In this document: positions 1 through 64,000 of the stretch, in pieces | Position numbering within the stretch: the first letter of the stretch is position 1 | Layout of the letters: every line of letters starts with the position of its first letter | Assembly (NCBI GenBank): GCA_963830715.1 | Contig: CAWHNS010000002.1 | Location: 217,482 to 281,481, forward strand | Source of the DNA: an uncultured delta proteobacterium | GTDB taxonomy: Bacteria > Desulfobacterota > Binatia > Binatales > Binataceae | DNA length: 64,000 nt | Direction: 5' to 3' | Notes under the pieces: model-generated | The model's database searches: none | What the model saw: only the letters and a program-made list of their open reading frames with translations | What the model was told of the DNA's origin: nothing | Made by a program: the position numbers and the translations under genes

Positions 1-368
1 GGACCTGCGCGAGAGCATCGTTGAGCGAGGCGCCGACCGCTGAATTTACCGACGCGAGCCTAACGGTGGCGCTCGCAGAGATTTGCCGATCGGACGAGGG
101 TCGCGGCGAGATCGAAGTGCGGCTCGCCGAGCGGCTCTCGGAAGATCAGCAGCGCCGGCTGAGCGCATTGATAGTCGGGCCGGAAATCGACGATCCCAAG
201 GAGGCGCGCAAGCTGCTCGCCGGCTATATCGGCGCGCTGGAGCGGGCGCGGCGGCAACGTGAAATCGCGGAAGCTAAGCGCGGCGTTACCTCCTCGGACA
301 CCAAGGAGTCGATCGCTGCCCTCAAATCGGTAATCGAGGCCGGGCGGGCCGAACATGGCGGAGAGTGA
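1..368 (+). CDS. hypothetical protein, 3' end (frame open to window edge)
   Basis: The frame is open from nt 3. The ORF-track start at 21 is only a TTG, and the stop is at 366-368. No family recognised from the 115-aa tail. Confidence 0.3.
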   Translation, partial: TCARASLSEAPTAEFTDASLTVALAEICRSDEGRGEIEVRLAERLSEDQQRRLSALIVGPEIDDPKEARKLLAGYIGALERARRQREIAEAKRGVTSSDTKESIAALKSVIEAGRAEHGGE

Positions 369-468
369 AGCCGCTTCGATGAGACGATCGAATCGCCTAA
401 TCGCAATCGAGCCCTTAAAATTCTGCGACAAACTTGGTACGATTCCATTTCGTTCGATGCCTCCGCGA

Positions 469-544
469 GGGCCCATAGCTCAGCCCGGTTCAGAGCTGCC
501 GGCTCATAACCGGCTGGTCCCAGGTTCAAATCCTGGTGGGCCCA
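469..544 (+). tRNA. tRNA-Met (anticodon CAT); could alternatively be a lysidine-type tRNA-Ile2
   Basis: Cloverleaf by eye. Acceptor GGGCCCA/TGGGCCC. TAGCTCAG D-arm. Anticodon stem GCCGG/CCGGC with loop CTCATAA. T-arm CCAGG-TTCAAAT-CCTGG. Discriminator A. CCA not encoded. Confidence 0.9.
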
Positions 545-593
545 TCAAATCGGAATTGGGTTTGAAGCCCCGACAACAGGAAATGGTGAAGAA

Positions 594-1316
594 TTGCGCG
601 AAGACTTAAGTCGGCTGATGACTCTTCAGGGTCTCGATCGTGGTCTGAAGGAACTTGGGGAGTCATTGGCCACCATCAATATGCGAGTCGATCAGCTTCG
701 CGAGGAAGCGGCAGGAAAACAGTCCGAGCTGGAACGATTGTCGGAAGAGGACAAGCAGGCCCTGCTGGCGCGCAAGCAGTTGGAGCGCGAGCTGGCCGAA
801 GGCGAGGCCCGTATCCGGAACCATCGGATGCGCCTCAACCTCATCCGCAACGACAAGGAGCTTCAGGCGATCGGTCACGAGGTCGAGTCGCAGAAAGAGA
901 ACAACCAGCGCCTGGAGAGCGAGGTGCTGATCCAGATGGAGGCGGCCGAGCAGCGCGCGCCACGAATCAAGGAGTTGGCCGAGCTGCTGCAGAAAACTCG
1001 CGCCGAACTTGTCAGCGCCGAGAAGCAAATCGCCGGGCAGGTCGAGGACCTCAAGGAATCGCTCGCGAGACATCGCGCCGAGCGCGACGCGGTCGCGGCG
1101 GGAATCGACGAAGCGCTGCGCCAGCGCTACGAGATGATCTTCAATCGGCGGGGCGGGATCGCGGTGGTCCCGGTCAAGTCCGGAACGTGCCAGGGATGCC
1201 GGATGAAGATTCCGCCGCAGCTCCACAATCAGATCCAGCGCGAGGACCAGATTTACTTCTGCCCCAACTGCCAGCGGATTCTGTACTGCGAACCCAGCCC
1301 CGAGGCTCCGCGCTAG
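594..1316 (+). CDS. coiled-coil / C4 zinc-ribbon protein (COG1579, DUF164 type)
   Basis: Long heptad-like coiled coil followed by CQGCRMKIPP...FCPNCQRILY, the typical COG1579 architecture. The start may be the TTG at 594 or the ATG at 618. Confidence 0.8.
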   Translation: MREDLSRLMTLQGLDRGLKELGESLATINMRVDQLREEAAGKQSELERLSEEDKQALLARKQLERELAEGEARIRNHRMRLNLIRNDKELQAIGHEVESQKENNQRLESEVLIQMEAAEQRAPRIKELAELLQKTRAELVSAEKQIAGQVEDLKESLARHRAERDAVAAGIDEALRQRYEMIFNRRGGIAVVPVKSGTCQGCRMKIPPQLHNQIQREDQIYFCPNCQRILYCEPSPEAPR

Positions 1317-1322
1317 CGCCGG

Positions 1323-1379
1323 AAGTGGCACCGGCATCTTGCCGGTGATCGAAGCACCGGCTGAAGCCGGTGCCACTTG
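1323..1379 (+). terminator. GC-rich multi-hairpin directly after the COG1579 stop (terminator-like, no T tract)
   Basis: CACCGGC/GCCGGTG units occur in series (ggcaccggc-atctt-gccggtg-atcgaag-caccggc-tgaa-gccggtgcc). They can form two adjacent hairpins or one long one, closed by aagtggcaccgg/ccggtgccactt. Confidence 0.25.
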
Positions 1380-1428
1380 GATCGCGCTGGTGCGCAATGC
1401 GAATCGCGACCGTGCTACACTCGATTCC

Positions 1429-1768
1429 GCCGGAGTGAATCGGGCGATCGCCCCGCAAGGGGAGGAAAGTCCGGGCTCCACAGGGCAGGGTGGCCGCTAA
1501 CGACGGCGCGAAGCGATTCGCGGAAAGTGGCACAGAAAACAGACCGCCCGCGAGGGCAAGGGTGAAATGGCGGGGTAAGAGCCCACCGGCGCGCGAGTGA
1601 TCGCGCGCGCATGCCAAACCCCACCTGGAGCAAGACCAAATAGGAGGGAGAGTGGCCCGCTCGCAATCCCTCGGGTATGGTCGCTCGAGCCCGCGAGCAA
1701 TCGCGCGGCCCAGAGGAATGATCGCCGCCCGCAAGGGCACAGAACCCGGCTTACAGATTCACTCCGGC
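1429..1768 (+). ncRNA. rnpB: RNase P RNA, bacterial type A
   Basis: Contains the universal GGAGGAAAGTCCGGGCTCCACAGGGCAGGGTG block, GGTAAGAGCCCACC, AGCAAGACCAAATAGG and the 3' ACAGAACCCGGCTTACAG block. The P1 stem is GCCGGAGTGAATC (1429-1441) paired with GATTCACTCCGGC (1756-1768). Confidence 0.93.
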
Positions 1769-1783
1769 ATCAAGACCAGAAAT

Positions 1784-1873
1784 AACCACCGATGAACACC
1801 GATAGACACTGATATTACACACTCCGCAGAGATCTGCTCACATCCGTGTTTATCCGTGTTCATCGGTGGTTTC
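1784..1873. repeat. REP-like inverted repeat pair (family gtgttcatcggtggtt)
   Basis: aaccaccgatgaacac (1784-1799) is the exact reverse complement of gtgttcatcggtggtt (1857-1872). A related copy, gtgttcatcagtggtttc, lies at 14949-14966. Confidence 0.7.
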
Positions 1874-3103
1874 ATTCTTCTTCCGTCCACGGCCGAGTAA
1901 CTGTGCCAGATGTGCGAGCGCCTTCAGGTCGCGCACCCCGATCCGGATCTCCGGCGCGATCATCAGTTTCAAGTCGCGCGGCAGTTCGCGCGAGAACCTG
2001 GCGACGCGCTCGATATCGCCGAGAGCCTGGGTGCGATAGCCCTCCAGGAAATCAATCACCGCGCCGACTCCCGGATCGCTCGCTACGCCGTCCGCCAGCG
2101 CGGATCGCAGTTTGCCGATTTCGTCGAGATGAGGCGGTGTGTTGTTGAAGTTGCGTCCGATCTCGTTCCAGGTTGCTTCGTCGAGAAAGCGGTTCAACAC
2201 GATCGCCGACAGGCAGAGCCCCTCGGCTTTCATCTCGTCGATCAGATCGCGCGCCTGGTTCAACCGATCCTCTTCAGCCGTGGTGACAAGGACGAATCGC
2301 ACCGCGGGCGAGTGCAGCAGCGCCTCGGTCTTATGGAGCCGATCGACCATCGAGTCGACGGTATCGGCGGCGGCGGCGAAGAAGTCCGATATTGCGGTCA
2401 GCACGTTGGCGCCGGCGAAGCGCTCGAGCTCGCGGACCACGAACCGGGCCGCCCTGCTGGCAAGCTTCGCCGCGAACTTGCTCGCCGAAATATAGGGCAG
2501 GAAAAGCCATCGCGCCGCCCGCGTATCGAGCAGGCGCGCCAGCCGGGCCGGCGCCTGAAGGAACTCGAAGGCGTGCGCGGCGGGCGGCGTATCGACAATC
2601 TCAAGCTCGAACTCGCCCGCGACATGAAGATCGTAGAGCTGTTCGAGGGCGGCGTAAGCTTCCGAGCCGGCAAACTGCTCGGTCAGATTGCGGTAGAAGG
2701 GATTGTCGAGGATTCGGCGCCGCGCCTCGGGGTCGGGCGCGAACCGCTCGACCATTCCGTCCCACGCGCCCTTGACATCCAGCACCATCGCAGAGAGCGT
2801 CAGCGCCGGATCTAGTCCCGCGGCCCGCAGACGCGCGGCGCCGAGACCCTTGGGCCGTCCGCCGAGGCGCTCGAGTCCCAGCGCATCGCGCAGCCGCTTG
2901 GCCGGATCGACCGTGATGAGCGCGGTGTTGATGCGCGAGCCGGCCGCGGCGATTCCGAAAGCGGCGGCCACCGTCGTCTTGCCGACGCCGCCGGTCCCCA
3001 GCATGATGACCACCGAACCCTTCGCGAGCAGTTCCTTCACATCGCACCCGAAGCTTCGCGCGATACGCGGGACAAGATAGCAGTTGGCGCCGCGCGCCGG
3101 CAT
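1850..3103 (-). CDS. ArsA/GET3-family P-loop ATPase
   Basis: The N-terminal deviant Walker A (MLGTGGVGKTTVAAA) and overall similarity fit ArsA-type anion-transport ATPases. The real start is probably internal, e.g. the GTG near 3040. The last codons (NETTDEHG) run into the REP element at 1857-1872. Confidence 0.75.
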   Translation of the reverse strand: MPARGANCYLVPRIARSFGCDVKELLAKGSVVIMLGTGGVGKTTVAAAFGIAAAGSRINTALITVDPAKRLRDALGLERLGGRPKGLGAARLRAAGLDPALTLSAMVLDVKGAWDGMVERFAPDPEARRRILDNPFYRNLTEQFAGSEAYAALEQLYDLHVAGEFELEIVDTPPAAHAFEFLQAPARLARLLDTRAARWLFLPYISASKFAAKLASRAARFVVRELERFAGANVLTAISDFFAAAADTVDSMVDRLHKTEALLHSPAVRFVLVTTAEEDRLNQARDLIDEMKAEGLCLSAIVLNRFLDEATWNEIGRNFNNTPPHLDEIGKLRSALADGVASDPGVGAVIDFLEGYRTQALGDIERVARFSRELPRDLKLMIAPEIRIGVRDLKALAHLAQLLGRGRKKNETTDEHG

Positions 3104-3216
3104 CGCCGGCCGCGCGGCTCAATCGTCAGTCTGCCACTTGCCTGTGAAGAGAACGATACCGGCCCGCTTCTCGGAATTGCCGGACGGGCCTAAGATGATG
3201 GTATCGCAGAGGGGTT

Positions 3217-4485
3217 GTGTGGATGGTTGAGTATCTGATCGGCGGCGAGCTTCTGCTGACCGCAGTAGTTCTCGTCATCCTTGTCGGGCTCCGCAAGACC
3301 GCGGGCGACGCGGTCGGCGTCGCGCTTGGACCAATCTCGGGGCGTATCGACTCGATGCGCGAAGAGTTGGCGGGCAAATTCGCCGGCGCGACCGCCGACA
3401 TGGCGCAGCGCCTCGAAAAGACCGGAGGCGATCTCCGCCAGCAACTGGCCGATCGGACGCACGCCGAATTTGCGGCGCTTCGCGACTGTCTCGATCGGCA
3501 GCTCGCGGCGGGACGCGAGGAGCAAGCGAAATCGCTCAAGCTGGAGATCGAGGCGCTCACCAACGAAACGCGCAGGAGCCTCGAGGCGATTCGCAACGAG
3601 GTCGATCAGAAGCTGCTCGCGATCGGAAGGGAAGTTCAGGGCAAGCTCGACCAGAATATCCGCGAGGGCTTTCAGCAGTTCGAGAAAGTCCAGCAGCATC
3701 TGCAGGCCGCCGAGGAGCAGCTCAAGAGCGTCAGCATGATCGGCTCCTCGATCAACGATTTGAACAATCTGCTGAAGCTGCCTCATTTGCGCGGCCGATT
3801 TGGTGAGGCAAGCCTCGAGCGGCTGCTGGCCGATTTCCTGCCGGCCTCGATGTACGAGCTTCAGGCGCACGCCGGGCAGAACGGCCAGACCAGGCCGGAC
3901 GCGGTGATCAAGTTTCCGGGCCGCGTCCTTCCGATCGACGCGAAATTCCCGCGCGAGCAGGTCCTGCCTCTGTTCGAGAGCAAGGGCGACAGCGAGCTCG
4001 CCGCGGCGCGCGAGCAGTTTGCGCGCGTGGTCAAGGAGCAGGGGAGACGGATCGCCGGCTATATCCATCCGGAGAACGGCACTACCGACATGGCCCTGAT
4101 GTACCTGCCGAGCGAGACGCTCTACATGGAGACGGTCCTGAATGGCGAGCTGAGCGAATGGCTCAACAAGCTCAAGATTTTCCCGGTCTCGCCGAACACG
4201 CTGATCGTCACGCTGCAGTCGATTGCGATGGTCTTCCGGATGTACGAGTTTGCCAAGAGCTACGAGAAGGCGACCGAGGAGCTGGCGAAGGCGCAGAAGT
4301 CGTTCGCGTTCTTCGAGGGCAAGTTCGAGGACATCGGGAAGTCGCTCGTAAAAGCGCACGAGGCCTTCGGCGTAGCGTCAGGCCATCTGGCGCGCTATCG
4401 GAGCCGGGTCGCGAATTTGAGCGGCGAGCCGGTCCCGGAAATCGAGGGTTCCGCCGAAAACGGTATCGACGACAAGCCGGCGTGA
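3217..4485 (+). CDS. rmuC: DNA recombination protein RmuC
   Basis: N-terminal TM helix, then a long coiled coil, then the conserved RmuC nuclease-like core (RPDAVIKFPGRVLPIDAKFP...MYLPSETLY). Confidence 0.85.
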   Translation: MWMVEYLIGGELLLTAVVLVILVGLRKTAGDAVGVALGPISGRIDSMREELAGKFAGATADMAQRLEKTGGDLRQQLADRTHAEFAALRDCLDRQLAAGREEQAKSLKLEIEALTNETRRSLEAIRNEVDQKLLAIGREVQGKLDQNIREGFQQFEKVQQHLQAAEEQLKSVSMIGSSINDLNNLLKLPHLRGRFGEASLERLLADFLPASMYELQAHAGQNGQTRPDAVIKFPGRVLPIDAKFPREQVLPLFESKGDSELAAAREQFARVVKEQGRRIAGYIHPENGTTDMALMYLPSETLYMETVLNGELSEWLNKLKIFPVSPNTLIVTLQSIAMVFRMYEFAKSYEKATEELAKAQKSFAFFEGKFEDIGKSLVKAHEAFGVASGHLARYRSRVANLSGEPVPEIEGSAENGIDDKPA

Positions 4486-4504
4486 GCAGAATGGCCGCCT
4501 GTCG

Positions 4505-5693
4505 CTACGCCAGTTCGGTGTCCGACGGCGGTGGGGCCTTGAGCTGGCTGTGCTCGTGGCCCGCGGCGATCCAGGCTTCCACCTGGCGGCGCTCGCCGGT
4601 GAGGGAATTCGCGATCGCCCGGCGCAATCCCGGATGCGCGACGAAGTGCATGCTGCGGGTCAGCGCCGGGTCGAAGCCGCGCAACCATTTGTATTCTCCG
4701 CCCGCTCCCGGCTCGAAACGCGCGAGCCCGGCCTCGATACAATGCTCGATCGCGGCGTAGTAGCAGACGTTGAAATGCAGGTACTTGAGATCGCGGAAGC
4801 ATCCCCAGTACCGGCCATAGAGCACGCCGGCCTTCTGCAGGTTGAAGGTTCCTGCGATGAGTTCCTCGCCTTTGAATGCGCACACCAGGCAGACGTGCCG
4901 CTTGAACCTTCCGCGCGCCAGGTCGAAGAATTTTTTGGTGAGATACTGGCGCCCCCAGTAAAGCTTGTCGAACGGTTGACTTGTAGAGCTGGAACATCGG
5001 GCCGAACAGCGAATCCGGGATTTCGCCGCCCGCGTAAACGCGGATCGCGACGCCTTGGCCGGCGAGCGCCGCCCGCTCGTGGCGTACCGCGTAGCGGCGC
5101 TTGCTTTTGAGCAGATTCAAGTAATCGTTGAAGTTCTGAAAGCCCGCGTTGCGCCAGTGATACTGGTACCCGAGCCGCTCGAGGAAGCCGAGTTCGCCGA
5201 GCGCCGCAGCCTCATCCGGTTCGCAGAAGTTGACGTGTACGGAAGAGAGCTTGTTTTCCACACACAGACCGAGCAGCGCGCGGCCGATCAGGTTTACCAT
5301 CGAACGGCGATCGGCGCCCGATGCAGTCAGAAAGCGGCGCCCGGTGTGCGGCGTGAATGGCACTCCGATGAGCAGCTTGGGGTAGTAGCTGATTCCGGCG
5401 CGCTCCGCCGCGTCGGCCCATCCGTGATCGAACACGAACTCGCCCATGCTGTGGCTCTTGAGGTATAAGGGGCAAGCGGCCGCCACTGCGCCGCGAGGGC
5501 CGCCACAGCGCACGATCAGATGATACGGCGCCCATCCGGTGTCGGCCGCCGCGCTGCGCGATTCCTCCATCGCGGAGAGCCAGTCCCAATCGAGAAACGG
5601 AGAGTCGCCGGGTTCGAGCAATGAATTCCACGTCTCGCGCGGAATTTTGCCGATTCCTTCGACCACCTCGACCGTGGATGCGCTCGTAGTCAT
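4505..5693 (-). CDS. FemAB-like GNAT acyltransferase (PF04339/DUF482 type), interrupted by an apparent +1 frameshift near 4970
   Basis: The N-terminal 250 aa (ORF 4395..5723) and the C-terminal 126 aa (ORF 4505..4885) join as ...FQLYKSTV / [40 protein letters not shown] once one base is skipped in gttcgac. The Arg/Pro-rich tail of the 442-aa ORF is out of frame. Confidence 0.7.
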
Positions 5694-5845
5694 TCCGGGG
5701 ATCAAGTCCTCGGGTCGATCCAATCCACTTGCGCGATTGCGCGCAAGGCTCCGATTGCAGGGTGTTGAGAAAGTTCCTGAGCGACCTGCACCGGATCGCT
5801 GGCTCTCAACACCCTGCCAGTGGCCGTCGGATTTGCTATTTTAAT

Positions 5846-6262
5846 GTGGTGACTCGTGAGCGGCGTACGGCTTTTGCAGCGACTCGATGCGCGGGCATCG
5901 CGCGCATCGGGGTGCGCGTGGGCGGCCCGTCTGATGACGGCGAGGACGATCGATCTTCCCAGCGCGACATCGTTACGCAGCGCAGGACGCGGCCTCAACC
6001 GAAGACCAGGAAACCGCCGCTGTTCAAGGTGATCCTGCTGAACGACGACTACACCCCGATGGAGTTCGTGGTCGAGATTCTGAAGATGATTTTCAACAAG
6101 CCGCATGCCGAAGCGACCAGGATCATGCTGCACGTTCATCAGAACGGGATGGGCGTGGCGGGCGTCTATCCGTACGAGATCGCCGAAACCAAGGTCCGCA
6201 ACGTAGAGGAATTGGCGCGGGAGAACGAATACCCGCTAAAGTGCGTGATGGAGAAGGAGTGA
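5846..6262 (+). CDS. clpS: ATP-dependent Clp protease adaptor ClpS
   Basis: The C-terminal 90 aa ([60 protein letters not shown]) are the canonical ClpS core. The start is uncertain: GTG at 5846, 5912 or 5918. The ORF-track start at 5729 is too long. Confidence 0.85.
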
Positions 6263-6287
6263 ACCGCCGGCTGGCGGCAATACGAGC

Positions 6288-8613
<2,326 letters not shown>

Positions 8614-8666
8614 GCGCCGCTTTTCCAGCTTGCGAGAACGTCCGTCCCTACAATAAGGAGGATTTC

Positions 8667-9761
8667 ATGGCGACGAGCCTGGCGGTTGTCCAGACCGGGG
8701 CGCGAAAGCTGGAGTTGCGCGAATTCCCGATCCCGGAGATTCGCGATGACGACGCGCTGCTGAAGGTCGAGGCCTGCGGGATCTGCGGCAGCGATTACGA
8801 GCAGTACCAGGGCGCATTTCCCGGCATGCGCTTTCCGGTCATTCCGGGGCATGAGCCGCTGGGGTTTATCGAAAAGATCGGGGCGGTTGCGGCGCGGCGA
8901 TGGGGCGTCAGGGAGGGTGATCGGGTCGCCGTCGAGGTGCTGCTGCCGTGCGGCTTCTGCGAGAATTGCCGCGCCGGCGCGTACCGGATTTGTATCGGCA
9001 AGGGCCGGATGTCGGCGTACGGATACACGCCATGCGAGATCAAGCCGGCGTTGTGGGGCGGGTACGCGCAGCACATGTACCTCGATCCGCAGACCGTGGT
9101 GCACAAGGTGTCAGCGACGGTGCCGGCTGAGTTGGCGGTGATGTTCAATCCGCTGGGCGCGGGAATCCGATGGGCGGTGCAACTTCCGGGCACGACGATC
9201 GGCGACTCGATCGTGATCCTAGGTCCCGGCCAGCGCGGTCTCGCGAGCGTGATAGCCGCGCGGGAGGCGGGCGCATCGCCGATAATCGTCACGGGCCTCG
9301 AGCGCGACGCAAGGAAGCTCGAGTTGGCGCGCGAATTCGGCGCCACCCATACGATCGACGTCGAGGAGCAGGATCCGGTCGCGGCGGTCAGGGAAATCAC
9401 GCATGGGCGGATGGCCGACGTGGCGCTGGACGTGACTGCGTACGCGACCAGCGCCGTCACCCAGGCGATCGATATCGTGCGGCGCGGAGGCACGGTCGTC
9501 CTCGCCGGCACCAAGGGGCTGCGTCCGGTGGAGAACTTCCTGAGCGACAAGATTGTGGGCAAGGAGATCCGGGTGCAGGGCGCGATGGGCGTGGACTTTC
9601 GCGCCTACGCTCCCGCGATTCGGCTGATCGAGTCAGGGCGCTACCCGCTCGCGAAGATGCACACCCACACGCTGCCACTGGAGAAAGCCGAGCACGCGAT
9701 CAAAATCCTCGCCGGTGAAGTCCCGGGCGAGGAGGCGATACATATCGCGATTAAGATGTAG
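8667..9761 (+). CDS. zinc-dependent alcohol dehydrogenase (MDR family)
   Basis: AAGGAGG lies 7 nt upstream of the ATG at 8667. Motifs CGICGSDYEQ, GHEPLG, CGFCENCRAG and the Rossmann ILGPGQRGL are present. It is fused to clpA in the ORF track only because the shifted clpA frame happens to stay open. Confidence 0.85.
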   Translation: MATSLAVVQTGARKLELREFPIPEIRDDDALLKVEACGICGSDYEQYQGAFPGMRFPVIPGHEPLGFIEKIGAVAARRWGVREGDRVAVEVLLPCGFCENCRAGAYRICIGKGRMSAYGYTPCEIKPALWGGYAQHMYLDPQTVVHKVSATVPAELAVMFNPLGAGIRWAVQLPGTTIGDSIVILGPGQRGLASVIAAREAGASPIIVTGLERDARKLELAREFGATHTIDVEEQDPVAAVREITHGRMADVALDVTAYATSAVTQAIDIVRRGGTVVLAGTKGLRPVENFLSDKIVGKEIRVQGAMGVDFRAYAPAIRLIESGRYPLAKMHTHTLPLEKAEHAIKILAGEVPGEEAIHIAIKM

Positions 9762-9843
9762 GCGCAGTTACAAGTCGCGCGGCTGAAAGACGGTGATTCC
9801 ACGCACTCGCTCGAAATCCGCCTCTGTCGCCCACTTCATGGCT

Positions 9844-12800
9844 TCAGTGGAAATCGTGCGAGCGGGGGATCGAGGCGCTGAGTTTCAGCTCGGCGAAGCG
9901 CTCGCCGCGTACTGCGATTACGCCGTCAACTTTTTGCAGCACGCCTTCCACCATCAGGATCGACGCACGATGCAGCATCGCGCGATTGCGCTGAAAGACA
10001 TCGGGAATGACTATCGCGTTGGATATTCCGGTCTCGTCCTCCATCGTGACGAAGAAGAATCCCTTCGCCGTGCCTGGACGCTGGCGCACGATCACCACGC
10101 CCGCGATTCTGACCGTCGCGCCGTGAGTCGCGTCGGCCAGCTCCGCCGCGCTGAGCACGCCACGCGCCTTGAGCTTCGCCCTGAGATGGGCCATCAGATG
10201 GGGTCCCGGCGTGACGCCGGTGGAAGCGTAGTCGGCGATCGTCTCTTCTATCGGCGCCATCGGGGAGAGCGGCGACGGCGCATCGGATGCTTCGCGTGCG
10301 GGCTCCGATCCGGCGAACAGGCTTCGCGGGTCGCGCTCGATCGCGGCGACCTGCCATAGCGCGTCGCGGCGCCGCTGGTTGAAGGCGGCGAATGCTCCCG
10401 CGTAGGCGAGCGAGTCGATTTCGCGGCGGTTGGTTCCGACGCGCGCGCTGAAGTCGGCGATCGATCTGAAGGGGCGGACGGCCCGCTCGCGCTCGATCGC
10501 AAGCCCGACTTCCTCGCGCAATCCGGAGACGTACTTGAGGCCGAGGCGGAGGCTCTTCACCCTCACCCGGCTGGCGGCTTGCGTTAGCAAGCCGCCAGCC
10601 GACCTCTCCCTGGTCAGGGAGAGGTGGTCAGAGGATTCTGCAATCGTGCACTTCCATTCCGATTGCGTGACGTCGATCGGCAGGATCATGACGCCGTGGC
10701 GCTGGGCGTCCTTGACCAGGGTCGAAGGATGGTAGAAGCCGAGCGGATAGCAGTTGAGCATCGCGGCGAAGAACGCCGCCGGATGATGCCATTTCAGGTA
10801 GGCGGAAGCGTAGGCGATAAGCGCGAAGCTGGCGGCGTGCGATTCGGGAAAGCCATACAGCGCAAAGGACGTGATCGAGCGGACGATTTCGTCGGCGACC
10901 GCGCCGGTGATCCCGTTGCGCGCCATCCCGTCGCGCAGCCGGAGCTCGATCTTCTCCATGCGCTCCATCGAGCGCTTGAATCCCATCGCGCGGCGCAACT
11001 CTTCGGCCTCGCCGCCGCTGAAGCCCGCGAGCGTCATCGCGATCCTGAGCAACTGCTCCTGGAAAAGCGGCACGCCGAGCGTGCGGCGCAGGATCGGCTC
11101 GAGCCACGGATGGGCGTAGCGGACCGGCGCGCGGCCGTTGCGGCGATCGAGATAAGGATGAACCATCTTGCCGACGATCGGTCCGGGCCGGATTATCGCG
11201 ACCTCGACCACCAGGTCGTAAAAGTTGCGCGGCTTCATCCGCGGCAGAGTCGCCATCTGGGCGCGGCTCTCGACCTGGAAGACGCCAACCGTATCGGCCC
11301 GCCGCAACATCGCGTATACCTCCGGATCGTCCGGCGGAATATGGGCGAGATCGACCTCGACGCCCTCGTGCCGGCGTATCAGCGGAATTGCCTCCTCCAG
11401 CACCGCGAGCATCCCCAGGCCCAACAGGTCGATCTTGATGATCCCCAGATCCGCGCAGTCCTCCTTGTCCCATTGGATCACCACCCGGCCCGGCATCGTG
11501 GCCGGCTCCAGCGGCACGATCTCGTCCAGCGGCCCCGCGCCGATCACCATCCCGCCGCTATGCTGGCCGAGATGGCGCGGGAGGCCCTGGATTCGGCGGA
11601 CCAGGCCGATCAGCATCCCGATTCGCGGCGACCCCGGATCGACGCCGCCTTGCTTCAGCAGCGCCGCGATATCGTCGTGGTCGTCGCGGAACTCATAGAC
11701 CCGGTTGAGTTTCGCGAGGCGATCGACCTGGTCGAGCGAAAAGCCCAGCGCCTTGCCGGCCTCGCGCACGGCGCTGCGCACGCGATAGGTGATCAGGTTG
11801 GCGGTCATCGCGGCGCCGCGTTCGCCATAACGGCGATAAACGTACTGGATCACCTTCTCGCGCTGATCGCCGCTGGGCAGGTCGATATCGATATCGGGCC
11901 ACTCGCCGCGTTCTTCGGACAGGAAGCGCTCGAACAGCAGTTCCATCCGGACCGCATCGACCGCGGTGATTCCGAGCGCGTAGCAGACCGCGCTGTTGGC
12001 CGCCGATCCGCGGCCCTGCGCCATGATCCGGTTTTCGCGGCAGAACTGTACGATGTCCCAGACGATCAGGAAGTAGCCGGCGAGCTTGAGCTTCCCGATT
12101 ATGCCGAGCTCGTGCTCGAGCTGGCGGCGGACGCGATCTTCCGGCGCCGCGCCCCATCGTTCGCGCGCGCCCGCATCGGTCAAGGCGCGAAGGTAGCTGT
12201 CGGGCGTCTCGCCGGGCGGAATCGGATAATCGGGAAAGCGATAGCCGAGGTCGTTGAGCGTGAACTCGCATCGCTCGGCGATTTCGCGCGTAGCCGCGAT
12301 CGCGCCGGGAAGATCGCGGAACATCGCGGCCAGGCTGTCGCGCGGTTTCAGATAACGTTCGCGGTTGACCCAGAGCGCGCGTCCGGCCTCGTCGAGCGTG
12401 GTCTTGAGCCGGATACAGGTCATCACGTCGAGCAGATCGCGCTCGCGCCCGCTATGGCAGACGTCATTGGCGGCGGCGATCGGAAGACGAGCGGCGGCCC
12501 GCTGCCGCATTGAGCTTGCGGTTGAGCCGCTCCTCGTCGGGATCGAGATGACGCTGTATGTCGATGAAGAGATTTCCAGCGCCGAAGATCGCACGCAGGC
12601 GATCGCACAGCGGCCGCGGATCCTCGCCCCGCAGGAGCATCCGCGAGACCGGACTGAAAATCCCGCCGGCCAGGCGAGATCAGGCCGGCGCCGAACCGCT
12701 CGAGGTCATCCAGACGGATGCGGCTTTGTCCTTTTTCGGGGAATTTCGGGGGCGTGCCGTCCGTTCCCGCTTCCTCGATCACGCGCAGCTTGGAGGTGGT

Positions 12801-13130
12801 GATCATCCGGCAGAGATTTTTGTAGCGCGCGCGATCGGGCACCAGCAGGTAGAGTCGCGCGGGCGCGGCATTCCGATTGCGGGCGAAAGATACGCCGGCG
12901 CATTCGTCCTCCAATGTCAGGTCGGCGCCGACTATTGCCTTGATTCCGGCGCGCACCGCGGCGTGATAGAAGCGCGGCGCTCCGTATAATCCGTCGCGAT
13001 CGCCGAGCGCTAGCGCCGGATAGCCAAGCGCCGCGGCGCGATCGATCAGGTCTTCGGGCGTCGCGGCGCCTTCGAGAAAGCTGAACGCGCTGCGGGCGCG
13101 CAGCTCGACGTAATCACATGGAGTGGTCAT
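9844..13130 (-). CDS. dnaE2: error-prone DNA polymerase III alpha subunit DnaE2/ImuC (two apparent frameshifts near 12495 and 12680)
   Basis: PHP N-terminus (YVELRARSAFSFLEGAATPEDL) in ORF 12423..13130. A middle segment in the third frame (LAGGIFSPVSRMLLRGEDPRPLCDRLRAIFGAGNLFIDIQRHLDPDEERLNRKLNAAAGRR). The remainder is in ORF 9844..12594. The gene follows imuA-imuB. Confidence 0.9.
10555..10625. repeat. REP-like double-hairpin element inserted in-frame in dnaE2
   Basis: Perfect 14-bp-stem hairpin ggctggcggcttgc-gtta-gcaagccgccagcc (10569-10600), followed by a perfect 11-bp-stem hairpin acctctccctg-gt-cagggagaggt (10602-10625). The same ctctccctggtcagggagagg motif recurs at 13307-13328. Confidence 0.75.
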
Positions 13131-13163
13131 GATAGTTGATTAGTCATATGGAATGGCAAGTGG

Positions 13164-14866
13164 CTAATCATAGACTCCGTCAACGAACCATTGTTGAGAT
13201 CGCAGGTCGCAGAACATCCGATAGACGCCGCCGTCGGCCAGCGCGACATCGTAGTAATCGCGGGCGAGGGGAAATACCCTCACCCTCGCTCGCGTCGCTC
13301 GCGCGTCCTCTCCCTGGTCAGGGAGAGGTGTTAAAGAGGCTTCGCGAAGCGATTGAAGGCCCTCTCCCTGACCAGTCGCCCCCGGCGCATAGAGAGGGTG
13401 CGCGCGCATCGCAAGCGCAGGTGAGGGTGCTGCGGCGGTGAGTGAACCATTCGCGGGCGTTTCGGAATCGAGCCACCATTCGCCCTCGCGGCGCCACGGC
13501 CCGGAGATTGAAACCACGCGCGCGCATACGATACGCCCGCGCACGAATTCCGGAATGCCGCCCCGAGAGCACATCACCTCGACTTCATCGGCGGGGCGAA
13601 TCGCGCGAATCACGAGGCGAGTGACGTTGTGAGCGCAGGTTGTGGTGGGAGTAACCGGAGCGGGCGGCGGCGGATTCGAACGCGGCGATTTCGATCGCGT
13701 CGGGGCGCCAGGAATTGACCGGCTTGAGCGCGCCGACGTGATCGGGGCCGCATAGGGCGGCGAGCCGCGCGATCGTGGTCTGCAACCGATCGGGCGCGGG
13801 GCAGGGCGGCAGGAACATGTCGGCCTGCGCGGGACGCATCGCGCGCGGCGCGACCGCGATTCGAATCGCCTCGATCGCGGCGGGCGGCGGCGACGCTTCG
13901 AGGCTCAATACGATCAGCGCGAGCAGCGAGCGGACCTCGATGGTCGGCGCTGCGACCGCAATCCGCCGATCGTTGCTGCCGCCCCCGCCGAGTCCCAAGC
14001 GAGAGCGTGACGTCGCCGGCCGACAGGCCGCGAAGCGCGAGGCGCACGGCCAGCCGCTCGACCATCGGACGCATCACGAAGCAGAGCGGCTCCAGCATCT
14101 CGATTCCGTAATCCAGCTCGATCGTTTCGATAAACAACTCCGAATGCGGCCGTGGGACGAACGGCGAGCGGCCCTCGCCGCGCGCAAGCCGCGCCAGCTC
14201 GACGCCGCGCGCGCCGAGCCGGCTTCCGAGCGCGCGGGCGTCTATCCGCGCAAGTTCGCCGAGCCTGCGAATACCCCATCGCGCCAGGGTGAGCTCGAGG
14301 CCGTCGCGATTGGAGCTGCCGCCGCCATCCAGGTCGAGAACGTCGAGCGGCAACCAGTCGAGGAACTCGCGTTCCTTTTCGGAAGCGATGACTCTTTGGC
14401 CGCCGCATTTCGCGGCAAGATAGGCGGTCTCCTTGCTGGATGCGATTCCGATTGCGGTCTCGATGCCGATTCTCGCCACGCGCCGGGCGAGCTCCGCCGC
14501 CATCGCGTTTTCCGTCCCATGAATCGCGGCGAGCCCGGCGAGATCGAGGTACGCGCATCCCGGGCCGCCGTCCTCGACCATCGGCGAGAACGATTCCGCC
14601 GCGTCCAGTATCGCGTCGCGGGCCGAACATTCGGACGCAGCCGAAGGAGTCTCGACAATCAGATCGGATGAGAGCGCGCGCGCCTGCGCCAGCGTCATCC
14701 CGATGCGCACGCCCGCCGCTCTTGCGCGCGCGGAGACCGCGGTCAGCTCGGCGTGTCCTTCATGGCTGCTGCTCAACGCCACGGATTGGCCGTGCAATTC
14801 GGGCCTGGAGCGGACGGCGGCGGCCAGGGGAAAATCAGCGACCAGGATGCATGCGATACGCGCCAT
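13164..14866 (-). CDS. imuB: Y-family polymerase-like protein ImuB (two apparent frameshifts near 14000 and 13665)
   Basis: The N-terminal UmuC-like domain (MARIACILVADFPLAAA...) is in ORF 13610..14866, the middle in ORF 13585..13998 and the C-terminus (GPWRREGEWW...RDYYDV...WFVDGVYD) in ORF 13164..13613. Located between imuA and dnaE2. Confidence 0.8.
13277..13429. repeat. composite REP-like element (two inverted copies) inserted in-frame in imuB
   Basis: Copy A (13277-13330) is accctcaccctcgctcgcg...cctctccctggtcagggagagg. Copy B, read on the opposite strand from 13429, is caccctcacctgcgcttgcg...tggtcagggagaggg. Same family as 10555-10625. Confidence 0.7.
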
Positions 14867-14883
14867 GGGAGTCGCAGAAACAA

Positions 14884-14922
14884 CCTAACCCCTGACCCCT
14901 TCCCCTGAAGGGGAAGGGGAAA
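14884..14922. repeat. REP-like hairpin, family CCTAACCCC..CCCCTTCCCC-TGAA-GGGGAAGGGG
   Basis: 10-bp perfect stem (14896-14905 with 14910-14919). Near-identical copies lie at 53822-53864 and 46887-46930. Confidence 0.8.
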
Positions 14923-15784
14923 CTTCCTTGATCCAATTGTGTTCAACTGTGTTCATCAGTGGTTTCACTTCCTGAGAATCCACCAGCGCATTCCAGCTTG
15001 CGCGCGCTCCGATACCGCCCAGCTTGTTGCGCGCGACCCGCGTTTCGATCGCGAGGCCGTCGAACAGGGCGGGCGCGCCGGGCGCGGGACGGCTGAAACA
15101 TGCCCGATTGCGGCTGAGCGCCAGGCTGAGCGCGGCGAATGTCCCGCACATCCGGTAATCCGCAAGCACGATCACCGCGGCGCCAGTCCGTTCCGCCAGG
15201 CGCGCCACTCGAAGCGCGGCGCTTTGCGGTATCCCGCGCGCGTAGGTGGCGAAATCGATAACCACCAGGCCGAAGCCGCCTGCCTCGAGGATCAACTCGG
15301 TCGCGCGCAGGAGTTTTTTGACGAAGGGCTTGCGCGCGAAATCGATCGGCGGTCGCGGCGTGCCGCTTTCCATAAAGGGAGCAATCGTGCCGCCGGGCAA
15401 TGAGGTCCACAGCACGCGCGCGAGGTCGGCGCCTGTCGCCGCGATAGTCGCGGGGTCGCAGGCTCCCAGCGGATCAATCCATGCCGCAGTCTCGCCACGC
15501 CGGGTCGCTGACGCGACGAAACAGGCTGCCAGCGAAGTCTTGCCGGCGCTCGTTCCGCCGACAATTTCGCTGATTCTGCCACGTACAATTCCACCGCCTA
15601 GCAGGTTATCGATCAGGGTCAAGCCGGAGCTTAGGCGGCGCTCCTTGCGGGTGAGCTCCCGACCGGTAAAAACCCCTGCAAATTCAAGCGTTTTGACCCT
15701 TTCGAGGGATCCAGATTGGATGGCTGAATCAGTTTGAGGAAGTTCGATCCGAGCGATAGATGGAGAAGCAGCCACGAAGGCCAC
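14885..15784 (-). CDS. imuA: RecA-like protein ImuA (SOS mutagenesis cassette)
   Basis: RecA/SulA-like P-loop region (ISEIVGGTSAGKTSLAACFVA) and position upstream of imuB-dnaE2. GTG start at 15784. The last 25 codons (KPLMNTVEHNWIKEVSPSPSGEGVRG) are read through two REP elements. Confidence 0.75.
   Translation of the reverse strand: MAFVAASPSIARIELPQTDSAIQSGSLERVKTLEFAGVFTGRELTRKERRLSSGLTLIDNLLGGGIVRGRISEIVGGTSAGKTSLAACFVASATRRGETAAWIDPLGACDPATIAATGADLARVLWTSLPGGTIAPFMESGTPRPPIDFARKPFVKKLLRATELILEAGGFGLVVIDFATYARGIPQSAALRVARLAERTGAAVIVLADYRMCGTFAALSLALSRNRACFSRPAPGAPALFDGLAIETRVARNKLGGIGARASWNALVDSQEVKPLMNTVEHNWIKEVSPSPSGEGVRG
14949..14966. repeat. REP-like element, family gtgttcatcggtggtt (single copy)
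   Basis: gtgttcatcagtggtttc differs by one base from the arm at 1857-1873. Confidence 0.6.
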
Positions 15785-15970
15785 TTTCGCTCTTTTTTCG
15801 TTTTATGTCAAATTGATAAAGGGACCCTCACCCGCGTCGCGCGGAAAGACACTAAGGTTGCAGATCAATCTATCGCGCGGCGCTACGCGCACCGCTCGCA
15901 ACGAGCCCTCTCCCGCGTTTTCGCGGGCGAGAGATTTTAGGAGCTTCGCCGCATTCAGAAGTGCATCACA

Positions 15971-17110
15971 CTAACTCAGCGATAGATCCTCGTAGATCGC
16001 GTCCAATGCGGTCTGCATGCGGGCGTCGTGCTGCGGCGGATTTGCTTCGAGCATGCCGTTGAAGACCAGCGCCACCGCCAGTTGATGCTCGGGGTCGGCG
16101 AACCCTACTGAACATACATAGCCGGCGTGGCCGAATGTGCGCGGAGAGCATCGATTTCCGTACCATGCCGAGGCGCTCCCGTATTGCTTCGAATCGACGA
16201 CCACGCCAAGACCGCGATCGAGACGCGTCTTGAACGTCCGATCGAGTATCCCGACCGTGTGGCGCGCCGCTATCGCCTCGACGGTCTGCGGCGTCACGAT
16301 GCGGCGGCCGCGACGCTCGCCGCCATTCAGCAACGCCTCGTAGAGGTATCCGAGTTCGCGAATCGGACCCCATCCGCTGCCACCGGGCCGGCAGAGTGCG
16401 CAGGCCAGGTCCGATCCCGCCCAGAATGGATATGGGTGAATCTTCGGCGGCCCATCGCCGGAGCTCGCGTGCATCGGGGCGATCCGATCGCCGTACTCGT
16501 GATGCCGCTCCGGCGGCATCCCGATCCACGAGTCGATCATCCCGAGCGGCTCGAAGATCTCCTCGCGCACGTAGCGGCTGTACGATCGTCCGTCGAGCCG
16601 CCGGACAATCTCCGCGAGCACGTACCATCCGGAGGCGACGTGATAACCGGCCTCGCGGCCGGGGACCCATCCCAGTTCGAGCGGCGCTGCGCAGATCTCG
16701 GCGATGATCTCATTCCACGGGACGCCGCTCCAGTTGCGCGCGACGCTCGGAAACCCTCCGGTGTGCGTCAGCACGTGCCGGATGGTGACCGTATGCTTGC
16801 CGTTGGCTCCGAACTCCGCGATGTGCTTGCAGACGGGATCGTCGAGCGCTAGCCGGCCGCTCTCCCACATCTGGCCAATCGCGAGCGCGGTCACCGGCTT
16901 GACCGACGACATCCAGAGAGTGAGGCTGTCACGCGTGAGCGGAATACCGCGGCGCGCTTCGCCGATACCGAGGTCGGCAATCCGGCGCCCGTCGCGAGAT
17001 ACGTAGAGTTGCGCGCCGATATGGAGATTGTCGGCGATTCCACGCTCGATCGCGGCCAGCGTGCGCGGCAGGGTCTTTCGGCTTTCGGTCATCGGATCCA
17101 TCGGGATCAT
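15971..17110 (-). CDS. serine hydrolase, class C beta-lactamase / PBP4-like family
   Basis: S-x-x-K motif (MSSVKPVTA) and general similarity to the beta-lactamase-related esterase family (HVLTHTGGF, GHAGY). Confidence 0.8.
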   Translation of the reverse strand: MIPMDPMTESRKTLPRTLAAIERGIADNLHIGAQLYVSRDGRRIADLGIGEARRGIPLTRDSLTLWMSSVKPVTALAIGQMWESGRLALDDPVCKHIAEFGANGKHTVTIRHVLTHTGGFPSVARNWSGVPWNEIIAEICAAPLELGWVPGREAGYHVASGWYVLAEIVRRLDGRSYSRYVREEIFEPLGMIDSWIGMPPERHHEYGDRIAPMHASSGDGPPKIHPYPFWAGSDLACALCRPGGSGWGPIRELGYLYEALLNGGERRGRRIVTPQTVEAIAARHTVGILDRTFKTRLDRGLGVVVDSKQYGSASAWYGNRCSPRTFGHAGYVCSVGFADPEHQLAVALVFNGMLEANPPQHDARMQTALDAIYEDLSLS

Positions 17111-17211
17111 GTATCAACTCGCGATTGGAATTTGAACGGCGGGCGCCGATGGCTCGCGGCTCTTTGTGGCGTGACGGTCTTTATGGTGAACTTGTCGGAG
17201 AGGAGAGAACG

Positions 17212-17722
17212 ATGGACGTGATGGAGGCAATTCTGAAGCGGCGCGTGCAGCGGGCGTTCGCGAAGAAGCCGGTTGAGCTGAAGGCGCTTGGACAGATAAT
17301 CGAGGCCGCGGCATGCGATGAGCGCGCGCAACATGCAGCCGTGGCAATTTATCGTGATTCGCGATTCCGACACGCTGCGCGAGCTCGGCGCGCTCAGCTC
17401 GACCGGCAGGTTCGTCGCCGACGCGCCAGCGGCGATCGTGGTGCTCAAGGATCGCAACAACACGCGATGGGCCGATATCGATTGCGCGCATGCGGTGCAG
17501 AACATGGCCAACGCCGGATGGGCGCTGGGGCTCGGCACCTGCTGGGTGGGAAATCTCGACCGCGACAAAATCGCGGCGCTGCTCAAATTGCCGGAGGAAT
17601 GGCAGCTCCTTACGATCCTGCCGTTTGGCTACGCTGACCCGGCCAATCCGCCGCAGCCCCGTCCGCTCAAGAAGCGCGCCGAGATGATACATTACGAGCA
17701 ATACGGGAACCGCAAACCATAA
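17212..17722 (+). CDS. nitroreductase family protein (apparent +1 frameshift near 17307)
   Basis: GGAGAGGAG lies upstream of the ATG at 17212. The N-terminus (MDVMEAILKRRVQRAFAKKPVELKALGQIIEAA) is in one frame. The remainder (HAMSARNMQPWQFIVIRD... through GTCWVG) is in ORF 17318..17722. Confidence 0.8.
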
Positions 17723-17769
17723 TGAGCCCTGCGCGTGGTTTTTGATAAAACCCAAGCGAGGTACGAACC

Positions 17770-18210
17770 ATGCCGATAATTCAAGTCGAGCCGCCCAAGG
17801 CGCACGAAATTCTCAAAGCGAATCCGGACGCGGTTTACGTCGACGTCAGGACCGAGGATGAGTTCGCGAACGGCCATCCCGAGTGCGCGATCAATCTGCC
17901 GGTAGTGTTCTTCAAAGGCCCCGGCCAGATCGAGGTCAACGCCGAGTTCCTGCTGGTCGCCGAGAAGATCCTGCCCCGGAACAAGAAGCTGGTGGTGGGA
18001 TGCATGGCGGGAGGGCGCTCGCAGCGAGCGTGCGAGATGCTCGAGCAGGTCGGCTATACCGATCTGACCAACGTGCGCGGCGGCTTCGGCGGCGCGCGCA
18101 ATCCGGCGGGGCAACTGCTGGTCAAAGGATGGCGCGACGAAGGCTTGCCGGTCTCAAGCGAGGTGCGCGACAACGCGTATCTGCATCTGCGTAAGAAGGC
18201 GGGACTGTAA
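17770..18210 (+). CDS. rhodanese-domain sulfurtransferase
   Basis: Single rhodanese fold with the active-site loop VVGCMAGGRSQRA (C-x4-R-S type). Confidence 0.8.
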   Translation: MPIIQVEPPKAHEILKANPDAVYVDVRTEDEFANGHPECAINLPVVFFKGPGQIEVNAEFLLVAEKILPRNKKLVVGCMAGGRSQRACEMLEQVGYTDLTNVRGGFGGARNPAGQLLVKGWRDEGLPVSSEVRDNAYLHLRKKAGL

Positions 18211-18211
18211 G

Positions 18212-18853
18212 GTGGCAATCCGGCTCACGAAGATCTACACGCGCACCGGCGACAAGGGACTGACGGCGCTGGTCGGCGGCGCGCGGGTACCGAAGGAAAG
18301 CGGGCGACTCGAGGCCTACGGCACGATCGACGAACTGAACGCGATCGTCGGGATCGTGCGCACGCTGTTGCCGGAGTATGCGAAGCGTCTCGAGGTCGAT
18401 CACAGTTGGTACTCCGGGATGCTGCGGCGCATCCAGAACGAGTTGTTCGACGTGGGCAGCGAACTCGCCACTCCCCCAGGCGCCGAATACGAGGGGATGC
18501 ACCGAATGGGCGAGGCGGAAGTCCGGCAGCTCGAACAGGAGATCGACCGGATGAACGCCGCGCTCGAACCGCTCAACTCGTTCACGCTGCCCGGCGGCGG
18601 CAAGCTCAACGCGTTCCTCCATCAGGCGCGCACGGTATGCCGGCGGGCGGAGCGGGTTTGCTGGGCGCTCACGCGCCAAGAGCCGCTCAACGATCAGTTG
18701 CTGATCTATGTCAATCGCCTCAGCGACCATCTGTTCGTGCAATCGCGATGGGTCGCCAAGCGGTTGGACGAGCCGGAGTTTCTGTGGGATCGGGGACTGC
18801 GATTGGATCCGAAGGCGGCGCGCTCTGCGAGGCGAAAGTCAGGTAGCGGATAG
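18212..18853 (+). CDS. PduO-type ATP:cob(I)alamin adenosyltransferase
   Basis: The signature N-terminus IYTRTGDKGLT...RLEAYGTIDELNA and the C-terminal NRLSDHLF are both present. Confidence 0.85.
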   Translation: MAIRLTKIYTRTGDKGLTALVGGARVPKESGRLEAYGTIDELNAIVGIVRTLLPEYAKRLEVDHSWYSGMLRRIQNELFDVGSELATPPGAEYEGMHRMGEAEVRQLEQEIDRMNAALEPLNSFTLPGGGKLNAFLHQARTVCRRAERVCWALTRQEPLNDQLLIYVNRLSDHLFVQSRWVAKRLDEPEFLWDRGLRLDPKAARSARRKSGSG

Positions 18854-18870
18854 TAATCCTCCAGGCGGGA

Positions 18871-19572
18871 GTGTCCCAGATGGCGAAGGAAGATCAGATT
18901 TATCTGCGCCAACTCGAGATTGGCCCGATGGCCAATTACGTTTACCTGATTGGCGACCGCACGACTCGGAAGCTCGCCGTCGTCGATCCCGCGTGGGACG
19001 TCGGCGCGATCTGCGACCTCGCCGAACGCGAGGGCTACGAAATCGACAAGATCCTCATCACGCACTACCATCCGGACCATCTCGGCGGGCGAATGATGGG
19101 ACGATCGATCCAGGGCGCGGCCGACATGCTCGCGCGGGTCAAGGCCAAGGTTTACATCAATCGCAACGAGGCCTCGGGGGCCAAACAGGTGGCGGGACTG
19201 TCCGACTCGGACATGGTCGTGACCGATGCCGGCGACAGCATCAAGGTCGGGAATCTGGAGATCAAGTTCCTTCACACGCCCGGCCATACGCCGGGATCGC
19301 AATGCTTCCTGGTCAACGGCAACCTGATTTCCGGCGATACGCTGTTCGTCGATTCATGCGGGCGAATCGATCTCCCGGGTTCCGATCCTGAACAGATGTA
19401 CTACAGCCTCAATCAGACGCTCCGGAACCTCGAGGACTCGACCGTAGTGTATCCGGGGCATGCGTACGCGCCGCAGCCGAGCACCACGATCGGCGAGCAA
19501 AAGCGCCGCAACATGTACATGAGGTTCGAGAGCCTGGACGATTTCCTCGAAGCGATGGGCTACGGGAGGTAG
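18871..19572 (+). CDS. MBL-fold metallo-hydrolase (glyoxalase II-like)
   Basis: ITHYHPDHLGG (HxHxDH) and downstream HTPGHTPGS and GDTLF motifs. Confidence 0.8.
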   Translation: MSQMAKEDQIYLRQLEIGPMANYVYLIGDRTTRKLAVVDPAWDVGAICDLAEREGYEIDKILITHYHPDHLGGRMMGRSIQGAADMLARVKAKVYINRNEASGAKQVAGLSDSDMVVTDAGDSIKVGNLEIKFLHTPGHTPGSQCFLVNGNLISGDTLFVDSCGRIDLPGSDPEQMYYSLNQTLRNLEDSTVVYPGHAYAPQPSTTIGEQKRRNMYMRFESLDDFLEAMGYGR

Positions 19573-19630
19573 GCGATCGATTCCGGTCTGAAGCCCTCGC
19601 CAGTTGGTGAAACGTGCGCAACAGGGGAAT

Positions 19631-19789
19631 GCGACTTCCGGTGGCATGAGATTCCTCGCTTCGAAGACTCCGCTCGGAATGACAACTGCACAAACGCGCG
19701 AAAGGCAGCGAACGCGCGACAAATGGCGAGACGCACGAAATTGATGTCATTCCGAGCGAAGCGAGGAATCTCATGCCACCGGAAGTCGC
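19631..19789. repeat. REP-like inverted repeat pair (family tgtcattccgagcgaagcgaggaatctcatgccaccggaagtcgc)
   Basis: The left arm (19631-19684) is the reverse complement of the right arm (19745-19789) apart from a 7-nt insertion (aagactc). It lies in the intergenic region between the MBL gene and ligA. Confidence 0.75.
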
Positions 19790-19834
19790 AGTTGCCAGTT
19801 GCGCATGGCTTCCCATGGCAGTGAGAGGGCCTGA

Positions 19835-21872
<2,038 letters not shown>

Positions 21873-21877
21873 TCCCG

Positions 21878-22165
21878 ATGCCCGATGCGGACGATTACGC
21901 CCGGCTCCATCTATGGGTGAGCGGGCGCGTGCAGGGTGTGTTCTTCCGGGGCGCGACCGCCGACGAGGCGCGACTGCTCGCGCTCACCGGATGGGTCCGC
22001 AACCTTGTGGATGGGCGGGTCGAAATCCTCGCCGAGGGCCGGCGGTCGTCGCTCAAGGCGATGGCCGCGTGGGCTCACGACGGCCCGCCATCGGCCCGCG
22101 TCACGCAGGTCGAGGAGGAGTGGTCACAGGCGCGAAACGAATTCAGAGACTTCCGGGTGCGCTGA
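21878..22165 (+). CDS. acyP: acylphosphatase
   Basis: VSGRVQGVFFRGAT...GWVRNLVDGRVE is the acylphosphatase signature, and the 95-aa size fits. Confidence 0.85.
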   Translation: MPDADDYARLHLWVSGRVQGVFFRGATADEARLLALTGWVRNLVDGRVEILAEGRRSSLKAMAAWAHDGPPSARVTQVEEEWSQARNEFRDFRVR

Positions 22166-22293
22166 TCGGCGCCCTTCCACGCTTTCTGAGCATTAGCTAT
22201 AGTTAATCCTGGCTTCTCGAGTATTTGCCTTCCTTTGCGAAACGATGGGCCTTTAACGCTGGCGTTCGTCAACTTCAAGGAGATCACAAGGAG

Positions 22294-24204
22294 ATGGCTG
22301 TACCATCTGAGGCGGCGGGGCAAGTCGCCGGTTCCCACAAGCTCGACGACGGCGCGAATGGCGCGCACGCGCCCAAGCCGTCGGAGCAGCGCGATCACGT
22401 CGTAATACGGTTCGCGGGGGACTCCGGCGACGGGATGCAGTTGGCGGGGATGCAGTTCACGACCGAATCCGCGCTGGCAGGTAACGACATCGCAACACTG
22501 CCGGACTTTCCGGCGGAAATCCGCGCGCCGGCGGGAACCCTGGCCGGCGTCAGCGGCTTTCAACTGAACTTTTCCAGTTACGAGGTCTTTACCCCCGGCG
22601 ACGAGCCCGACGTGCTGGTCGCGATGAATCCCGCGGCGCTGGCGGTCAACCTGGAAGACTTGAGTCCTAACGGCGTGCTGATCATCGACAAAGACGCTTT
22701 CACCGATGCCAACCTCAAGCGCGCCGGCTATGCCTCGAATCCGCTCAATGACCATTCGCTCGACAAGTTCCAGGTCTTCGAGGTCGAGATCACCAAGCTC
22801 ACCCAGCTCGCTCTGCACGACCTCGGGCTCAACAACCGCGCGGTCTTCCGATGCCGCAACTTCTTTACGCTGGGCATGCTGTCGTGGATCTTTCAGCGGC
22901 CGATCGAAAGTACCGTGGCGTGGATCGAGAGCCGGTTCAAGAAGACGCCGGACCTGCTGCAGGCGAACCTGCGGGCCTTCAAGGCCGGTTACAACTTCGG
23001 TGAGACCACCGAGATGTTCGCCAGTTCGTACCAGGTCGGCGCGGCGAAGATCGCTCCCGGACTGTACCGCAACATTACCGGCAACAGCGCGACCGCGCTC
23101 GGCTTCGTGGCCGCGGCGAGCAAGGCGGGGCGCCCGCTGTTCCTCGGCTCCTACCCGATCACGCCTGCCAGCGACGTACTTCACGAGCTCGCCGGCTACA
23201 AGAATTTTCCCGTCTACACGTTCCAGGCCGAGGATGAGATCGCGGGCGTCGGCGCGGCGATCGGCGCAGCGTTCGGCGGCGCGATCGGAATCACCACGAC
23301 TTCCGGCCCCGGGATGAACCTCAAGGCCGAGGCGATTGGACTGGCAGTCAAAGTCGAACTGCCGCTGGTGATCACGGATATCCAGCGCGCCGGACCTTCC
23401 ACCGGGATGCCTACCAAGCCGGAGCAGGCCGACCTGCTGATGGCGATGTATGGACGGCACGGTGAATCGCCGATCCCTATTATCGCGGCGTCGACGCCCT
23501 CCGATTGCTTCGAGTGCGCTTACGAAGCCGTCAGGCTCGCCGTGACCTACATGACCCCGGTCATCCTGCTCACCGACGGCCAACTCGCCAGCGGCGCCGA
23601 ACCGTGGTTGCTCCCCGATCCCGACAAGCTCCCACCGATCAAGGTCGAGTTCCGCACCGATCCCAACGGCTTCATGCCTTACGCGCGCGATGCGGAAACG
23701 CTTGCGCGTCCGTGGGCGATTCCCGGCACGCCCGGACTCGAACATCGGATCGGCGGATTGTCCAGCGAGAACCTGACCGGCAACGTCAGCTACTCGCCCG
23801 CCAACAACGAGATGATGGTGCGGCTGCGGGCCCGCAAGGTCGCGGGAATCGCCCGCCAAATCCCGCCGACCGTAATCTTCGGCGACGAGAAGGGCGGCGA
23901 CCTGGTGGTGCTCGGATGGGGCTCGACGTTCGGCTCGATCCGCGAAGCGGTGAAGCAGGTGCGCGCGAAAGGCAAGAGGGTCTCGCACCTTCATCTGCGT
24001 TATCTCAATCCGCTGCCGCCGGACCTGGGCGACATCCTGCGGCGGTTCAAGAAGGTGATGGTGGCGGAGATGAACATGGGGCAGTTGCTGAAGATGGTCC
24101 GCGCCGAGTTTCTGATCGACGCAGTCGGCTGCAACAAGATTCAGGGCCGTCCTTTCAAGGTCAGCGAACTTACCGGCCGCATCGGGCGCGCCCTGGAGGG
24201 CTGA
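22294..24204 (+). CDS. korA: 2-oxoacid:ferredoxin oxidoreductase, alpha subunit (fused gamma-alpha type)
   Basis: IRFAGDSGDGMQLAG, then SYPITPASD and TTTSGPGMNLK motifs. AAGGAG lies upstream of the ATG at 22294, so the ORF-track start at 22225 is probably too early. Confidence 0.85.
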   Translation: MAVPSEAAGQVAGSHKLDDGANGAHAPKPSEQRDHVVIRFAGDSGDGMQLAGMQFTTESALAGNDIATLPDFPAEIRAPAGTLAGVSGFQLNFSSYEVFTPGDEPDVLVAMNPAALAVNLEDLSPNGVLIIDKDAFTDANLKRAGYASNPLNDHSLDKFQVFEVEITKLTQLALHDLGLNNRAVFRCRNFFTLGMLSWIFQRPIESTVAWIESRFKKTPDLLQANLRAFKAGYNFGETTEMFASSYQVGAAKIAPGLYRNITGNSATALGFVAAASKAGRPLFLGSYPITPASDVLHELAGYKNFPVYTFQAEDEIAGVGAAIGAAFGGAIGITTTSGPGMNLKAEAIGLAVKVELPLVITDIQRAGPSTGMPTKPEQADLLMAMYGRHGESPIPIIAASTPSDCFECAYEAVRLAVTYMTPVILLTDGQLASGAEPWLLPDPDKLPPIKVEFRTDPNGFMPYARDAETLARPWAIPGTPGLEHRIGGLSSENLTGNVSYSPANNEMMVRLRARKVAGIARQIPPTVIFGDEKGGDLVVLGWGSTFGSIREAVKQVRAKGKRVSHLHLRYLNPLPPDLGDILRRFKKVMVAEMNMGQLLKMVRAEFLIDAVGCNKIQGRPFKVSELTGRIGRALEG

Positions 24205-24208
24205 AGAA

Positions 24209-25207
24209 ATGGCCACTGCTCTTAGCCGCAAGGATTTCGTCTCCGACCAGGAAGTGCGATGGTGCCCCGGATGCGGCGATTACGCGATTCTGGCGCAGGT
24301 GCAGAAGACGATGCCCGAGTTGGGCATCGCACGCGAGAACATCGTATTCATATCGGGAATCGGATGCTCGAGCCGGTTTCCGTATTACATGAACACCTAC
24401 GGCTTTCACACTATCCACGGCCGCGCACCGGCGCTCGCGACCGGGCTCAAGGTCTCGCGGCCCGAGCTCGACGTGTGGGTGGTCACCGGCGACGGCGACG
24501 CGCTCTCGATCGGCGGCAACCACTTCATCCACGTCCTGCGCCGCAACGTCGATCTGAAAATCCTGCTCTTCAACAACCGGATTTATGGGCTCACCAAGGG
24601 CCAGTACTCGCCGACCTCCGAAGTCGGCAAGATCACCAAGTCCACCCCGATGGGCTCGGTCAACTTTCCATTCAGCGCGCTGACTCTCGGCTTGGGAGCG
24701 CACGCCAGCTTCGCCGCGCGCTCGGTCAACGTCGAGCAGAAGCATCTGGGCGAGATGCTCAAGCGCGCCCACGCGCATCGCGGCTCGGCGTTTATCGAGA
24801 TCCTCCAGAACTGCAACATCTTCAACGACGGTGCATTCGACGACGTGAGCGACAAGGCGATCAAGGCGGAGCATCAGCTGGTCCTCGAGCACGGCAAGCC
24901 GCTGATCTTCGGCCGCAACCGCGACAAGGGAATCAGGATGAACGGGATGCGCCCGGAGGTCGTCAAGCTGGGCGGCGAGACCACCGAGAAGGACTTGGTG
25001 GTCCACGACGAGACCAACTTCCCGCTGGCGTTCATGCTCGCGAACTTCGAGCCGCCGATGCCCACGCCGATCGGCGTGTTCTACGCGGTCTCGCGCCCGA
25101 CCTACGACGGCGCGATGAACAAGCAGCTCGAAGACGCCAAGGCCAGGCTCGGCACCGGCGATATCAAGACGCTGCTCCGCCGCGGCGACACCTGGACGGT
25201 CAGCTAG
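24209..25207 (+). CDS. korB: 2-oxoacid:ferredoxin oxidoreductase, beta (TPP-binding) subunit
   Basis: WCPGCGDYAIL and TGDGDALSIGGNHF motifs. The start lies 5 nt after the alpha-subunit stop. Confidence 0.88.
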   Translation: MATALSRKDFVSDQEVRWCPGCGDYAILAQVQKTMPELGIARENIVFISGIGCSSRFPYYMNTYGFHTIHGRAPALATGLKVSRPELDVWVVTGDGDALSIGGNHFIHVLRRNVDLKILLFNNRIYGLTKGQYSPTSEVGKITKSTPMGSVNFPFSALTLGLGAHASFAARSVNVEQKHLGEMLKRAHAHRGSAFIEILQNCNIFNDGAFDDVSDKAIKAEHQLVLEHGKPLIFGRNRDKGIRMNGMRPEVVKLGGETTEKDLVVHDETNFPLAFMLANFEPPMPTPIGVFYAVSRPTYDGAMNKQLEDAKARLGTGDIKTLLRRGDTWTVS

Positions 25208-25345
25208 GGCCGGATTTTCCCCGCAGGCAACATTCCCGAAGGGCCGGCACTCGCGGGCGCATTACAGGTCCGGCGCCCCGCGCCCCGGCCCAGGTTGATC
25301 GGAACGGACGCTCCAGCGAACGATCTGCGTCGGATCCGTCCGCGA

Positions 25346-26288
25346 CTAGATCGGCTCCTCCGCGGCGGCGGGCTCTGCGACATCTTCAACCCGCGCGCTG
25401 GTGATGAAGAATACTGCGACGATCGTTAGTCCGATCGCGCCGACTTCCAGGCGGGTGACCGCTTCGCCCGCGAACAACGCGCCGACCGCAACCGCCACGA
25501 CCGGGTTCACATACGCGTGGCTGAGCGCGAGCGCCGGACGAGTGTGGCGGATCAGGTAAGTGAAGGCACTGAACCCCAGCAACGAACTGAAGATCGCGAG
25601 ATAAGCCCAAGCCGCGATCGACCTCAACGCCGGGATAGCATATATGCGCTCGCCGGTCGCGGCGCCCAGCAACAGAAGGATGCTGCCGCCGCAGATCATC
25701 AGCGTGGCGCTTGCCATCGAACCCGCAGGCAGTTCCATGTGCCGGCTCAACACGGAGCCAAGCCCCCAGCAGAGACTCGCCACCAATAGCGCGATCGCGG
25801 CGATCGGATGCGCGCGCAGACCGGACTGAGCGTTGAGCAGGATCATCGCGGCGAAGCCCAGCGCCAGCCCATACCATTCCGCACGATGGGGCCATCGTTC
25901 GAGGAGACCGGCGAACGCTACGGTCCAAAGTGGCGAGGTCGCCAGCAGCACCGCCGCCAGGCCCGAGTCCACCCATTGCTGCGCGAACGCGGTGCCGCCG
26001 CTCGCTACGCACATCAGCGGGAGCGCGACTGCTGCCGAAGCGATCCACTGGGCGCGGTTCGGGTTCGATGCGCCGCCGATTCTGAGCGCGCAATACAGTA
26101 CTGTGCCGGCCAATAACTGCCGCCCTCCGACCATCAGGAACGGCGGGATGCTGGCGACCGCCACGCGCGTCGCCAGGTATCCCGAACCCCAGATCAGGTA
26201 AACCGCGAGCGAGGCGAAGATGACCGTAGTCGGATCGGCGGAGGCGGTCAGCGCGGGCCGGGATCGCGCCGAGTGCGTTCCAAGTCAT
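25346..26288 (-). CDS. EamA/DMT-family transporter (apparent +1 frameshift between 26240 and 26288)
   Basis: Ten predicted TM helices. The conserved N-terminal segment (VIFASLAVYLIWGSGYLATRVAV) is in-frame upstream of the ORF-track start but has no start codon. The only start is the ATG at 26288, one base out of frame. Confidence 0.7.
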
Positions 26289-26548
26289 CCGAGTCCGCGT
26301 CGGGCTGTGTGATCCTCACTTGGGGCGGTTTGGCGCTCAATCGGATTGTCGATCACGCATATCCGTGCGATCCGGGGGACAGGATAATCGATCGCGTGAT
26401 CCGTGAAAACCGCAAGTGGCTCTTCCCGAGCGGCCCCGGCTTCAGCCGGTGAGTCACAGGCTCGAGCCGGTGCCGCTTCGATCTCCTTGTCTGCCCTCGC
26501 CGACTGCGCGCGGACGCCGGATGTGCTAAAGGGTCTCCGTGTGAAGGC

Positions 26549-27940
26549 ATGACGAACAGCCGCGATCTCTTCGGCCATCCGAAGGGATTGACTTTTCTCT
26601 TCACCACCGAGATGTGGGAGCGGTTTTCCTACTACGGGATGCGGTCGCTCCTTGTGCTCTACATGGTGAAGTTTCTGTTCCAGCCCGGCCGTGGCGAGAC
26701 CGTGCTGGGTCTCGGCGTTTTGAAGCACGCCCTCGAATCATTGTCCGGACCGCTCGACGCGCAACCGCTGGCGTCGACGGTCTACGGCTTATACACGGGG
26801 TTCGTATATCTGACGCCGATTTTCGGCGGCCTGCTCGCCGATCGCGTGCTGGGCCAGCGGCGCACCGTCGTTCTCGGCGCGATCCTGATGGCTATCGGCC
26901 ATTTCATGATGGCGGTCGATTCGCTGTTTCTGCTCGCGCTCCTGACGCTGATTCTGGGCAACGGCGCCTTCAAGCCGAATATCTCGACGCAGGTGGGCTC
27001 GCTCTACGCGCCGGGCGATCCTCGCCGCGATCGCGCCTACTCGATCTTCTATCTCGGCATCAATCTCGGCGCGTTCCTTGCACCGCTCGTCTGCGGCGCA
27101 CTCGGCGAAAAAGTCGGGTGGCGCTACGGCTTCGGAGCAGCCGGAATCGGGATGTCGATCGGCCTTGCGATCTATCTCTACGCGCTACGCGACTTGCCGA
27201 GCGACCGCCTGCACGGTACGAAATCCGAGCGCGTCGAAGAGAAGCGGCTCGATCGCGAAGGCCGTCGCGTGCTCGCCGCACTCCTGCTGATCTGCGTACC
27301 GGTCGCGCTTTTCTGGGCGGCGTATGAGCAGCAGGGCAACACGATGGTTCTCTGGGTGGACCGCTTCACGAATCGGTCGGTCAACCTGGCCTTCTGGAAG
27401 GGCGATATCCCGACGACCTGGTTTCTGGCGATCAACCCGTTGATGATTTTCGTGCTGACGCCGTTCATTGTCGAGTTGTGGTCCCGGCAGTCGAAGCGCG
27501 GACGGGAACCGTCGAGCGTCGCGAAGATGGCGCTCGGATGCATCGGCGTCGCGCTCGGCAATCTCATCATGGTGGTCGCGGCGTGGCATACGGGAACCGC
27601 GGGCAAGGCGAGTTGGCTCTGGGTGGTCGCCTATACGTTCGTCGTCACCGTCGGCGAGCTGTACCTCTCACCGGTTGGATTGTCGCTGGTTTCGAAAGCG
27701 GCACCGCCTTCGGCGATCTCAGTAATGATGGGGTTGTGGCTCGCGACGAGTTTTCCCGGCAATCTCCTCGCTGGCAGGCTCGGCCGATCATGGAACAGCA
27801 TGGAGAAGCCGTATTTCTTTCTGATGATCGCGGCCGTAGCGGCGGGCGCCGGCGCGGCTATCTGGATCTTGAGCCGCTTGCTGAAACCCGTCCTTGAAAA
27901 AAAACCAGCCGCGTCTCTCGCAAGCGCCGCAGCCGGCTAG
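26549..27940 (+). CDS. proton-dependent oligopeptide transporter (POT/PTR2, DtpT-like)
   Basis: GHPKGLTFLFTTEMWERFSYYGMRSLLVLYM and the FYLGINLGAFLAP signature motifs. Confidence 0.88.
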   Translation: MTNSRDLFGHPKGLTFLFTTEMWERFSYYGMRSLLVLYMVKFLFQPGRGETVLGLGVLKHALESLSGPLDAQPLASTVYGLYTGFVYLTPIFGGLLADRVLGQRRTVVLGAILMAIGHFMMAVDSLFLLALLTLILGNGAFKPNISTQVGSLYAPGDPRRDRAYSIFYLGINLGAFLAPLVCGALGEKVGWRYGFGAAGIGMSIGLAIYLYALRDLPSDRLHGTKSERVEEKRLDREGRRVLAALLLICVPVALFWAAYEQQGNTMVLWVDRFTNRSVNLAFWKGDIPTTWFLAINPLMIFVLTPFIVELWSRQSKRGREPSSVAKMALGCIGVALGNLIMVVAAWHTGTAGKASWLWVVAYTFVVTVGELYLSPVGLSLVSKAAPPSAISVMMGLWLATSFPGNLLAGRLGRSWNSMEKPYFFLMIAAVAAGAGAAIWILSRLLKPVLEKKPAASLASAAAG

Positions 27941-28000
27941 CGGATCGCGTCGTACGAGAGAGCCTGTTGCATGGCATAACCGGACGAGTAGGGTGAAAAA

Positions 28001-29191
28001 ATGCCGGGAGCGCTCGACGGACTGCGAGTCCTCGATCTGACCACGATGGTCGCCGGTCCCGTGGCCACCATGATGCTGGCCGATCAGGGCGCGGACGTTA
28101 TCAAGATCGAGTCGCCGGGCGGCGATCTCATGCGCCGGTTCACCCATTCGGCCGACCGGCTGCCGGCGTCGTTCCTGTCGTGCAATCGCAACAAGCGATC
28201 TCTCGCGCTCGATCTCAAGTCGCCCGAAGGGTTGGAAATTCTGAAGAAGCTGATCGCGACCGCCGACGTCTTCGTCCAGAATTTCCGGCCGGGCACGATC
28301 GAGCAGATGGGATTGGGCGAGGAGGTCGTGCGCGGCATCCGCAAAGACATCATCTATGTTTCCATCAGCGGATTCGGTGACAAGGGTCCATACGCACAGC
28401 GGCGCGCCTACGATCCGGTGATTCAGGCGCTCTCCGGCCTCGCGGAAATTCAGGCTGACTGGGAAACCGGCCGGCCCAGGATGGTGCGCGCGATCGTCGC
28501 GGATTGCACCACCGCGCTGACCGTCGCGCAGGCCATCACCGCCGCGCTGGTCGCCAAGGAGCGGTCCGGAATCGGACAGCACGTGCGAATCGCGATGCTC
28601 GACGCGATGATCGCGTATCTGTGGCCTGAGGCGATGCCGAGCCTGACCTATGTCGGCGAGGAGTCGGACCCATCGCTGGGGCAACGGGGGCCCGATCTCG
28701 TGTACGCGACGCAGGATCGATACATCACAGCCGGCGCGATGTCGGACGCCGAATGGGTGGGAATGTGCAGGGCGCTCGACCTCGAGAATCTGATCGACGA
28801 TCCCCGCCTCAAGACGACTGCGGCGCGCGCCTACAACTCCGCCGAACGGCGCCGTCTGGTCGCCGCTGAACTGGAGAAATGGCGCGCCGATGAAATTCTG
28901 CCCCGGCTCCTGGAACACGATGTGCCTTCCGCGCCGGTGTTGAGCCGCTTCGAACTGATGCAGGATCCGCAGATCAGGGAGAGCGGAATTCTCGAAGAGC
29001 ACCAATACGCGACGTGCACGGTGCGCCAGCCGCGCCCCGCTGCGCGCTTCGATCGCACGCCGGCTGAGGTGCGCACGCTGGCGCCGCAACTCGGACAGGA
29101 CAATTCGGCCATCCTCGATGAACTCGGCTACGGAGCCGAGGACATCGCGCGCCTGACTCGCGAGCGAATCCTGCACGCTCGCCGAAGCTGA
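28001..29191 (+). CDS. family III CoA-transferase (CaiB/BaiF)
   Basis: The N-terminus LDGLRVLDLTTMVAGPVATMMLADQGADVIKIE is typical of the family. Confidence 0.85.
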   Translation: MPGALDGLRVLDLTTMVAGPVATMMLADQGADVIKIESPGGDLMRRFTHSADRLPASFLSCNRNKRSLALDLKSPEGLEILKKLIATADVFVQNFRPGTIEQMGLGEEVVRGIRKDIIYVSISGFGDKGPYAQRRAYDPVIQALSGLAEIQADWETGRPRMVRAIVADCTTALTVAQAITAALVAKERSGIGQHVRIAMLDAMIAYLWPEAMPSLTYVGEESDPSLGQRGPDLVYATQDRYITAGAMSDAEWVGMCRALDLENLIDDPRLKTTAARAYNSAERRRLVAAELEKWRADEILPRLLEHDVPSAPVLSRFELMQDPQIRESGILEEHQYATCTVRQPRPAARFDRTPAEVRTLAPQLGQDNSAILDELGYGAEDIARLTRERILHARRS

Positions 29192-29198
29192 AATCGCG

Positions 29199-29795
29199 AT
29201 GGGAAAAGATCTGGAGTTCTTCTTCGATTACGGAAGTCCGTGGAGTTACATGGCCGACTCCCAACTCCCCGCGCTGGCGGCGCGCACAGGTGCTACCATC
29301 ACCTACATTCCGATGCTCCTCGGCGGAGTATTCAAGGCGACCGGCAATCAGTCGCCGGCGAATTCGACGGTGCAGGCCAAGCTCAAGTACGGCGGGATCG
29401 ACATGATGCGATGGGTCAGGCGCTATGGCGTACCCTTCAAGCGCAATCCGCATTTTCCGGTCAACACGATGAAGATCATGCGCGGCGCGATCGCGGCGCA
29501 GATGCGCGGATTTTTTCCGCGCTACCATCGTGCGATGTTCGCCGGAATGTGGGAGCGGGAACTCAAACTCGACGACGACGCGGTGATCCACACGGCACTT
29601 GAAGCGGCGGGACTCGATGCGCCATTGCTCTTACAGTTGATCGAGCGCCAGGAAGTCAAGGACAAACTCAGGGCGAACACCGATCTGGGGGTGGCGCGCG
29701 GCGTATTCGGCGCTCCCGCATTCTTCGTCGATGACGAGCTGTACTGGGGCAACGATCGTCTGGATTTCGTCGAGGCCGCGCTGATCGGCGACTGA
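29199..29795 (+). CDS. 2-hydroxychromene-2-carboxylate isomerase / DsbA-like (GST kappa) family
   Basis: FFFDYGSPWSYM at the N-terminus and GVFGAPAFFVDDELYWGNDRL at the C-terminus. Confidence 0.8.
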   Translation: MGKDLEFFFDYGSPWSYMADSQLPALAARTGATITYIPMLLGGVFKATGNQSPANSTVQAKLKYGGIDMMRWVRRYGVPFKRNPHFPVNTMKIMRGAIAAQMRGFFPRYHRAMFAGMWERELKLDDDAVIHTALEAAGLDAPLLLQLIERQEVKDKLRANTDLGVARGVFGAPAFFVDDELYWGNDRLDFVEAALIGD

Positions 29796-29903
29796 TCTCG
29801 CGGCGATCCGCGAGATCGGACGTGCTCGGGCGATGAATCGACGACCTTCCACTTATTGCGCCGATAGAAAAAGGACGAAAAGAAGAACCGGGAGGAGAAC
29901 GAA

Positions 29904-30593
29904 ATGATTGACCTTTACTATTGGCCTACGCCGAACGGACACAAGATCACGATCTATCTCGAAGAAACCGGGCTGGAGTACCGCATCGTTCCCGTCAACA
30001 TCCGCGAGGGCGATCAGTTCAAGCCCGAGTTCCTGAAGATCAGTCCGAACAACCGGATGCCCGCGATCGTCGATTCCGACGGACCCGGCGGCAAGCCGAT
30101 TTCGCTGTTCGAGTCGGGCGCGATCCTGCTCTATCTCGGCGAGAAGACCGGCAAGTTGCTGCCCTTGAAATCCGCGCGCGTTATGAAGTCGTGCAGTGGC
30201 TGATGTTCCAGATGGCGAACGTCGGTCCGATGTTCGGCCAGCGCGGCCATTTCCTGCGCGCGGCGCCCGAGAAGATTCCGTACGCGATCGAACGATACAC
30301 CAACGAGTCACGCCGGCTGCTAGACGTGATGGACCGGCGGCTCGGCCAGTCCGCATACCTGGCGGGCGACTACTCGATCGCCGACATCGCAACCTACCCG
30401 TGGGTAGTAGGCACCCGTCGCGAGCCGGAACAACTCGAGTAGCCGTCCCAACTTCAAGCGCTGGCTCGAAGCGATCTCAGAGCGCCCCGCGGTAAAGCGC
30501 GGCGTGGCGGTGATGGCCAACCTGCCGCAACAACCGCTCGACGACAAGGCGCGATCGATACTATACGGCGCCAAACAATTCGAGCGCCGCTGA
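29904..30593 (+). CDS. Nu-class glutathione S-transferase (YfcG-like), two apparent frameshifts (near 30165 and 30440)
   Basis: [21 protein letters not shown]...[12 protein letters not shown]...[17 protein letters not shown] closely matches YfcG. The continuation ([33 protein letters not shown]) and the end ([19 protein letters not shown]...FERR, stop 30591-30593) lie in the other two frames. Confidence 0.8.
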
Positions 30594-30656
30594 CTGGCGA
30601 GCGAGGATAGCGGACCGTCTGGCGAGGCGTTTGACATAGGCAGCGAGGGCGCCGAT

Positions 30657-30953
30657 ATGTCTAAGCTGGGAAAAAGGCCGATCAGGGCCGCCAAGGAAGT
30701 CCACGGAATCGTAAGCGGCGAGATTACGTCCGGTTTTGTCGTGCATGTCCCGGATGATGTTGACGTGAAAGCGCTGAGAAAGCGGCTCGGCTATTCGCAG
30801 TCGCAATTTTCGCGACGCTTCGGGTTCGCCATCGACGCGGTACAGGATTGGGAGCAGCGTCGCAGGACGCCGGACCGAACGGCGCGCGTTTTCTTGACCG
30901 TCATAGCGCGCGAACCGGAGGCGGTCAGCCGCGCGCTGGGGCGATCACACTGA
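30657..30953 (+). CDS. XRE-type HTH protein, COG2944-like (antitoxin-like), no partner toxin seen
   Basis: VKALRKRLGYSQSQFSRRFGFAIDAVQDWEQRRRTPDRTARVFL resembles the HTH of HigA/YiaG-like antitoxins. No small toxin ORF is adjacent. Confidence 0.55.
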   Translation: MSKLGKRPIRAAKEVHGIVSGEITSGFVVHVPDDVDVKALRKRLGYSQSQFSRRFGFAIDAVQDWEQRRRTPDRTARVFLTVIAREPEAVSRALGRSH

Positions 30954-31070
30954 AGAATCGCCTCCCACAACGCGAGCAGAGAGACCGTCTGGCGACCGCC
31001 GTCAGTCCAATATAAAACGATCGCAAGCGCCCCCTTAGCTCAGATGGATAGAGCACAGGATTCCTAATCC
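30952..31070. repeat. direct repeat, left copy (tRNA-Arg upstream flank plus tRNA 5' half)
   Basis: Matches 34416-34533 except at cctcccacaacg versus cctccgcaacg. Confidence 0.9.
31029..31070 (+). pseudogene. truncated tRNA-Arg(CCT) fragment (positions 1 to about 42 only)
   Basis: gcccccttagctcagatggatagagcacaggattcctaatcc is identical to the 5' part of the intact gene at 34492. It then diverges (attacgg...), with no T-arm or 3' acceptor strand. Confidence 0.85.
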
Positions 31071-31338
31071 ATTACGGAACGTAGGGATTTCGTGCCAACG
31101 GGGCGTTATCGAGGAAAATCGGGGCTATTCTGGATCGATAGCGCCCCGTCCCGACCCGTCAAAACCGATAGCGGTCAAGAGTTTGGTGCCAAGTCGGTGC
31201 CAGTTTTTTGGGAGGCGCGCGGCGCTCATCGCCTGGGATCGGCGGCTCCGCGAGATTCTGAGGCAAGCCCGCGCCCAAGGTGATCGAGCTTCACCCGACC
31301 GTCGCGGCTTGAAAACGCACGCCGCAAAATCCGTGGTT

Positions 31339-31806
31339 CTAGGGCTGCACGCTGAAAGTCCCGTGAACCGTGATGATATTGGTTTTGGAAGTCGCGATCG
31401 TTCCGGTAACTCGGCCCTCGAATGAAGGGCCGCCCGGAGTAAAAACTAGATCTAAGCCGCCGATATAACCGGTTCCGCATTGGAGTCCCATGGCCACGCC
31501 GACCAGATCTTGTCCGTCTTCCTCTAGAATCTCCGAATAGATCGGCAGGCAGCCGCCCACTTCGACCCCCTCGTCCGCGCCTTCAAGTATTTGGATACTA
31601 GTTTTGTGGCCCGACTTGATCAGTGTCCCCTCTAGCAAGGTGCAATAGCACTGGCCGGAGGCGCAGTACGAATCAAAACCGTCGTCGCAGGTTCCGTTGT
31701 TGAAAAGCCCCGATGCGCTGAATGAGCCGGTGACGACTCCCGCCCGCGCGGGAATGGCGGCCAGCAGTACCGTGATCAGGAAAAGCGGAAGTGTTTTGAT
31801 CGTCAT
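31339..31806 (-). CDS. hypothetical secreted protein (Cys/Gly-rich)
   Basis: Signal peptide MTIKTLPLFLITVLLAAIPARA. No recognised family. Lies in the AT-richer island. Confidence 0.5.
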   Translation of the reverse strand: MTIKTLPLFLITVLLAAIPARAGVVTGSFSASGLFNNGTCDDGFDSYCASGQCYCTLLEGTLIKSGHKTSIQILEGADEGVEVGGCLPIYSEILEEDGQDLVGVAMGLQCGTGYIGGLDLVFTPGGPSFEGRVTGTIATSKTNIITVHGTFSVQP

Positions 31807-31858
31807 TTTGAACTCTCCTTATTGCGCGGCCCGTCATCTTACTCGTTGGTCAATCTTC

Positions 31859-32477
31859 TCAAGCAACAGGGCGCTGGGCTTTCTTACATTCCTTCCGGGA
31901 GCAAAATATGTCGTGAGCATTGTCATAAATCGGAACATCCTGATCTTTGTGAGCAGCGTCCATTGCCGCTTTGACCACCGCCAAGCCGATGCGCGGAACA
32001 TTCTGATCCTTGTGGGCCGCGTCCATCGTATTCAGCCAGCGGGTCTTTACCCATACGAGAAGCAATCGGTAACGAGAAGCCTGCTCGCCAGGATAGAGGA
32101 GCGTCAGATCAACAACACAACTAACCTGAGCAACCGGAATCGCAACCTCGTCCTGCGTTGATTGAGCGCCGCAATCGCAACCGCCCTTATCCTGAGCGGC
32201 GCAAGTTACCCCATTAGGTGCGCAGCCAAGGAAAAACATAGCGACGCCATACAGCGTGCCACGGCTCGCGACGCCGGGCGGGCAAGGATCGATCAAAATG
32301 CAGCTATGTGTTTTGGCGTTCGGCAATTCCGATAGTTCGGTAACAAATTTCATTCAAGGCTGCTCCGTCGCTATGAGTTTGCATTTCTCGACTTTCGTCA
32401 AAGGGCGAACCGCCCGCGAGGGCCGGGGAGCCCGCGAACAGGAGCGCGAGCGCCGCCACGATCCCGCGCCGGTTTCA
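31859..32477 (-). CDS. hypothetical secreted Cys-rich protein with internal MDAAHKDQxVP duplication (reading frame broken twice near 32355 and 32460)
   Basis: The ATG at 32477 overlaps the stop of the upstream gene (ATGA). The signal-like MKPAR/GIVAALALLFAGSPALAGG needs one base skipped, and the body is ORF 31859..32353. Which parts are real coding sequence is uncertain. Confidence 0.35.
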
Positions 32478-32858
32478 TTGTCCTATCTTTTCGATACATC
32501 GCTGAAAAACTTGCTCTGCTAGGTATTCTCCGGGTAGCGAACGAAACGCGTACACTTCAGCAACGACCCTAAGCTCGTCGGCTTCAATCTGATTTTTTTC
32601 AGCCTGCGAGAGGGGCTGGTATTTCTGCTCGCGCTGGTGTCTTTCCGCGCCATCATGGATTAAGGTTATCCACTCAGATTCCGGCATGCCGTCATTCCGG
32701 GTCTTCGCCGCATATAGGACAAGGGCTCTCTCAGCTTTGCATTGCGAGATTCCCGACGCGATTACATCGGCATCCAGATCGGACTCCTGCGCCCGCGCCG
32801 GACCCGCGAGCAGCAGCCCCACAAGAAAAACCGGCCACACTTTGAGTACCATGAACAT
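32475..32858 (-). CDS. small secreted protein, paralog 1 of island cassette
   Basis: The AGGAGA RBS and M(F)MVLKVWPVFLVGLLLAGPARAQESDL signal peptide are identical to the gene at 33784..34134. Both end in FRSLPGEYLAEQxFQRCIEKxGQ. The ORF-track N-terminal extension is unlikely. Confidence 0.55.
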   Translation of the reverse strand: MFMVLKVWPVFLVGLLLAGPARAQESDLDADVIASGISQCKAERALVLYAAKTRNDGMPESEWITLIHDGAERHQREQKYQPLSQAEKNQIEADELRVVAEVYAFRSLPGEYLAEQVFQRCIEKIGQ

Positions 32859-32976
32859 ACTCTCCTGATAGACGTGTTCCACGTCTGTCTGTAGCATCAC
32901 CCTGCCACGGAAAACGAGGCAAGCCCCCGTTCGGAGCAGCCGAGTCCGCCGCGCCCGCGTAGCTGCGGGGCGGAAG
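32776..32976. repeat. 201-nt direct repeat, copy 1 (5' region plus signal peptide of small secreted protein gene)
   Basis: Differs from 34052-34251 by one single-base indel and one substitution (hand alignment). Confidence 0.9.
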
Positions 32977-33167
32977 GGGATGCGAGGGAGCGGCGATGAG
33001 AGGCGGCAAAGCACAAATCCCTTTCATAGATCGGAATGTCCCTTGAAGCGGGTTCTCGCTTTTTACGGCGCGGGTTCGATTCGCCAGGACAGCCGCTCTA
33101 CGGTCCGATAAGGCTCCGACCGGGGTGCCTGCGCAGAAGACCGCTTCGATGGTCAATCGACAGATTC

Positions 33168-33787
33168 TCACTTGCCCAAGTTCTCGGCCATGGTGGTAGC
33201 ATAGTCACAGTCAAACCAGTCGCGCGCGATGCAACGTTGGGCGGCCTTAAGTGGCAGATCATATTCGCAGACGAGTTGATGTAGCCGGTTTTCGAGGCCG
33301 TCCTTTACTCGCGCGTCACTCCAGAATTGCGGCCAAAGGTTGCGTGGATCATTTGATCCACCTAGTTCTAACGGAATCAAATGATCAAGTTCGCAGCAGG
33401 TATCGTCGGCCCCCTTTGGCAATAACACCGGGCCGGGTTTGCGGTTGTATTCGGCAAAAATTCTCTTCCGTATGTCATCGGGTACTTGGCGCTGGCGCTT
33501 GGCCCATCCGACTGAACAGACATCGGCTTTCGTTATTCCCGGAATCGAATCTCCCGGTGTCAGATACGAATTTGGCTCGGTTTGCTCTCTTTCCATTTCG
33601 TTCAGCGCGATGGCTTCGGTCGTGGTTCCCGATGACCAACCTACTAGGTCGGGGTCGTGATATGATCCAGTTGCGATGGCCTCGATCTTCGCGATGGTAA
33701 GCGCCACATGGCTCCTCACGTCCTGCGCGCGCGCCGAGGAACCGCGAGCAGGACCGCGAGGACTGCTGCCGTGATTCCCGGTTTCAT
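33168..33787 (-). CDS. secreted HNH-motif nuclease-like protein (signal peptide separated by an apparent -1 frameshift near 33730)
   Basis: CCELDHLIPLELGGSNDPRNLWPQ...KDGLENRLHQLVC is the HNH (His-Me finger) pattern seen in secreted and lipoprotein HNH proteins. MKPGITAAVLAVLLAVPRRARA starts at the ATG at 33787, which overlaps the upstream stop (ATGA). Confidence 0.65.
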
Positions 33788-34134
33788 TGCCCTACCTTTT
33801 CGATACATCGCTGAAAATCCTGCTCTGCTAGATATTCTCCGGGTAGCGAACGAAACCCGTACACTTCAGCGAGGAGCTTAAGGTACGAGGCTTCTTCCTG
33901 ATTTTTGAAAGCTTGCGAGTAGGGTTCCTTTTCCACTGTATCGTGCATAATGTTTATAAACTTAGATTCGGGGGCACCCCGATCACGATTCTTCGCAATC
34001 GCTAGGACTAAGGATCTGTCGGATTTGCATCCCGAGAGTTGCACCGCGATTAGATCGGACTCCTGCGCCCGCGCCGGACCCGCGAGCAGCAGCCCCACAA
34101 GAAAAACCGGCCACACTTTGAGTACCATGAACAT
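33784..34134 (-). CDS. small secreted protein, paralog 2 of island cassette
   Basis: Same signal peptide and C-terminal motif as 32475..32858, with a strongly diverged central 70 aa. Confidence 0.55.
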   Translation of the reverse strand: MFMVLKVWPVFLVGLLLAGPARAQESDLIAVQLSGCKSDRSLVLAIAKNRDRGAPESKFINIMHDTVEKEPYSQAFKNQEEASYLKLLAEVYGFRSLPGEYLAEQDFQRCIEKVGQ

Positions 34135-34251
34135 ACTCTCCTGATAGACGTGTTCCACGTCTGTCTGTAGCATCACCCTGCCACGGAAACGAGGCAAGCC
34201 CCCGTTCGGGGCAGCCGAGTCCGCCGCGCCCGCGTAGCTGCGGGGCGGAAG
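34052..34251. repeat. 200-nt direct repeat, copy 2
   Basis: See 32776-32976. Confidence 0.9.
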
Positions 34252-34415
34252 AAGGCGCAAAGGGGCGGCGATCAGAAGGAACAGGGGTCGCGACCGCGTA
34301 GCGGCGCGGTTTCGATTCGCGGAAGAGCGGCGGTCCCTGGAAATGGGAATCGCTCTTTCGCTTTCGTGCTCACGCGATGGGACGCACAGTTGCGCGAGAT
34401 TGTGACCGGGGAGAA

Positions 34416-34533
34416 GAAGAATCGCCTCCGCAACGCGAGCAGAGAGACCGTCTGGCGACCGCCGTCAGTCCAATATAAAACGATCGCAAGCGCCCCCTTA
34501 GCTCAGATGGATAGAGCACAGGATTCCTAATCC
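34416..34533. repeat. direct repeat, right copy (tRNA-Arg upstream flank plus 5' half)
   Basis: See 30952-31070. Confidence 0.9.
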
Positions 34534-34568
34534 TGGGGCCGTGGGTTCGAATCCCGCAGGGGGCGCCA
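34492..34568 (+). tRNA. tRNA-Arg (anticodon CCT), CCA encoded
   Basis: Acceptor GCCCCCT/AGGGGGC. TAGCTCAGATGGATAGAGC D-arm. Anticodon stem CAGGA/TCCTG with loop TTCCTAA. T-arm GTGGG-TTCGAAT-CCCGC. Discriminator G followed by CCA. Confidence 0.92.
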
Positions 34569-36545
34569 TAGCGAGCGATCCCGGATATGGGAATCAGATC
34601 CGCTCGGCTGGGTTGAACGCTCCGCGATGCGTGCGTGGCCCTCGAATCGCGGTAGCAGGCGGGCTGAGTTTAGGATGAAGATCATTTCCGAAGACACGTG
34701 GACGAAGGCCGCCAGCGGTGGATTGAGCACGCCTACCGCTGCGAGCGCCATGCCGGCCAGATCGACCGTTATCGTACCTGCGAAGTTCTGCCAGATGATT
34801 CTCCGGGTCCATCGCGCGACTTCCAGGGTCTCCGCAAACCTGACCAGGTCGTTGCCGAGCAGCACCACGTCGGCGCTCTCGCGAGCGACGTCGGTGCCGG
34901 AGCCCATCGCGACGCCGACGCTGGCTTCGGCCAGCGCGGGCGCATCGTTGATGCCGTCGCCGACGATCGCTACTATGCGCCCGCTCGCCACCATGTCCTT
35001 GATCCGCGAGAGCTTCGCTTCCGGCAGCATCTCGGCCTCGAACCGGCCGATCCCGAGTTGTTCCGCGAGCGCCGCGGCTGAGGCCCTCGTGTCTCCGGTC
35101 AGGAGCACGCATCCGATGCCCATCCGATCGAACGCCGCGATTGCTCGCCGGGCCTCTGGTCGAACCGTATCGCCGATGACGATCGTTCCAACAAGGCGCC
35201 CGTCGCGCGCGACATACACGGGACTGCCCGCGTATGCGGCCGGCGCCGCCGGTATCTCGATGCCATGCTCGGTCATCAGCGCGCGATTGCCGGCCACGAT
35301 TGTCGATCCTTTCACGATCGCCGCGATTCCCCGGCCGGGCGCGTAATCGAATCGCTCGGGCTCATCGACGGACAGTCCCATCGCGATCGCGCGTGCGACG
35401 ATCGCCCTGCCCAGCGGATGTTCCGAACGCATCTCCGCGGATGCAGCGATCGCGATGACGTCCTGTTCCGTGATGTCCGGCACCGGAAGCACATCCTGAA
35501 CCTCGGTGCGCCCGAAAGTGAGCGTGCCGGTCTTGTCGAGCACGACGGTGTCCACGCGCCCGAGCGTCTCCAGGTAAAGGCCGCCCTTGACGATCGCGCC
35601 GAGCCGCGCCGCGCGGCCGATGCCGCCCAGAATCGCGAGCGGCGTGCCGGCGGCGATGCCGCATGCGCCGGCCACGATTACCACCGAGATGGTGCACCGA
35701 GCGTCGCGGGTCACGATGAACGTGAGCGCCGCGGCCGCGAGCGCGAGGTAGACCAGGTACCCGGCCAGCCGATCCGCCAGGCGCTGCACGGGCGCGCGGG
35801 AGCGCTCCGCATTCTCGACCGCCTCGACGATCTTGCCATAGCTCGTGTCGCGTCCGATGCGCTCGGTCCGGACTTCCAGCGCGCCGGACTGGTTGATCGT
35901 GCCGGCGTAGACTGCGGACCCGGTGCTTTTTTCCACCGCGAGCGACTCGCCCGTAATCCTCGCCTGATCGACAAACGAATGGCCCGCGATCACCACGCCG
36001 TCAACCGCTACCAAGGCACCGGGATTCACCAGCACGGAGTCGCCGGGCCGCAGGCTGTCCGCCGCGATCTCGCGCAGTGTGCCGTCCCGGCGGACGGTGA
36101 CGGAGCGCGGAAGGAACTCGAGTAGCTCACCGATCGCGCGGCGCCCGCGAGCGATCGTCAGGTTTTCAAGCACCTCGGCCCCCAATACAAACAGCGTGAT
36201 TATCAGCGCGGTGAAGAACTCTCCGATTGCAGCCGCGGCCGCGATCGCGATCGACATGGAGAGTTCCATCGTCATCCGCCGGGCGGCCAGGTTCTCAGCC
36301 GCTTCCCTGAAGATCGGCCACCCGCCTACTGCGACGCCTAGCACGCCCGGCACGCTGACACCTGGAAACGGCTCCCAGAGCCGCAGGCGAACCCCGATCG
36401 CGGCGAGGGCGACCAGAGCTATGCGGCCGGCGTCGGCCCATTCGAAACGGCGTCCGCTCTCGGGCGCCTCGATTGCGGGCGGACGGTCGCTATCGTGGCG
36501 GGATTCGGCTACACCCGCGTGCGCGAGATCATAGTCCCGTTCCAA
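34527..36545 (-). CDS. P1B-type heavy-metal translocating ATPase, no N-terminal HMA domain, atypical TM motif
   Basis: DKTGTLT, TGD, VGDGINDAPAL and the A-domain TGES are present. GAC appears where CPC/SPC is expected (VVIVAGACGIAAGTP). TTG start. The ORF's last 14 codons lie inside the convergent tRNA-Arg gene. Confidence 0.88.
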   Translation of the reverse strand: MERDYDLAHAGVAESRHDSDRPPAIEAPESGRRFEWADAGRIALVALAAIGVRLRLWEPFPGVSVPGVLGVAVGGWPIFREAAENLAARRMTMELSMSIAIAAAAAIGEFFTALIITLFVLGAEVLENLTIARGRRAIGELLEFLPRSVTVRRDGTLREIAADSLRPGDSVLVNPGALVAVDGVVIAGHSFVDQARITGESLAVEKSTGSAVYAGTINQSGALEVRTERIGRDTSYGKIVEAVENAERSRAPVQRLADRLAGYLVYLALAAAALTFIVTRDARCTISVVIVAGACGIAAGTPLAILGGIGRAARLGAIVKGGLYLETLGRVDTVVLDKTGTLTFGRTEVQDVLPVPDITEQDVIAIAASAEMRSEHPLGRAIVARAIAMGLSVDEPERFDYAPGRGIAAIVKGSTIVAGNRALMTEHGIEIPAAPAAYAGSPVYVARDGRLVGTIVIGDTVRPEARRAIAAFDRMGIGCVLLTGDTRASAAALAEQLGIGRFEAEMLPEAKLSRIKDMVASGRIVAIVGDGINDAPALAEASVGVAMGSGTDVARESADVVLLGNDLVRFAETLEVARWTRRIIWQNFAGTITVDLAGMALAAVGVLNPPLAAFVHVSSEMIFILNSARLLPRFEGHARIAERSTQPSGSDSHIRDRSLWRPLRDSNPRPQD

Positions 36546-36557
36546 GGTGGTTCCGGG

Positions 36558-36836
36558 CTACTTCAGGTAGGCCTGAACGACTGCGATCAGTTCTTCCGCG
36601 CCTTGTGCCCGGCTGCGGTTGCGCTCGTGCGCGGGATCGACGACGTGCGTCCGGATGTGGCCTTCGATGATCTCGGCCATCAGGCTGTTGATCGCGCCGC
36701 GCACCGCGACGGCAAGGTGAAGCACTTTCGCGCATCCTTTCTCTTCCTCGAGCGCCCGCTCGAGGGCCTCAATCTGGCCGCGAACGCGCCGCACCCGGTT
36801 CAGGAGTTTCTCCTTGTCGCGAATCGTGTGACCCAT
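36558..36836 (-). CDS. CsoR/RcnR-family metal-sensing repressor with RcnR-type H3-C35-H60-H64 fingerprint
   Basis: 92 aa from the ATG at 36836 (MGHTIRDKEKLLNRVRRVRGQIEALERAL...). His3, Cys35, His60 and His64 were counted directly. The ORF-track 202-aa version is an upstream extension. Confidence 0.85.
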   Translation of the reverse strand: MGHTIRDKEKLLNRVRRVRGQIEALERALEEEKGCAKVLHLAVAVRGAINSLMAEIIEGHIRTHVVDPAHERNRSRAQGAEELIAVVQAYLK

Positions 36837-36843
36837 TTTGTCA

Positions 36844-36861
36844 TATACCCAAGGGGGTATA
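36844..36861. promoter_or_regulatory. candidate CsoR/RcnR operator
   Basis: TATACCC-AAGG-GGGTATA inverted repeat 8 nt upstream of the regulator ATG. It resembles the published CsoR-family ATACCC..GGGGTAT type sites. Confidence 0.6.
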
Positions 36862-36978
36862 GTAGCGGGTTCGGAGCCGCTTGGGAATTCAGGTAGGCAT
36901 CGTCTGCCGCGATGCGCATGACTCACGGCCGGACGCGCGGTAGACTCTATTGGCGATGACGCGAGAACGAGGTCCGCG

Positions 36979-37689
36979 ATGAGATCGGCCGGCATCCACA
37001 ATACGGCACGCGGGACGCGCAGGCGGGTACCGATTACACGCGGGGTATTGGCCGCGATCGGCGCGCTGGCGCTCGGATGCGGCTTTGCCTCGGCGCCGAT
37101 CCAGAACACTCCGGCGGTGGTCGCGACGCCGCAACCCGGTGAAATCTCGATCACCTCGCAGTCCAAGCCCGCGGTTGGCGCGGTGGTTCCGGTTTACGTG
37201 TCGGTCGCCAACGGAACCGACGTGCCACGCGCGATCGTGCCGAGCCAGGTATTCGCGCTCGACGGCAACGGCGACCGTATCGCGCCGCTGCCGCCGGGCG
37301 AAGCGGCTCGCCAGGCGGGCGGATCGGGCGAGCTCAAGGCGGCCCTGACCAGCGCAGCCGTGAGCGGCGTGGCCGCGGGCGCCGTCGGCGCTGCGCTCGG
37401 CGCGGCAGCCGGGGCCGCGTTCGGCTCGGCCGGAACCGGCGCGGCGCTCGGATCGGCGATCGGGGGCGGCGAGGGGATGCTGGCAGGCGCGCCGGCCGGC
37501 CAGCAGGAGGCGCGCCGCCAGGCCAGCGAGCAGATCGGGGCGCTCGCGCTCCAGGGCGGCGACGTCGCGAAAGACTTCACTGTCAGCGGTTACGTGTTCT
37601 TCCCCCAGGGATCCTACAAGGAGATCGAACTGCTGCTGGTCAACCGGGAAACCGGCGATACCGAGACGCTCAAGGAGCCGTGGCGCTGA
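36979..37689 (+). CDS. hypothetical lipoprotein with glycine-zipper segment
   Basis: Lipobox LALGC after a basic N-terminus, and a Gly/Ala-rich stretch (GVAAGAVGAALGAAAGAAFGSAGTGAALGSAIGGG). Confidence 0.5.
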   Translation: MRSAGIHNTARGTRRRVPITRGVLAAIGALALGCGFASAPIQNTPAVVATPQPGEISITSQSKPAVGAVVPVYVSVANGTDVPRAIVPSQVFALDGNGDRIAPLPPGEAARQAGGSGELKAALTSAAVSGVAAGAVGAALGAAAGAAFGSAGTGAALGSAIGGGEGMLAGAPAGQQEARRQASEQIGALALQGGDVAKDFTVSGYVFFPQGSYKEIELLLVNRETGDTETLKEPWR

Positions 37690-37881
37690 CGGCGCTCCGA
37701 TGCTTCGATCCTGAAGTAGGACCAGCCTGTCCCCGATCCTCGCCAATCGCGCAACGATCCGGTTTCGGCCGGAATCACGGCAAGATCACGCGCCGGGACG
37801 CGCGATTGCGCGACCGTCGTTGCGAAGGCCGCGTGGCGGCATGCTCGTGCATGCCGCACACGCGAGGCCGGAGAATGCCCC

Positions 37882-40800
37882 CTACTTCGGTTGCGGAGTA
37901 GGCGTCGCCTTCGGCTTGGGCGTCGGAGTCGGCGCCGGTACTGACCCGCTCAATGCCACCTCGAGCGGGTTGGCGGTCGCGTTGTTGGCGATCGTCAGCG
38001 TTCCGCTTTGCTCGCCTGAGTTTGCAGGCGCGAACGTCACCGCGATGGTGCAACTCCAGTGCGCCGCGAGCGTGCTCCCGCAACGGCTGGTTGCCTTGAA
38101 CGGGCCGCTCGTGGTGATTCCGCTGATCTTCAACGCCACGTTCTGCCGGTTGGCCAGGGTCACCGTCTGTGCCCCGCTCGTCGCTCCCGTCTTCTCGGAC
38201 GCGAACGAGAGCTCGCCCGGCACCACAAATACTTCCTCCGCTGCCGCGGCGCCCACGCCGGTCAGCGCGACAGTCTGCGGATGCTGTACCGGATCGCCGA
38301 CATTGTCACCAACCGTGAGTGTCGCGGTCTGCTTGCCGACCCCGGTCGGCGAGAAGACCACGTTGATGGTGCAGCTCTTGTGGGCCGCGATGGTGCCAAC
38401 GCAGTTGTCGGTCTGGGCGAACGCCTCGCTGCTGCTGGTAATTCCGTAGACCTGCATCGCGACGTTTGAAGTGTTGGTCACGGTTACCTTCTGAGCCGTG
38501 CTGACGGCGCCCATCGGGGCTGCGCTGAACGACAGGGCGCGCGGCGCGATTGCGCTCGCCGGTGTCGGCACTGCGGTCGGAGGCGGAATCCAGGGAGGGG
38601 TCGGAGGCGGAGCGATTGTGTAGCTGGAAGTCTTGGTCGAGCAATTGCCATGATTGTCGCAGGAGGTGACTGTGAAACTGAAGGTCCCCTGAGTCGAAGT
38701 ACTTATGGGGCTTCCCGACGCCGCCGTTCCCGAGCAGGTCGAGACCGGATTGGCGGGTGAGGTGCACGTGTAATTTGCCGTCACGTTCGCACCCTGGATG
38801 TAGTTGCCTGAAGGAGCATTAATCGTGATGGTCGGCCCCGTGAGCGGCGCGAGCGAGGTGTTGTCGATCGCGAGGTTGTTGATCTCCTGGTTGGGGAACC
38901 ATCCGTAGAGGTTGAAGCCGGCGTCCGAATACAGCGGGGCCGCTACACCGGGCGAGCATTCAACCCAGGACGCCACGGTCGTTCCGATGCTGTTCACGAT
39001 CGAGAAATCGGCTTCGAGGGCGCCTGCACCGCACGTCGCGGCGATTCCCGGCTGAAAGGCATGGTGGAAGGTGTACCAGCCCGAGCTCGCGATGCACTGC
39101 GGCGTCGAGGGTGTGGTCCCGGCGGGGGGAGGGTTCTCCGGAACGTTCGGCGATCCGTTTCCCAGCGAGATCGTGTAGTGCGCGGTGCTGGGATGGCCAC
39201 AGGGATCACTCGCCAGGCCGGTGCCGGTTCCTACGGCGAAGACAAAGTCCTCCAGGAAATTACCGGAAGAGTCGAGGAGCGCGGAGTCCCAGTCGAACCG
39301 GTAGTTGGGATGCGTCGAAGCCCAAGCCGTGTCGAGGTAGATATCCAGGCTGTCCACCACGCCCGATGGGGGTAGAGCCGGAGTGGGGGTGACGCCGGTG
39401 CCCCAGAACGTGAAGGGACCGATGCACCCGGCCGGCGAAGGCGGGCCGTTTTCGTGGTTGCCTCCCCCTCCCGGAGTACACTGCGAATTGGCGGGTGCGC
39501 CGCCAAACGGGCTTGGGGACCCATACAGGCCTCCGAACGGCCCGGCGAACTCCGTGATACTGCCGAGTCCAGCCCCTCCAACATTGGCGACGAAGATGTC
39601 GCCGACCGCATCGACTGTGATCCCTGCCGGCTCAGCGAGGTCGGTGCTGCCGCCCGCAATCGCGGCTCCGCCCGGATTCACAGCGAAGCTCGGCTGGGTG
39701 TCGCCGTCGCTGAACTGCGGGTAGATGGTGACTTCGTTGGTGTTCAGATTAGTGGCGTAAATGTTGTTGCTTGAATCGACCGCGACGCCCGCCGGGTTGT
39801 TCAGGCCCGTGTCGGGGCCCGAGATTGTGGCGATCGGCGTAGGGTTGAGCGTGCCCGTGCCGGCTCCCAACGCCGCGTACTCGGTGATGCTGTTGTTGCC
39901 GGAGTTCGAGACGTAGACGTTGCCGAGGTCGTCGAACGCCACCTCTGTCGGGGACGAGAGGCCGGTGCTGCCGCCGAAAATCCTGGCCGTGAACCCGACG
40001 TTGCCGTTAGCGCTCAGCGGATACACAGTCACGCTGTTGCCCGAATAGTTCGGTACGTAGAGCGCGGGGCCCGGACCGATGGCCGGCCTCCCCGGGGCAT
40101 TAAGCCCGGTGGCGCCACCGCCGATGGTGGCGACGGGCGCTACGTTAGCCGCGGGCGGACCACTGCAGGTGGATGTCAACGACGCGGCCGAGTACACGGT
40201 GATAGTGCTGTTGCCGAAGTTCGCGACGTAGAGATTGCCGCTGGAGTCAAGCACATCACCCGCCGGAACACTAAGGTTGGTGGCAGGGCCGTTCAGGTTG
40301 CAGTCTGGCGACAAGTTGCACGCCACCCCTGGAGTGCAGGCTGTGAGGGTGGTCGCCTTGTACTCGAACACCGCGTACGGGGTGTCAGTATTGTAGGACG
40401 TGGCGAGATTCGTAACCCAAACGTTGCTGTTTCGCGGATCGAGCGCAACCGCGCGCACGCCGTTGCCCGGATTGCCCAACCCGGTGTTCCCGCCCTGCAG
40501 GTAAAGGTACGGCGCGATGTTGCTCGGATTGTTGGCAAAGTCGGACTGATAATAGGCGGTGAAGAAGGTGCTGTTGGGGAATACGCCGAGCCGCGCGTGG
40601 AAGCCGTCCGACGACGAAGCTATCCCGCTGGCGTAATCCGGCGTGACGAACCCCGACGGTTCGCGGGTCACGTTGCCGTTGAAATAAGGGTCCCAGTCGA
40701 AGATGCCGGAAACCAGCCCGAACGGGTAGCTCACAATCGTGTCAAAGTTCTGTGAGTATGTGTAATCGGGTCCAGCGCCGCCACTGCTGCCCTTGCGCGG

Positions 40801-40887
40801 CGTCTCGGAAGCCCAGCTGACGAGTACGCCCGCCAATACGGCCACAGCCAGCGCGGCCGCAATTCCCCTTGCCCTCGTTATCTTCAT
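37882..40887 (-). CDS. large secreted protein: NHL-repeat beta-propeller plus Ig-like region plus two C-terminal HYDIN/ASH-type (choice-of-anchor-D-like) domains
   Basis: Signal peptide MKITRARGIAAALAVAVLAGVLVSWA. Repeated GNLYVANFGNSTITVY, GNVYVSNSGNNSITEY and NNIYATNLNTNEVTIYP NHL units. The C-terminal domains (QKVTVTNTS..C..INVVFSPTGVG..ATLTV) and the PTPTPKPK tail are homologous to the gene at 42659..44935. Confidence 0.75.
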   Translation of the reverse strand: MKITRARGIAAALAVAVLAGVLVSWASETPRKGSSGGAGPDYTYSQNFDTIVSYPFGLVSGIFDWDPYFNGNVTREPSGFVTPDYASGIASSSDGFHARLGVFPNSTFFTAYYQSDFANNPSNIAPYLYLQGGNTGLGNPGNGVRAVALDPRNSNVWVTNLATSYNTDTPYAVFEYKATTLTACTPGVACNLSPDCNLNGPATNLSVPAGDVLDSSGNLYVANFGNSTITVYSAASLTSTCSGPPAANVAPVATIGGGATGLNAPGRPAIGPGPALYVPNYSGNSVTVYPLSANGNVGFTARIFGGSTGLSSPTEVAFDDLGNVYVSNSGNNSITEYAALGAGTGTLNPTPIATISGPDTGLNNPAGVAVDSSNNIYATNLNTNEVTIYPQFSDGDTQPSFAVNPGGAAIAGGSTDLAEPAGITVDAVGDIFVANVGGAGLGSITEFAGPFGGLYGSPSPFGGAPANSQCTPGGGGNHENGPPSPAGCIGPFTFWGTGVTPTPALPPSGVVDSLDIYLDTAWASTHPNYRFDWDSALLDSSGNFLEDFVFAVGTGTGLASDPCGHPSTAHYTISLGNGSPNVPENPPPAGTTPSTPQCIASSGWYTFHHAFQPGIAATCGAGALEADFSIVNSIGTTVASWVECSPGVAAPLYSDAGFNLYGWFPNQEINNLAIDNTSLAPLTGPTITINAPSGNYIQGANVTANYTCTSPANPVSTCSGTAASGSPISTSTQGTFSFTVTSCDNHGNCSTKTSSYTIAPPPTPPWIPPPTAVPTPASAIAPRALSFSAAPMGAVSTAQKVTVTNTSNVAMQVYGITSSSEAFAQTDNCVGTIAAHKSCTINVVFSPTGVGKQTATLTVGDNVGDPVQHPQTVALTGVGAAAAEEVFVVPGELSFASEKTGATSGAQTVTLANRQNVALKISGITTSGPFKATSRCGSTLAAHWSCTIAVTFAPANSGEQSGTLTIANNATANPLEVALSGSVPAPTPTPKPKATPTPQPK

Positions 40888-41315
40888 TGCATGCCCTCCT
40901 GCCGAGAAGACAGCAATTTTATAGGCAGAACCGATTTTTTTGCATATTGGATGCTTGACGCAGTGGTGCTAAGTGATTCAGCCGAGCAGTTATACGTCAT
41001 TTCTCGTAGATGCGTTCGGCGATTCTTTCTACTCGCTGTAGCATCGGCCTGCGAACCCCTTGCTTCGCGGCCGGGATTGGGCATTGGCGGCGCGCCGCTC
41101 GGAAGTCACGGCAGGAGGATCGCCTTCGTGGAGGGCCTCCACCGGCATCCGCGCGGTCTGACGCATATCCCTCTACGCAATTTAGCTTAGACGACTGTCG
41201 GTTGCCGTTCGCAGCCTTCCGGCTGTCGCGCTGGACTTTTGCCTTGCGCTTGGGTAATTGTCGCTCGACATGGACCAGACAAGCAGACTTCTGCGGTCTA
41301 CAGGGGGAATGTGGC

Positions 41316-42501
41316 TTGGAACGGCTGGGGCATTCTGATCTGCGGCGTACACTGGCTTTCCTGCGTGGCGTGTATCTGATCCACGACTTCCCCGCCTTCG
41401 TCACCTATCTTCTTACATCGCTGCCCGGTGTGGTGCGTTCGGATGTCACCTCCTACAACGAGATGCGGCCGCTCGAGGCGCGCTCGGAGAACTGGGTGGC
41501 GCCTGAAGAACTCAACACGCCCGCGCGCGCACACGCCTGGGAACAGGTGATGCACGAACATCCCAACCTTTCGCACTACCATCTGACGGCTGACACTCAC
41601 GCCCTGCGGACCTCCGATTTTCTTTCGGCCCGCGAGTTCCGCGCGACGGCGCTTTACGCCGAGCACTATCGGAGCCTTGGCGCGCAGGATTGTCTCACGC
41701 TTCCATTTGTCGGCGAGCGCGGCGCGGTGAACGGAATAGCCCTGCATCGCGGGCGCCAGTTTTCGGAGCGCGACAAGCTCATTCTCGATTGCCTGGGGCC
41801 GCATCTGAGCCAGGCCTATCGGAACGCGCGGATGGTCAGCCGGATGATCGAGGACATGGCGCTGTTCGATCGCGCGCTGTCGCGGACCGGGCGGGCCTTC
41901 GTGGCGCTCAAGCCGGACCGGCGAATCCGTCTCGCCACAGCCCTGGCGCGCAAGTGGCTGGCGGAATACTTCGAGGCTCCGGCTCAGGGCGACCGCCTTG
42001 CCGAGAAGCTCGAGCTCTGGGTCCGCAGTCACGACGCCGGGTTTCGTCAGCGGCTGGAAGTGCCCCCGGCGCGCGCGCCGATGGTGATCGATCGCGAGGG
42101 CAGACGCCTTACGATCCAGATTTTTTCTGGACCCGGACGAATACGTCCTGTTGATGGAGGAGCAGTGTGCCTCGCTCGAGCCGGCGGCGCTGCTCTCTCT
42201 CGGCCTGACGCTTCGCGAGTCGCAGGTGCTCAGCGCCGCGGCATCAGGCAAGAACATCAGGGAAATTGCCGCGGCTCTCGCGATCAGCCCGCGTACTGCG
42301 CAGACCCATCTGCAGGGCGTGTACAGAAAACTATCCGTGGACAATCGCGCCGCGGCGGTCGCCGCCGCGTTCCGCGCCGATCAGGCGGTTCGGCCCGCGC
42401 GCCAATCGGGCGACGATGTGGATCCGCGCGCCCACCTTGCGGCGCGTCTCGCGGCGATTAGGGCAGAGGCGCCGGAGTCGGGCGAGGGCAAGCGCCCATA
42501 G
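41316..42501 (+). CDS. LuxR-family transcriptional regulator (apparent +1 frameshift in T6 run 42121-42126)
   Basis: The C-terminal HTH (LTLRESQVLSAAASGKNIREIAAALAISPRTAQTHLQGVYRKLSV) is in ORF 42151..42501. The N-terminal sensor-like region is in ORF 41010..42461. The pieces join as ...RRLTIQIF/LDPDEYVLLMEEQ. The start is uncertain; I chose the TTG at 41316. Confidence 0.7.
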
Positions 42502-42658
42502 CCCAAGTCAATCGGGATCCACAACCTTCTGCGGTTGGACTCCGAGACGCGGCAGAGGCATCCTCGCCTCTGCCTCACAGTCACCCGCAGGATGCAGCCG
42601 CAGGCGTGCGCGGCGACGTCGTCGGATGCCCGCGCATGCCGCCTCGCCGTGGGATCCG

Positions 42659-44935
42659 CTAATTGGCCCGCGGAGTAGGTGTCGCCTTCGGGGTGGGTGT
42701 TGGAGCGGGTGGCGGCACTGTTCCGGCCAATACCACTGCCAGCGGGTCTGCGGTCGCATTGTTGGAGATCGTCAGCACGCCGCTGTCCTTGCCCACCCGG
42801 TCCGGCGCGAAAGTGACAGCGATCGTGCAACTCCAGTGCGCCGCGAGCGTCGCGCCGCAGGCGCTCTTCTCGGTGAAGGGGCCGCTTACGCTGATGCCGC
42901 TTATTTTCAGCGCCACGTTCTGCCTGTTGACCAGCGTCACCGTTTGCGATCCGCTCACCGTCGCAGAGGTCCGCGCGGCGAACGACAGCGCACCGGGCAC
43001 CGCATAAACTTCCGCTGCCGGCGGAGACCCAACTCCGGTCAGCGCCACCGACTGCGGATGATGTATCGGATCGCCGGCGTTATCGGAGACCGCCAAGGTT
43101 GCGTTCTGCATTCCTACGCTGGTCGGCGAAAACACCACGTTGATCTGGCAGCTCTTTTTGGCCGCGACTGTACCGAAGCAGTTGTCGGTCTCGGAAAACG
43201 CTTCGCTGCTGGTGAATACGCCCGCCACTTGCAAGGGAGTTTTCGAGGTGTTGGTGACGGTCACCTGCTGAGGCGCGGTAACTCCGCCCATAGAGTGCGA
43301 GCCGAAGGCGACCCGGGCCGGTGCCAGCGCTGCGATCGGGGTGGGCAGCGCCGTCGGCGGCGGGGGCGGGCCCGGAGCCGGCGGCGGGCCGATCACCGGC
43401 TGCAATTCGTAGGCGCCGATGTCGCAGTCGGTTTCTGTGGGAGCCGGGCGCGGATCGCCGCGCTGGTCAACGTGAATCGGGCAGTCCGCAGGCGGGACTG
43501 CAAGGTAGGCCGGGCTGTTCGACCCGATCGCCTCAGTCTCGGTGGGTCCGCCATTATTGGCCAGTGGGCCCAGCAGCGGGTTGACGCCGTCTCCTATAGT
43601 CTTGCCATTGGCGCCTGTGATGGTGCCGAAGCTGCACGAGCCGTCATCGTCGATATTGTAGCCGCCATTGGTGACCGCGCCCCCGCTGAATCCGCAGTCC
43701 CCGCCCACTCCGCCACCTTCCAGGTTGCTCGACAGGATGTTCAGAGTGGAGGTGAGGGCACCGGCGCCGGACCTGAATAAACCGCCGCCGCCGCCAAAGC
43801 CACTGGCCGTATTGCCCGATATGGTGCAGAAGGTGACGTTAAGCGTGTTGGAACTGCCGATGGCGGCGCCGGCAGAGGCCGTGTTGCCCGTGAAAGTGCT
43901 GTTGGTGATCGAACCGGTGCCGTAGACAGCGCCGGCGTCACCGCTACCGGCGCTGTTGCTCACGAATGTGGAGCCGCTGATCGTCAGAGAATTCAGCAGG
44001 CCGCCGCCTTCGACGGCGCCCGCAAACCCGGCGCTATTGGAAGTGAACGTACTGTTCGTGACAGTTGTCGAGGTTACCGCGGCGCCATTGTTGTTGGCGA
44101 AGATAGCACCGCCGGCGCCCGCATTGTTGGACGTGAAGCTGCTGTTGCTGACGGTCAGCGTGCCTACGTCGAGCGCGATTGCGCCGCCGCTGAGAAAGCC
44201 GCCAGTGCCTCCGGCGCTGTTGGACGAAAAGCTGCTGCCGGTGACGTTTGCCGTTCCCGAGGCAACCAGGATCGCGCCGCCACCTATAAGGTTGCCGAAC
44301 GAGCATGCGTTCATAACCGTATTGCTCGTGAAGGTGCTGTTGGTGACGTCCAGACTGCCGCTGTTGCCCGACACGATCGCGCCGCCGGCCTGGCAGCCGA
44401 AGTTGCCTGTGAAGGCACAGGCGTTTACGTTCAGCGTGCCGCCGCTATTCGAGATCGCGCCGCCCTGAAACTCGGTGCTGCCGTTTTCGATCGTTATGTT
44501 ATTCAGATTGAGCGTCCCGGTATTGCCCATTACCTGGTTAGAGCCCCCGCCGTTCAGCGTAATGTTCGCCCCGTCGATCGTCAGAGTGTTCGCGACGGTG
44601 GGAAGAGTGCTCGCCACGTTAATCGTTCCGGTGACAGTGAAGGTGATCGTGTCGGTCCCGCTCCCGGCTATGCATCCGTTCACCGCGGCCAAGGTATTGG
44701 CTGCGTTGATCGCATCGCGCAGCCCGCAAAGAGAGGCAGACGAATTTGGATCGTTGAGCGTATTGACGACCAGCGGCGATGCGAATGCGCGCGGCGCCCA
44801 TGCCAACGCCAACCCGGCGAACACAAAAAGGAGGAAAAGCCGCCTCGATGCGCTCGCTCGCGCATCAGCCGCGGGTGATCGAAGTCGCTTGAATCCCCTG
44901 CCTGCGATCGAAATCGCGTTGTGCCCCTGTGTCAC
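42659..44935 (-). CDS. large secreted protein: parallel beta-helix (choice-of-anchor-Q/Pmp-like GGAI repeats) plus two C-terminal HYDIN/ASH-type domains
   Basis: Signal peptide ...LFLLFVFAGLALAWAPRAFA. CGLRDAINAANT...DTITF N-terminal motif. Many NS.F..N.A..GGAI repeats. The C-terminal 230 aa are homologous to 37882..40887. Confidence 0.75.
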   Translation of the reverse strand: MTQGHNAISIAGRGFKRLRSPAADARASASRRLFLLFVFAGLALAWAPRAFASPLVVNTLNDPNSSASLCGLRDAINAANTLAAVNGCIAGSGTDTITFTVTGTINVASTLPTVANTLTIDGANITLNGGGSNQVMGNTGTLNLNNITIENGSTEFQGGAISNSGGTLNVNACAFTGNFGCQAGGAIVSGNSGSLDVTNSTFTSNTVMNACSFGNLIGGGAILVASGTANVTGSSFSSNSAGGTGGFLSGGAIALDVGTLTVSNSSFTSNNAGAGGAIFANNNGAAVTSTTVTNSTFTSNSAGFAGAVEGGGLLNSLTISGSTFVSNSAGSGDAGAVYGTGSITNSTFTGNTASAGAAIGSSNTLNVTFCTISGNTASGFGGGGGLFRSGAGALTSTLNILSSNLEGGGVGGDCGFSGGAVTNGGYNIDDDGSCSFGTITGANGKTIGDGVNPLLGPLANNGGPTETEAIGSNSPAYLAVPPADCPIHVDQRGDPRPAPTETDCDIGAYELQPVIGPPPAPGPPPPPTALPTPIAALAPARVAFGSHSMGGVTAPQQVTVTNTSKTPLQVAGVFTSSEAFSETDNCFGTVAAKKSCQINVVFSPTSVGMQNATLAVSDNAGDPIHHPQSVALTGVGSPPAAEVYAVPGALSFAARTSATVSGSQTVTLVNRQNVALKISGISVSGPFTEKSACGATLAAHWSCTIAVTFAPDRVGKDSGVLTISNNATADPLAVVLAGTVPPPAPTPTPKATPTPRAN

Positions 44936-45111
44936 TGTCGGTGCCCTCCTGCCAAGAATGGCAATCTTATGTGGTCTCTCGTAGTCTGACAGTGACAGGA
45001 TGTCAAGCGAGACGTGCCGCCGAGATTCGCCCTCTCGGGACCTCCCGGTCGCGGCTTTAGGGCCGCCGTCGATTCGTGTTTCATTCGCCCCCCGAGAGCC
45101 TTACGAAGCTC

Positions 45112-46174
45112 TCAGTACATCGGGGCGAGCGTGACGATCGCGCCGGAGCCGGGCTTGCCGTGCGCGGCCGGATCGCACAACACCATCGTCTTGCCGACGA
45201 ACTTCAGGCAGGTCGGATCGGTCAGGCCGCTGGCATACTCGCGGGCCATCCCTTTGAACAGCCGGTAAACCCGCCCGTCGTGCTCGCCGTTGTTCTGCGA
45301 GGCCAATTTTCCCTCATCCGCAACGAACAGGACGCCGGCATGGCTGCCGAAGCCGTCGGGCGCGAATCCGAACCCGGTCGGCCGGACCAGACCGACCAGG
45401 TAGATGTTGTCGCTCATCTTGCCGGCGCTATCGATGATAGCGAGCCGCCCGACCTTCGGTGCGGCCTCCATTTTGGGCCGGATCGACGCGAGCATCACGT
45501 TGGCCGCTTTCGCGTCGGTCGCGGATGTAAACCCGATGTTGTTGATCTCCCACGGGATCGGCTTGTCGTAGGTTCCGAACGCGCGCGCCTTGCCGCTCGA
45601 ATCGATTGCATAGATCGTCGCGTTGCCGTTGGTGACCGCGTACAGCTTGCCGGCATACGGACTCCCGGGCGCCCCGAACTCGAGGTCGCGGCATTCGGTG
45701 GCCTTTCCCCCATTGAGGCTTCCCGCCGCCGGCAGCCTGGCGAAGACAGAGAGCGCGCCCGACTTGTTCGACTCGATCCACTGCGCACGGCGCCTTCAGG
45801 TCTCCGCCTTCCGGCGCCAGCACGAATACCTGGCCGGCGTACGATCCGAATCCGTCCGGTGCGATCGCCACGCCGGCGGGATTCTTGATTTTGCCGGACA
45901 GGGTTGCCGCGCCTCCGGCGAGCGGCACGGACATGATCGCTCCGGCCGCGGAGTCCGACACCACGACCTTGTCGCCGTCGCCCTGCGCATAGACCGGAGC
46001 CTGAAGGCCCTTGATCTTCAGGGGCCCCATCTCGAAGCCGAAGTCCTCGCAGTTATAGCCCTTGGCTTCGCCCTGAGCGCGCGCCTGCGGCGCGAGCGCC
46101 GCCAGGATCAGCGCGGCCATCAACGGCCCGGCCATAGATCCGATCCGCCTATTTCTTTTTTCCCGCAAGTTCAT
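45112..46174 (-). CDS. hypothetical secreted beta-propeller-like protein (apparent +1 frameshift near 45788)
   Basis: The N-terminal part with its signal peptide (MAGPLMAALILAALAPQARA) is in ORF 45428..46261. The remainder reads through AQWIESNKSGALSVFARLP...NVMLASIRPK into ORF 45112..45498. GFGxAPDGFGSxAG motifs repeat. Confidence 0.5.
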
Positions 46175-46364
46175 CCAGCGCCTCGTTGACGAAGTATTTC
46201 TGGTCCGGATCGCGATCGTCGAGTTCGGCCTTGCGGCGCGACAGCCAGTCGGCGATCGCAATTGTCCCCGCCTCGGACGTATCGCTTATTCCAAGCTGAT
46301 CCGCAACCCTGCCGAGCAGGTCGAACAGCTCGTCCGGAAGGTCGATCTCGATTCGCCTGGCCAA
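46149..46364 (-). CDS. hypothetical small protein
   Basis: A 71-aa ORF with no recognised family. Confidence 0.3.
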   Translation of the reverse strand: MARRIEIDLPDELFDLLGRVADQLGISDTSEAGTIAIADWLSRRKAELDDRDPDQKYFVNEALDELAGKKK

Positions 46365-46395
46365 GACAGGATTGCGAGGTCGCGCGCGCCCGGAA

Positions 46396-46875
46396 TTACC
46401 GGCTCACCGATTCCGTGCGCATCCCGGCGTCCTTCCATCCCTCGACCCCGTCCGCCATCACGCTCACGTCCGTGTAGCCGGCCTTGACCGCCCGCCGGGC
46501 GGCTGCATGGGAGGCCATTCAATGGAGGTTGTGGCAGTAGAAGACCAGCTTCGCGCTCTTGTCCGGCGGCAACTCAGTGGCGACATCGTAATTGGATGAC
46601 GCGAGAAGCCGCGCGCCGGGAATGATGCCCGTGGACTCGCGGACATCGGTCGGGTTGGCGTCGAAGATGTGGACCTTCGCGTCCGAATTGTTCATCAAGC
46701 GCGCGAGGTCCTGAACGTGGATGATCTGGAAGTTGTCCGCTTCCGGGTTGCCGAGGATCGATTGGAGATCCAGCGCGGACGCGGAGCCTGCGAGAAGAAA
46801 CAGAGCCGTCCCGAGCGCGACTACAGCCAAGGTGGATCGAGATGCTCTCTTCATTGCGGAAATTCTATCGCGCAC
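46396..46875 (-). CDS. periplasmic rhodanese-domain protein with in-frame TGA (46519-46521) at a Cys-equivalent position; selenoprotein candidate or pseudogene
   Basis: The signal peptide and rhodanese N-half are in ORF 46519..46875, ending FYCHNLH-TGA. The same frame continues directly as MASHAAARRAVKAGYTDVSVMADGVEGWKDAGMRTESVSR to the TAA at 46396-46398. Together these form a complete rhodanese fold. Confidence 0.6.
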
Positions 46876-46886
46876 GGAGCGGAAGA

Positions 46887-46930
46887 CCTAGCCCCCTGCC
46901 CCCCTTCCCTAAAGACGGGAAGGGGGAAGA
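46887..46930. repeat. REP-like hairpin (family CCCCTTCCC..GGGAAGGGG)
   Basis: cctagccccctgccccccttccctaaagacgggaagggggaag, related to 14884-14922 and 53822-53864. Confidence 0.7.
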
Positions 46931-46948
46931 GAAGGAGGTCAGCTCGCG

Positions 46949-48061
46949 CTAGACTCCCAGCCGATACAGTTCCGCGACGTTGTCGTGGAGAATCAGGTCG
47001 CGTTCCTGCTCCGACAGCCCGGCGGTGTGCTTCTTCAATATGTCCTGCGACCACGGCCAGGTCGAGTCGCTGTGCGGAAAATCATTCGCCCACATCAGGC
47101 GGTGGATGTTGCACATGTCCTTCATCTGGAATGCGACCCAGTCGTCCTGGAAGGTGGTGTAGACATTCTCGCGGAAGTACTCGCTCGGCATCTTCGAGAG
47201 CGTCCCGGCCGGCAGCCAGTAGCGATGGCGGTCGTAGGCGTGATCCATCCGGTACATGTAATGCGGCACCCATCCGGCGTCGGCTTCGACGCATACCACC
47301 TTCAGTTTCGGATGGCGCTCGAAGACGCCGCCCAGCACGAAGGTCCCGATGATGTCCTGGCATCCGCGGATAATCGACAGGAAGCTGTTGAGCCTCGGAC
47401 CGCGCGTGGGCGTGAGCGCCTCCTCGCGCGTGGTCAGGATATGGAAGCTGAGCGGCATTTCCAGATCGATCGCGGCTTCGTAGAACGGATCGTAGATGGC
47501 GCTGTCGTAGTCCTCGAGCCTGGGATTTCCCGGCATCATCACGCCGCGCAGTCCGAGCTGCTTGATCTTCCGCAGGTCCTCGATTCCTTCCTCGACCGAT
47601 CGCATCGCGGTCTGCCCGGCGCCGATCAGCCGCTCCGGATGCGCGCCGCAGTATTCCGCGATCCACAGGTTGTAGGCGTCGAAGCAGGCCTTCTTGTAAT
47701 CGAAGTCCTTGTGATTGCAGAGCAGCATTCCGACCGTCGGGTAGATTATCTCGGCGAACACGCCGTCGCGGTCCTGGTCGGCGAGCCGCGCCTCGGGGTC
47801 CCATCCGCCGCGATGCATCTCCTCGAACTTCACTCCCATCATCGAGAGTTCCTTGGCCGATTTCCCCGCGGCCGCGACCAGGCCCATCGGGATCGGCCGG
47901 GAGAGCCCGTTAATCACGAAGATGTCGCCGAGCTTGTCGTCGCGGACCATGTGCGGCGCGGTGTCCTTGTATTTGTGATCGATTCGATCGACGTAGGTTC
48001 CCGCCGGCTCGGTGATGTGCGAATCGGCGGAGATGATCGGCTTCGATGTGACCCTGTCCAC
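46949..48061 (-). CDS. amidohydrolase-2 family protein (ACMSD-like metal-dependent hydrolase/decarboxylase)
   Basis: The N-terminal IISADSHITEP and the C-terminal WANDFPHSDSTWP are typical of PF04909 enzymes. Confidence 0.85.
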   Translation of the reverse strand: MDRVTSKPIISADSHITEPAGTYVDRIDHKYKDTAPHMVRDDKLGDIFVINGLSRPIPMGLVAAAGKSAKELSMMGVKFEEMHRGGWDPEARLADQDRDGVFAEIIYPTVGMLLCNHKDFDYKKACFDAYNLWIAEYCGAHPERLIGAGQTAMRSVEEGIEDLRKIKQLGLRGVMMPGNPRLEDYDSAIYDPFYEAAIDLEMPLSFHILTTREEALTPTRGPRLNSFLSIIRGCQDIIGTFVLGGVFERHPKLKVVCVEADAGWVPHYMYRMDHAYDRHRYWLPAGTLSKMPSEYFRENVYTTFQDDWVAFQMKDMCNIHRLMWANDFPHSDSTWPWSQDILKKHTAGLSEQERDLILHDNVAELYRLGV

Positions 48062-48151
48062 TGCTCGACTCCTTAACGATCGTTAGGTGGCTTGCCAAGA
48101 CATTATTTCACAGCCTCCTCCATTTAACCACAAAGGCGCGAAGGCGCTAAG

Positions 48152-49091
48152 TTACGAACGGGTTTTTCCTCCGTCGGATCGTCGCGAAGGATCTTCGGCG
48201 GGTGGCGATGTTGCAACGCGCCGTTTGAAGCCGGCCAGGATGCGGCGGGCCAAAGCTTCGTAATCGCCATCGAAGTGGTGACCGCCTGCGGTGCGGATGA
48301 CCTCGACGCCGCGGCGGCTCTATAAGTGCACGCAGAGCGTCAGCCATCTCTCGATTGGGGCCAATCTCATGAAGCTGCAAAGGCGCACCATCGCGCCGCA
48401 ACCCCATCACGTAATCGCGATTCGCCCTGGCCAGCGAGAAGGTAAGCCCGACGGTCCAAAAGCCCTGCAATTGTTTCGGGGAACCATAGCGGAAGCCGCC
48501 CGCGCGAGCCTCCGCGGAGCCTGTTGTACAGATCGGCCGCCGCGTCGCGATCGTTACGGACGGGTCGATCGACACGGCGCCGGCTATCGTCGCCGCAGAA
48601 GCCTGCGCCAGCACCAGTCCTGCGAGCGTCCCGCCCTCGCCGACGCCGGCCACGATGGGCGTGAGGTAGTTGCGAAAACCAAGCTCGCGCTGGGTCTGGC
48701 GGCTGAACCACTCGGCCTCGTCAACCAGTCGATGGCATTTCTCATCGACCTTATTGACGCGGTTCAAGTAAGCTCGAGTGTCCACCTCCGCTACCAGTGC
48801 CCCGGCGGCTGATATCGCTCGCGCGGCGGCGTCATCCGCTGGCGTCGATCCATTTCGATCAGAAAAGAAGATGACAAATCCGGACGCCTGATGCGGCGGC
48901 TGGACTACCTTTGCTCGCATCGCTGTGCCAATCTGCCCGCGAGCCGCCGTTATCGCACCATAAATCGCGCCAAGCGCGCCGAGCGCGAGCATGAACGTTA
49001 CCGATCGAAGGTGCTCACACGGGTCGGCGGCGGCGCCGTACGAGTTGGACGCCCACCGCGAGCGTAGGAGATCTGACAAACGACGTACCAT
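48152..49091 (-). CDS. VirJ/AcvB-like alpha/beta-hydrolase family protein (apparent +1 frameshift near 48310)
   Basis: The C-terminal motif VEVIRTAGGHHFDGDYEALARRIL (the VirJ signature GGHHFDGDY) appears only after skipping one base. The upstream part is in ORF 48147..49190. The start at M34 was chosen to avoid overlap with the divergent gene. Confidence 0.5.
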
Positions 49092-49177
49092 GGCGACGAG
49101 GTTCCCTGGCGTCAACGACTGTAATCTGCAGGTTGGATCGCTGCGCAACAAAGCTTGGCGATTCCGTTGGAGGTTAG

Positions 49178-49855
49178 ATGTCCATTCCACCGCGCAATGA
49201 GACCACCCTGACGGTCGAGCAGGCTCGCCGATTCTACGATTGGTTCGGCTCCCGGCAGGATTGGCAGTCGTTCTATGAAGACCCTGCAGTTGGCGCGATG
49301 CTCGAAGAGAGCGACTTCCAGCACGCCAGGTCCGTTCTGGAATTTGGCTGCGGCACGGGGCGATTCGCCGAGCGGCTCCTGTCTGAAGTCTTGCCGCCGA
49401 CCTGCCATTACTTGGGCGTGGATGTCAGCACGACGATGGTGAAGCTTGCGCAACAACGTTTGCAACGCTGGGCCTCGCGAGCCCAGGTGCAACAGTCAAA
49501 CGGCTCCTGCACGTTTGCTGCGGAGGATTCTTCCGTCGACCGGGTGGTTTCGACCTATGTCCTCGATCTGATGGCTCGCGAGCAGATTCGTGTTTTCTTG
49601 AAAGAAGCTCACCGAGTGCTCGCGCCCGATGGCTTGCTTTGCATCGTAAGTCTCGCGGATGGGGTTGGCAGCCTGGGAAGGCTGGTATCATGGCTGTTGC
49701 ATCAGATTCACGCACTGTCTCCATACCTGGTAGGTGGATGCCGTGCACTCGATCTGAGCGAGTTTATTACGCGCTCGGACTGGCGAATTCGGCACGCGAG
49801 GCTTATTCGCTCATTCGGGGTGACCTCCCAAGTGGTGATCGCCTCGCGCGAGTAG
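49178..49855 (+). CDS. class I SAM-dependent methyltransferase
   Basis: Motif I VLEFGCGTGRF and the downstream acidic loop LGVDVS. Confidence 0.8.
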   Translation: MSIPPRNETTLTVEQARRFYDWFGSRQDWQSFYEDPAVGAMLEESDFQHARSVLEFGCGTGRFAERLLSEVLPPTCHYLGVDVSTTMVKLAQQRLQRWASRAQVQQSNGSCTFAAEDSSVDRVVSTYVLDLMAREQIRVFLKEAHRVLAPDGLLCIVSLADGVGSLGRLVSWLLHQIHALSPYLVGGCRALDLSEFITRSDWRIRHARLIRSFGVTSQVVIASRE

Positions 49856-49964
49856 AGGTAACGTGATGGCGAAATTCTGTGCTACGCTTGGATTCGCCAG
49901 CGCTGCAAGCATGCATAAAGAGCCGGTTGCGCGTCCGGCGCTCGGATCCCGAACTTAACGCTGA

Positions 49965-52098
49965 ATGGAATCGAAGCAGAAAACGGGAAACCCCGGGAAA
50001 CCGGGAATGTCGCCGCGGCAGCAGATCCCGCCCAGCCTATGGTTGTTATGGCTGGTATTCAGCGCCTGGCTGATTTGGAACTCGGTTTCGCACTGGCGCA
50101 AGCCTAGCCCCGAAGTGGAGATTCCATACTCCACTCTTCTGTCGCAGGTCAGGGCCGACAACGTATCGCAGGTCCAAATCGCCGAGGCGGAGATCACCGG
50201 CCAGTTCGTCAAGCCAGTGCTCTGGCCCGAGCCGAAACCGAAGGCCGAAGAGAAGCCGGAGCATCCGGTCGCGAGCCGCCTCGAAGAGTCGCCACCCGAG
50301 GCAGCGGTGCCCAAGCCGGCGCCTACGGCCGCAGAACAGAAGCCGATCGCTTATAGCGAGTTTCGCACGGAGTTTCCGGCCACGGTGGGAGATCCCAACC
50401 TGATGCCCTTGCCTCGAGTCTCACAAGGTCGTGGTGGAGGTCGCCTCCTCGACCCACTCCTGGCTGGTCGAGATGCTGATCGCCTGGGGTCCGATGCTGC
50501 TTCTGATCGGGTTTTTCTGGTGGATGAGCGCCGGCGCCGCGCGCAGCCAATCGGGCATGTTCGGCTTCGGGCGCATGAAGCTACGACGTTACAGCAGCGA
50601 TCAGCCCAAGGTTACCTTTGCCGACGTGGCGGGAGCGCAGGAGGCCAAGGCGGAACTCCAGGAAGAGGTGGACTTCCTCAAGCATCCGCAGCGCTATCAC
50701 GATATCGGCGCGCGCATTCCCAAGGGCGTCCTGCTGGTCGGGCCGCCCGGCACCGGCAAGACGTTGCTGGCGCGGGCGGTCGCGGGCGAGGCTGAAGTGC
50801 CGTTCTTCAGCATCAACGCCTCGGAGTTTGTCCAGATGTTCGTCGGAGTCGGCGCCAGCCGCGTGCGGGACCTTTTTCGCCAAGCCAAGGAGGCCGCGCC
50901 CGCCATCGTTTTCATCGACGAGCTCGACGCGGTCGGACACCGCCGCGGCGCCGGGGTGGGAACGGTGAACGACGAGCGCGAGCAGACTCTCAACCAGTTG
51001 CTGGGCGAGCTGGACGGCTTCGACCCCCGCGCTGAAGTGATCATTCTCGCCGCTACCAACCGGCCCGACGTGCTCGATCCCGCACTGCTGCGCCCCGGAC
51101 GTTTCGATCGGCAGGTCGTGGTTGGCCCGCCCAATCGCGAAGGACGCGAAGGAATTTTGCGTATCCACTCGCGCGAATTGAAGCTCGCTTCAGACGTCGA
51201 TCTGGTCGCGCTCTCGGCTTCGACCATCGGCTTAAACGGCGCCGACCTGGCAAACCTGTGCAACGAAGCCGCGCTGGTCGCGGCGCGCCACAAGCGCGAG
51301 CAGGTCACGATGGCGGATTTCGAGGAGGCGAGCGACAAAGTTCGCTTGGGCGCCGCGCAAGCGCAACTGGTGGATCCAGCGGAGCGCCGCGTCGTCGCCT
51401 ACCATGAATCGGGCCATGCGGTCGTGGCATGGCTCACTCCCGGCGCCGATCCGGTCCAGAAGGTCACGATCGTTCCGCACGGCCAGGCGCTCGGATTGAC
51501 CCAGCAGGTCCCGGCGGCTGAACGGCACAATCTAAGCCGCTCGTATCTGATGACGCGGCTGGCCGTGATGCTGGGCGGACGGACCGCCGAGGAAATCGTA
51601 TTCGGCGAGATCACTACCGGCGCCGAAAGCGATCTCCTCGAGGCCACGCGCGTAGCGCGCCGGATGGTCACGCGCTGGGGGATGGGCAGCCTCGGGCTTG
51701 CCGCCTACCAGACCGATGAGCAGCAGCCTTTCCTCGGCTACGAGCTCGCTCGAGGACACGACTACAGCGAAGCCACCGCCGCCCGGGTCGACCGGGAGGT
51801 CCAGGAAATGCTCGAGCAGGTGCATCAACAGGTCCGGCGCTTGCTGACCGATGCGCGCGATCGGCTCGATCAACTGGTCGAAGCGATCCTCCAGCATGAG
51901 ACCGTGAGCCACGACGATCTGCAGCGCATCCTGGGTCCGCACTCGCCAGCCGCAGTGCGGCCTATCCAGCCCCTTGCGGGGCCGGTGCTCGCCGCGAGAA
52001 GTGAATCGGCGCCGGAACCCGCGGCGGCGAAGGCTCATTCGCCGGAAGCGAGGCAACGTGGTCCGCTGAGCATGGATCGCAAGCCGCCAGCGACCTGA
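49965..52098 (+). CDS. ftsH: ATP-dependent zinc metalloprotease FtsH (apparent +1 frameshift near 50410)
   Basis: The N-terminal TM and periplasmic part are in ORF 49965..50795. The second TM helix, AAA+ module ([18 protein letters not shown]) and HESGH protease domain are in ORF 50431..52098. The pieces join as ...[17 protein letters not shown]. Confidence 0.9.
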
Positions 52099-52137
52099 GT
52101 ATAGCTTGATTCATCTCCAACCCTCGGAGGCGTGCCA

Positions 52138-53826
52138 ATGGAATTCGATCTGAAAATCACCGGCGGCTCGATAATCGACGGAACCGGCGGACCCGGTTTC
52201 ACGGGCGACGTCGGGATCATCGGCGGCAAGATCGTTGCGATCGGCCGGGTCGAAGGCTCCGCCGCGCGCACGATCGACGCCGATGGCAAGGTCGTTGCGC
52301 CCGGATTCGTCGATATCCATACCCATTACGACGCGCAGGTGATGTGGGATCGGATGATGACGATCTCGCCGTGGCACGGCGTCACGACCGTGGTGATGGG
52401 CAACTGCGGCTTCGGAGTCGCGCCGACTCGCAGCGAGCATCGCGGACTCATCATGCGGACACTCGAGAAGGTGGAGGGCATGAGCCTCGAAGCGCTGGAG
52501 GCCGGCCTCGGCTACGAGTGGCCGTTCGAGACTTTCGCGCAGTACCTCGACGCGGTCGAGCGACGCGGTATCGCGATCAACGCGGGCGCGATGGTCGGTC
52601 ATACGCCGGTGCGGCTCTACGTGATGGGCGAAGATGCGACCGAGCGGGCCGCGACGCCGGAAGAGACCGCCGCGATGCGCGCGATCGTTCGCGAGGCGAT
52701 CGATGCCGGCGCGATGGGCTTCGCCACCTCGAAATCGCAGACCCATATCGGCTACGGCGGAAAGCCGGTGCCGAGCCGCGCTTCCGACCTCGACGAGATC
52801 AAGGCGCTGGCTGGAGCGCTCGGCGAGGCCGGCCGCGGCATCATGCAGGCAACCGTAGGGCGCGAGTTGTTCTTCAACGAATTCGCCGATATCGCGCGCG
52901 CCACCGGACGCCCGGTGACCTGGACCGCGCTGCTGGCCGGCATGATGGGTCCGGGGAGCCATAGGCAACTGCTGGAACGCAACCGCGAAGCCTGCGCCGG
53001 CGGCGCTCGCGTTATCCCGCAGGTCGCATGCCGCCCGCTGAACTTCGAGTTCAACTTCAAGGAACCCTTCATCTTCGAGAGCATGGCGCTGTTCAAGCCT
53101 GTCTCCGCCGCCGACCACGAAGGCAAGATGAGGATCTATCGCGACCCGGAGTTCCGGCGCACGCTGAAAGAGAAAGCGGGCGCCGGCTCGAAAGGCGCGT
53201 TCGCCGATCGATGGGATCGGACTTCTATATCGTATTGCCCGGCCGAGCCGGGGCTCGAGGAACGATCGCTGGCGGAAGTCGCGCGCGAACGCAAAGCGGA
53301 TCCGATCGATCTCGCACTCGATCTGTCGCTCGCCTCCGACCTCAGCGCGCGTTTCCGGATGTCCGTGCTGAACAACCAGGAGGAGGAAGTCGCCGAGCTG
53401 CTCAATGCTCCCGGGACGGTGCTCGGCCTCTCGGATGCGGGCGCTCATGCGAGCCAGCTCTGCGACGCGTGCTTCTCCACTTATCTTCTCGGACGATGGG
53501 TGCGCGAGAAGGCCGCGATTCCGATCGAGCGCGCAATCTGGATGCTGACGGCGCGGCCGGCCGAGGTCTTCGGAATCACGGACCGGGGGCGGCTTGCGAT
53601 CGGGATGGCCGCCGACGTGACGATCTTCGATCCCGCGACGGTTGGCGCGGGCAAGCTGCGCCGGGTCAACGATCTGCCGGCGGGCGCCGATCGCCTCGTC
53701 TCGGATGCGATCGGGATCGATGCGGTGATCGTGAACGGCGCGGTAATCCGCCGTGAGGGCAAGGACGTAGTCGATCCCGACGGTCCGCTGCCCGGAAGGG
53801 TGCTGCGCCACGGCCGGGCTACCTAA
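52138..53826 (+). CDS. N-acyl-D-amino-acid deacylase (D-aminoacylase) family amidohydrolase
   Basis: DLKITGGSIIDGTGGPGFTGDVGIIGGKIVAIG...APGFVDIHTHYD. GGAGG lies 8 nt upstream of the ATG at 52138. Confidence 0.85.
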   Translation: MEFDLKITGGSIIDGTGGPGFTGDVGIIGGKIVAIGRVEGSAARTIDADGKVVAPGFVDIHTHYDAQVMWDRMMTISPWHGVTTVVMGNCGFGVAPTRSEHRGLIMRTLEKVEGMSLEALEAGLGYEWPFETFAQYLDAVERRGIAINAGAMVGHTPVRLYVMGEDATERAATPEETAAMRAIVREAIDAGAMGFATSKSQTHIGYGGKPVPSRASDLDEIKALAGALGEAGRGIMQATVGRELFFNEFADIARATGRPVTWTALLAGMMGPGSHRQLLERNREACAGGARVIPQVACRPLNFEFNFKEPFIFESMALFKPVSAADHEGKMRIYRDPEFRRTLKEKAGAGSKGAFADRWDRTSISYCPAEPGLEERSLAEVARERKADPIDLALDLSLASDLSARFRMSVLNNQEEEVAELLNAPGTVLGLSDAGAHASQLCDACFSTYLLGRWVREKAAIPIERAIWMLTARPAEVFGITDRGRLAIGMAADVTIFDPATVGAGKLRRVNDLPAGADRLVSDAIGIDAVIVNGAVIRREGKDVVDPDGPLPGRVLRHGRAT

Positions 53827-53864
53827 CCCCCTGGCCCCCTTCCCCTGAAGGGGAAGGGGGAACC
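53822..53864. repeat. REP-like hairpin (family CCTAACCCC..CCCCTTCCCC-TGAA-GGGGAAGGGG)
   Basis: 11-bp perfect stem (53835-53845 with 53850-53860). Nearly identical to 14884-14922. Confidence 0.8.
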
Positions 53865-53874
53865 TGGATCGCGG

Positions 53875-54537
53875 ATGATGTTCAGCGCGGAACTTTGGAG
53901 ATTGATCGCGCCAATCTATGCCGCGATCCTGGACCATCCGTTCATCAAGGGGCTGACCGACGGATCGCTGCCGCGCGAGAGTTTCCAGTTCTATGTCGTT
54001 CAGGACGCGCTCTATCTGCGCGAGTATGCGCGCGCGCTCTCGATCCTCGCCGCGCGGGCGCCGCGCGACGAGTGGATAATCATGTTCAACGAGCATGCGG
54101 CGGGCGCGCTGCGGGTCGAGCGCTCGCTCCACGACGGCTTCTTCAAGGACTTCGGCCTGAGCCAGCAAGACGTTGACGCGACTGCGCTCGCGCCGACCAA
54201 TCTTGCATACACGAGCTACTTGCTGTCGGTTGCCTACCGGGCGCCGTTCCATGAAGCGCTGGCCACGGTCTTGCCCTGCTACTGGATCTACTGGGAAGTC
54301 GGCAAGGAACTGGAGCGCAAGGGATCACCCAATCCTTTATATAGCCGATGGATCTCGACCTACGCGTCGGAAGAGTTCGGCGCGCTGGTCCGCGCGGCGA
54401 TCGAGGCCACCGATATCACGGCGGCATCGGTGCAAGCCGCGGACCTCGAAGCGATGCGACGGCATTTCATCACCACCAGCCGCTACGAGTGGATGTTCTG
54501 GGAGATGGGCTATCGGCGCGAGCAATGGCCCGTGTGA
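53875..54537 (+). CDS. tenA: TenA-family aminopyrimidine aminohydrolase (thiaminase II)
   Basis: HPFIKGLTDGSLPRESFQFYVVQDALYLREYARAL and LPCYWIYWEVG motifs. Confidence 0.85.
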   Translation: MMFSAELWRLIAPIYAAILDHPFIKGLTDGSLPRESFQFYVVQDALYLREYARALSILAARAPRDEWIIMFNEHAAGALRVERSLHDGFFKDFGLSQQDVDATALAPTNLAYTSYLLSVAYRAPFHEALATVLPCYWIYWEVGKELERKGSPNPLYSRWISTYASEEFGALVRAAIEATDITAASVQAADLEAMRRHFITTSRYEWMFWEMGYRREQWPV

Positions 54538-54546
54538 CGGCAACTG

Positions 54547-55389
54547 CTACGGCACCTCCATCCCGAAGGCCACCTTCAGATCGTCGCCGGCGAATGGGTA
54601 CACGTGAATCATCCATCCGAAGATCTGCTTGTGGAAGTTGCCGCCGACGGCTTCGCAATCGGCGGCGTTCGAGATCGTGCCCGCGAATCCGAAGCGCGGA
54701 TCGGCCAGGTATCCGAGCCGAATCCGGTCGCGGTCGCCCGCGCCCCATCTTCGCGTCGAATCGACTCCGGGTGGGTCGATTCCCGATGAAATGTCCGGGC
54801 GCGGAATGACTCGCCCGTTCATCACGTCATTCACCGTAATCCCGTTGGGCAGGCAGATATTGGTGTGGGCGTGCCAATGGCCGATACCCAATGGAATCCG
54901 CTCATCGAGTTCCGAGATTGTCGCGTCGGGTGCCGCGTCGTACATCGCGCCGACCAGGCGCCATCCGCCGAAGCTCTGCTTCACATACAGCAGCGACCCC
55001 GGATGCGCGATGTCGATGTCGCCGTTGTACTCGCGGGCGGTCTCATCCCGGTTGGCGAAGTGGTAAACGTCTTGGGGAATGGTAGGCATGAACGGGAGGT
55101 AGCCGTCCGCTTCCGCCACTTTGTAGTCCTGGTACTTGCCGAGCGTAGCACGCATCGTGTTGAGGATTTCCCGCGCGCGCTTCAGGTCCTCCGGCGTCGT
55201 CGGCCGCGATTCGGTCATCGTCATATGCGGCCCCATCCGCATGTGCGCGCCCATCGCACCCATCGCGCCGGTGTCGGTGTTTGCGTCCGTTCCCATGTTC
55301 ATCCCCTGCATGTCGTCCGCGAGCGCGAACGGAGCAAACATTACTGCGACGAACGCGATCGCGATTCGCAGCCCTGATCTGGTCTTCAT
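54547..55389 (-). CDS. hypothetical secreted protein with Met/His-rich N-terminal region
   Basis: The ATG at 55389 gives the signal peptide MKTRSGLRIAIAFVAVMFAPFALA, followed by DDMQGMNMG...GAMGAMGAHMRMGPHMTM. No family recognised. Confidence 0.5.
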   Translation of the reverse strand: MKTRSGLRIAIAFVAVMFAPFALADDMQGMNMGTDANTDTGAMGAMGAHMRMGPHMTMTESRPTTPEDLKRAREILNTMRATLGKYQDYKVAEADGYLPFMPTIPQDVYHFANRDETAREYNGDIDIAHPGSLLYVKQSFGGWRLVGAMYDAAPDATISELDERIPLGIGHWHAHTNICLPNGITVNDVMNGRVIPRPDISSGIDPPGVDSTRRWGAGDRDRIRLGYLADPRFGFAGTISNAADCEAVGGNFHKQIFGWMIHVYPFAGDDLKVAFGMEVP

Positions 55390-55730
55390 GATCGGCGCCT
55401 CAGTTGAACGGATTTGTATCTCCCACGATAGCGCCGTCGAACTAATCCGGCCACAGGTACATCTCGTCTCGTGAGACACATCGTCAGGATGCCAAAGTGC
55501 GAGTGGCGGCAAAAAATTCTTGCCTCACAGTATTGGATCGATCGCCTCGCAGTGCGGGCTGCGGTGTTTCAGCGGCGCAACATCGGGTGCTAACCAACGC
55601 ATTCGCCATCGCCACGACAGGCTGCGGCGGGCTTTAGGACCCAGTGCGCCGCATGCACGCTTTACAGGGTTTTCGCGACGGCGAGGTGCGCATTGTCCGA
55701 AAACGCTGGCATAGGCGTTTCTTCGCGCAG

Positions 55731-55746
55731 TGGCACTCCACTTGCA
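55731..55746 (+). promoter_or_regulatory. sigma-54-type -24/-12 promoter candidate
   Basis: TGGCAC-tccac-TTGCA matches the TGGCAC-N5-TTGCW consensus exactly. It lies 14 nt upstream of an ATG at 55760 (81-codon ORF ending at 56005, function unknown). Confidence 0.3.
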
Positions 55747-56012
55747 CTGGAGTGACACCATGGCGAACAGCGTTGCTGAGAACCCGACTCGAGCTGCCTC
55801 TTCCGGAGCGGTCAGTCGCCCGCCCGCGAGGGTGGTGGACGCGGCGATGGTAGCGCTGTCAATCGCCGCACTGCTATCCGCGATCTTCCGCCCGGCCACC
55901 GCGCCGCCGTCGCACAACGGGGAGACGGCGTACAGCGCTCCGCGCAACCAGGGTTCCGCTCCCGCGCGGAGGCCATCTGCGGATCACGTCCCTTCGCGGG
56001 GCTAGACTCCGA

Positions 56013-57272
56013 TCAGCCGAGTTCGGCCGCGGTGTCGGCGATAGCGCCGGCGGCGCGATCGCGGATCTCGTCCATCAGGCGATCGTTGATTACGGTCGAG
56101 AGTGCGATCAACCCGCGTGGCGCGATGAAGAGGCCGTGGTTGAGCGCTGCGAGATGGAACATCCGCATCGCGCGAGAGTCGGCGCGTGCGACCGTTGCCG
56201 GCGGCGCCTCGTTCAGAAAGAAGACATTGAGCAGCGAGCCCGCCTGACGGATCGAGAACGGCAGCCCGGCCTTTTTCGCCGCGCGAGCGAGTTCGCTTGC
56301 GAGATGGCCCGCGAGCCGATCCATCGCGGCGATTCTCTCGGCGGTGAGTTCGCGAACCGAGACGGCGCCGGCCGCGCAGGTCAGCGGATTGCCGTTGAAG
56401 GTTCCCGAATGCCATAGCGGCGAGCGGCCACGCGGGTCGAAGATCGACATGACGGCCTCGCTGCCGCCGAGCGCTCCAACCGGCAATCCGCCGCCGATGA
56501 TCTTGCCCATCATGGTGAGGTCGGGACGCACTCCGGCGAGCGACTGCGCTCCGCCGGTTGCGAGGCGCAGCGTTATCACCTCATCGATCACGAACAGAGC
56601 TCCCGCGGTGCGGGCCGCGCCGGCAACGCTCTGCAGGAATCCTTCCGGCGGAGTGACTATTCCCGCCGAGCCCATCACCGGCTCGAGGAACACCGCGGCG
56701 ATCTCGCCGCCGCGCTGCTCGAGGATCCGCTCGAACGCTCCGGCGTCGCCATAGTCGGCCAATAGCGTGCGTTCAGCGTCGCGGCCGGCCATCCCGGCCT
56801 CGAAATCGTCGTACGAGCCGTGATACCCGTAGCGCGCCATCAGGACAAGCTTGCGGTCCGTCAGGCGGCGCGCCGCCTGGATCGCGAGCATCCCGGCTTC
56901 CGTACCCGAATTGCAAAACCGCACGCGCTCGACCGACGCGACGCGCGCGCACAACAGCGCCGCAAGTTCGGTCTGCGCCTCGGATCGCGCCGGCCACGCG
57001 GTGCCGCGACGCATCGCGGCCGCGATCGCGTCGCAAATTGGCGGGTAGGCGTGCCCGTGCACGAGGCTCGTATAGTTGCCCAGCAAATCAATGTAGCGGT
57101 TGCCATCGGCGTCCCACATGAACGGTCCCTCGCCGCGCGCGATCACCAGCGGGTAGGGGCGGTAGTAGGTCGTCGAGCGGGTATCTCCGCCGGGCATCAC
57201 CGCTTCCGCGCCGGCGGCCAGCTCGGCGGATTTGGGGGTGGCGGCGCGGTAGCGCTCCTCGATTCGGCTCAT
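56013..57272 (-). CDS. class III aminotransferase (glutamate-1-semialdehyde 2,1-aminomutase-like)
   Basis: 420 aa from the ATG at 57272, with GAGGTG upstream. Motifs AVMPGGDTRS, FCNSGTEA, VIDEV and MGKIIGGGLPVGA (PLP lysine region). The ORF-track 660-aa form is an extension antisense to ridA. Confidence 0.85.
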   Translation of the reverse strand: MSRIEERYRAATPKSAELAAGAEAVMPGGDTRSTTYYRPYPLVIARGEGPFMWDADGNRYIDLLGNYTSLVHGHAYPPICDAIAAAMRRGTAWPARSEAQTELAALLCARVASVERVRFCNSGTEAGMLAIQAARRLTDRKLVLMARYGYHGSYDDFEAGMAGRDAERTLLADYGDAGAFERILEQRGGEIAAVFLEPVMGSAGIVTPPEGFLQSVAGAARTAGALFVIDEVITLRLATGGAQSLAGVRPDLTMMGKIIGGGLPVGALGGSEAVMSIFDPRGRSPLWHSGTFNGNPLTCAAGAVSVRELTAERIAAMDRLAGHLASELARAAKKAGLPFSIRQAGSLLNVFFLNEAPPATVARADSRAMRMFHLAALNHGLFIAPRGLIALSTVINDRLMDEIRDRAAGAIADTAAELG

Positions 57273-57403
57273 GTTTTTCACCTCGGGCTTTTCACCTCGG
57301 GACTCGCTTCGCTTCCGGCCCGCAACTGTCTCCCTCGGACGCGCGGAGAAGATCAAGGAAGGCGGCCCGATCCTTCGACAACTCAGGACAAGGGTTCCAC
57401 CTG

Positions 57404-57805
57404 CTAGGGCAGCATCGCGATCGCTTCGACCTCGATCAGCAGGCCGTCGAGAGCAAGCGCCGCAACGCCCACCATCGTGCTCGCCGGGGGATTCTCTTTG
57501 CCGAAAAATTCGCGCCGTACTTCGCCGATCAGCGCCAGGTCCGACGGCTTGCAGTTCACCACGTAGGTCGTGATTTTGACCACGTCGGCGGGCGTCGCGC
57601 CTGCGCCGGACAGAGCCGCGCCAAGGTTCTGGTACGCCTGCCGCGCCTGCGCGCGCAAATCTCCCGCGCCCGCGAGCTGCATTTCCTTCGTATATGCGAC
57701 CTGTCCGGCGACGAAGAGCATCCTGCGACCGCCCTCGACCGCGACGACATGCGTGTAACCGCGCGGCGGATGAAGCGCCGGAGGATTTACGAATTGTTTT
57801 TGCAT
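57404..57805 (-). CDS. RidA/YjgF family reactive-intermediate deaminase
   Basis: 133 aa with the GYTHVV...FVAGQVA...IEVEAIA pattern. Confidence 0.85.
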   Translation of the reverse strand: MQKQFVNPPALHPPRGYTHVVAVEGGRRMLFVAGQVAYTKEMQLAGAGDLRAQARQAYQNLGAALSGAGATPADVVKITTYVVNCKPSDLALIGEVRREFFGKENPPASTMVGVAALALDGLLIEVEAIAMLP

Positions 57806-57969
57806 GTGGCCTCCTGATTTTGTCCCGAGAATAGCATCGATGCGTCAATAGCTCACATAGATTTGGCAGGCTGGTCGCGAAGTTTGCAGTCCGCAAGCGG
57901 GCCAAACCGATCAGCCTGATGGACGGTTGCAAATTCTTCCCGGCTGTTTTACAGAAGTCTGCGAATCGC

Positions 57970-58374
57970 ATGAAGCCGAAGGTAAGTATTATCACTCTCG
58001 GAGTTACGGACTTCGAGCGATCGATGCGGTTCTATCGCGAGGGGCTCGGATTTCCCACGCACAACTTCAAGCCAGGCGAAGACATCGTCTTCTTCAAGAT
58101 GGAAGGCTCGTGGATTGCGCTCTATCCGCGCGAGAAGCTTGCCGAAGATGCGACCGTCTCGTCCGATGGCTCCGGCTTCACCGGTATTACGCTGGCCCAT
58201 AACGTGAAGACCAAGGCCGAGGTCAACGCGGTGATCGCTCTGGCCGCGAAAGCCGGCGCGCGAATCGTGAAAAAGCCCCAGCAGGTTTTCTGGGGCGGAT
58301 ACTCGGGTTACTTTGCGGATCCCGACGGATATCTCTGGGAAGTCGCCTACAATCCCTTCACCGACTTGACCTGA
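57970..58374 (+). CDS. VOC-family (glyoxalase/bleomycin-resistance fold) protein
   Basis: VSIITLGVTDFERSMRFYREGLGF ... DPDGYLWEVAYNP. Confidence 0.8.
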   Translation: MKPKVSIITLGVTDFERSMRFYREGLGFPTHNFKPGEDIVFFKMEGSWIALYPREKLAEDATVSSDGSGFTGITLAHNVKTKAEVNAVIALAAKAGARIVKKPQQVFWGGYSGYFADPDGYLWEVAYNPFTDLT

Positions 58375-58409
58375 AGCAGGTTCGCTGACTACGAACTGTT
58401 CCGGATCAG

Positions 58410-58841
58410 TCAGACCGTACGTATTCTCAAAACGGGGCATCGTGCGTGGCGCAGGATCTTTTCGGCAGTGCCGCCAGGCAGAAGAGAGTGCAGCCCGGTG
58501 CGGCCCTGCATCGAGATCACAATGAGGTCGATCTTCAGATCGTTCACCAGCTTGTCGATCACCTCGTGAACAACGCCAAAATGAAGTTCGGTGCGGCATT
58601 TGGGATAGAGCTGCATTGCTTCCTTCCCCAGGCGATCGAGGTCGACTGACGCCGCCTCGCCATAACGCTCGAGTAATTCCGCCGGGTCGTACCAGCGCGA
58701 AACCCCATAGGGCAGCGGCTCGACAACGTGAACGAGCACCACTTCGGATTCGTGTTCACGTGCGAGTTCCGTCGCGTATCTTAGCGCCGCCTGCGAGTGC
58801 GCGGAAAAGTCCGTAGGCACCAGAATCCGTTCTATTTTCAT
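58410..58841 (-). CDS. universal stress protein (UspA family)
   Basis: MKIERILVPTDFSAHSQAAL...GSTAEKILRHARCPVL type motifs (here GGTAEKILRHARCPVL). Confidence 0.85.
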   Translation of the reverse strand: MKIERILVPTDFSAHSQAALRYATELAREHESEVVLVHVVEPLPYGVSRWYDPAELLERYGEAASVDLDRLGKEAMQLYPKCRTELHFGVVHEVIDKLVNDLKIDLIVISMQGRTGLHSLLPGGTAEKILRHARCPVLRIRTV

Positions 58842-58877
58842 TCTTTTTTCCCCAGTCAAAGAAAAATTGCTCAGGAT

Positions 58878-59906
58878 TCATTGGAAAAAAGCCATTGAGT
58901 TCAAAACTGCGAAACAGAGAATCAGCAGCAGAGCCCCGGTGCCGAGGCCAATCCTCGCCCACTCGCGGCTTGTGATTCCCAGCCGGCTCGCCGCAACGAT
59001 GTTGGGTATGTTGCCAGTGACAAGCGCCCCTCCGCTAATCAGTAGGCCGAGGAACGCCGCACGCTGCTGATTCATGCTCAGGGACGGTCCTATCTCCACG
59101 GCCGCAAGGGTCGAATTGTTGACAACTGCGGAAATGGTGTTCATCCAAAACAACAGCCCATTTGGAAGGCGATGGATATACGCATCGATCACGGGCCTGA
59201 GACCATCCGAAAGTGCGACAAGTCCGGCGATAAAAACGTACACCTTGCCGGGACGAATCAGCAGGACAAGCCTCCACGGGTCCTTCCCTTCAGCCGCATC
59301 CACGCGCTCGCCGGAAGCGAACGGCAGAAACAAGGTAGGAACCGCGGCGAGAGCGACCCCGACAACAATGAATGGGCCGAGAAGGCGGGCAAGGTACCAG
59401 AAGTCGGCGTGCAGAGAGCGGAGAACGACTGCGATACCGGGCATGCCCAGAGGCGTGAGGCCCGCACCAAAGCCGATAGCGAAACAGGCAAATACCGTCG
59501 CGGCAATTTCCACCCATCGCTCACAACGAAGCAGAGAGATTGCTTCCACGAACACAAGCGCTGACACAACCGGAGTTATGAAGGCCGCGAGAAGGCCAAG
59601 CATGATCGCCAGGCAGAAACAGATAATCCGCGGGTCCAGCACTTGGATTACCCGCCGAAACAGCTGATCGAGATAGTCCCGCAGGAGACGAAAGGCGGCG
59701 CCGAAAATCAGAACGCCCAAAGTGAATGGGAGCGGCTCATTCAAGGCTGCCCAGACGACTGCCAAGCTGAATTGTCCCGTGATACAGGCGCTTAGCACTC
59801 CGACCAGCAGAAAAAAGAGTTCGACGTTCCGCTCAATCGGCCCGACGAAAACGGGTCCGAGCAGAACTACCAGGACGATCAGTGTCGCAAAGGCCAATGT
59901 CGCCAT
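58878..59906 (-). CDS. DUF1646-family integral membrane protein (putative cation transporter)
   Basis: A polytopic membrane protein of about 340 aa. The N-terminus GPIERNVELFFLLVGVLSA resembles DUF1646 as I recall it. The assignment is tentative. Confidence 0.5.
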   Translation of the reverse strand: MATLAFATLIVLVVLLGPVFVGPIERNVELFFLLVGVLSACITGQFSLAVVWAALNEPLPFTLGVLIFGAAFRLLRDYLDQLFRRVIQVLDPRIICFCLAIMLGLLAAFITPVVSALVFVEAISLLRCERWVEIAATVFACFAIGFGAGLTPLGMPGIAVVLRSLHADFWYLARLLGPFIVVGVALAAVPTLFLPFASGERVDAAEGKDPWRLVLLIRPGKVYVFIAGLVALSDGLRPVIDAYIHRLPNGLLFWMNTISAVVNNSTLAAVEIGPSLSMNQQRAAFLGLLISGGALVTGNIPNIVAASRLGITSREWARIGLGTGALLLILCFAVLNSMAFFQ

Positions 59907-60277
59907 CCTGGCGACCTAGTGTATCAACAAACTTTCGCCGAGGCAGAGTACCTGACGGCGCGTTCGGGTCGTCCGGTGATCGAACGTCCATAGGCCGCTA
60001 GTCCGCCACCTCGTACACCTCCGGGCTGGGCCGCCGCCTGCGGCGATCCGGCGCGCGCATTTCAAATTGCCGCAAGGTCCAATTGCAAATCGCGCGCGCC
60101 CGACGGCGACCTTTGACTAAAGGCCAGCATCGGCGGCGCTTCCCGGCGTGGCACGCTTACTGCGTTAGGAACCGGCGAGAGGTCGATAAGATAGCGTGTT
60201 TGCAATCAGCAAATGGTTGCCCCCGCTGAGTCTCGAATCTCATTTCGGATCCGTCTGACTATTGGAGGGTTTCCAAG

Positions 60278-60373
60278 GTGAACCTGGAGATTTGGCTGCC
60301 GGCGATGTTCCTTCTCGGACTAGTGAGCATGGGACTCTGCTACGCGTTCATGATCGCGTGCGAAAAGATTTAA
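60278..60373 (+). CDS. candidate 31-aa hydrophobic peptide upstream of kdpF
   Basis: GGAGGG lies 8 nt upstream of the GTG at 60278. It encodes (M)NLEIWLPAMFLLGLVSMGLCYAFMIACEKI, a single TM helix. Its TAA overlaps the AAGGAG RBS of kdpF. Confidence 0.3.
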   Translation: MNLEIWLPAMFLLGLVSMGLCYAFMIACEKI

Positions 60374-60384
60374 GGAGCTTGAAG

Positions 60385-60465
60385 ATGATTTATTTCACGT
60401 CGGCCGTATCGGCGTTCTTGTTCGTGTACTTGTGGGTCGCGCTCATTCGTCCTGAATGGTTCTAA
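60385..60465 (+). CDS. kdpF: K+-transporting ATPase subunit F
   Basis: The 26-aa MIYFTSAVSAFLFVYLWVALIRPEWF matches the KdpF pattern (...Y L . Y A L . R P E . F). AAGGAG RBS. Directly precedes kdpA. Confidence 0.7.
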   Translation: MIYFTSAVSAFLFVYLWVALIRPEWF

Positions 60466-60501
60466 GCGGCGAACCAGCGCTTCAACAAAGAGGTACAGAC
60501 T

Positions 60502-62318
60502 ATGTGGCTTCTCCCGATTTCAATGCTCGTCTTTACCACGATGCTCGCCATCCCGCTGAGCAAGTATCTGGCGTGGATCATGGACGGCAAATATCATGCG
60601 CCGGCCTTCCTGCGATGGTTTGAGAAACGTCTCGACAGCGGACCGCAGAACTGGAAGCAGTACACGGCCTCGCTGCTGGTTTTCAATACGGTGCTGTTCG
60701 TCTTCGGCTTCGTGGTGCTTTCCCTGCAACCATGGATGCCGCTGAACGGGCTCGGCCGGGGAATGCTCGAACCGACGACCATCTTTCACTCGGTGGTCTC
60801 GTTCATGACGAATACCGACCTGCAGCACTACTCGGGCGATCAACACTTCTCCAATTTCAGCCAGATATTTTTCTGCATTACCAACTTTTTCCTGTCGGCA
60901 TCGATCGGGTTTTGCGGTCTCACCGCCATCATCCGCGCCTTTCGCAGCGAAAAACTGATCGGCAATTTTTTCGTCGATATGTGGCGTGTGTTTGTCTATA
61001 TGTTTTTGCCGGTCGGATTTGTCTTGAGCCTGCTCATGCTTCAGCAGGGCATGCCGATGACGTTCCGGAGTGCCTACCAGGTCAACACGCTCGAGCCGGC
61101 GTCGATGGGCACCGACGACAGGGGCGCGGCCAAGCAACAGACCATCGTTGTGGGACCGCTGGCCGTCTTCGAACCGCTGAAGCAGATCGGGACCAACGGC
61201 GGCGGATTCTTCGGCATGAATTCGGCGCATCCGTTCGAAAATCCGAGCGCCTTCACGAATTTTCTCGAGTGCGTCGCGATGATGCTGTTTCCGTTTTCGC
61301 TGGTGCTGATGTACGGCCGGATGCTCGGCCGGATGCGCCATTCTGTCGTGATTTTCTCCGTCATGATGGTGATGATGGTCGGCACGATCGTCTGGGCTAT
61401 CTACTTCGACACGATGAAGCCCAATCCGGGCCTTACTGCCCATCCTGAGGCCAGAAACTTTTCGATCCCGAGCGCCGGCGCGCCTGGAGGCAAACGCGAC
61501 TTCACGTTGCCGGCCGTCGCCGGGCTGCCGGTCGACCAGCATCTCGGAAACCTCGAGGGCAAGGAGCTGCGCTTCGGCACTTCGGCCGGTGCGACTTTCG
61601 CGGCGATGACGGTTGACGTGACCGACGGCGCAGTCAACTGCGAACACGACAGCCTCAATCCAATCGCGGCGCTCTCACCGATGTGGGGGATGTGGGTGAA
61701 CTGCATCTACGGCGGCAAGGGCGTGGGCATGATCAATATGCTCCTGTTCCTGATCCTGGGCGTTTTCGTCGCGGGGCAGATGGTCGGTCGCACGCCCGAG
61801 TACCTCGGAAAGAAAATCGGCGGACGTGAGATGGCCCTGCTGATGATCGCTCTGCTGGTACATCCAATCATGATTCTGGGCCCAGCGGCCTCTTTGCTGC
61901 GACCAGCTGGGGAATGAAGGCGGAGAGCAATCCGGGTCCGCACGGGTTCTCTCAGATCGTGTACCAGTTCTCATCGGCCTCCGCTAACAACGGCTCGGCG
62001 TTCGACGGTCTCGGCGTCACCTACGGCCTCAACAGCAACCCTAGTCCGGCACCTACCGCGGTCGCGTGGGACATCGCAGCCGGCCTGGTCATAATCATAA
62101 GCCGGTTCCTCCCCATCATTGCGCCGATCGCGATGGCGGCAAGTCTTGGCGCCAAGAAATCGACGCCATTCACCCTGGGCACTCTGCGGGACGACACACC
62201 GACATTTGGCTTCCTCCTGCTCGGGACCGTTCTGATCATCGGGGCTCTGCTGTTCCTTCCTGTAGCCGCGCTTGGGCCAATAGCCGATCACCTGGGTCCC
62301 ATTCCGTTCGGAGGATAA
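60502..62318 (+). CDS. kdpA: K+-transporting ATPase subunit A (apparent -1 frameshift near 61886)
   Basis: The KdpA N-terminal 460 aa are in ORF 60502..61917 (GTNGGGFFGMNSAHPFENP). The C-terminus (GLFAATSWGMKAESNPGPHGFSQIVYQFSSASANNGSAF...) continues in ORF 61914..62318. Confidence 0.9.
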
Positions 62319-62383
62319 CCGGGGCCGCGCGCTTCGCGGCCGTCCAGACCAAAACACAGCTCATACTCGAGGAGCGTTAGAAA

Positions 62384-64000
62384 ATGGAAGCATTCAAGAT
62401 TCCGCAGCATGCACCTGAGAGCAGGTCTGCGCCTGAAATATCGATCGGAGCGCGTCGTACCAGGAGGCAGGCCCTGTTCGCGCGGGAACTGGTGTGGCCC
62501 GCGCTGAGACAGTCGGTTGTCATGCTCCGCCCGGATATCCAGTGGGCTAATCCGGTTATGTTCGTCGTGGAAGTGGGCGCATTTCTCACGCTCCTGTATG
62601 TGATAAGCGCTCTGGTGGGAACCTCGACCACGCGGGTTCCGGTCTCTTACTTCATTGCTCTGGACGCGTGGCTGTTCCTGACGGTTCTGTTTGCGAACTT
62701 CGCGACCGCATTGGCCGAAGCGCGAGGCAAAGCCCAGGCCGAGTCTCTGCGGCGAGCACGCCGCGACACGCCCGCCTATCGCTTCAAGGGCAAGGACGTC
62801 ATCGAAGAGGTCCTGTCGTCAGACCTGAGGCCGGGCGACCGCGTCGTGGTGCAAGCCGGACAGACAATCCCGAGTGACGGCGAGATCATCGAGGGAATCG
62901 CATCGGTCGACGAAGCGGCGATCACGGGTGAATCCGCGCCGGTCATTCGCGAGGCCGGAGGCGATCGATCGGGAGTTACCGGAGGCACGCGCGTGCTGTC
63001 GGATCGGATCGTCGTTCAAATTACGGCAGCGGCCGGCGAGTCATTTCTCGATCGCATGATCGCGCTGGTCGAGGGCGCCGTGCGCCAGCGCACGCCCAAC
63101 GAGATCGCGCTCACGCTTGTGCTGTCCGCCTTCACGCTGATCTTTCTGATCGTCGTGATCCCGCTTTGGCCGATGGCGCTCAATGCCGAACTCTACATGA
63201 TGAGCTACCTCGGCATCACCGACCAGTTAGGGAGCCTGGGGACTGACGTTCCGACCCTGGTGGCGCTGTTGGTATGCCTTATTCCTACCACTATCGGCGC
63301 GCTGCTCGCGGCGATCGGAATCGCCGGGATGGATCGCGCGCTTCAGGCCAACATCATCGCCAAGAGCGGCAAGGCGGTTGAGACCGCCGGCGACATCGAC
63401 ACTGTCCTGCTCGACAAGACCGGCACGATCACGATCGGCAATCGGCACGCGACAGACTTCATTCCGGTTGGGAAATACTCGGCGATCGATCTGGGACGGC
63501 TGGCGGCGCTGGCTTCTGTGGCTGACGAAACTCCTGAAGGCAAGAGCATCGTCAGTGTTTTCCATGAACAGGCGACCAGCGTCGGCGAGCTCACGGTTCC
63601 ACGTGGTACGGAGTTCGTTCCGTTCACGGCGCAGACCAGGATGAGCGGAATCGACTTGCCCGACGGACGCCGAATTCGCAAAGGCGCACCCGATGCGGTC
63701 ATCAAGTTCGTGAAGGAGCAGCGCGGGCAGATACCGGCTGATCTGACCAGGGTGGTCGAGGAAGTTGCATCGAAGGGAGCGACACCGCTGGTGGTCGCAG
63801 AGGGAGCCAACGTCGTCGGCGTGACGGTGCTGGAAGACATCCTCAAGGCGGGAATCAGCGAGCGCCTGGAGCGGATGCGCAAGATGGGCGTGCGCACGGT
63901 GATGATCACCGGCGACAATCCGCTGACCGCCGCGACCATCGCGAAACGGGCGGGCGTGGACGATTTCGTGGCGGAATGCACGCCGGAATCGAAGCTCGCC
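62384..64000 (+). CDS. kdpB: K+-transporting ATPase subunit B (P-type), 5' partial, runs off window
   Basis: Not in the ORF track because it has no stop in the window. My hand translation from the ATG at 62384 is uninterrupted: FANFATALAEARGKAQAESLR, AITGESAPV, IPTTIGALL, DKTGTIT, MITGDNPLTAATIA. Confidence 0.92.
   Translation, partial: MEAFKIPQHAPESRSAPEISIGARRTRRQALFARELVWPALRQSVVMLRPDIQWANPVMFVVEVGAFLTLLYVISALVGTSTTRVPVSYFIALDAWLFLTVLFANFATALAEARGKAQAESLRRARRDTPAYRFKGKDVIEEVLSSDLRPGDRVVVQAGQTIPSDGEIIEGIASVDEAAITGESAPVIREAGGDRSGVTGGTRVLSDRIVVQITAAAGESFLDRMIALVEGAVRQRTPNEIALTLVLSAFTLIFLIVVIPLWPMALNAELYMMSYLGITDQLGSLGTDVPTLVALLVCLIPTTIGALLAAIGIAGMDRALQANIIAKSGKAVETAGDIDTVLLDKTGTITIGNRHATDFIPVGKYSAIDLGRLAALASVADETPEGKSIVSVFHEQATSVGELTVPRGTEFVPFTAQTRMSGIDLPDGRRIRKGAPDAVIKFVKEQRGQIPADLTRVVEEVASKGATPLVVAEGANVVGVTVLEDILKAGISERLERMRKMGVRTVMITGDNPLTAATIAKRAGVDDFVAECTPESKLA

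Follow-up and report, generated by a model that had tools for sequence, protein, structure and literature searches.

The locus lies in a window of 64,000 nucleotides, the whole stretch of DNA that was analysed, from a metagenome-assembled genome (MAG) of the Binataceae. Its left outer flank is formed by an orphan, MqsA/NadS-like HTH antitoxin gene on the plus strand (30657-30953; Pfam HTH_3 and MqsA_antitoxin, NCBIfam NadS and MqsA). No RelE-family toxin gene precedes it here, while a RelE gene of 117 aa stands at that position in the relatives L083 and L087; the homology of the left flank to these two loci is confined to about 30638-30945. The right outer flank carries a heavy-metal P-type ATPase gene on the minus strand (34527-36545, identified by Pfam) in an operon with a CsoR-like repressor gene (36558-36830). 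The ATPase gene has a native composition (GC3 0.80) and Binataceae homologues at 70-77% identity.

Between these flanks we found a direct repeat, both copies of which are on the plus strand: 30952-31070 (119 nt) matches 34416-34533 (118 nt) at 98.3% identity, the only differences being a substitution and a 1-nt indel at 30966-30967 / 34430. The left, attL-like copy consists of 77 nt of upstream flank (30952-31028) followed by positions 1-42 of tRNA-Arg(CCT) (31029-31070), and it ends there as a dead 5' fragment. The right, attR-like copy consists of a 76-nt flank and the same 42 tRNA positions, and runs on into an intact tRNA-Arg(CCT) gene (34492-34568, plus strand; Rfam tRNA score 67.8 bits). 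This gene is the sole tRNA called at the locus by ARAGORN and Rfam, neither of which calls a tRNA in the left copy. In linear numbering the shared part ends at position 42, three of five nucleotides into the 3' strand of the anticodon stem, and thus takes in the 7-nt anticodon loop and 3 nt of stem. The anticodon loop is the usual region of strand exchange. With up to 3 mismatches allowed, the 5' half occurs only twice and the 3' half only once in the 64-kb window; shuffled controls gave 0 matches. The left copy begins within the TGA stop codon (30951-30953) of the HTH gene. An initial annotation made from the sequence had already described the near-identity of the two copies with its one short spot of difference, the make-up and end point of the repeat, the completeness of the tRNA at the right copy only and the start of the left fragment at the HTH stop codon, and all four points hold.

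The DNA between the repeats (31071-34415, 3345 bp) is compositionally foreign. Its GC content is 0.568, against a mean of 0.632 (sd 0.024) over windows of island size, which ranks it 8th lowest of 607; every window with a lower value overlaps the island itself or a single further stretch near 57.7 kb. The GC3 values agree, with 0.55-0.66 in the island genes vs 0.71-0.84 in the flanking genes. The lower GC content that had first been judged by eye is thus borne out by computation.

All five genes of the island lie on the minus strand. Gene C (31339-31806, from the ORF list) encodes a 155-aa Cys-rich protein with a signal-peptide-like N-terminus and a GC3 of 0.66, and matches no Pfam or NCBIfam family. 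Gene B1 (31859-32475), delimited from the ORF list and by direct reading of the sequence, encodes a Cys-rich protein that is spread over three frames (ORFs of 164 aa at 31859-32353 and of 51 aa at 32304-32459, plus an ATG near 32475). Either B1 is a pseudogene or its frame changes stem from assembly indels; it has no Pfam match. Genes A1 (32475-32858, 127 aa) and A2 (33784-34134, 116 aa, from the ORF list) are paralogous ORFans; A1 looks secreted and is 65% identical to A2, its sole match in a search of 1.84 billion representative proteins. Gene B2 (33168-33790) comprises a 183-aa ORF (33168-33719) and a signal-peptide-like start at 33790 that is one base out of frame. B2 has 316 homologues, one of which is named HNH endonuclease, together with a sub-threshold Pfam HNH match (E 0.013) and invariant residues D112/H113/N127/H147. 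Among the best PDB fold matches to its AF2 model (pLDDT 81), which are weak (E >= 0.14), nearly all are HNH domains, and the predicted protein thus resembles an HNH nuclease. Of the five signal peptides reported initially, those of C, A1 and A2 can be recognized in frame by eye; the N-termini of B1 and B2 are out of frame. The minus-strand orientation stands for all five.

An internal segmental duplication, absent from the initial annotation, pairs 33726-34276 with 32415-33001. It is 78% identical overall and holds a 138-nt tract at 100% identity (32776-32913 = 34052-34189), each copy running from the promoter region through an A gene into the beginning of a B gene. The cargo, as read from the sequence, would then consist of two paralogous modules, in which a small secreted ORFan comes before a second secreted protein (HNH-nuclease-like in one module), plus one further secreted protein. 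For a MAG of the Binataceae, such a set of secreted ORFans together with a putatively secreted, HNH-like nuclease is not evidently remarkable. Two non-coding arms complete the island. The left one (31071-31338) contains a long hairpin (about 31098-31148) and, on the plus strand, a terminator-like hairpin with a T-run (31183-31209) that was found by a terminator scan; RNA folding in this arm gave a z-score of -3.15. The right one (34277-34415) connects the unique island DNA to the right repeat.

No recombinase gene accompanies these genes, as had been claimed from the ORF list. Pfam searches up to E=10 of the island ORFs and of the ORFs in its non-coding ends detected no integrase or remnant of one; the left-arm ORFs, singled out earlier as a place to look for integrase remnants, gave no Pfam match at all at this threshold. 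The right arm, upstream of the right repeat, shows no integrase similarity. A tblastn search with metagenomic integrases of the relevant family (described below) gave no match in the window, nor did an HMM of these integrases run against all six frames of the 64 kb (best E 0.27). Neither the island nor the rest of the 64 kb contains an excisionase, or a match to PF00589 or any other recombinase.

A repeat of this kind in a MAG contig (here 414,529 bp) might arise if two strains or loci were misjoined through a shared tRNA gene and flank. The indel quality of the assembly is indeed imperfect: a GST gene is frameshifted at a CCC run that reads CCCC in related contigs, and kdpA is split. We looked at the read support that the initial annotation had called for at both junctions. 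A 229-nt short-read contig from another run (X1) equals 34218-34446 without any difference and ties the right-copy variant of the repeat to unique island DNA. The passage from island DNA to the right repeat is the only boundary covered by such an independent contig; at about 2x coverage, the public runs gave no independent support for the left junction, so that the check succeeded on one side. In a second run, island DNA (31963-32113) is present at 100% identity. Misjoining at the repeat would moreover have left a full tRNA on the left, not one cut at the integrase-type 42|43 boundary, and the two copies differ at two positions. The same architecture also occurs in unrelated contigs, as described next. 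We consider an assembly artefact very improbable.

Scanning metagenomes for the identical 42-nt 5' half yielded 120 loci, in 14 of which a tyrosine integrase gene lies directly upstream of the tRNA on the same strand. The integrases of the main family (about 417 aa, PF00589) are preceded by excisionase-like HTH_17 and HTH_3 genes, and their stop codons lie 16-22 nt before tRNA position 1. These loci carry typical island cargo (for example ArdC, AbiEi and a czcCBA-like heavy-metal efflux cluster). Near-identical integrase regions (L099 vs L170 99.3%, L099 vs L150 91%) adjoin different tRNA 3' halves and downstream flanks. Conversely L170, with an integrase upstream, and L097, with a native flank upstream, have a common 3' half and downstream 40 nt. 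This indicates that integrase, spacer and 5' half travel together and that the 3' half belongs to the host.

The breakpoint of the window also recurs in this set. L103 and L165 are 95-99% identical upstream, and the tRNA of L165 is intact; L103 turns into unrelated AT-rich DNA right after position 42, at the same 42|43 boundary as in the window. In L105 and L124, the intact tRNA is preceded, 614 nt upstream, by a decayed repeat copy that comprises roughly 50 nt of upstream flank and tRNA positions 1-37; the repeats bracket one small lipoprotein-like ORF and no integrase. Judged by its sequence, this insert would be an older one with the same architecture as the island, duplicated flank included.

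These recurrences bear on a local rearrangement without any mobile element, either an old tandem duplication of tRNA and promoter with loss of the upstream 3' half, or a break repair or template switch that duplicated 119 nt and brought in foreign DNA. The locus is otherwise rearranged, as seen from its truncated toxin-antitoxin module and the internal duplication with its 138-nt identical tract, and L132 shows that two tRNA-Arg copies can stand 3 kb apart. Yet a tandem duplication would also have copied the DNA after the tRNA or the island, neither of which is seen. The two differences between the copies point to a recent event, at odds with the foreign composition of the island, and the breakpoint is shared with the independent loci L103 and L105/L124. 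We regard such a rearrangement as quite unlikely.

A Campbell-type capture, in which a circle that happened to share about 119 nt of flank and 5' half with the chromosome entered by a single RecA crossover, would require no integrase at the locus, and indeed none is present. The repeat is also long (119 nt) and near-perfect, with 77 nt of flank that lacks conservation, and fits homology-driven insertion better than it fits a minimal att core. How the circle came by a tRNA fragment ending at position 42 is then unaccounted for, as are the 42|43 breakpoint of L103, the similar one of L105/L124 and the integrase family beside the same 5' half. If an earlier aberrant excision of a 5'-side element supplied the circle, this scheme merges into the explanation that we prefer. 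Taken alone, we hold it to be unlikely.

The initial annotation had reasoned that tRNA-targeting integrases duplicate the 3' part of the tRNA and that the classical model consequently fails here. This premise was too strong. The Islander survey lists a displaced 5' tDNA fragment in 159 of 3919 tRNA islands and accepts such a fragment, when it lies upstream, as a valid configuration (Hudson et al. 2015, PMC4383910). Our locus has this configuration, with the intact tDNA, the same-strand end fragment 31029-31070 upstream and the island in between. It also shares a putative anticodon-centred crossover, a gene content distinct from the core genome and a length of 3.3-3.5 kb, within the Islander range of 2-200 kb. 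Unlike Islander islands, it has no tyrosine integrase inside or overlapping it, so that the Islander integrase filter would reject it, and its repeat takes in 77 nt of promoter flank in addition to the tRNA part.

A second precedent is provided by the pTN3-like archaeal integrases, which use the 5' half of tRNA genes; similar bacterial cases are 'seldom' seen (PMC8371274, PMC5495485). In pTN3 of the Thermococcales, 41 bp of the tRNA 5' half are shared and the restored tRNA is severed from its own promoter (Cossu et al. 2017, PMC5495485; reviewed in PMC8371274). Here likewise the putative att identity is a tRNA 5' half ending at the anticodon stem-loop (42 nt), and the restored tRNA would stand apart from its original promoter and rely on element-borne sequence. 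Whereas pTN3 is an archaeal element of the SSV type, with an attP inside the integrase gene that is split on integration, our island belongs to a bacterium and lacks an integrase. The integrase genes of the related bacterial loci from metagenomes are unsplit and end before the tRNA; the 14 integrase loci, but not the island, have the integrase at the tRNA-proximal end reading towards the tRNA, as in 5'-half elements. Integration at the 5' end of a gene is further documented for dusA-specific integrases and islands (Farrugia et al. 2015, PMC4482086), which resemble ours in this respect and differ in having a protein-coding target and an integrase.

The lack of an integrase has precedents too. 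CIMEs, or cis-mobilizable elements, and other integrase-less att-flanked islands are known from Streptococcus elements of the ICESt1/ICESt3 type; they carry cargo between attL and attR direct repeats without recombination or transfer genes, are thought to come from the decay of integrative elements, and can be mobilized in trans by a cognate integrase. Our island resembles them in lying between 98%-identical putative att repeats with no mobility genes, and differs in that the 64 kb contain no cognate element or integrase and that the putative att is on the 5' side of a tRNA. Since 5'-fragment islands and 5'-half integrases are already known, the classical model in mirror image explains the structure. 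The apparent breach of the tRNA-integration rule is probably a rare but known, mirror-image mode of tRNA entry, here in an integrase-less copy, and automatic island finders that require an integrase overlook such islands.

The island is thus probably an integrase-less remnant or satellite of an integrative element that uses tRNA-Arg from its 5' side; of the four possibilities listed initially, the best fit comes from a decayed element and from an unusual att site on the 5' side, which are mutually compatible, while homologous capture may account for the last step but not for the shared breakpoint. Parent elements would enter tRNA-Arg(CCT) from the 5' side, carrying a copy of its 5' half and, here, of the promoter-bearing upstream flank, and would recombine with the chromosomal gene in or beside the anticodon stem-loop. 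The dead fragment at the far end (30952-31070) would be the original flank and 5' half of the host, and the element's copy (34416-34533) would join the host 3' half and restore an expressed tRNA. As it has no integrase, the island would now be immobile, or depend for its movement on an integrase acting in trans or on RecA-mediated recombination of the two 119-nt repeats. In anatomy it mirrors a classical tDNA island exactly. All island genes lie on the minus strand and the terminator-like hairpin inside the left end on the plus strand, which would weakly fit a former plus-strand unit reading across the att site in the circle.

Several observations speak against this explanation. The identity extends through 77 nt of upstream flank, a stretch that is not conserved, is dispensable for site-specific recombination and has no counterpart among the flanks of the 120 metagenomic loci; a further step must thus be assumed, such as capture of the flank from a host of the same lineage by aberrant excision, or an origin within the lineage. 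The explanation does not account for the start of the repeat exactly at the HTH stop codon. Besides the missing integrase and excisionase and the uncovered left junction, the integrase-bearing loci contain no close relative of any island gene. Close relatives of the MAG were not found, and neither an empty nor a further occupied site turned up for its lineage. Protein identity to the closest relatives sampled is only about 75-79%, and they show no synteny at the locus. The island junction pattern is absent from metagenome contigs, and occupied/empty pairs were seen only in other lineages (L170/L097, L103/L165).

The island may, at somewhat long odds, be an active satellite, mobilized in trans by the uncharacterized bacterial tyrosine integrases of the 14 soil-metagenome loci (excisionase-like, HTH, integrase and tRNA modules), which would use the tRNA-Arg(CCT) 5' half and re-promote the gene. 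The left copy retains its promoter region and is followed 113 nt further on by the plus-strand terminator-like hairpin, so that it could then express a chimeric small RNA starting with the tRNA 5' half.

A side result may weigh more than the island itself. The tRNA-Arg(CCT) gene of soil bacteria appears to be used from both sides: a coherent integrase family adjoins its 5' end and brings a new 5' half, with a widely conserved 42-nt sequence as its putative attB.

The window holds a single tRNA-Arg(CCT) gene, at 34492-34568 (ARAGORN; Rfam score 67.8 bits), and a direct repeat of 119/118 nt that encloses the island (31071-34415). The two copies, 30952-31070 and 34416-34533, are 98.3% identical, a substitution and a 1-nt indel being their only differences. 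Each consists of 76-77 nt of tRNA upstream flank and tRNA positions 1-42; of the 5 bases in the 3' strand of the anticodon stem, the first 3 are included. The right copy extends into the complete tRNA gene. The left copy starts within the stop codon of the HTH gene (30657-30953) and is followed by unrelated DNA (ATTACGG...). The initial annotation had described a tRNA 5' half repeated on both sides of an island, cut in the anticodon stem and completed at the right copy only, and all of this, coordinates included, was confirmed. Allowing up to 3 mismatches, neither a third 5' half nor an extra 3' half was detected in the 64 kb, nor in shuffled sequence. On the opposite strand, the ATPase ORF reaches into the tRNA gene: its final 14 codons, stop included, coincide with the tRNA 3' end (34527-34568), and the true ATPase C-terminus may be shorter than the ORF.

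Reads from three soil runs of one study cover the region only about twofold and reach the boundary between the island and the right repeat, leaving the left junction uncovered; a 23-mer from this junction had no match in metagenome contigs. An assembly artefact is nevertheless highly improbable. A mis-join would leave a full tRNA at the left, and the two repeat copies differ in sequence. Moreover, a 229-nt short-read contig from another run joins the right-copy variant to unique island DNA without mismatch (34218-34446), and a second run carries 31963-32113 of the island at 100% identity. Neither the island and its non-coding ends nor the rest of the window yielded a recombinase of any kind. 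The initial annotation had noted this absence for the island, and searches for integrase remnants in 31071-31338, as well as in 34277-34415, were likewise negative. The feature is real: the tRNA-Arg(CCT) gene of a Binataceae MAG bears an island that lacks an integrase and has a 5' tDNA fragment. A plus-strand terminator-like hairpin at 31183-31209, amid the minus-strand island genes, would be consistent with a plus-strand unit that once read through the att site, but terminator-like matches are near chance frequency (6 found, 4.3 expected). Pairing of the anticodon arm with 31082-31095 as an inverted repeat was considered and dropped, as 10 of 15 positions match, which is about chance level.

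Integration had been assumed to duplicate only the 3' part of tRNA genes. In view of the literature, this premise is too strong. The Islander definition of a tDNA island, an intact tDNA with a displaced end fragment, accepts an upstream 5' fragment, and 159 islands with a 5' fragment are counted against 3760 with a 3' fragment (PMC4383910). In Thermococcus nautili, pTN3 has 41 bp in common with attB, corresponding to the 5' half of a tRNA-Leu, and its insertion severs the restored tRNA from its own promoter (PMC5495485). A review describes this use of a 5' half as unique among archaeal integrases and "seldomly encountered in bacteria" (PMC8371274). The 5'-side arrangement of the window is a known minority type, and the island is one more case of a known but uncommon kind.

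How the repeat was formed can be proposed as follows. An element carrying the flank and the 5' half would have recombined with the chromosomal tRNA gene in the anticodon stem-loop. The identity block includes the 7-nt anticodon loop and 3 nt of the stem, and at anticodon-type sites tyrosine integrases exchange strands at the anticodon loop region (PMC8371274). The host flank and 5' half would have become the dead left copy, and the element's copy, joined to the host 3' half, would form the working tRNA gene. The flank may lie within the repeat because the restored tRNA needs a promoter borne by the element. Since the 77 nt of non-conserved flank are near-identical, the element's copy would have come from the same lineage. 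An aberrant excision like those of specialized transduction could have picked up the host flank, and either an integrase acting in trans or RecA could have made the last insertion. The integrase itself would have been lost, or would never have been part of the island unit. Long att identities extending past the tRNA occur in integrative plasmids of actinomycetes.

When metagenome contigs were scanned for sequence identical to the 42-nt 5' half of tRNA-Arg(CCT), 120 loci were obtained. In 14 of them (L099, L137, L150, L170, L198 and nine more), a tyrosine integrase gene directly precedes the tRNA, in the same orientation. The main integrase family (417-419 aa, PF00589) has its stop codon 16-22 nt before tRNA position 1, an excisionase-like gene (HTH_17) and an XRE gene (HTH_3) lie upstream of the integrase, and the cargo at the integrase loci (ArdC, AbiEi, a czcCBA-like efflux system) is typical of genomic islands. 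The integrase regions of L099 and L170 are 99.3% identical and those of L099 and L150 91%, while in both pairs the tRNA 3' halves and downstream DNA differ. Conversely, L170, with the integrase upstream, and L097, with a native flank upstream, have the 3' half and the downstream 40 nt in common. Because near-identical integrase regions adjoin different 3' sides, and one 3' side occurs with and without the integrase, these alignments indicate that the element contributes integrase, spacer and 5' half, and the host the 3' half. The arrangement of the 14 loci would then be a mirror-image, 5'-side integration, and in its use of a tRNA 5' half the ~417-aa family looks like a bacterial equivalent of the pTN3 type. 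This soil-bacterial integrase family, which abuts and would replace the 5' half of tRNA-Arg(CCT), is the more useful by-product of the analysis. Viral contigs contained neither relatives of the integrase nor matches to the tRNA 5'-half and broken-tRNA patterns, and the nearest phage and plasmid records are below 31% identity to the integrase.

Broken tRNA-Arg genes were found at other loci of the scan. L103 is 95-99% identical upstream of the tRNA to L165, whose gene is intact, and turns to unrelated AT-rich DNA right after tRNA position 42, like the left copy of the window: it is an independent break at the same base. Pure homologous capture, which would account for the long identity of the repeats, is an unlikely origin for them, as it explains neither where a fragment ending at position 42 came from nor why this breakpoint recurs. 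Recombination of a 5'-side element in the anticodon stem-loop remains our preferred reading. Two further contigs carry a decayed flank of ~50 nt and tRNA positions 1-37, 614 nt upstream of an intact tRNA (L105:2834-3794 and L124:3308-4278, minus strand of the loci). The one ORF inside this unit is small and lipoprotein-like, and an integrase is lacking. The unit is a second, older integrase-less example of the window's architecture, duplicated flank included. It is conserved across the two contigs in different upstream contexts. Classical 3' fragments also lie downstream of tRNA-Arg(CCT), at L101, L097 and L160; together with the 5'-side cases they show that this tRNA is used from both sides. 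At L132, two tRNA-Arg copies lie 3046 nt apart, one with mismatched T-stem halves, and in the L095 tRNA the 3' and 5' strands of the acceptor stem fail to pair. These odd tRNAs look like hybrid pseudo-tRNAs left by recombination at the tRNA-Arg gene.

An empty site, suggested as a check in the initial annotation, was sought through homologues of the CoA-transferase, HTH and ATPase genes and was not found among the sampled genomes, because none is close enough for synteny. The CoA-transferase, 1.8 kb to the left, has homologues of at most 79% identity in Binataceae MAGs (uncultured delta proteobacterium / Candidatus Binatus). The 80 genome loci retrieved with it, mostly from Binataceae MAGs, have no synteny beyond the query gene and lack HTH, ATPase and tRNA-Arg nearby. 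The HTH gene is a mobile, orphan MqsA/NadS-like antitoxin. Its homologues (85-89% identity) occur in varied contexts, in RelE-HTH modules with no tRNA beside them, where a 117-aa RelE-family toxin gene overlaps the antitoxin start; at this locus (30443-30953) the toxin gene is absent, and homology to the relatives spans only ~30638-30945. The CsoR-ATPase pair is kept in Binataceae (ATPase homologues at most 77% identical), with no tRNA-Arg downstream of or next to it. Exact-protein lookups of the window's own proteins returned no record.

The lower GC content of the island, estimated by eye in the initial annotation, was borne out by computation: 0.568 over 3345 bp compared to 0.632 for the window (sd 0.024, windows of equal size), with GC3 of 0.55-0.66 in island genes and 0.71-0.84 in flanking genes. 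Local duplication in which no mobile element took part is quite improbable, since it leaves unexplained both this foreign composition and the lack of other duplicated DNA. A second stretch, 57200-61000, is as low in GC as the island in equal-size windows; its genes are ordinary (Usp, DUF1646, glyoxalase, the start of kdpA) and it has no tRNA repeat.

Every island gene is on the minus strand. The protein encoded by C (31339-31806) is Cys-rich and begins with a signal-peptide-like segment. A1 (32475-32858) and A2 (33784-34134) are paralogues, 65% identical, with identical signal-peptide-like N-termini; in a set of 1.84 billion representative proteins, each has the other as its sole relative. The family of B2 (33168-33719) is widespread and unannotated, and one of its members bears the name HNH endonuclease. 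Its Pfam HNH match is below threshold; D112, N127 and H147 are invariant and H113 nearly so, and the PDB matches of its AlphaFold model (pLDDT 81), though all weak (E >= 0.14), are mostly to HNH domains. We call it HNH-nuclease-like. B1 (31859-32475) is Cys-rich and unrelated to B2. The bodies of B1 and B2 are out of frame with their signal-peptide-like starts. Outside the island, GST (29904-30442) has a frameshift near 30165, in a CCC run that reads CCCC in related contigs of one soil metagenome run (X1), and kdpA (60502-62318) is split into 60502-61917 and 61914-62318, which points to assembly indel errors, or pseudogenes. Since these genes are frameshifted likewise, the B1 and B2 frameshifts may be assembly indels rather than decay, and it is unsafe to take them as a sign of decay. 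A segment comprising a promoter region, an A gene and a B-gene start is duplicated in the island (32415-33001 and 33726-34276, 78% identity). Within it, a 138-nt tract is 100% identical (32776-32913 and 34052-34189) and spans the 5' UTR of A1/A2 together with the stretch that codes for their signal peptides. As the modules are elsewhere only ~65% identical at the protein level, this tract suggests recent gene conversion inside the island.

Follow-up and report, generated by a model that had tools for sequence, protein, structure and literature searches.

The closest described counterparts of the locus reported here pair an effector with a small protein encoded beside it. In the colicin E-group and pyocin S systems, as here, an HNH (beta-beta-alpha-metal) nuclease domain stands beside a small (~85–100 residue) protein, the two genes are adjacent and co-expressed, and the helper has a region of variable specificity; the colicin DNase immunity (Im) proteins are acidic and four-helical. 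Effector/immunity pairs of type VI (and IV) systems that act in the periplasm also place an exported small protein beside an effector-like gene, and divergent pairs of this kind often stand as paralogs in tandem, an arrangement found here too. Further likenesses are offered by Anabaena NucA/NuiA and barnase/barstar, each a secreted nuclease with a small dedicated protein inhibitor that is itself cytoplasmic, and by the Endonuclease I/Vvn-type nucleases, which share a Sec-exported nuclease fold with several cysteines that would fold only outside the cytoplasm; Endonuclease I needs no inhibitor. As to genomic setting, tRNA-linked islets without an integrase (remnants resembling cis-mobilisable elements) have, like this one, a foreign composition, tRNA-derived direct repeats at both ends, and a small cargo of orphan or secreted-protein genes and pseudogenes. 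Integrases mostly duplicate the 3' part of a tRNA rather than its 5' half.

The locus lies in a window of 64,000 nt (the whole stretch of DNA analyzed), for which an earlier note had proposed a duplicated polymorphic toxin/immunity or effector/inhibitor cassette with conserved ends and a hypervariable core. The reading that we favor, and judge somewhat likelier to be right than wrong, is that of an acquired tRNA-Arg islet with two old paralogous copies of one operon, their ends gene-converted and their second genes frameshifted.

Results

A foreign islet on the 5' side of tRNA-Arg

The islet occupies about 3.36 kb (31071-34427), adjoins tRNA-Arg(CCT) on the 5' side of that gene, and is flanked by a 106-nt direct repeat (Table 1). 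The repeat comprises 64 nt of tRNA-upstream sequence and the first 42 nt of tRNA-Arg, that is, the 5' half up to and including the anticodon stem-loop (positions 1-42); similarity of the left copy to the right one ends directly 3' of ...GGATTCCTAATCC. GC content is 52-60% in the islet versus 62-70% in its surroundings, third-position GC (GC3) is 0.51-0.66 in islet ORFs versus 0.75-0.9 in host ORFs, and no ORF of host-like composition was found in 30600-34527. Because of the low GC3, the GC dip, and the tRNA-derived direct repeat, the segment is best read as foreign, horizontally acquired DNA. It shows two marks of a genomic island, tRNA-containing direct repeats at both ends and a distinct composition. 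No integrase or recombinase match was found among the ORFs of 31071-34427, all of them 183 aa or shorter, and no integrase lies next to either end of the islet, as one would in a tRNA-linked island.

The islet DNA had no match among plasmids, Rfam matched only the tRNA, and a scan for sigma-70 promoters found nothing. Genome contigs scanned with the leader and with the small protein gave no match, and hence no close relative in which to look for an empty site. The flanking P-type ATPase was dropped as a synteny anchor, its relatives (all from metagenome-assembled genomes, MAGs) being at most 74% identical and having no tRNA-Arg beside the gene.

Table 1. Coordinates of the features in and around the islet (positions in the window)
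Feature	Position	Strand	Remarks
Left copy of 106-nt direct repeat	30965..31070	+	Left islet boundary; 99% identical to 34428-34533
Orphan gene, secreted Cys-rich 155-aa protein	31339..31806	-	Last islet gene; intact ORF
"Cys-rich" 164-aa ORF	31859..32353	-	Tandem MDAAHKDQxVP duplication; without a signal peptide of its own
Broken 5' end of module B downstream gene	32304..32478	-	ATG 32478-32476 overlaps small-gene stop (ATGA)
Small gene B	32475..32858	-	127 aa; signal peptide MFMVLKVWPVFLVGLLLAGPARA; mature part 104 aa
Leader of module B, conserved 5' untranslated region	32859..33001	-	Nearly identical to that of module A (repeat comparison)
19-nt motif GCGAATCGAACCCGCGCCG upstream of module B	33066..33084	-	Only other window copy upstream of module A
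HNH-superfamily extracytoplasmic domain body	33168..33719	-	183 codons from GTG; frame -1 to signal-peptide start
ATGA-coupled start and signal-peptide n/h-region of HNH gene (MKPGITAAVLAVLLAV...)	33716..33787	-	Frame ends at TGA 33718-33716
Small gene A	33784..34134	-	116 aa; signal peptide as in B; mature part 93 aa
Leader of module A, conserved	34135..34276	-	Repeat comparison
19-nt motif GCGAATCGAAACCGCGCCG upstream of module A	34302..34320	-	Motif scan
Right copy of 106-nt direct repeat	34428..34533	+	Overlaps start of intact tRNA-Arg gene
tRNA-Arg (CCT), intact	34492..34568	+	ARAGORN; Rfam tRNA 67.8 bits

Two tandem modules with conserved ends

Two modules lie in tandem on the minus strand, each with the order 19-nt motif, ~140-nt leader, small exported-protein gene, ATGA overlap, and second exported-protein gene. 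The duplication described in the earlier note is borne out by an exact 138-nt repeat (32776-32913 = 34052-34189) and by leader probes of 33 and 47 nt that match these two sites only in the 64 kb (0 expected by chance). Over the ~200 nt of leader and signal peptide (34252-34052 versus 32977-32776), alignment agrees exactly with the single substitution and single 1-nt indel given there. The 3' ends of the small genes, also described as homologous up to the ATGA, are about 93% identical over ~100 nt, and both genes finish in CAATGAAACC, which forms the ATGA stop/start overlap. That the centre is almost unalignable was an overstatement: it has about 63% nucleotide identity, with in-frame indels of 12 and 21 nt. 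The spacer of module B (33002-33167) has only the 19-nt motif in common with that of module A; this motif has two matches in the window versus 0.03 expected. Folding of the leader gives a weak signal (z = -2.2 and -1.3) with no Rfam match, and the exact leader 39-mer was not found in genome contigs, a survey in which no further leader copy with another body came to light.

Synonymous divergence along the small gene rises from 0.046 at the 5' end to 0.56 in the centre and is 0.18 at the 3' end, with a central dN/dS of 0.82 that falls to 0.27 at the 3' end; only two differences occur in the 115 nt of non-coding leader compared. Because synonymous and non-coding sites of the ends are conserved as well, this comparison, of two sequences only and with nucleotide-level constraint on the leader as an alternative, points to gene conversion and not to a selected constant/variable toxin design. 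The central dS indicates that the copies diverged long ago, and the near-neutral central dN/dS suggests that the small proteins themselves may be under relaxed selection.

The small proteins

An AGGAG stands 6 nt ahead of the small-gene ATG, and the products are acidic (pI 4.8-5.1) with a canonical signal peptide (ARA-Q site). The AF2 model of protein A has four helices (best model pLDDT 87, pTM 0.71), with cysteines in helix 1 and helix 4, and the protein is accordingly predicted to be a Sec-exported four-helix protein. In a search of ~15 billion proteins only the two window copies matched, and neither the small protein nor the leader had a further copy among 5.8 billion clusters and 1.8 billion representatives, or in the contigs of genomes, metagenomes, and viruses. 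There was no family match in Pfam (E <= 1), PADLOC, PHROGs, or NCBIfam, no PDB sequence match at E <= 10, and nothing below E = 0.5 when the model was compared with the PDB by Foldseek, Im structures being absent from the matches. By these searches the small protein is an orphan outside every known family, in keeping with the earlier description of an exported protein of unrecognized family. Against viral models, Foldseek returned uncharacterized phage proteins of ~100 residues (TM up to 0.78, E >= 0.01), two of them annotated as lipoproteins and none similar to it in sequence; we take this resemblance of predicted folds as a weak lead. A full HMMER search of the 1.8 billion representatives also brought up two giant proteins, P0123 (E = 7e-29, 14 stretches) and P0124, which we rejected as homologs: they are eukaryote-like arrays of identical repeats in which weak per-repeat scores are summed, and a BLASTP comparison of a single repeat with the small protein was negative.

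Second genes out of frame

In neither module does the ATGA-coupled start share a reading frame with the body that follows. Module A reads MKPGITAAVLAVLLAVPRRARRT from its ATG at 33787 and stops at 33716; the frameshift lies around 33741-33745, where one added G would fuse the frames as ...LLAGSSARAQDVRSH.... In module B, the ATG at 32478 opens 26 non-hydrophobic codons that run to a stop at 32398, the signal-peptide-like stretch IVAALALLFAGSPALAGG lies in the +1 frame (32459..32304, stop after 51 codons), and the 164-aa ORF, in which the MDAAHKDQxVP duplication of the earlier note is present, differs in frame from both. The "Cys-rich protein" is hence scattered over three frames and needs two frame repairs. 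The continuous signal-peptide proteins first described are not present as such in the sequence: the peptides MKPARGIVAALALLFAG and the joined HNH protein need skipped or added bases, the frameshifts having been silently repaired. What stands of the proposed swappable bodies is that the DNA behind the shared signal-peptide-coding stretch is unrelated between the modules and that one copy belongs to the HNH superfamily; the starts do not lead into the bodies.

Five frameshifts crowd into 29.9-34.4 kb, the GST gene next door is split over three frames, and long ORFs elsewhere in the window are intact. Programmed frameshifting was rejected, A needing -1 and B +1, with no canonical slippery heptamer seen. 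The islet looks to be decaying because neither second gene is in frame with its start and signal peptide; it is best read as decaying or as a locally error-ridden consensus, in which the frameshifts may be assembly errors.

Profile searches with the 164-aa ORF found no family match (Pfam, PADLOC, PHROGs, NCBIfam); it has no relatives in genome contigs, and its exact sequence is absent from the protein collection. Module B holds no HNH relic, a six-frame HMM search finding one HNH copy in the window. The 155-aa protein, with signal peptide MTIKTLPLFLITVLLAAIPARA and six cysteines in its mature part, forms a singleton cluster in the 15-billion collection, matches nothing in Pfam, NCBIfam, PADLOC, or PHROGs, has no metagenome relatives, and shows no similarity to the region downstream in module B.

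An HNH-like extracytoplasmic family

The HNH body has more than 300 homologs and is a clear member of their family (E-values to 1e-34, 40-53% identity over a ~120-residue core), with 23 of 23 family-invariant positions present, among them ELDHLIPLELGGSN...NLWPQ...LH, and six cysteines. The H-N-H residues, in ELDH(113)LIPLELGGSN...RN(127)LWPQ...LH(147), align with family-invariant columns, and the domain is apparently catalytically complete and disulfide-rich, judged from these residues. It scores below the curated Pfam cut-offs (PF01844, HNH, E = 0.013, 16.1 bits against 21.4; PF14279, HNH_5, 15.6 against 27.5). Foldseek matches to its AF2 model (pLDDT 81) are HNH nucleases at ranks 1-13, yet with E = 0.18-1.3 and TM below 0.5; a PDB profile search gives weak HNH-motif matches, with the motif aligned to Cas8-HNH. 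No match was found among phages.

Homologs bear a signal peptide, lipobox, transmembrane segment, or anti-sigma N-terminus, and are either standalone secreted proteins or, in about half of the family, sensor domains that form the outer part of ECF anti-sigma factors. The two forms separate cleanly: the catalytic His is kept in the standalone secreted proteins, and Tyr takes its place in the anti-sigma fusions. The window copy falls in the D-H, standalone subgroup, which on these residues is presumably active. Database labels for the family are "HNH endonuclease" or hypothetical, with no family name. The family genes of 80 genomes and seven other contexts had no small-protein relative beside them, nor any other partner common to unrelated contexts.

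Discussion

On the reading that we favor, a small islet would have been acquired, without an integrase, on the 5' side of tRNA-Arg(CCT), and its two modules would be old paralogs of a single operon. Gene conversion between these neighbors would recently have homogenized the 5' 200 nt and, less fully, the 3' 100 nt, which would give the modules their look of conserved ends around a variable core. Copy A would carry an HNH-superfamily domain of a widespread extracytoplasmic family and copy B an orphan sequence. When intact, the small protein might, by translational coupling, have been produced in stoichiometric amount with its exported partner, to which it might have bound in the periplasm, either inhibiting it or serving as a folding/holding partner; this functional part, suggested by gene order, the ATGA, and the export signals, we consider doubtful. 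Quite unlikely, in our estimate, is the fuller proposal that the small proteins may form a new family of Sec-exported, disulfide-stapled inhibitors or holding chaperones, each specific for a different coupled exported effector (an active secreted HNH nuclease; a Cys-rich protein), in a cassette that is independent of secretion systems, sits on a tRNA-linked islet, and is diversified by recombination at its conserved ends, with the frameshifts put down to assembly error.

The alternative that survives best, although improbable, is close to the original proposal: a working Sec-dependent polymorphic effector/inhibitor cassette whose frameshifts are sequencing errors, whose small protein is a cognate periplasmic inhibitor with a core that tracks the effector, and whose constant ends serve expression and recombination. 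The ATGA coupling in both modules, the acidic four-helical small protein reminiscent of colicin DNase immunity proteins, the D-H retained by an HNH copy that groups with presumably active proteins, an Rhs2-CT endonuclease toxin among its weak fold neighbors, the high central dN/dS, and the unrelated bodies behind a shared signal-peptide segment all fit such a cassette. Against it, conservation of the ends extends to synonymous and non-coding sites (dS 0.05 and 0.18 versus 0.56), the HNH core, with a pI of 5.7, is not basic, two frame repairs are required in module B to reach a body that has no relatives, and no immunity-family, PADLOC, or Im-like fold match was found. The 80 genomes with HNH family genes, about half of these encoding anti-sigma sensor domains, have no small-protein relative alongside, and the databases searched hold no other member of the small-protein family and so no polymorphic population. 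Nor does the locus have the build of a polymorphic toxin. Where such a toxin joins a delivery region and a swappable toxin domain in one frame, only a Sec-type signal peptide is present, and as sequenced both downstream genes are out of frame. An immunity gene would lie downstream and act in the target compartment; the small gene lies upstream and its product is exported by a Sec signal peptide, whereas the putative target, DNA, is cytoplasmic and not found in the periplasm. A constant region would bear different tips across genomes, and here only the two window copies differ downstream; its boundaries would be kept by protein-level selection, and here the ends have low dS and the leader is equally conserved. 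Nothing in the data establishes a toxin/immunity system.

We assign a low probability to tandem accretion, in which two related mini-elements were inserted successively at tRNA-Arg, each leaving a tRNA-derived attachment remnant. The 19-nt motif before each module, whose plus-strand reading (CGGCGCGGKTTCGATTCGC) is similar to the T-arm region of tRNA-Arg, the unrelated bodies, and a central dS speaking for long-ago divergence would be expected from this history; the T-arm resemblance is weak (alignment scores 17-20), however, ARAGORN and Rfam find no tRNA fragment at the motif, the flanking repeat holds the 5' and not the 3' half of the tRNA, an integrase is absent, and the near-identity of the 5' 200 nt would still require recent gene conversion.

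Very unlikely, we think, is an assembly artefact in which two strain variants of a single locus, differing in their body (HNH or Cys-rich), were fused head to tail at the 200-nt repeat. The source is metagenome-assembled, a single 414,529-bp contig accounts for every occurrence of the window's proteins, the relatives of the flanking ATPase are all from MAGs, repeats with near-perfect identity over 200 nt are apt to mislead assemblers, and the frameshifts cluster locally. But a join inside the identical repeat is contradicted by the different upstream spacer of module B; the HNH body and this spacer are unique sequence between the copies, a single direct-repeat pair neatly encloses the whole segment, and the long ORFs elsewhere point to a sound assembly.

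That the small ORFs are accidental frames in a repeated non-coding unit (a regulatory leader or repeated element), as the want of homologs in about 15 billion proteins, a central dN/dS near 1, and a leader as conserved as the coding 5' end might suggest, is highly improbable: the ORFs are probably coding because their indels are in frame, both frames are open (~0.05 in a neutral simulation, times 1/9 for two in-frame indels, jointly ~0.005), the signal peptide behind the well-placed AGGAG is of textbook form, and AF2 gives a confident helical model, to which are added a coding-like GC1 > GC3 > GC2 and, for the leader, only the weak fold signal and no Rfam match noted above.

Comparison with known systems

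The small protein differs from the Im proteins in ways that keep it out of that family: Im proteins are cytoplasmic and encoded downstream, whereas it has a Sec signal peptide and lies upstream, and it matches Im families neither in sequence (Pfam) nor in fold. The HNH domain likewise belongs to a different, Cys-rich and non-basic family and lacks the receptor-binding and translocation domains of colicins and pyocins. Unlike the type VI (and IV) pairs, the islet has no secretion-system gene among the ORFs examined around it and an effector without a delivery domain; those periplasm-acting effectors target the cell wall and membrane, not DNA, and no family match was found. The HNH body has no sequence similarity to Endonuclease I/Vvn, NucA/NuiA, or barnase/barstar. 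Within its own family, the window copy differs in having ~45 extra residues between signal peptide and core, in being frameshifted from its signal peptide, and in being the only member observed to have the orphan small gene in front. As for the islet, a tRNA-linked island usually shows a 3'-end duplication and lies downstream; here the 5' half plus 64 nt is duplicated and the islet is upstream of the tRNA.

Should the small proteins bind their exported neighbors, the locus would be an effector/inhibitor pair that relies on Sec alone and represents a new protein family, and it would offer a way into the large, unnamed extracytoplasmic HNH-like family that is common in soil bacteria. The split of that family between His-bearing standalone proteins and Tyr-bearing anti-sigma fusions is the more reusable by-product of this analysis. 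As it stands, the comparison mainly suggests that tandem paralogs in a decaying islet can, through gene conversion, come to look like the "constant ends, variable core" of polymorphic toxins.

A Tandem Operon in an Islet beside a tRNA Gene

The best-supported account of this locus is evolutionary: a small islet would have been acquired carrying a tandemly duplicated operon, the ends of the operon copies would have been homogenised by gene conversion, and the second genes, which differ between the copies, would be broken, or at least misread in the present assembly. The islet (31071-34427) lies between direct repeats of a 106-nt stretch, made up of the first 42 nt of a tRNA-Arg gene and the 64 nt upstream, which recurs at 30965-31070 with 99% identity. 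GC3 in the islet is 0.51-0.66 compared with 0.75-0.9 in host genes, overall GC also dips, and neither a host-like ORF nor an integrase is found between 31071 and 34427. The only contents are two modules, A and B (each a leader, a small gene and a downstream gene), and an orphan secreted Cys-rich protein of 155 aa, for which no relatives turned up in the libraries and contig collections searched. We found neither a close relative nor an empty site.

The ATPase gene beside the islet shares 74% identity with genes of Binataceae MAGs, and the host probably belongs to the Binataceae. The open frame of this ATPase enters the 3' end of the tRNA-Arg by ~40 nt on the opposite strand. Relatives show no ATPase/tRNA-Arg synteny, so the DNA on this other side of the tRNA may also have been acquired. 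Further along, 37885-40887 (minus strand) encodes a 1001-aa protein with NHL/beta-propeller repeats, several ASH/HYDIN-type Ig-like domains and DUF1573, probably a large protein that is secreted or sits on the cell surface. At the opposite end, a NadS/MqsA-type HTH gene stops 12 nt ahead of the left direct repeat, and no neighbouring ORF stands out as its toxin partner.

Features of the islet and its flanks
Feature	Position	Strand	Remarks
GST gene	29904-30593	+	two frameshifts; three reading frames
GST_N part	29904-30203	+	first frame
GST_C part	29921-30442 frame	+	second frame
GST C-terminal end	30411-30593 frame	+	20-residue stretch; third frame
HTH protein, NadS/MqsA antitoxin type	30657-30953	+	98 aa; NCBIfam NadS 1.5e-10
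Orphan Cys-rich secreted protein gene	31339-31806	-	intact; 155 aa; pI 4.1; six cysteines; far end of islet
Small gene B	32858..32475	-	127 aa
19-nt motif	33066-33084	-	upstream of module B
Small gene A	34134..33784	-	116 aa
19-nt motif	34302-34320	-	upstream of module A
tRNA-Arg(CCT)	34492-34568
P-type ATPase	34527-36545	-	DKTGT motif; relatives at most 74% identical, scattered over many phyla
CsoR/RcnR-type metal-sensing repressor	36561-37166	-	adjoins P-type ATPase

Conserved Ends and Divergent Centres

The tandem repeat described in the earlier note is real, with two minus-strand modules that share a near-identical 5' stretch of ~200 nt and an ATGA overlap. Near-identity runs from about 34276 in A and 33001 in B down to 34052 and 32776, takes in a ~140-nt leader, an AGGAG ribosome-binding site and the signal peptide MFMVLKVWPVFLVGLLLAGPARA/QESDL, and includes an identical block of 138 nt; in the ~200 nt singled out in that note, the copies do differ by just a single substitution and an indel of 1 nt. 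The small-gene centres are ~63% identical in nucleotides, with 12-nt and 21-nt indels, both in frame, and the last ~100 nt are ~93% identical, ending in CAATGAAACC, through which the TGA stop overlaps the downstream ATG in both modules. Leader probes hit only two places in the 64 kb, corresponding to the two modules, with none expected by chance. A 19-nt motif, GCGAATCGAAMCCGCGCCG, stands ahead of each module and has no other copy in the window, which indicates that the repeated unit begins further upstream, across a spacer of unequal length. On the plus strand this motif reads CGGCGCGGKTTCGATTCGC, loosely resembling the T-arm region of the adjacent tRNA-Arg (GCCGTGGGTTCGAATCCCGC); the likeness could be chance or the relic of an attachment site.

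Nei-Gojobori estimates from the two sequences give a dS of 0.046 and a dN/dS of 0 for the first 28 codons of the small gene, 0.56 and 0.82 for the centre, and 0.18 and 0.27 for the last 27 codons, and the non-coding leader is conserved to the same degree as the first codons. Because synonymous and non-coding differences have been erased, protein-level selection cannot explain the conserved ends. The simplest reading would be that the neighbouring paralogues have recently undergone gene conversion, which would be complete across the 5' 200 nt but older or partial towards the 3' end. Either relaxed constraint or diversification would fit the near-neutral centre, and two sequences cannot tell them apart.

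Reading Frames of the Downstream Genes

The downstream genes had been taken for signal-peptide proteins with swappable bodies, a description that overlooked their broken frames: in both modules the body is out of frame with the ATGA-coupled start. The ATG frame of module A (MKPGITAAVLAVLLAVPRRARRT) stops at 33716, and the HNH body (33719..33168, minus strand) lies in the -1 frame relative to it; a single G added near 33741-33745 would yield a clean signal peptide, ...LLAGSSARA/QDVRSH. In module B, the frame opened by the ATG lacks hydrophobic character and ends after 26 codons, a signal-like stretch in the +1 frame stops after 51 codons, and the Cys-rich 164-aa ORF with its MDAAHKDQxVP duplication occupies the third frame, the breaks being placed around 32460-32470 and 32305-32355. 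A conserved programmed frameshift was rejected, since the shifts in A and B are opposite in direction and no canonical slippery heptamer was seen. The GST gene immediately left of the islet, of host composition, is likewise spread over three frames, with frameshift sites (about 30165 and about 30435) outside long homopolymers. ORFs of 560-1170 codons elsewhere in the window are intact. The sequence between 29.9 and 34.4 kb would therefore either be decaying or have a poorly resolved consensus.

The Small Exported Protein

That the small protein belongs to no recognised family is borne out by profile and family searches. Only the two window copies were recovered from 5.8 billion clusters in a word-indexed search, no relatives came to light when genome, metagenome and viral contigs were scanned, and no match was seen in Pfam, NCBIfam, PADLOC, PHROGs or PDB sequences. 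When 1.8 billion representatives were searched exhaustively with HMMER, the only two extra matches were repeat-protein artefacts. The small ORFs are probably coding, given their in-frame indels, the two open frames, a textbook signal peptide and coding-like GC by codon position; in a simple neutral simulation, the probability of both frames staying open is ~0.05, times 1/9 for the indels.

AlphaFold2, using the two-sequence alignment, predicts four helices (2-28, 33-45, 51-70 and 76-92), with a pLDDT of 87 and pTM of 0.71 for the best model and pLDDT values of 83, 63, 43 and 43 for the other four. The two cysteines fall in predicted helices 1 and 4, a placement that would allow a disulfide to form after export. 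The fold has no convincing match in the PDB. Among viral models (BFVD) the best matches are uncharacterised phage proteins of ~100 residues (TM up to 0.78, E at least 0.01), among them A0A455I5M5, A0A0N9SH86, and BUCT548 and BcepSauron lipoproteins, two of the matches carrying a lipoprotein annotation; they have no sequence similarity to the small protein.

Function and Alternative Explanations

It is conceivable, if rather doubtful, that the small protein, once exported, binds the exported product of the translationally coupled gene next to it and acts as its inhibitor or holding partner; the grounds are the order of the genes, their stop/start overlap and the export signals they share. The earlier note had proposed polymorphic toxin/immunity or effector/inhibitor cassettes. 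A toxin/immunity cassette is of low probability and depends on the frameshifts being errors; on the four defining tests, gene order and compartment are wrong, no other locus was found in which the constant region carries different tips, the ends are not conserved at the protein level, and no toxin ORF runs uninterrupted. The pattern is better accounted for by gene conversion within a decaying islet. That the tandem modules are an assembly mis-join is unlikely, because module B has a distinct upstream spacer and the join does not lie inside the identical repeat.

The HNH Family

The HNH body has hundreds of homologues, at 40%-53% identity over a ~120-residue core, and all 23 positions that are invariant in the family are retained in the window copy, including ELDHLIPLELGGSN, NLWPQ and a distal LH. 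It matches Pfam HNH below threshold only. The Foldseek neighbours of its AlphaFold2 model (pLDDT 81) are all HNH nucleases, weakly matched (Cas8-HNH, Gme HNH, McrA, Rhs2-CT, Cas9 HNH and Cap5), and the core is not basic (pI 5.7). The family occurs in varied and often mobile contexts, among them an integrase fragment, a Tn3 fragment, IS5, and plasmid regions with ssb and toprim genes; a six-frame search of 80 loci found no small-protein relative beside the family. On two related plasmids, of Methylocella and Methylocapsa, a conserved ~132-aa cytoplasmic hypothetical protein (L167, 3015-3413; L169, 3018-3413) lies 65-100 nt downstream of a secreted HNH homologue; it is unrelated to the window small protein and may be an HNH partner in that plasmid lineage.

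The HNH-like family, which has no name, is extracytoplasmic. Of the 78 genome loci, 44 encode ECF anti-sigma factors that combine an H-x3-C-x2-C zinc finger (zf-HC2), a TM segment and the HNH-like domain; most of the 44 are preceded, at a distance of 3-6 nt, by a gene of ~190-200 aa, which proved to be an ECF sigma factor in both cases checked. In 41 of these 44 fusions, Tyr stands where the catalytic His would be (E-V-D-Y-L). The remaining 34 loci encode signal-peptide or lipoprotein forms, which keep the His (D-H) in all but two cases (32/34). The window copy belongs to this standalone, mostly His-keeping group, which is presumably active. The clean Tyr/His split between fusions and standalone forms (genome-contig loci L085-L164; proteins P0004-P0122) suggests that a nuclease fold has been reused as an anti-sigma sensor domain.

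Follow-up and report, generated by a model that had tools for sequence, protein, structure and literature searches.

The interval 46854..46393 on the minus strand of a 64,000-nt stretch of DNA, hereafter called the window, very probably holds one intact gene rather than a truncated one, in which an in-frame UGA codes for selenocysteine (Sec) with the aid of a SECIS hairpin; taken as a whole, this is the best explanation of the data. Recoding of the UGA is strongly supported by comparison with related genes, and the gene, which encodes an exported single-domain rhodanese, is an unannotated addition to the known rhodanese-like selenoproteins, possibly a new sub-form.

An in-frame UGA in an exported rhodanese gene

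An earlier note on this DNA had pointed to an open reading frame that ends in ...KLVFYCHNLH-TGA (46521-46519), and to 40 codons beyond the TGA that continue in the same frame without a shift (MASHAAARRAVKAGYTDVSVMADGVEGWKDAGMRTESVSR, 46518..46396). Both observations hold in the sequence and its translation, and the frame then closes with a TAA at 46395-46393, giving a product of 152 sense codons including Sec112 (Table 1). Two start codons can be considered on the minus strand, the ATG at 46854-46852 and an in-frame GTG upstream at 46875, which is the mechanical start of the open reading frame; the ATG is the likely start because homologues begin with MK/MR-x-x. The N-terminus that follows from this choice, MKRASRSTLAVVALGTALFLLAGSASA, has, judged by eye, a basic N-region and a hydrophobic core ahead of an A-x-A cleavage motif, and contains neither a lipobox Cys nor a twin-arginine motif. 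The homologues have N-termini of the same architecture, and we infer that this part of the protein is a Sec-type signal peptide, the removal of which would leave a mature product of ~125 residues acting in the periplasm. The read-through product matches the Pfam Rhodanese family (PF00581) over residues 48-142 with 44.2 bits (cut-off 22.2), and since this match crosses the TGA, the suggestion that the stretch after the TGA is the missing C-terminal part of the rhodanese fold proved correct.

Table 1. Features of the selenoprotein gene, in positions of the window
Feature	Position	Strand	Basis
Complete gene, exported single-domain rhodanese selenoprotein	46393..46854	-	Sequence, translation, PF00581 match
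Predicted Sec-type signal peptide, residues 1-27 (MKRASRSTLAVVALGTALFLLAGSASA, then LDLQ)	46774..46854	-	Read from sequence
TGC, Cys107, conserved rhodanese active-site Cys closing the central beta-strand LVFYC	46534..46536	-	Invariant in homologues
In-frame TGA, Sec, residue 112, in the motif C107-H-N-L-H-U112-M-A-S	46519..46521	-	Cys/TGA column
40 codons after the Sec codon (MASHAAARRAVKAGYTDVSVMADGVEGWKDAGMRTESVSR), active-site helix and C-terminal strand and helix	46396..46518	-	Conservation, Pfam, model
SECIS-type mRNA hairpin (5' arm 46503-46497, loop GGC 46496-46494, 3' arm 46493-46487)	46487..46503	-	Folding, comparison

A protein search of 5.8 billion sequences yielded 97 homologues of the window rhodanese. 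About 45 of them, which come from unrelated metagenomes and genomes, are only 95-133 residues long and all end at the column of the TGA, with ...LVFYC followed by four residues; the database copies that we inspected were all cut at the UGA to this length and, where they bore a name, were recorded as 'hypothetical protein'. The full-length homologues read FYC-xxxx-C-[MT]-A-S-H, with an invariant Cys aligned with the TGA, five residues past the conserved active-site Cys. This agrees with the YC-x4-C-xAS loop that had been given for related periplasmic rhodaneses and with the proposal that the TGA stands where the second Cys would be. At E <= 1e-30 the family comprises 335 representatives (50% identity), the best 150 of which all have Cys at this column and none U or X; the names of the members listed are 'rhodanese-like domain-containing protein', 'rhodanese-related sulfurtransferase' and 'hypothetical protein'.

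For a comparison at the codon level, 74 loci were fetched from species-representative genomes by means of two C-terminal protein motifs, so that their choice was blind to the codon at the TGA column. Most of them belong to Candidatus Binataceae or Binatus (phylum Binatota), many being long-read soil MAGs, and five Cys forms from Myxococcota were added to the compared set. Long Binatota contigs on which the TGA form is found include CAWBJH010000001.1 (3.66 Mb), CAVOUW010000003.1 (3.27 Mb), CAWJET010000001.1 (3.24 Mb) and CAWHWI010000001.1 (2.01 Mb). The alignment with homologues that the earlier note had called for gave a clear result: among the 75 genes in these 74 loci, the column is TGA in 45, as in the window, and TGC or TGT in the other 30, while TAA or TAG occurs in none of the 75. 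The downstream frame is conserved in every one of these genes, and the codon alignment shows that amino acids after the TGA are conserved, with variation concentrated at third positions. Taken together with the window, the 46 Binatota TGA forms have His before the Sec in 42 cases, where the Cys forms have Gln, Arg or Lys, and their codon after the UGA specifies Met (19) or Thr (25). Sec and Cys forms also stand side by side in single genomes (L008, L009, L019, L040 and L042, and likewise L075 and L350).

The hairpin downstream of the UGA

Downstream of the UGA, the mRNA can fold into the hairpin CCGCCC-GGC-GGGCGG (46502-46488), which a G.U pair extends to 46503-46487. It then has 7 bp, a 3-nt loop that starts 22 nt after the UGA and a folding energy of -13 kcal/mol, and it overlies codons for A-A-R-R-A. 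The hairpin had been described before with its loop G residues 23-24 nt past the UGA and an outer GGCC/GGCC pairing, and this description was confirmed. Its spacing had also been said to suit a bacterial SECIS element, and indeed the hairpin lies in every respect within the bSECIS consensus (Zhang and Gladyshev 2005, quoted in PMC13188914), which has an apical loop of 3-9 nt, an upper stem of 4-16 bp, a distance to the UGA of 16-37 nt, a G within the first two bases of the loop (most often G followed by G or U) and a minimum free energy (MFE) of <= -7.5 kcal/mol. The 60-nt hairpin region is not exceptionally stable for a sequence this rich in GC (z = -0.42; 60 of 200 shuffled sequences fold as well), and a search of Rfam gave no SECIS family match on the window hairpin. 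Because the stability of the single sequence is no better than chance, the significance of the hairpin is taken from comparative data only.

These data are distinctive. All 46 TGA forms, the window and its 45 relatives, share the sequence GCC GCC CG[G/U] CGG GCG G over the A-A-R-R-A codons. At the hairpin codons +6, +7, +9 and +10, counted from the UGA, the entropy of the third position is 0.15, 0, 0 and 0 bits in the Sec forms, compared to 1.65, 1.67, 1.68 and 1.10 bits in the Cys forms. Codon +8 is only CGG or CGU in the Sec forms (0.89 bits, against 1.70 bits in the Cys forms), and this variation corresponds to the middle base of the loop, G or U, at which the model allows either (PMC13188914). 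In the neighbouring four-fold codons +2, +13 and +14, third positions vary to a similar degree in Sec forms (1.4-1.8 bits) and Cys forms (1.6-1.8 bits). The synonymous positions of the hairpin are therefore frozen in the TGA forms only, which indicates selection at the level of the RNA. Within the clade of the window there is no covariation, the stem being invariant in the 46 TGA forms. Two Cys forms (L012 and L052) have a nearly intact hairpin and are neighbours of Sec forms in the tree described below, which fits a recent reversion from Sec to Cys.

An independent second sample came from running the DNA pattern FYC-x4-TGA-x-A-[S/C]-H-x-A-A on a genome collection, in a form that leaves out the Binatota stem codon. 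This gave 73 matches, where ~1 was expected by chance, and 71 of these are homologues; the matches in Methylobacter and Shewanella are noise. The 71 further TGA forms come from Polyangiaceae, Kofleriaceae, Myxococcaceae and Archangiaceae (Myxococcota), from one Bdellovibrionota chromosome and from three variant Binataceae, and bring the total to 117 (the window, 45 and 71). The 117 genes have 37-85 conserved codons past the UGA, with variation mostly at third positions and no TAA or TAG. Since 61 of the 117 themselves terminate in TGA, recoding of the UGA is local, and a reassignment of UGA in the genetic code is ruled out. Outside the 46 Binatota forms, the UGA is mostly followed by a His or Thr codon, and in most Myxococcota forms by His, Thr or Arg.

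The hairpins of the 71 additional forms occupy the same position as in the clade of the window, and their stems are different. The stem CCGCCGC-GGUC-GCGGCGG alternates with CCGCUGC-GGUC-GCAGCGG, a change from C-G to U-A in which both substitutions are synonymous and for which one U.G intermediate was found. Other stems are GCCGCG-GGUCG-CGCGGC, GCGCGGCA-GGC-UGUCGCGC, CCGCGC-GGC-GCGCGG and CUGCGC-GGC-GCGCAG, so that compensatory changes, C-G to U-A and C-G to G-C, occur both between and within the classes. The loops of the family are GGC, GUC, GGUC or GGUCG with a spacing of 20-26 nt, and 116 of the 117 Sec forms, in five of the six sequence classes, conform to the bSECIS model (PMC13188914). 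As in known bacterial SECIS elements, of which that of E. coli fdhF is the prototype, these hairpins lie directly 3' of the UGA within the coding region, with a small apical loop opening with G then G/U, an upper stem of 6-8 bp, the spacing given above and an energy below -7.5 kcal/mol. The stems, however, bear no sequence relation to those of the E. coli elements, and the hairpins consist of Ala and Arg codons from the active-site helix. If the mechanism resembles that of characterised bacterial systems, a ribosome stalled at the UGA would receive SelB.GTP.Sec-tRNA(Sec) by way of the hairpin at 46503-46487.

Sec/Cys exchange, insertion machinery and alternative explanations

A neighbour-joining tree places the Cys forms of Myxococcota, Bdellovibrionota and Elusimicrobia outside the Binatota clade; inside this clade, Sec and Cys forms are intermingled, with 6 or more switches between them. 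Cys forms dominate in lineages other than Binatota, and Sec would have arisen from Cys. The simplest reading of the tree is a single gain of Sec in Binatota followed by repeated reversion to Cys, because all Binatota Sec forms share one hairpin.

None of the genes selA, selB, selC and selD was found in the 64,000-nt window, where Rfam identified tRNA-Met, tRNA-Arg and RNase P RNA as the only RNAs and no tRNA-Sec, and neither a selA motif, a selD motif nor tRNA-Sec was present in ~0.55 Mb of related loci. A scan of genomes with a selA motif written in GC-biased codons retrieved at least 120 sel loci, which belong to other phyla, with none from the rhodanese-bearing MAGs among the matches listed; third-position GC in Binatota is too low for this GC-biased pattern. 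In 25 of the 120 listed loci tRNA-Sec adjoined selA, so the scan method works. A search with a SelA from Polyangia found selA together with a Sec-rhodanese in two Archangiaceae assemblies, Archangium sp. JBJMQO01 (loci L310 and L223; contigs of 313 and 231 kb) and JAYVRT01 (L284 and L200, on short contigs). It also showed selA in cultured Archangium, Corallococcus and Pyxidicoccus. Co-occurring machinery, in the form of selA in two MAGs, is thus seen in Myxococcota members of the family and, among the sequences covered, not in Binatota, the lineage of the window. One contig binned as 'Candidatus Binatia' (L282) does carry selA and selB (TIGR00474, 572 bits; TIGR00475, 372 bits), but its SelB is 77-96% identical to the best 120 matches, the named ones of which are mostly Rokubacteria or Methylomirabilota, its GC content is 73%, and its tetranucleotide composition matches Binatota poorly. 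This contig is probably mis-binned and was not counted. Further selenoprotein genes were also looked for: an all-against-all screen of read-through open reading frames was swamped by wrong-frame conservation, and a GC3-based screen of the window gave a single, implausible match at 44466.

The window contig has apparent frameshift-type breaks close to the gene, for example where the overlapping open reading frames 45428-46261 and 45112-45498 share a repeat motif in two frames, so one might regard the TGA as a sequencing or assembly error, or as a recent nonsense mutation in a pseudogene, on an error-rich long-read contig. However, 116 other species-level genomes, which stem from many separate studies and sequencing platforms, have TGA at that column as well. 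This conservation across species excludes an error at the TGA; the earlier note had argued that the TGA is a substitution-type event for which indel errors offer no explanation. As TAA and TAG never occur at the column, purifying selection acts on the codons downstream and the hairpin is maintained, we consider the chance that the gene is an artefact or a pseudogene to be negligible. It is also very improbable that the TGA is a real stop, leaving a 111-residue fragment, with the C-terminal 40 residues made separately from the adjacent ATG of a split gene, or never made. In the window an ATG does directly follow the TGA, and in the public collections that we inspected gene callers end the protein there. 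Usually, however, no start codon is available, since a Thr codon follows the UGA in 25 of the 46 Binatota forms and most Myxococcota forms have His, Thr or Arg there, and the conserved coding sequence leaves no room for a ribosome-binding site. Moreover, both halves are needed for the rhodanese fold and the Pfam match, and a split gene leaves the frozen hairpin unexplained.

Read-through of stop codons can in general be promoted by downstream hairpins, which lends some weight to the idea that read-through of the UGA involves no selenium, with either a near-cognate tRNA inserting Trp, Cys or Arg or the hairpin causing regulated partial termination; the lack of Sec machinery in the window and in the ~0.55 Mb of related loci points the same way. 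Yet UGA and Cys codons are the only states seen at the column, a pattern that marks Sec/Cys exchange, this interconversion has occurred repeatedly in the tree, and the Cys forms lose the constraint on the hairpin. The hairpins also fit the SelB-type model, with G then G/U opening a small apical loop at a spacing of 20-26 nt, and selA and a Sec form are found together in two assemblies. Selenium-free read-through is therefore unlikely, and the insertion of Sec at the UGA is the explanation that we retain.

Active site and relation to known rhodaneses

The AlphaFold model of a Cys homologue that is 68% identical to the window protein (P0002) has a pLDDT of 84.9 overall, rising above 93 in the core. 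Its fold is that of a rhodanese, with a strand at residues 98-102, the active-site Cys at position 103 and a helix from residue 110, and the second Cys, the equivalent of the Sec, lies five residues past the active-site Cys and two before the start of the active-site helix. The best Foldseek matches of this model are single-domain rhodaneses with 18-25% identity, E-values of 1e-4 to 1e-6 and TM-scores of ~0.5-0.6. A sequence alignment to 6mxv shows two extra residues in the active-site loop compared with the classical CxxGxRS. The motif of the family is C-x4-U-x-A-S, and that of the Myxococcota forms C-x4-U-x-A-C, with a further Cys in U-H-A-C-H (a UxxC motif). It appears, therefore, that the classical active-site Cys has been kept and that Sec is placed five residues on, at the end of a lengthened loop.

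The position of this residue in the modelled Cys homologue suggests that Cys107 and Sec112 are a redox pair, which may form a selenenylsulfide. Sec could be the nucleophile that resolves or relays a persulfide or disulfide on the active-site Cys, and the protein would then be a periplasmic sulfane-sulfur or thiol-redox enzyme, and not a plain one-cysteine sulfurtransferase. One-cysteine rhodaneses, such as GlpE (1gmx), YgaP (5hbl), PspE-type proteins and the periplasmic Sud (1qxn), have the same fold with the active-site Cys after the central strand, whereas in the window family the loop contains Cys or Sec as a second redox residue and is two residues longer than CxxGxR[ST].

Rhodanese sulfurtransferases had been cited as a known prokaryotic selenoprotein family, which is correct: a 2026 catalogue (PMC13188914, Table 1) contains five rhodanese-like forms, including UxxS (form 1, WP_010941598.1, Geobacter sulfurreducens), two UxxG forms, CxU (form 3, NF041203) and UxxxxU (form 5, TsoB, NF045694). 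The window family resembles them in its rhodanese domain, in having Sec in or beside the active-site loop, in its Cys homologues, and in the combination of a Cys/Sec pair with a bSECIS prediction. We read the Sec motif of the UxxG forms as the classical C-x-x-G active site with its Cys replaced by Sec, whereas the window family keeps the active-site Cys, has Sec five residues on (C-x4-U) and carries a signal peptide. Its U-M-A-S fits the UxxS of form 1, a comparison by motif alone, and on that footing the family may either extend form 1 or count as a sixth form.

Among the curated NCBIfam models, none reaches its cut-off on the window protein. The best match is TsoB (E = 3.8e-14, residues 27-150 against profile positions 28-159), with 51.7 bits in the N-terminal domain only against a cut-off of 805. 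The two families share the x4 spacing of two redox residues, and the UxxxxU of TsoB probably aligns with the C-x4-U of the window family. TsoB is nevertheless a protein of ~572 residues with a DsbD-like part and Sec at both positions, encoded in an operon of three selenoproteins (PMC13188914), whereas the window protein is a stand-alone domain of 152 residues with one Sec. TIGR03865, the PQQ-dependent catabolism-associated CXXCW motif protein (PQQ_CXXCW), is likewise a rhodanese-like family with a two-Cys motif, and resembles the C-terminal half of the window protein (E = 4e-10, residues 97-150). Its score of 39.8 bits is below the cut-off of 128, its motif is C-x-x-C-W and not C-x4-C/U, the window protein has no CXXCW motif, and no PQQ-dehydrogenase context was seen at the loci examined. 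The CxU model NF041203 (rhodanese_LYCAU) scores 34.3 bits against a cut-off of 115, the motif here being C-x4-U.

We tentatively propose that the family is a sixth, uncatalogued form of rhodanese-like selenoprotein, exported and with the motif C-x4-U-x-A-[S/C], in which Sec resolves the retained Cys, that it is present in at least 117 species of Binatota, Myxococcota and Bdellovibrionota, and that it is maybe the main protein sustaining Sec decoding in Binatota, a largely aerobic, methylotrophic soil phylum. A Sec-containing rhodanese is of specialist interest and unsurprising in kind. The findings point to the use of Sec in Binatota, for which we found no report in the searchable literature, and add a frequent selenoprotein to Myxococcota. 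They also indicate that a widespread periplasmic enzyme is mis-annotated across soil metagenomes, and a model with a Sec exception would mend the annotation of >100 species-level genomes. The family offers a natural Cys/Sec series of one short redox loop, including genomes in which Sec and Cys paralogues lie in tandem, which is a convenient system for learning what selenium contributes to the chemistry of persulfides or disulfides under the oxidising conditions of the periplasm, and it is a clear case of a SECIS element built from the codons of a conserved helix, with a constraint that is visibly lost after reversion from Sec to Cys.

There is no conserved gene neighbourhood at the loci compared, since the neighbours differ between clades, and no pathway or substrate is indicated by them. 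They include genes for Amidohydro_2, an OprB porin and RND efflux, as well as for a putative polysaccharide deacetylase and a putative OPT-family transporter, the last two of which were named by eye from the sequence.

Paired copies and motif variants in the rhodanese family

Five of the loci fetched from other genomes (L008, L009, L019, L040, and L042, one genome each) contain both a Sec form of the rhodanese gene, with the in-frame TGA, and a Cys form, with TGC or TGT at the same column, at most ~600 bp apart. At two further loci, L075 (9446-9871 and 10001-10294) and L350 (8001-8297 and 8573-9007), the Sec form is adjoined by a rhodanese-domain gene. In the Cys forms of L012 (near position 3262) and L052 (near 3295), the hairpin typical of Sec forms is preserved almost whole, as GCCGCCCGGCGGGCA in L012 and as GCCGCCCGGCGGGCC in L052, and both genes neighbour Sec forms in the neighbour-joining tree. 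These two genes look like recent Sec-to-Cys conversions.

The Sec forms of Myxococcota (L197-L269, e.g. L199, L201, and L216) carry the motif C-x4-U-H-A-C-H, and thus have an extra cysteine three residues past the selenocysteine (a UxxC motif), whereas the Binatota forms have a serine at this position. The top-scoring relatives in the profile search (database homologues P0098-P0107) were two-domain proteins of ~245 residues, of which the named members belong to Elusimicrobia, and every sequence inspected in this group was a Cys form.

Selenocysteine insertion machinery in other genomes

A selA-selB operon was found on a 5.4-kb contig (L282, DATLZL010000066.1) binned as 'Candidatus Binatia bacterium SMAG_U13297'. 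However, this placement is probably a binning error, since the contig has a GC content of 73% and its SelB reaches 96% identity to database matches, of which the named ones are mostly from Rokubacteria or Methylomirabilota. Among cultured Myxococcota, selA is encoded by Archangium gephyra SDU49 (L286), Corallococcus sicarius (L276), and Pyxidicoccus caerfyrddinensis (L307), and these species are possible experimental hosts if they also possess a Sec-rhodanese.

Surroundings of the rhodanese gene and composition of the window

Further features of the window are listed in the table below. No tRNA-Sec was found within the 64,000 nt.

Features of the window
Feature	Position	Strand	Score
tRNA-Met(CAU)	469-544	+	
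Bacterial RNase P RNA class A	1432-1769	+	272.7 bits
tRNA-Arg(CCU)	34492-34568	+	
Overlapping ORFs 45428-46261 and 45112-45498, different frames	45112-46261	-	
Perfect 10-bp inverted repeat, arms CCCCCTTCCC ... GGGAAGGGGG, 7-nt loop	46900-46926	-	

The inverted repeat is located between the rhodanese gene and the Amidohydro_2 gene (stop near 46949), has no T-run downstream, and may be a terminator or a repeat element. The two overlapping ORFs gave no match in Pfam; both contain the repeat APDGFGS[YH]AG, and together they look like a single repeat-protein gene whose frame is disrupted, through a long-read indel or because the gene is a pseudogene, by a frameshift. The GC content, ~0.63-0.66 in the rest of the window, is 0.56-0.59 at 30001-34000 and 0.57-0.58 at 58001-62000, and these two low-GC stretches may be acquired segments.
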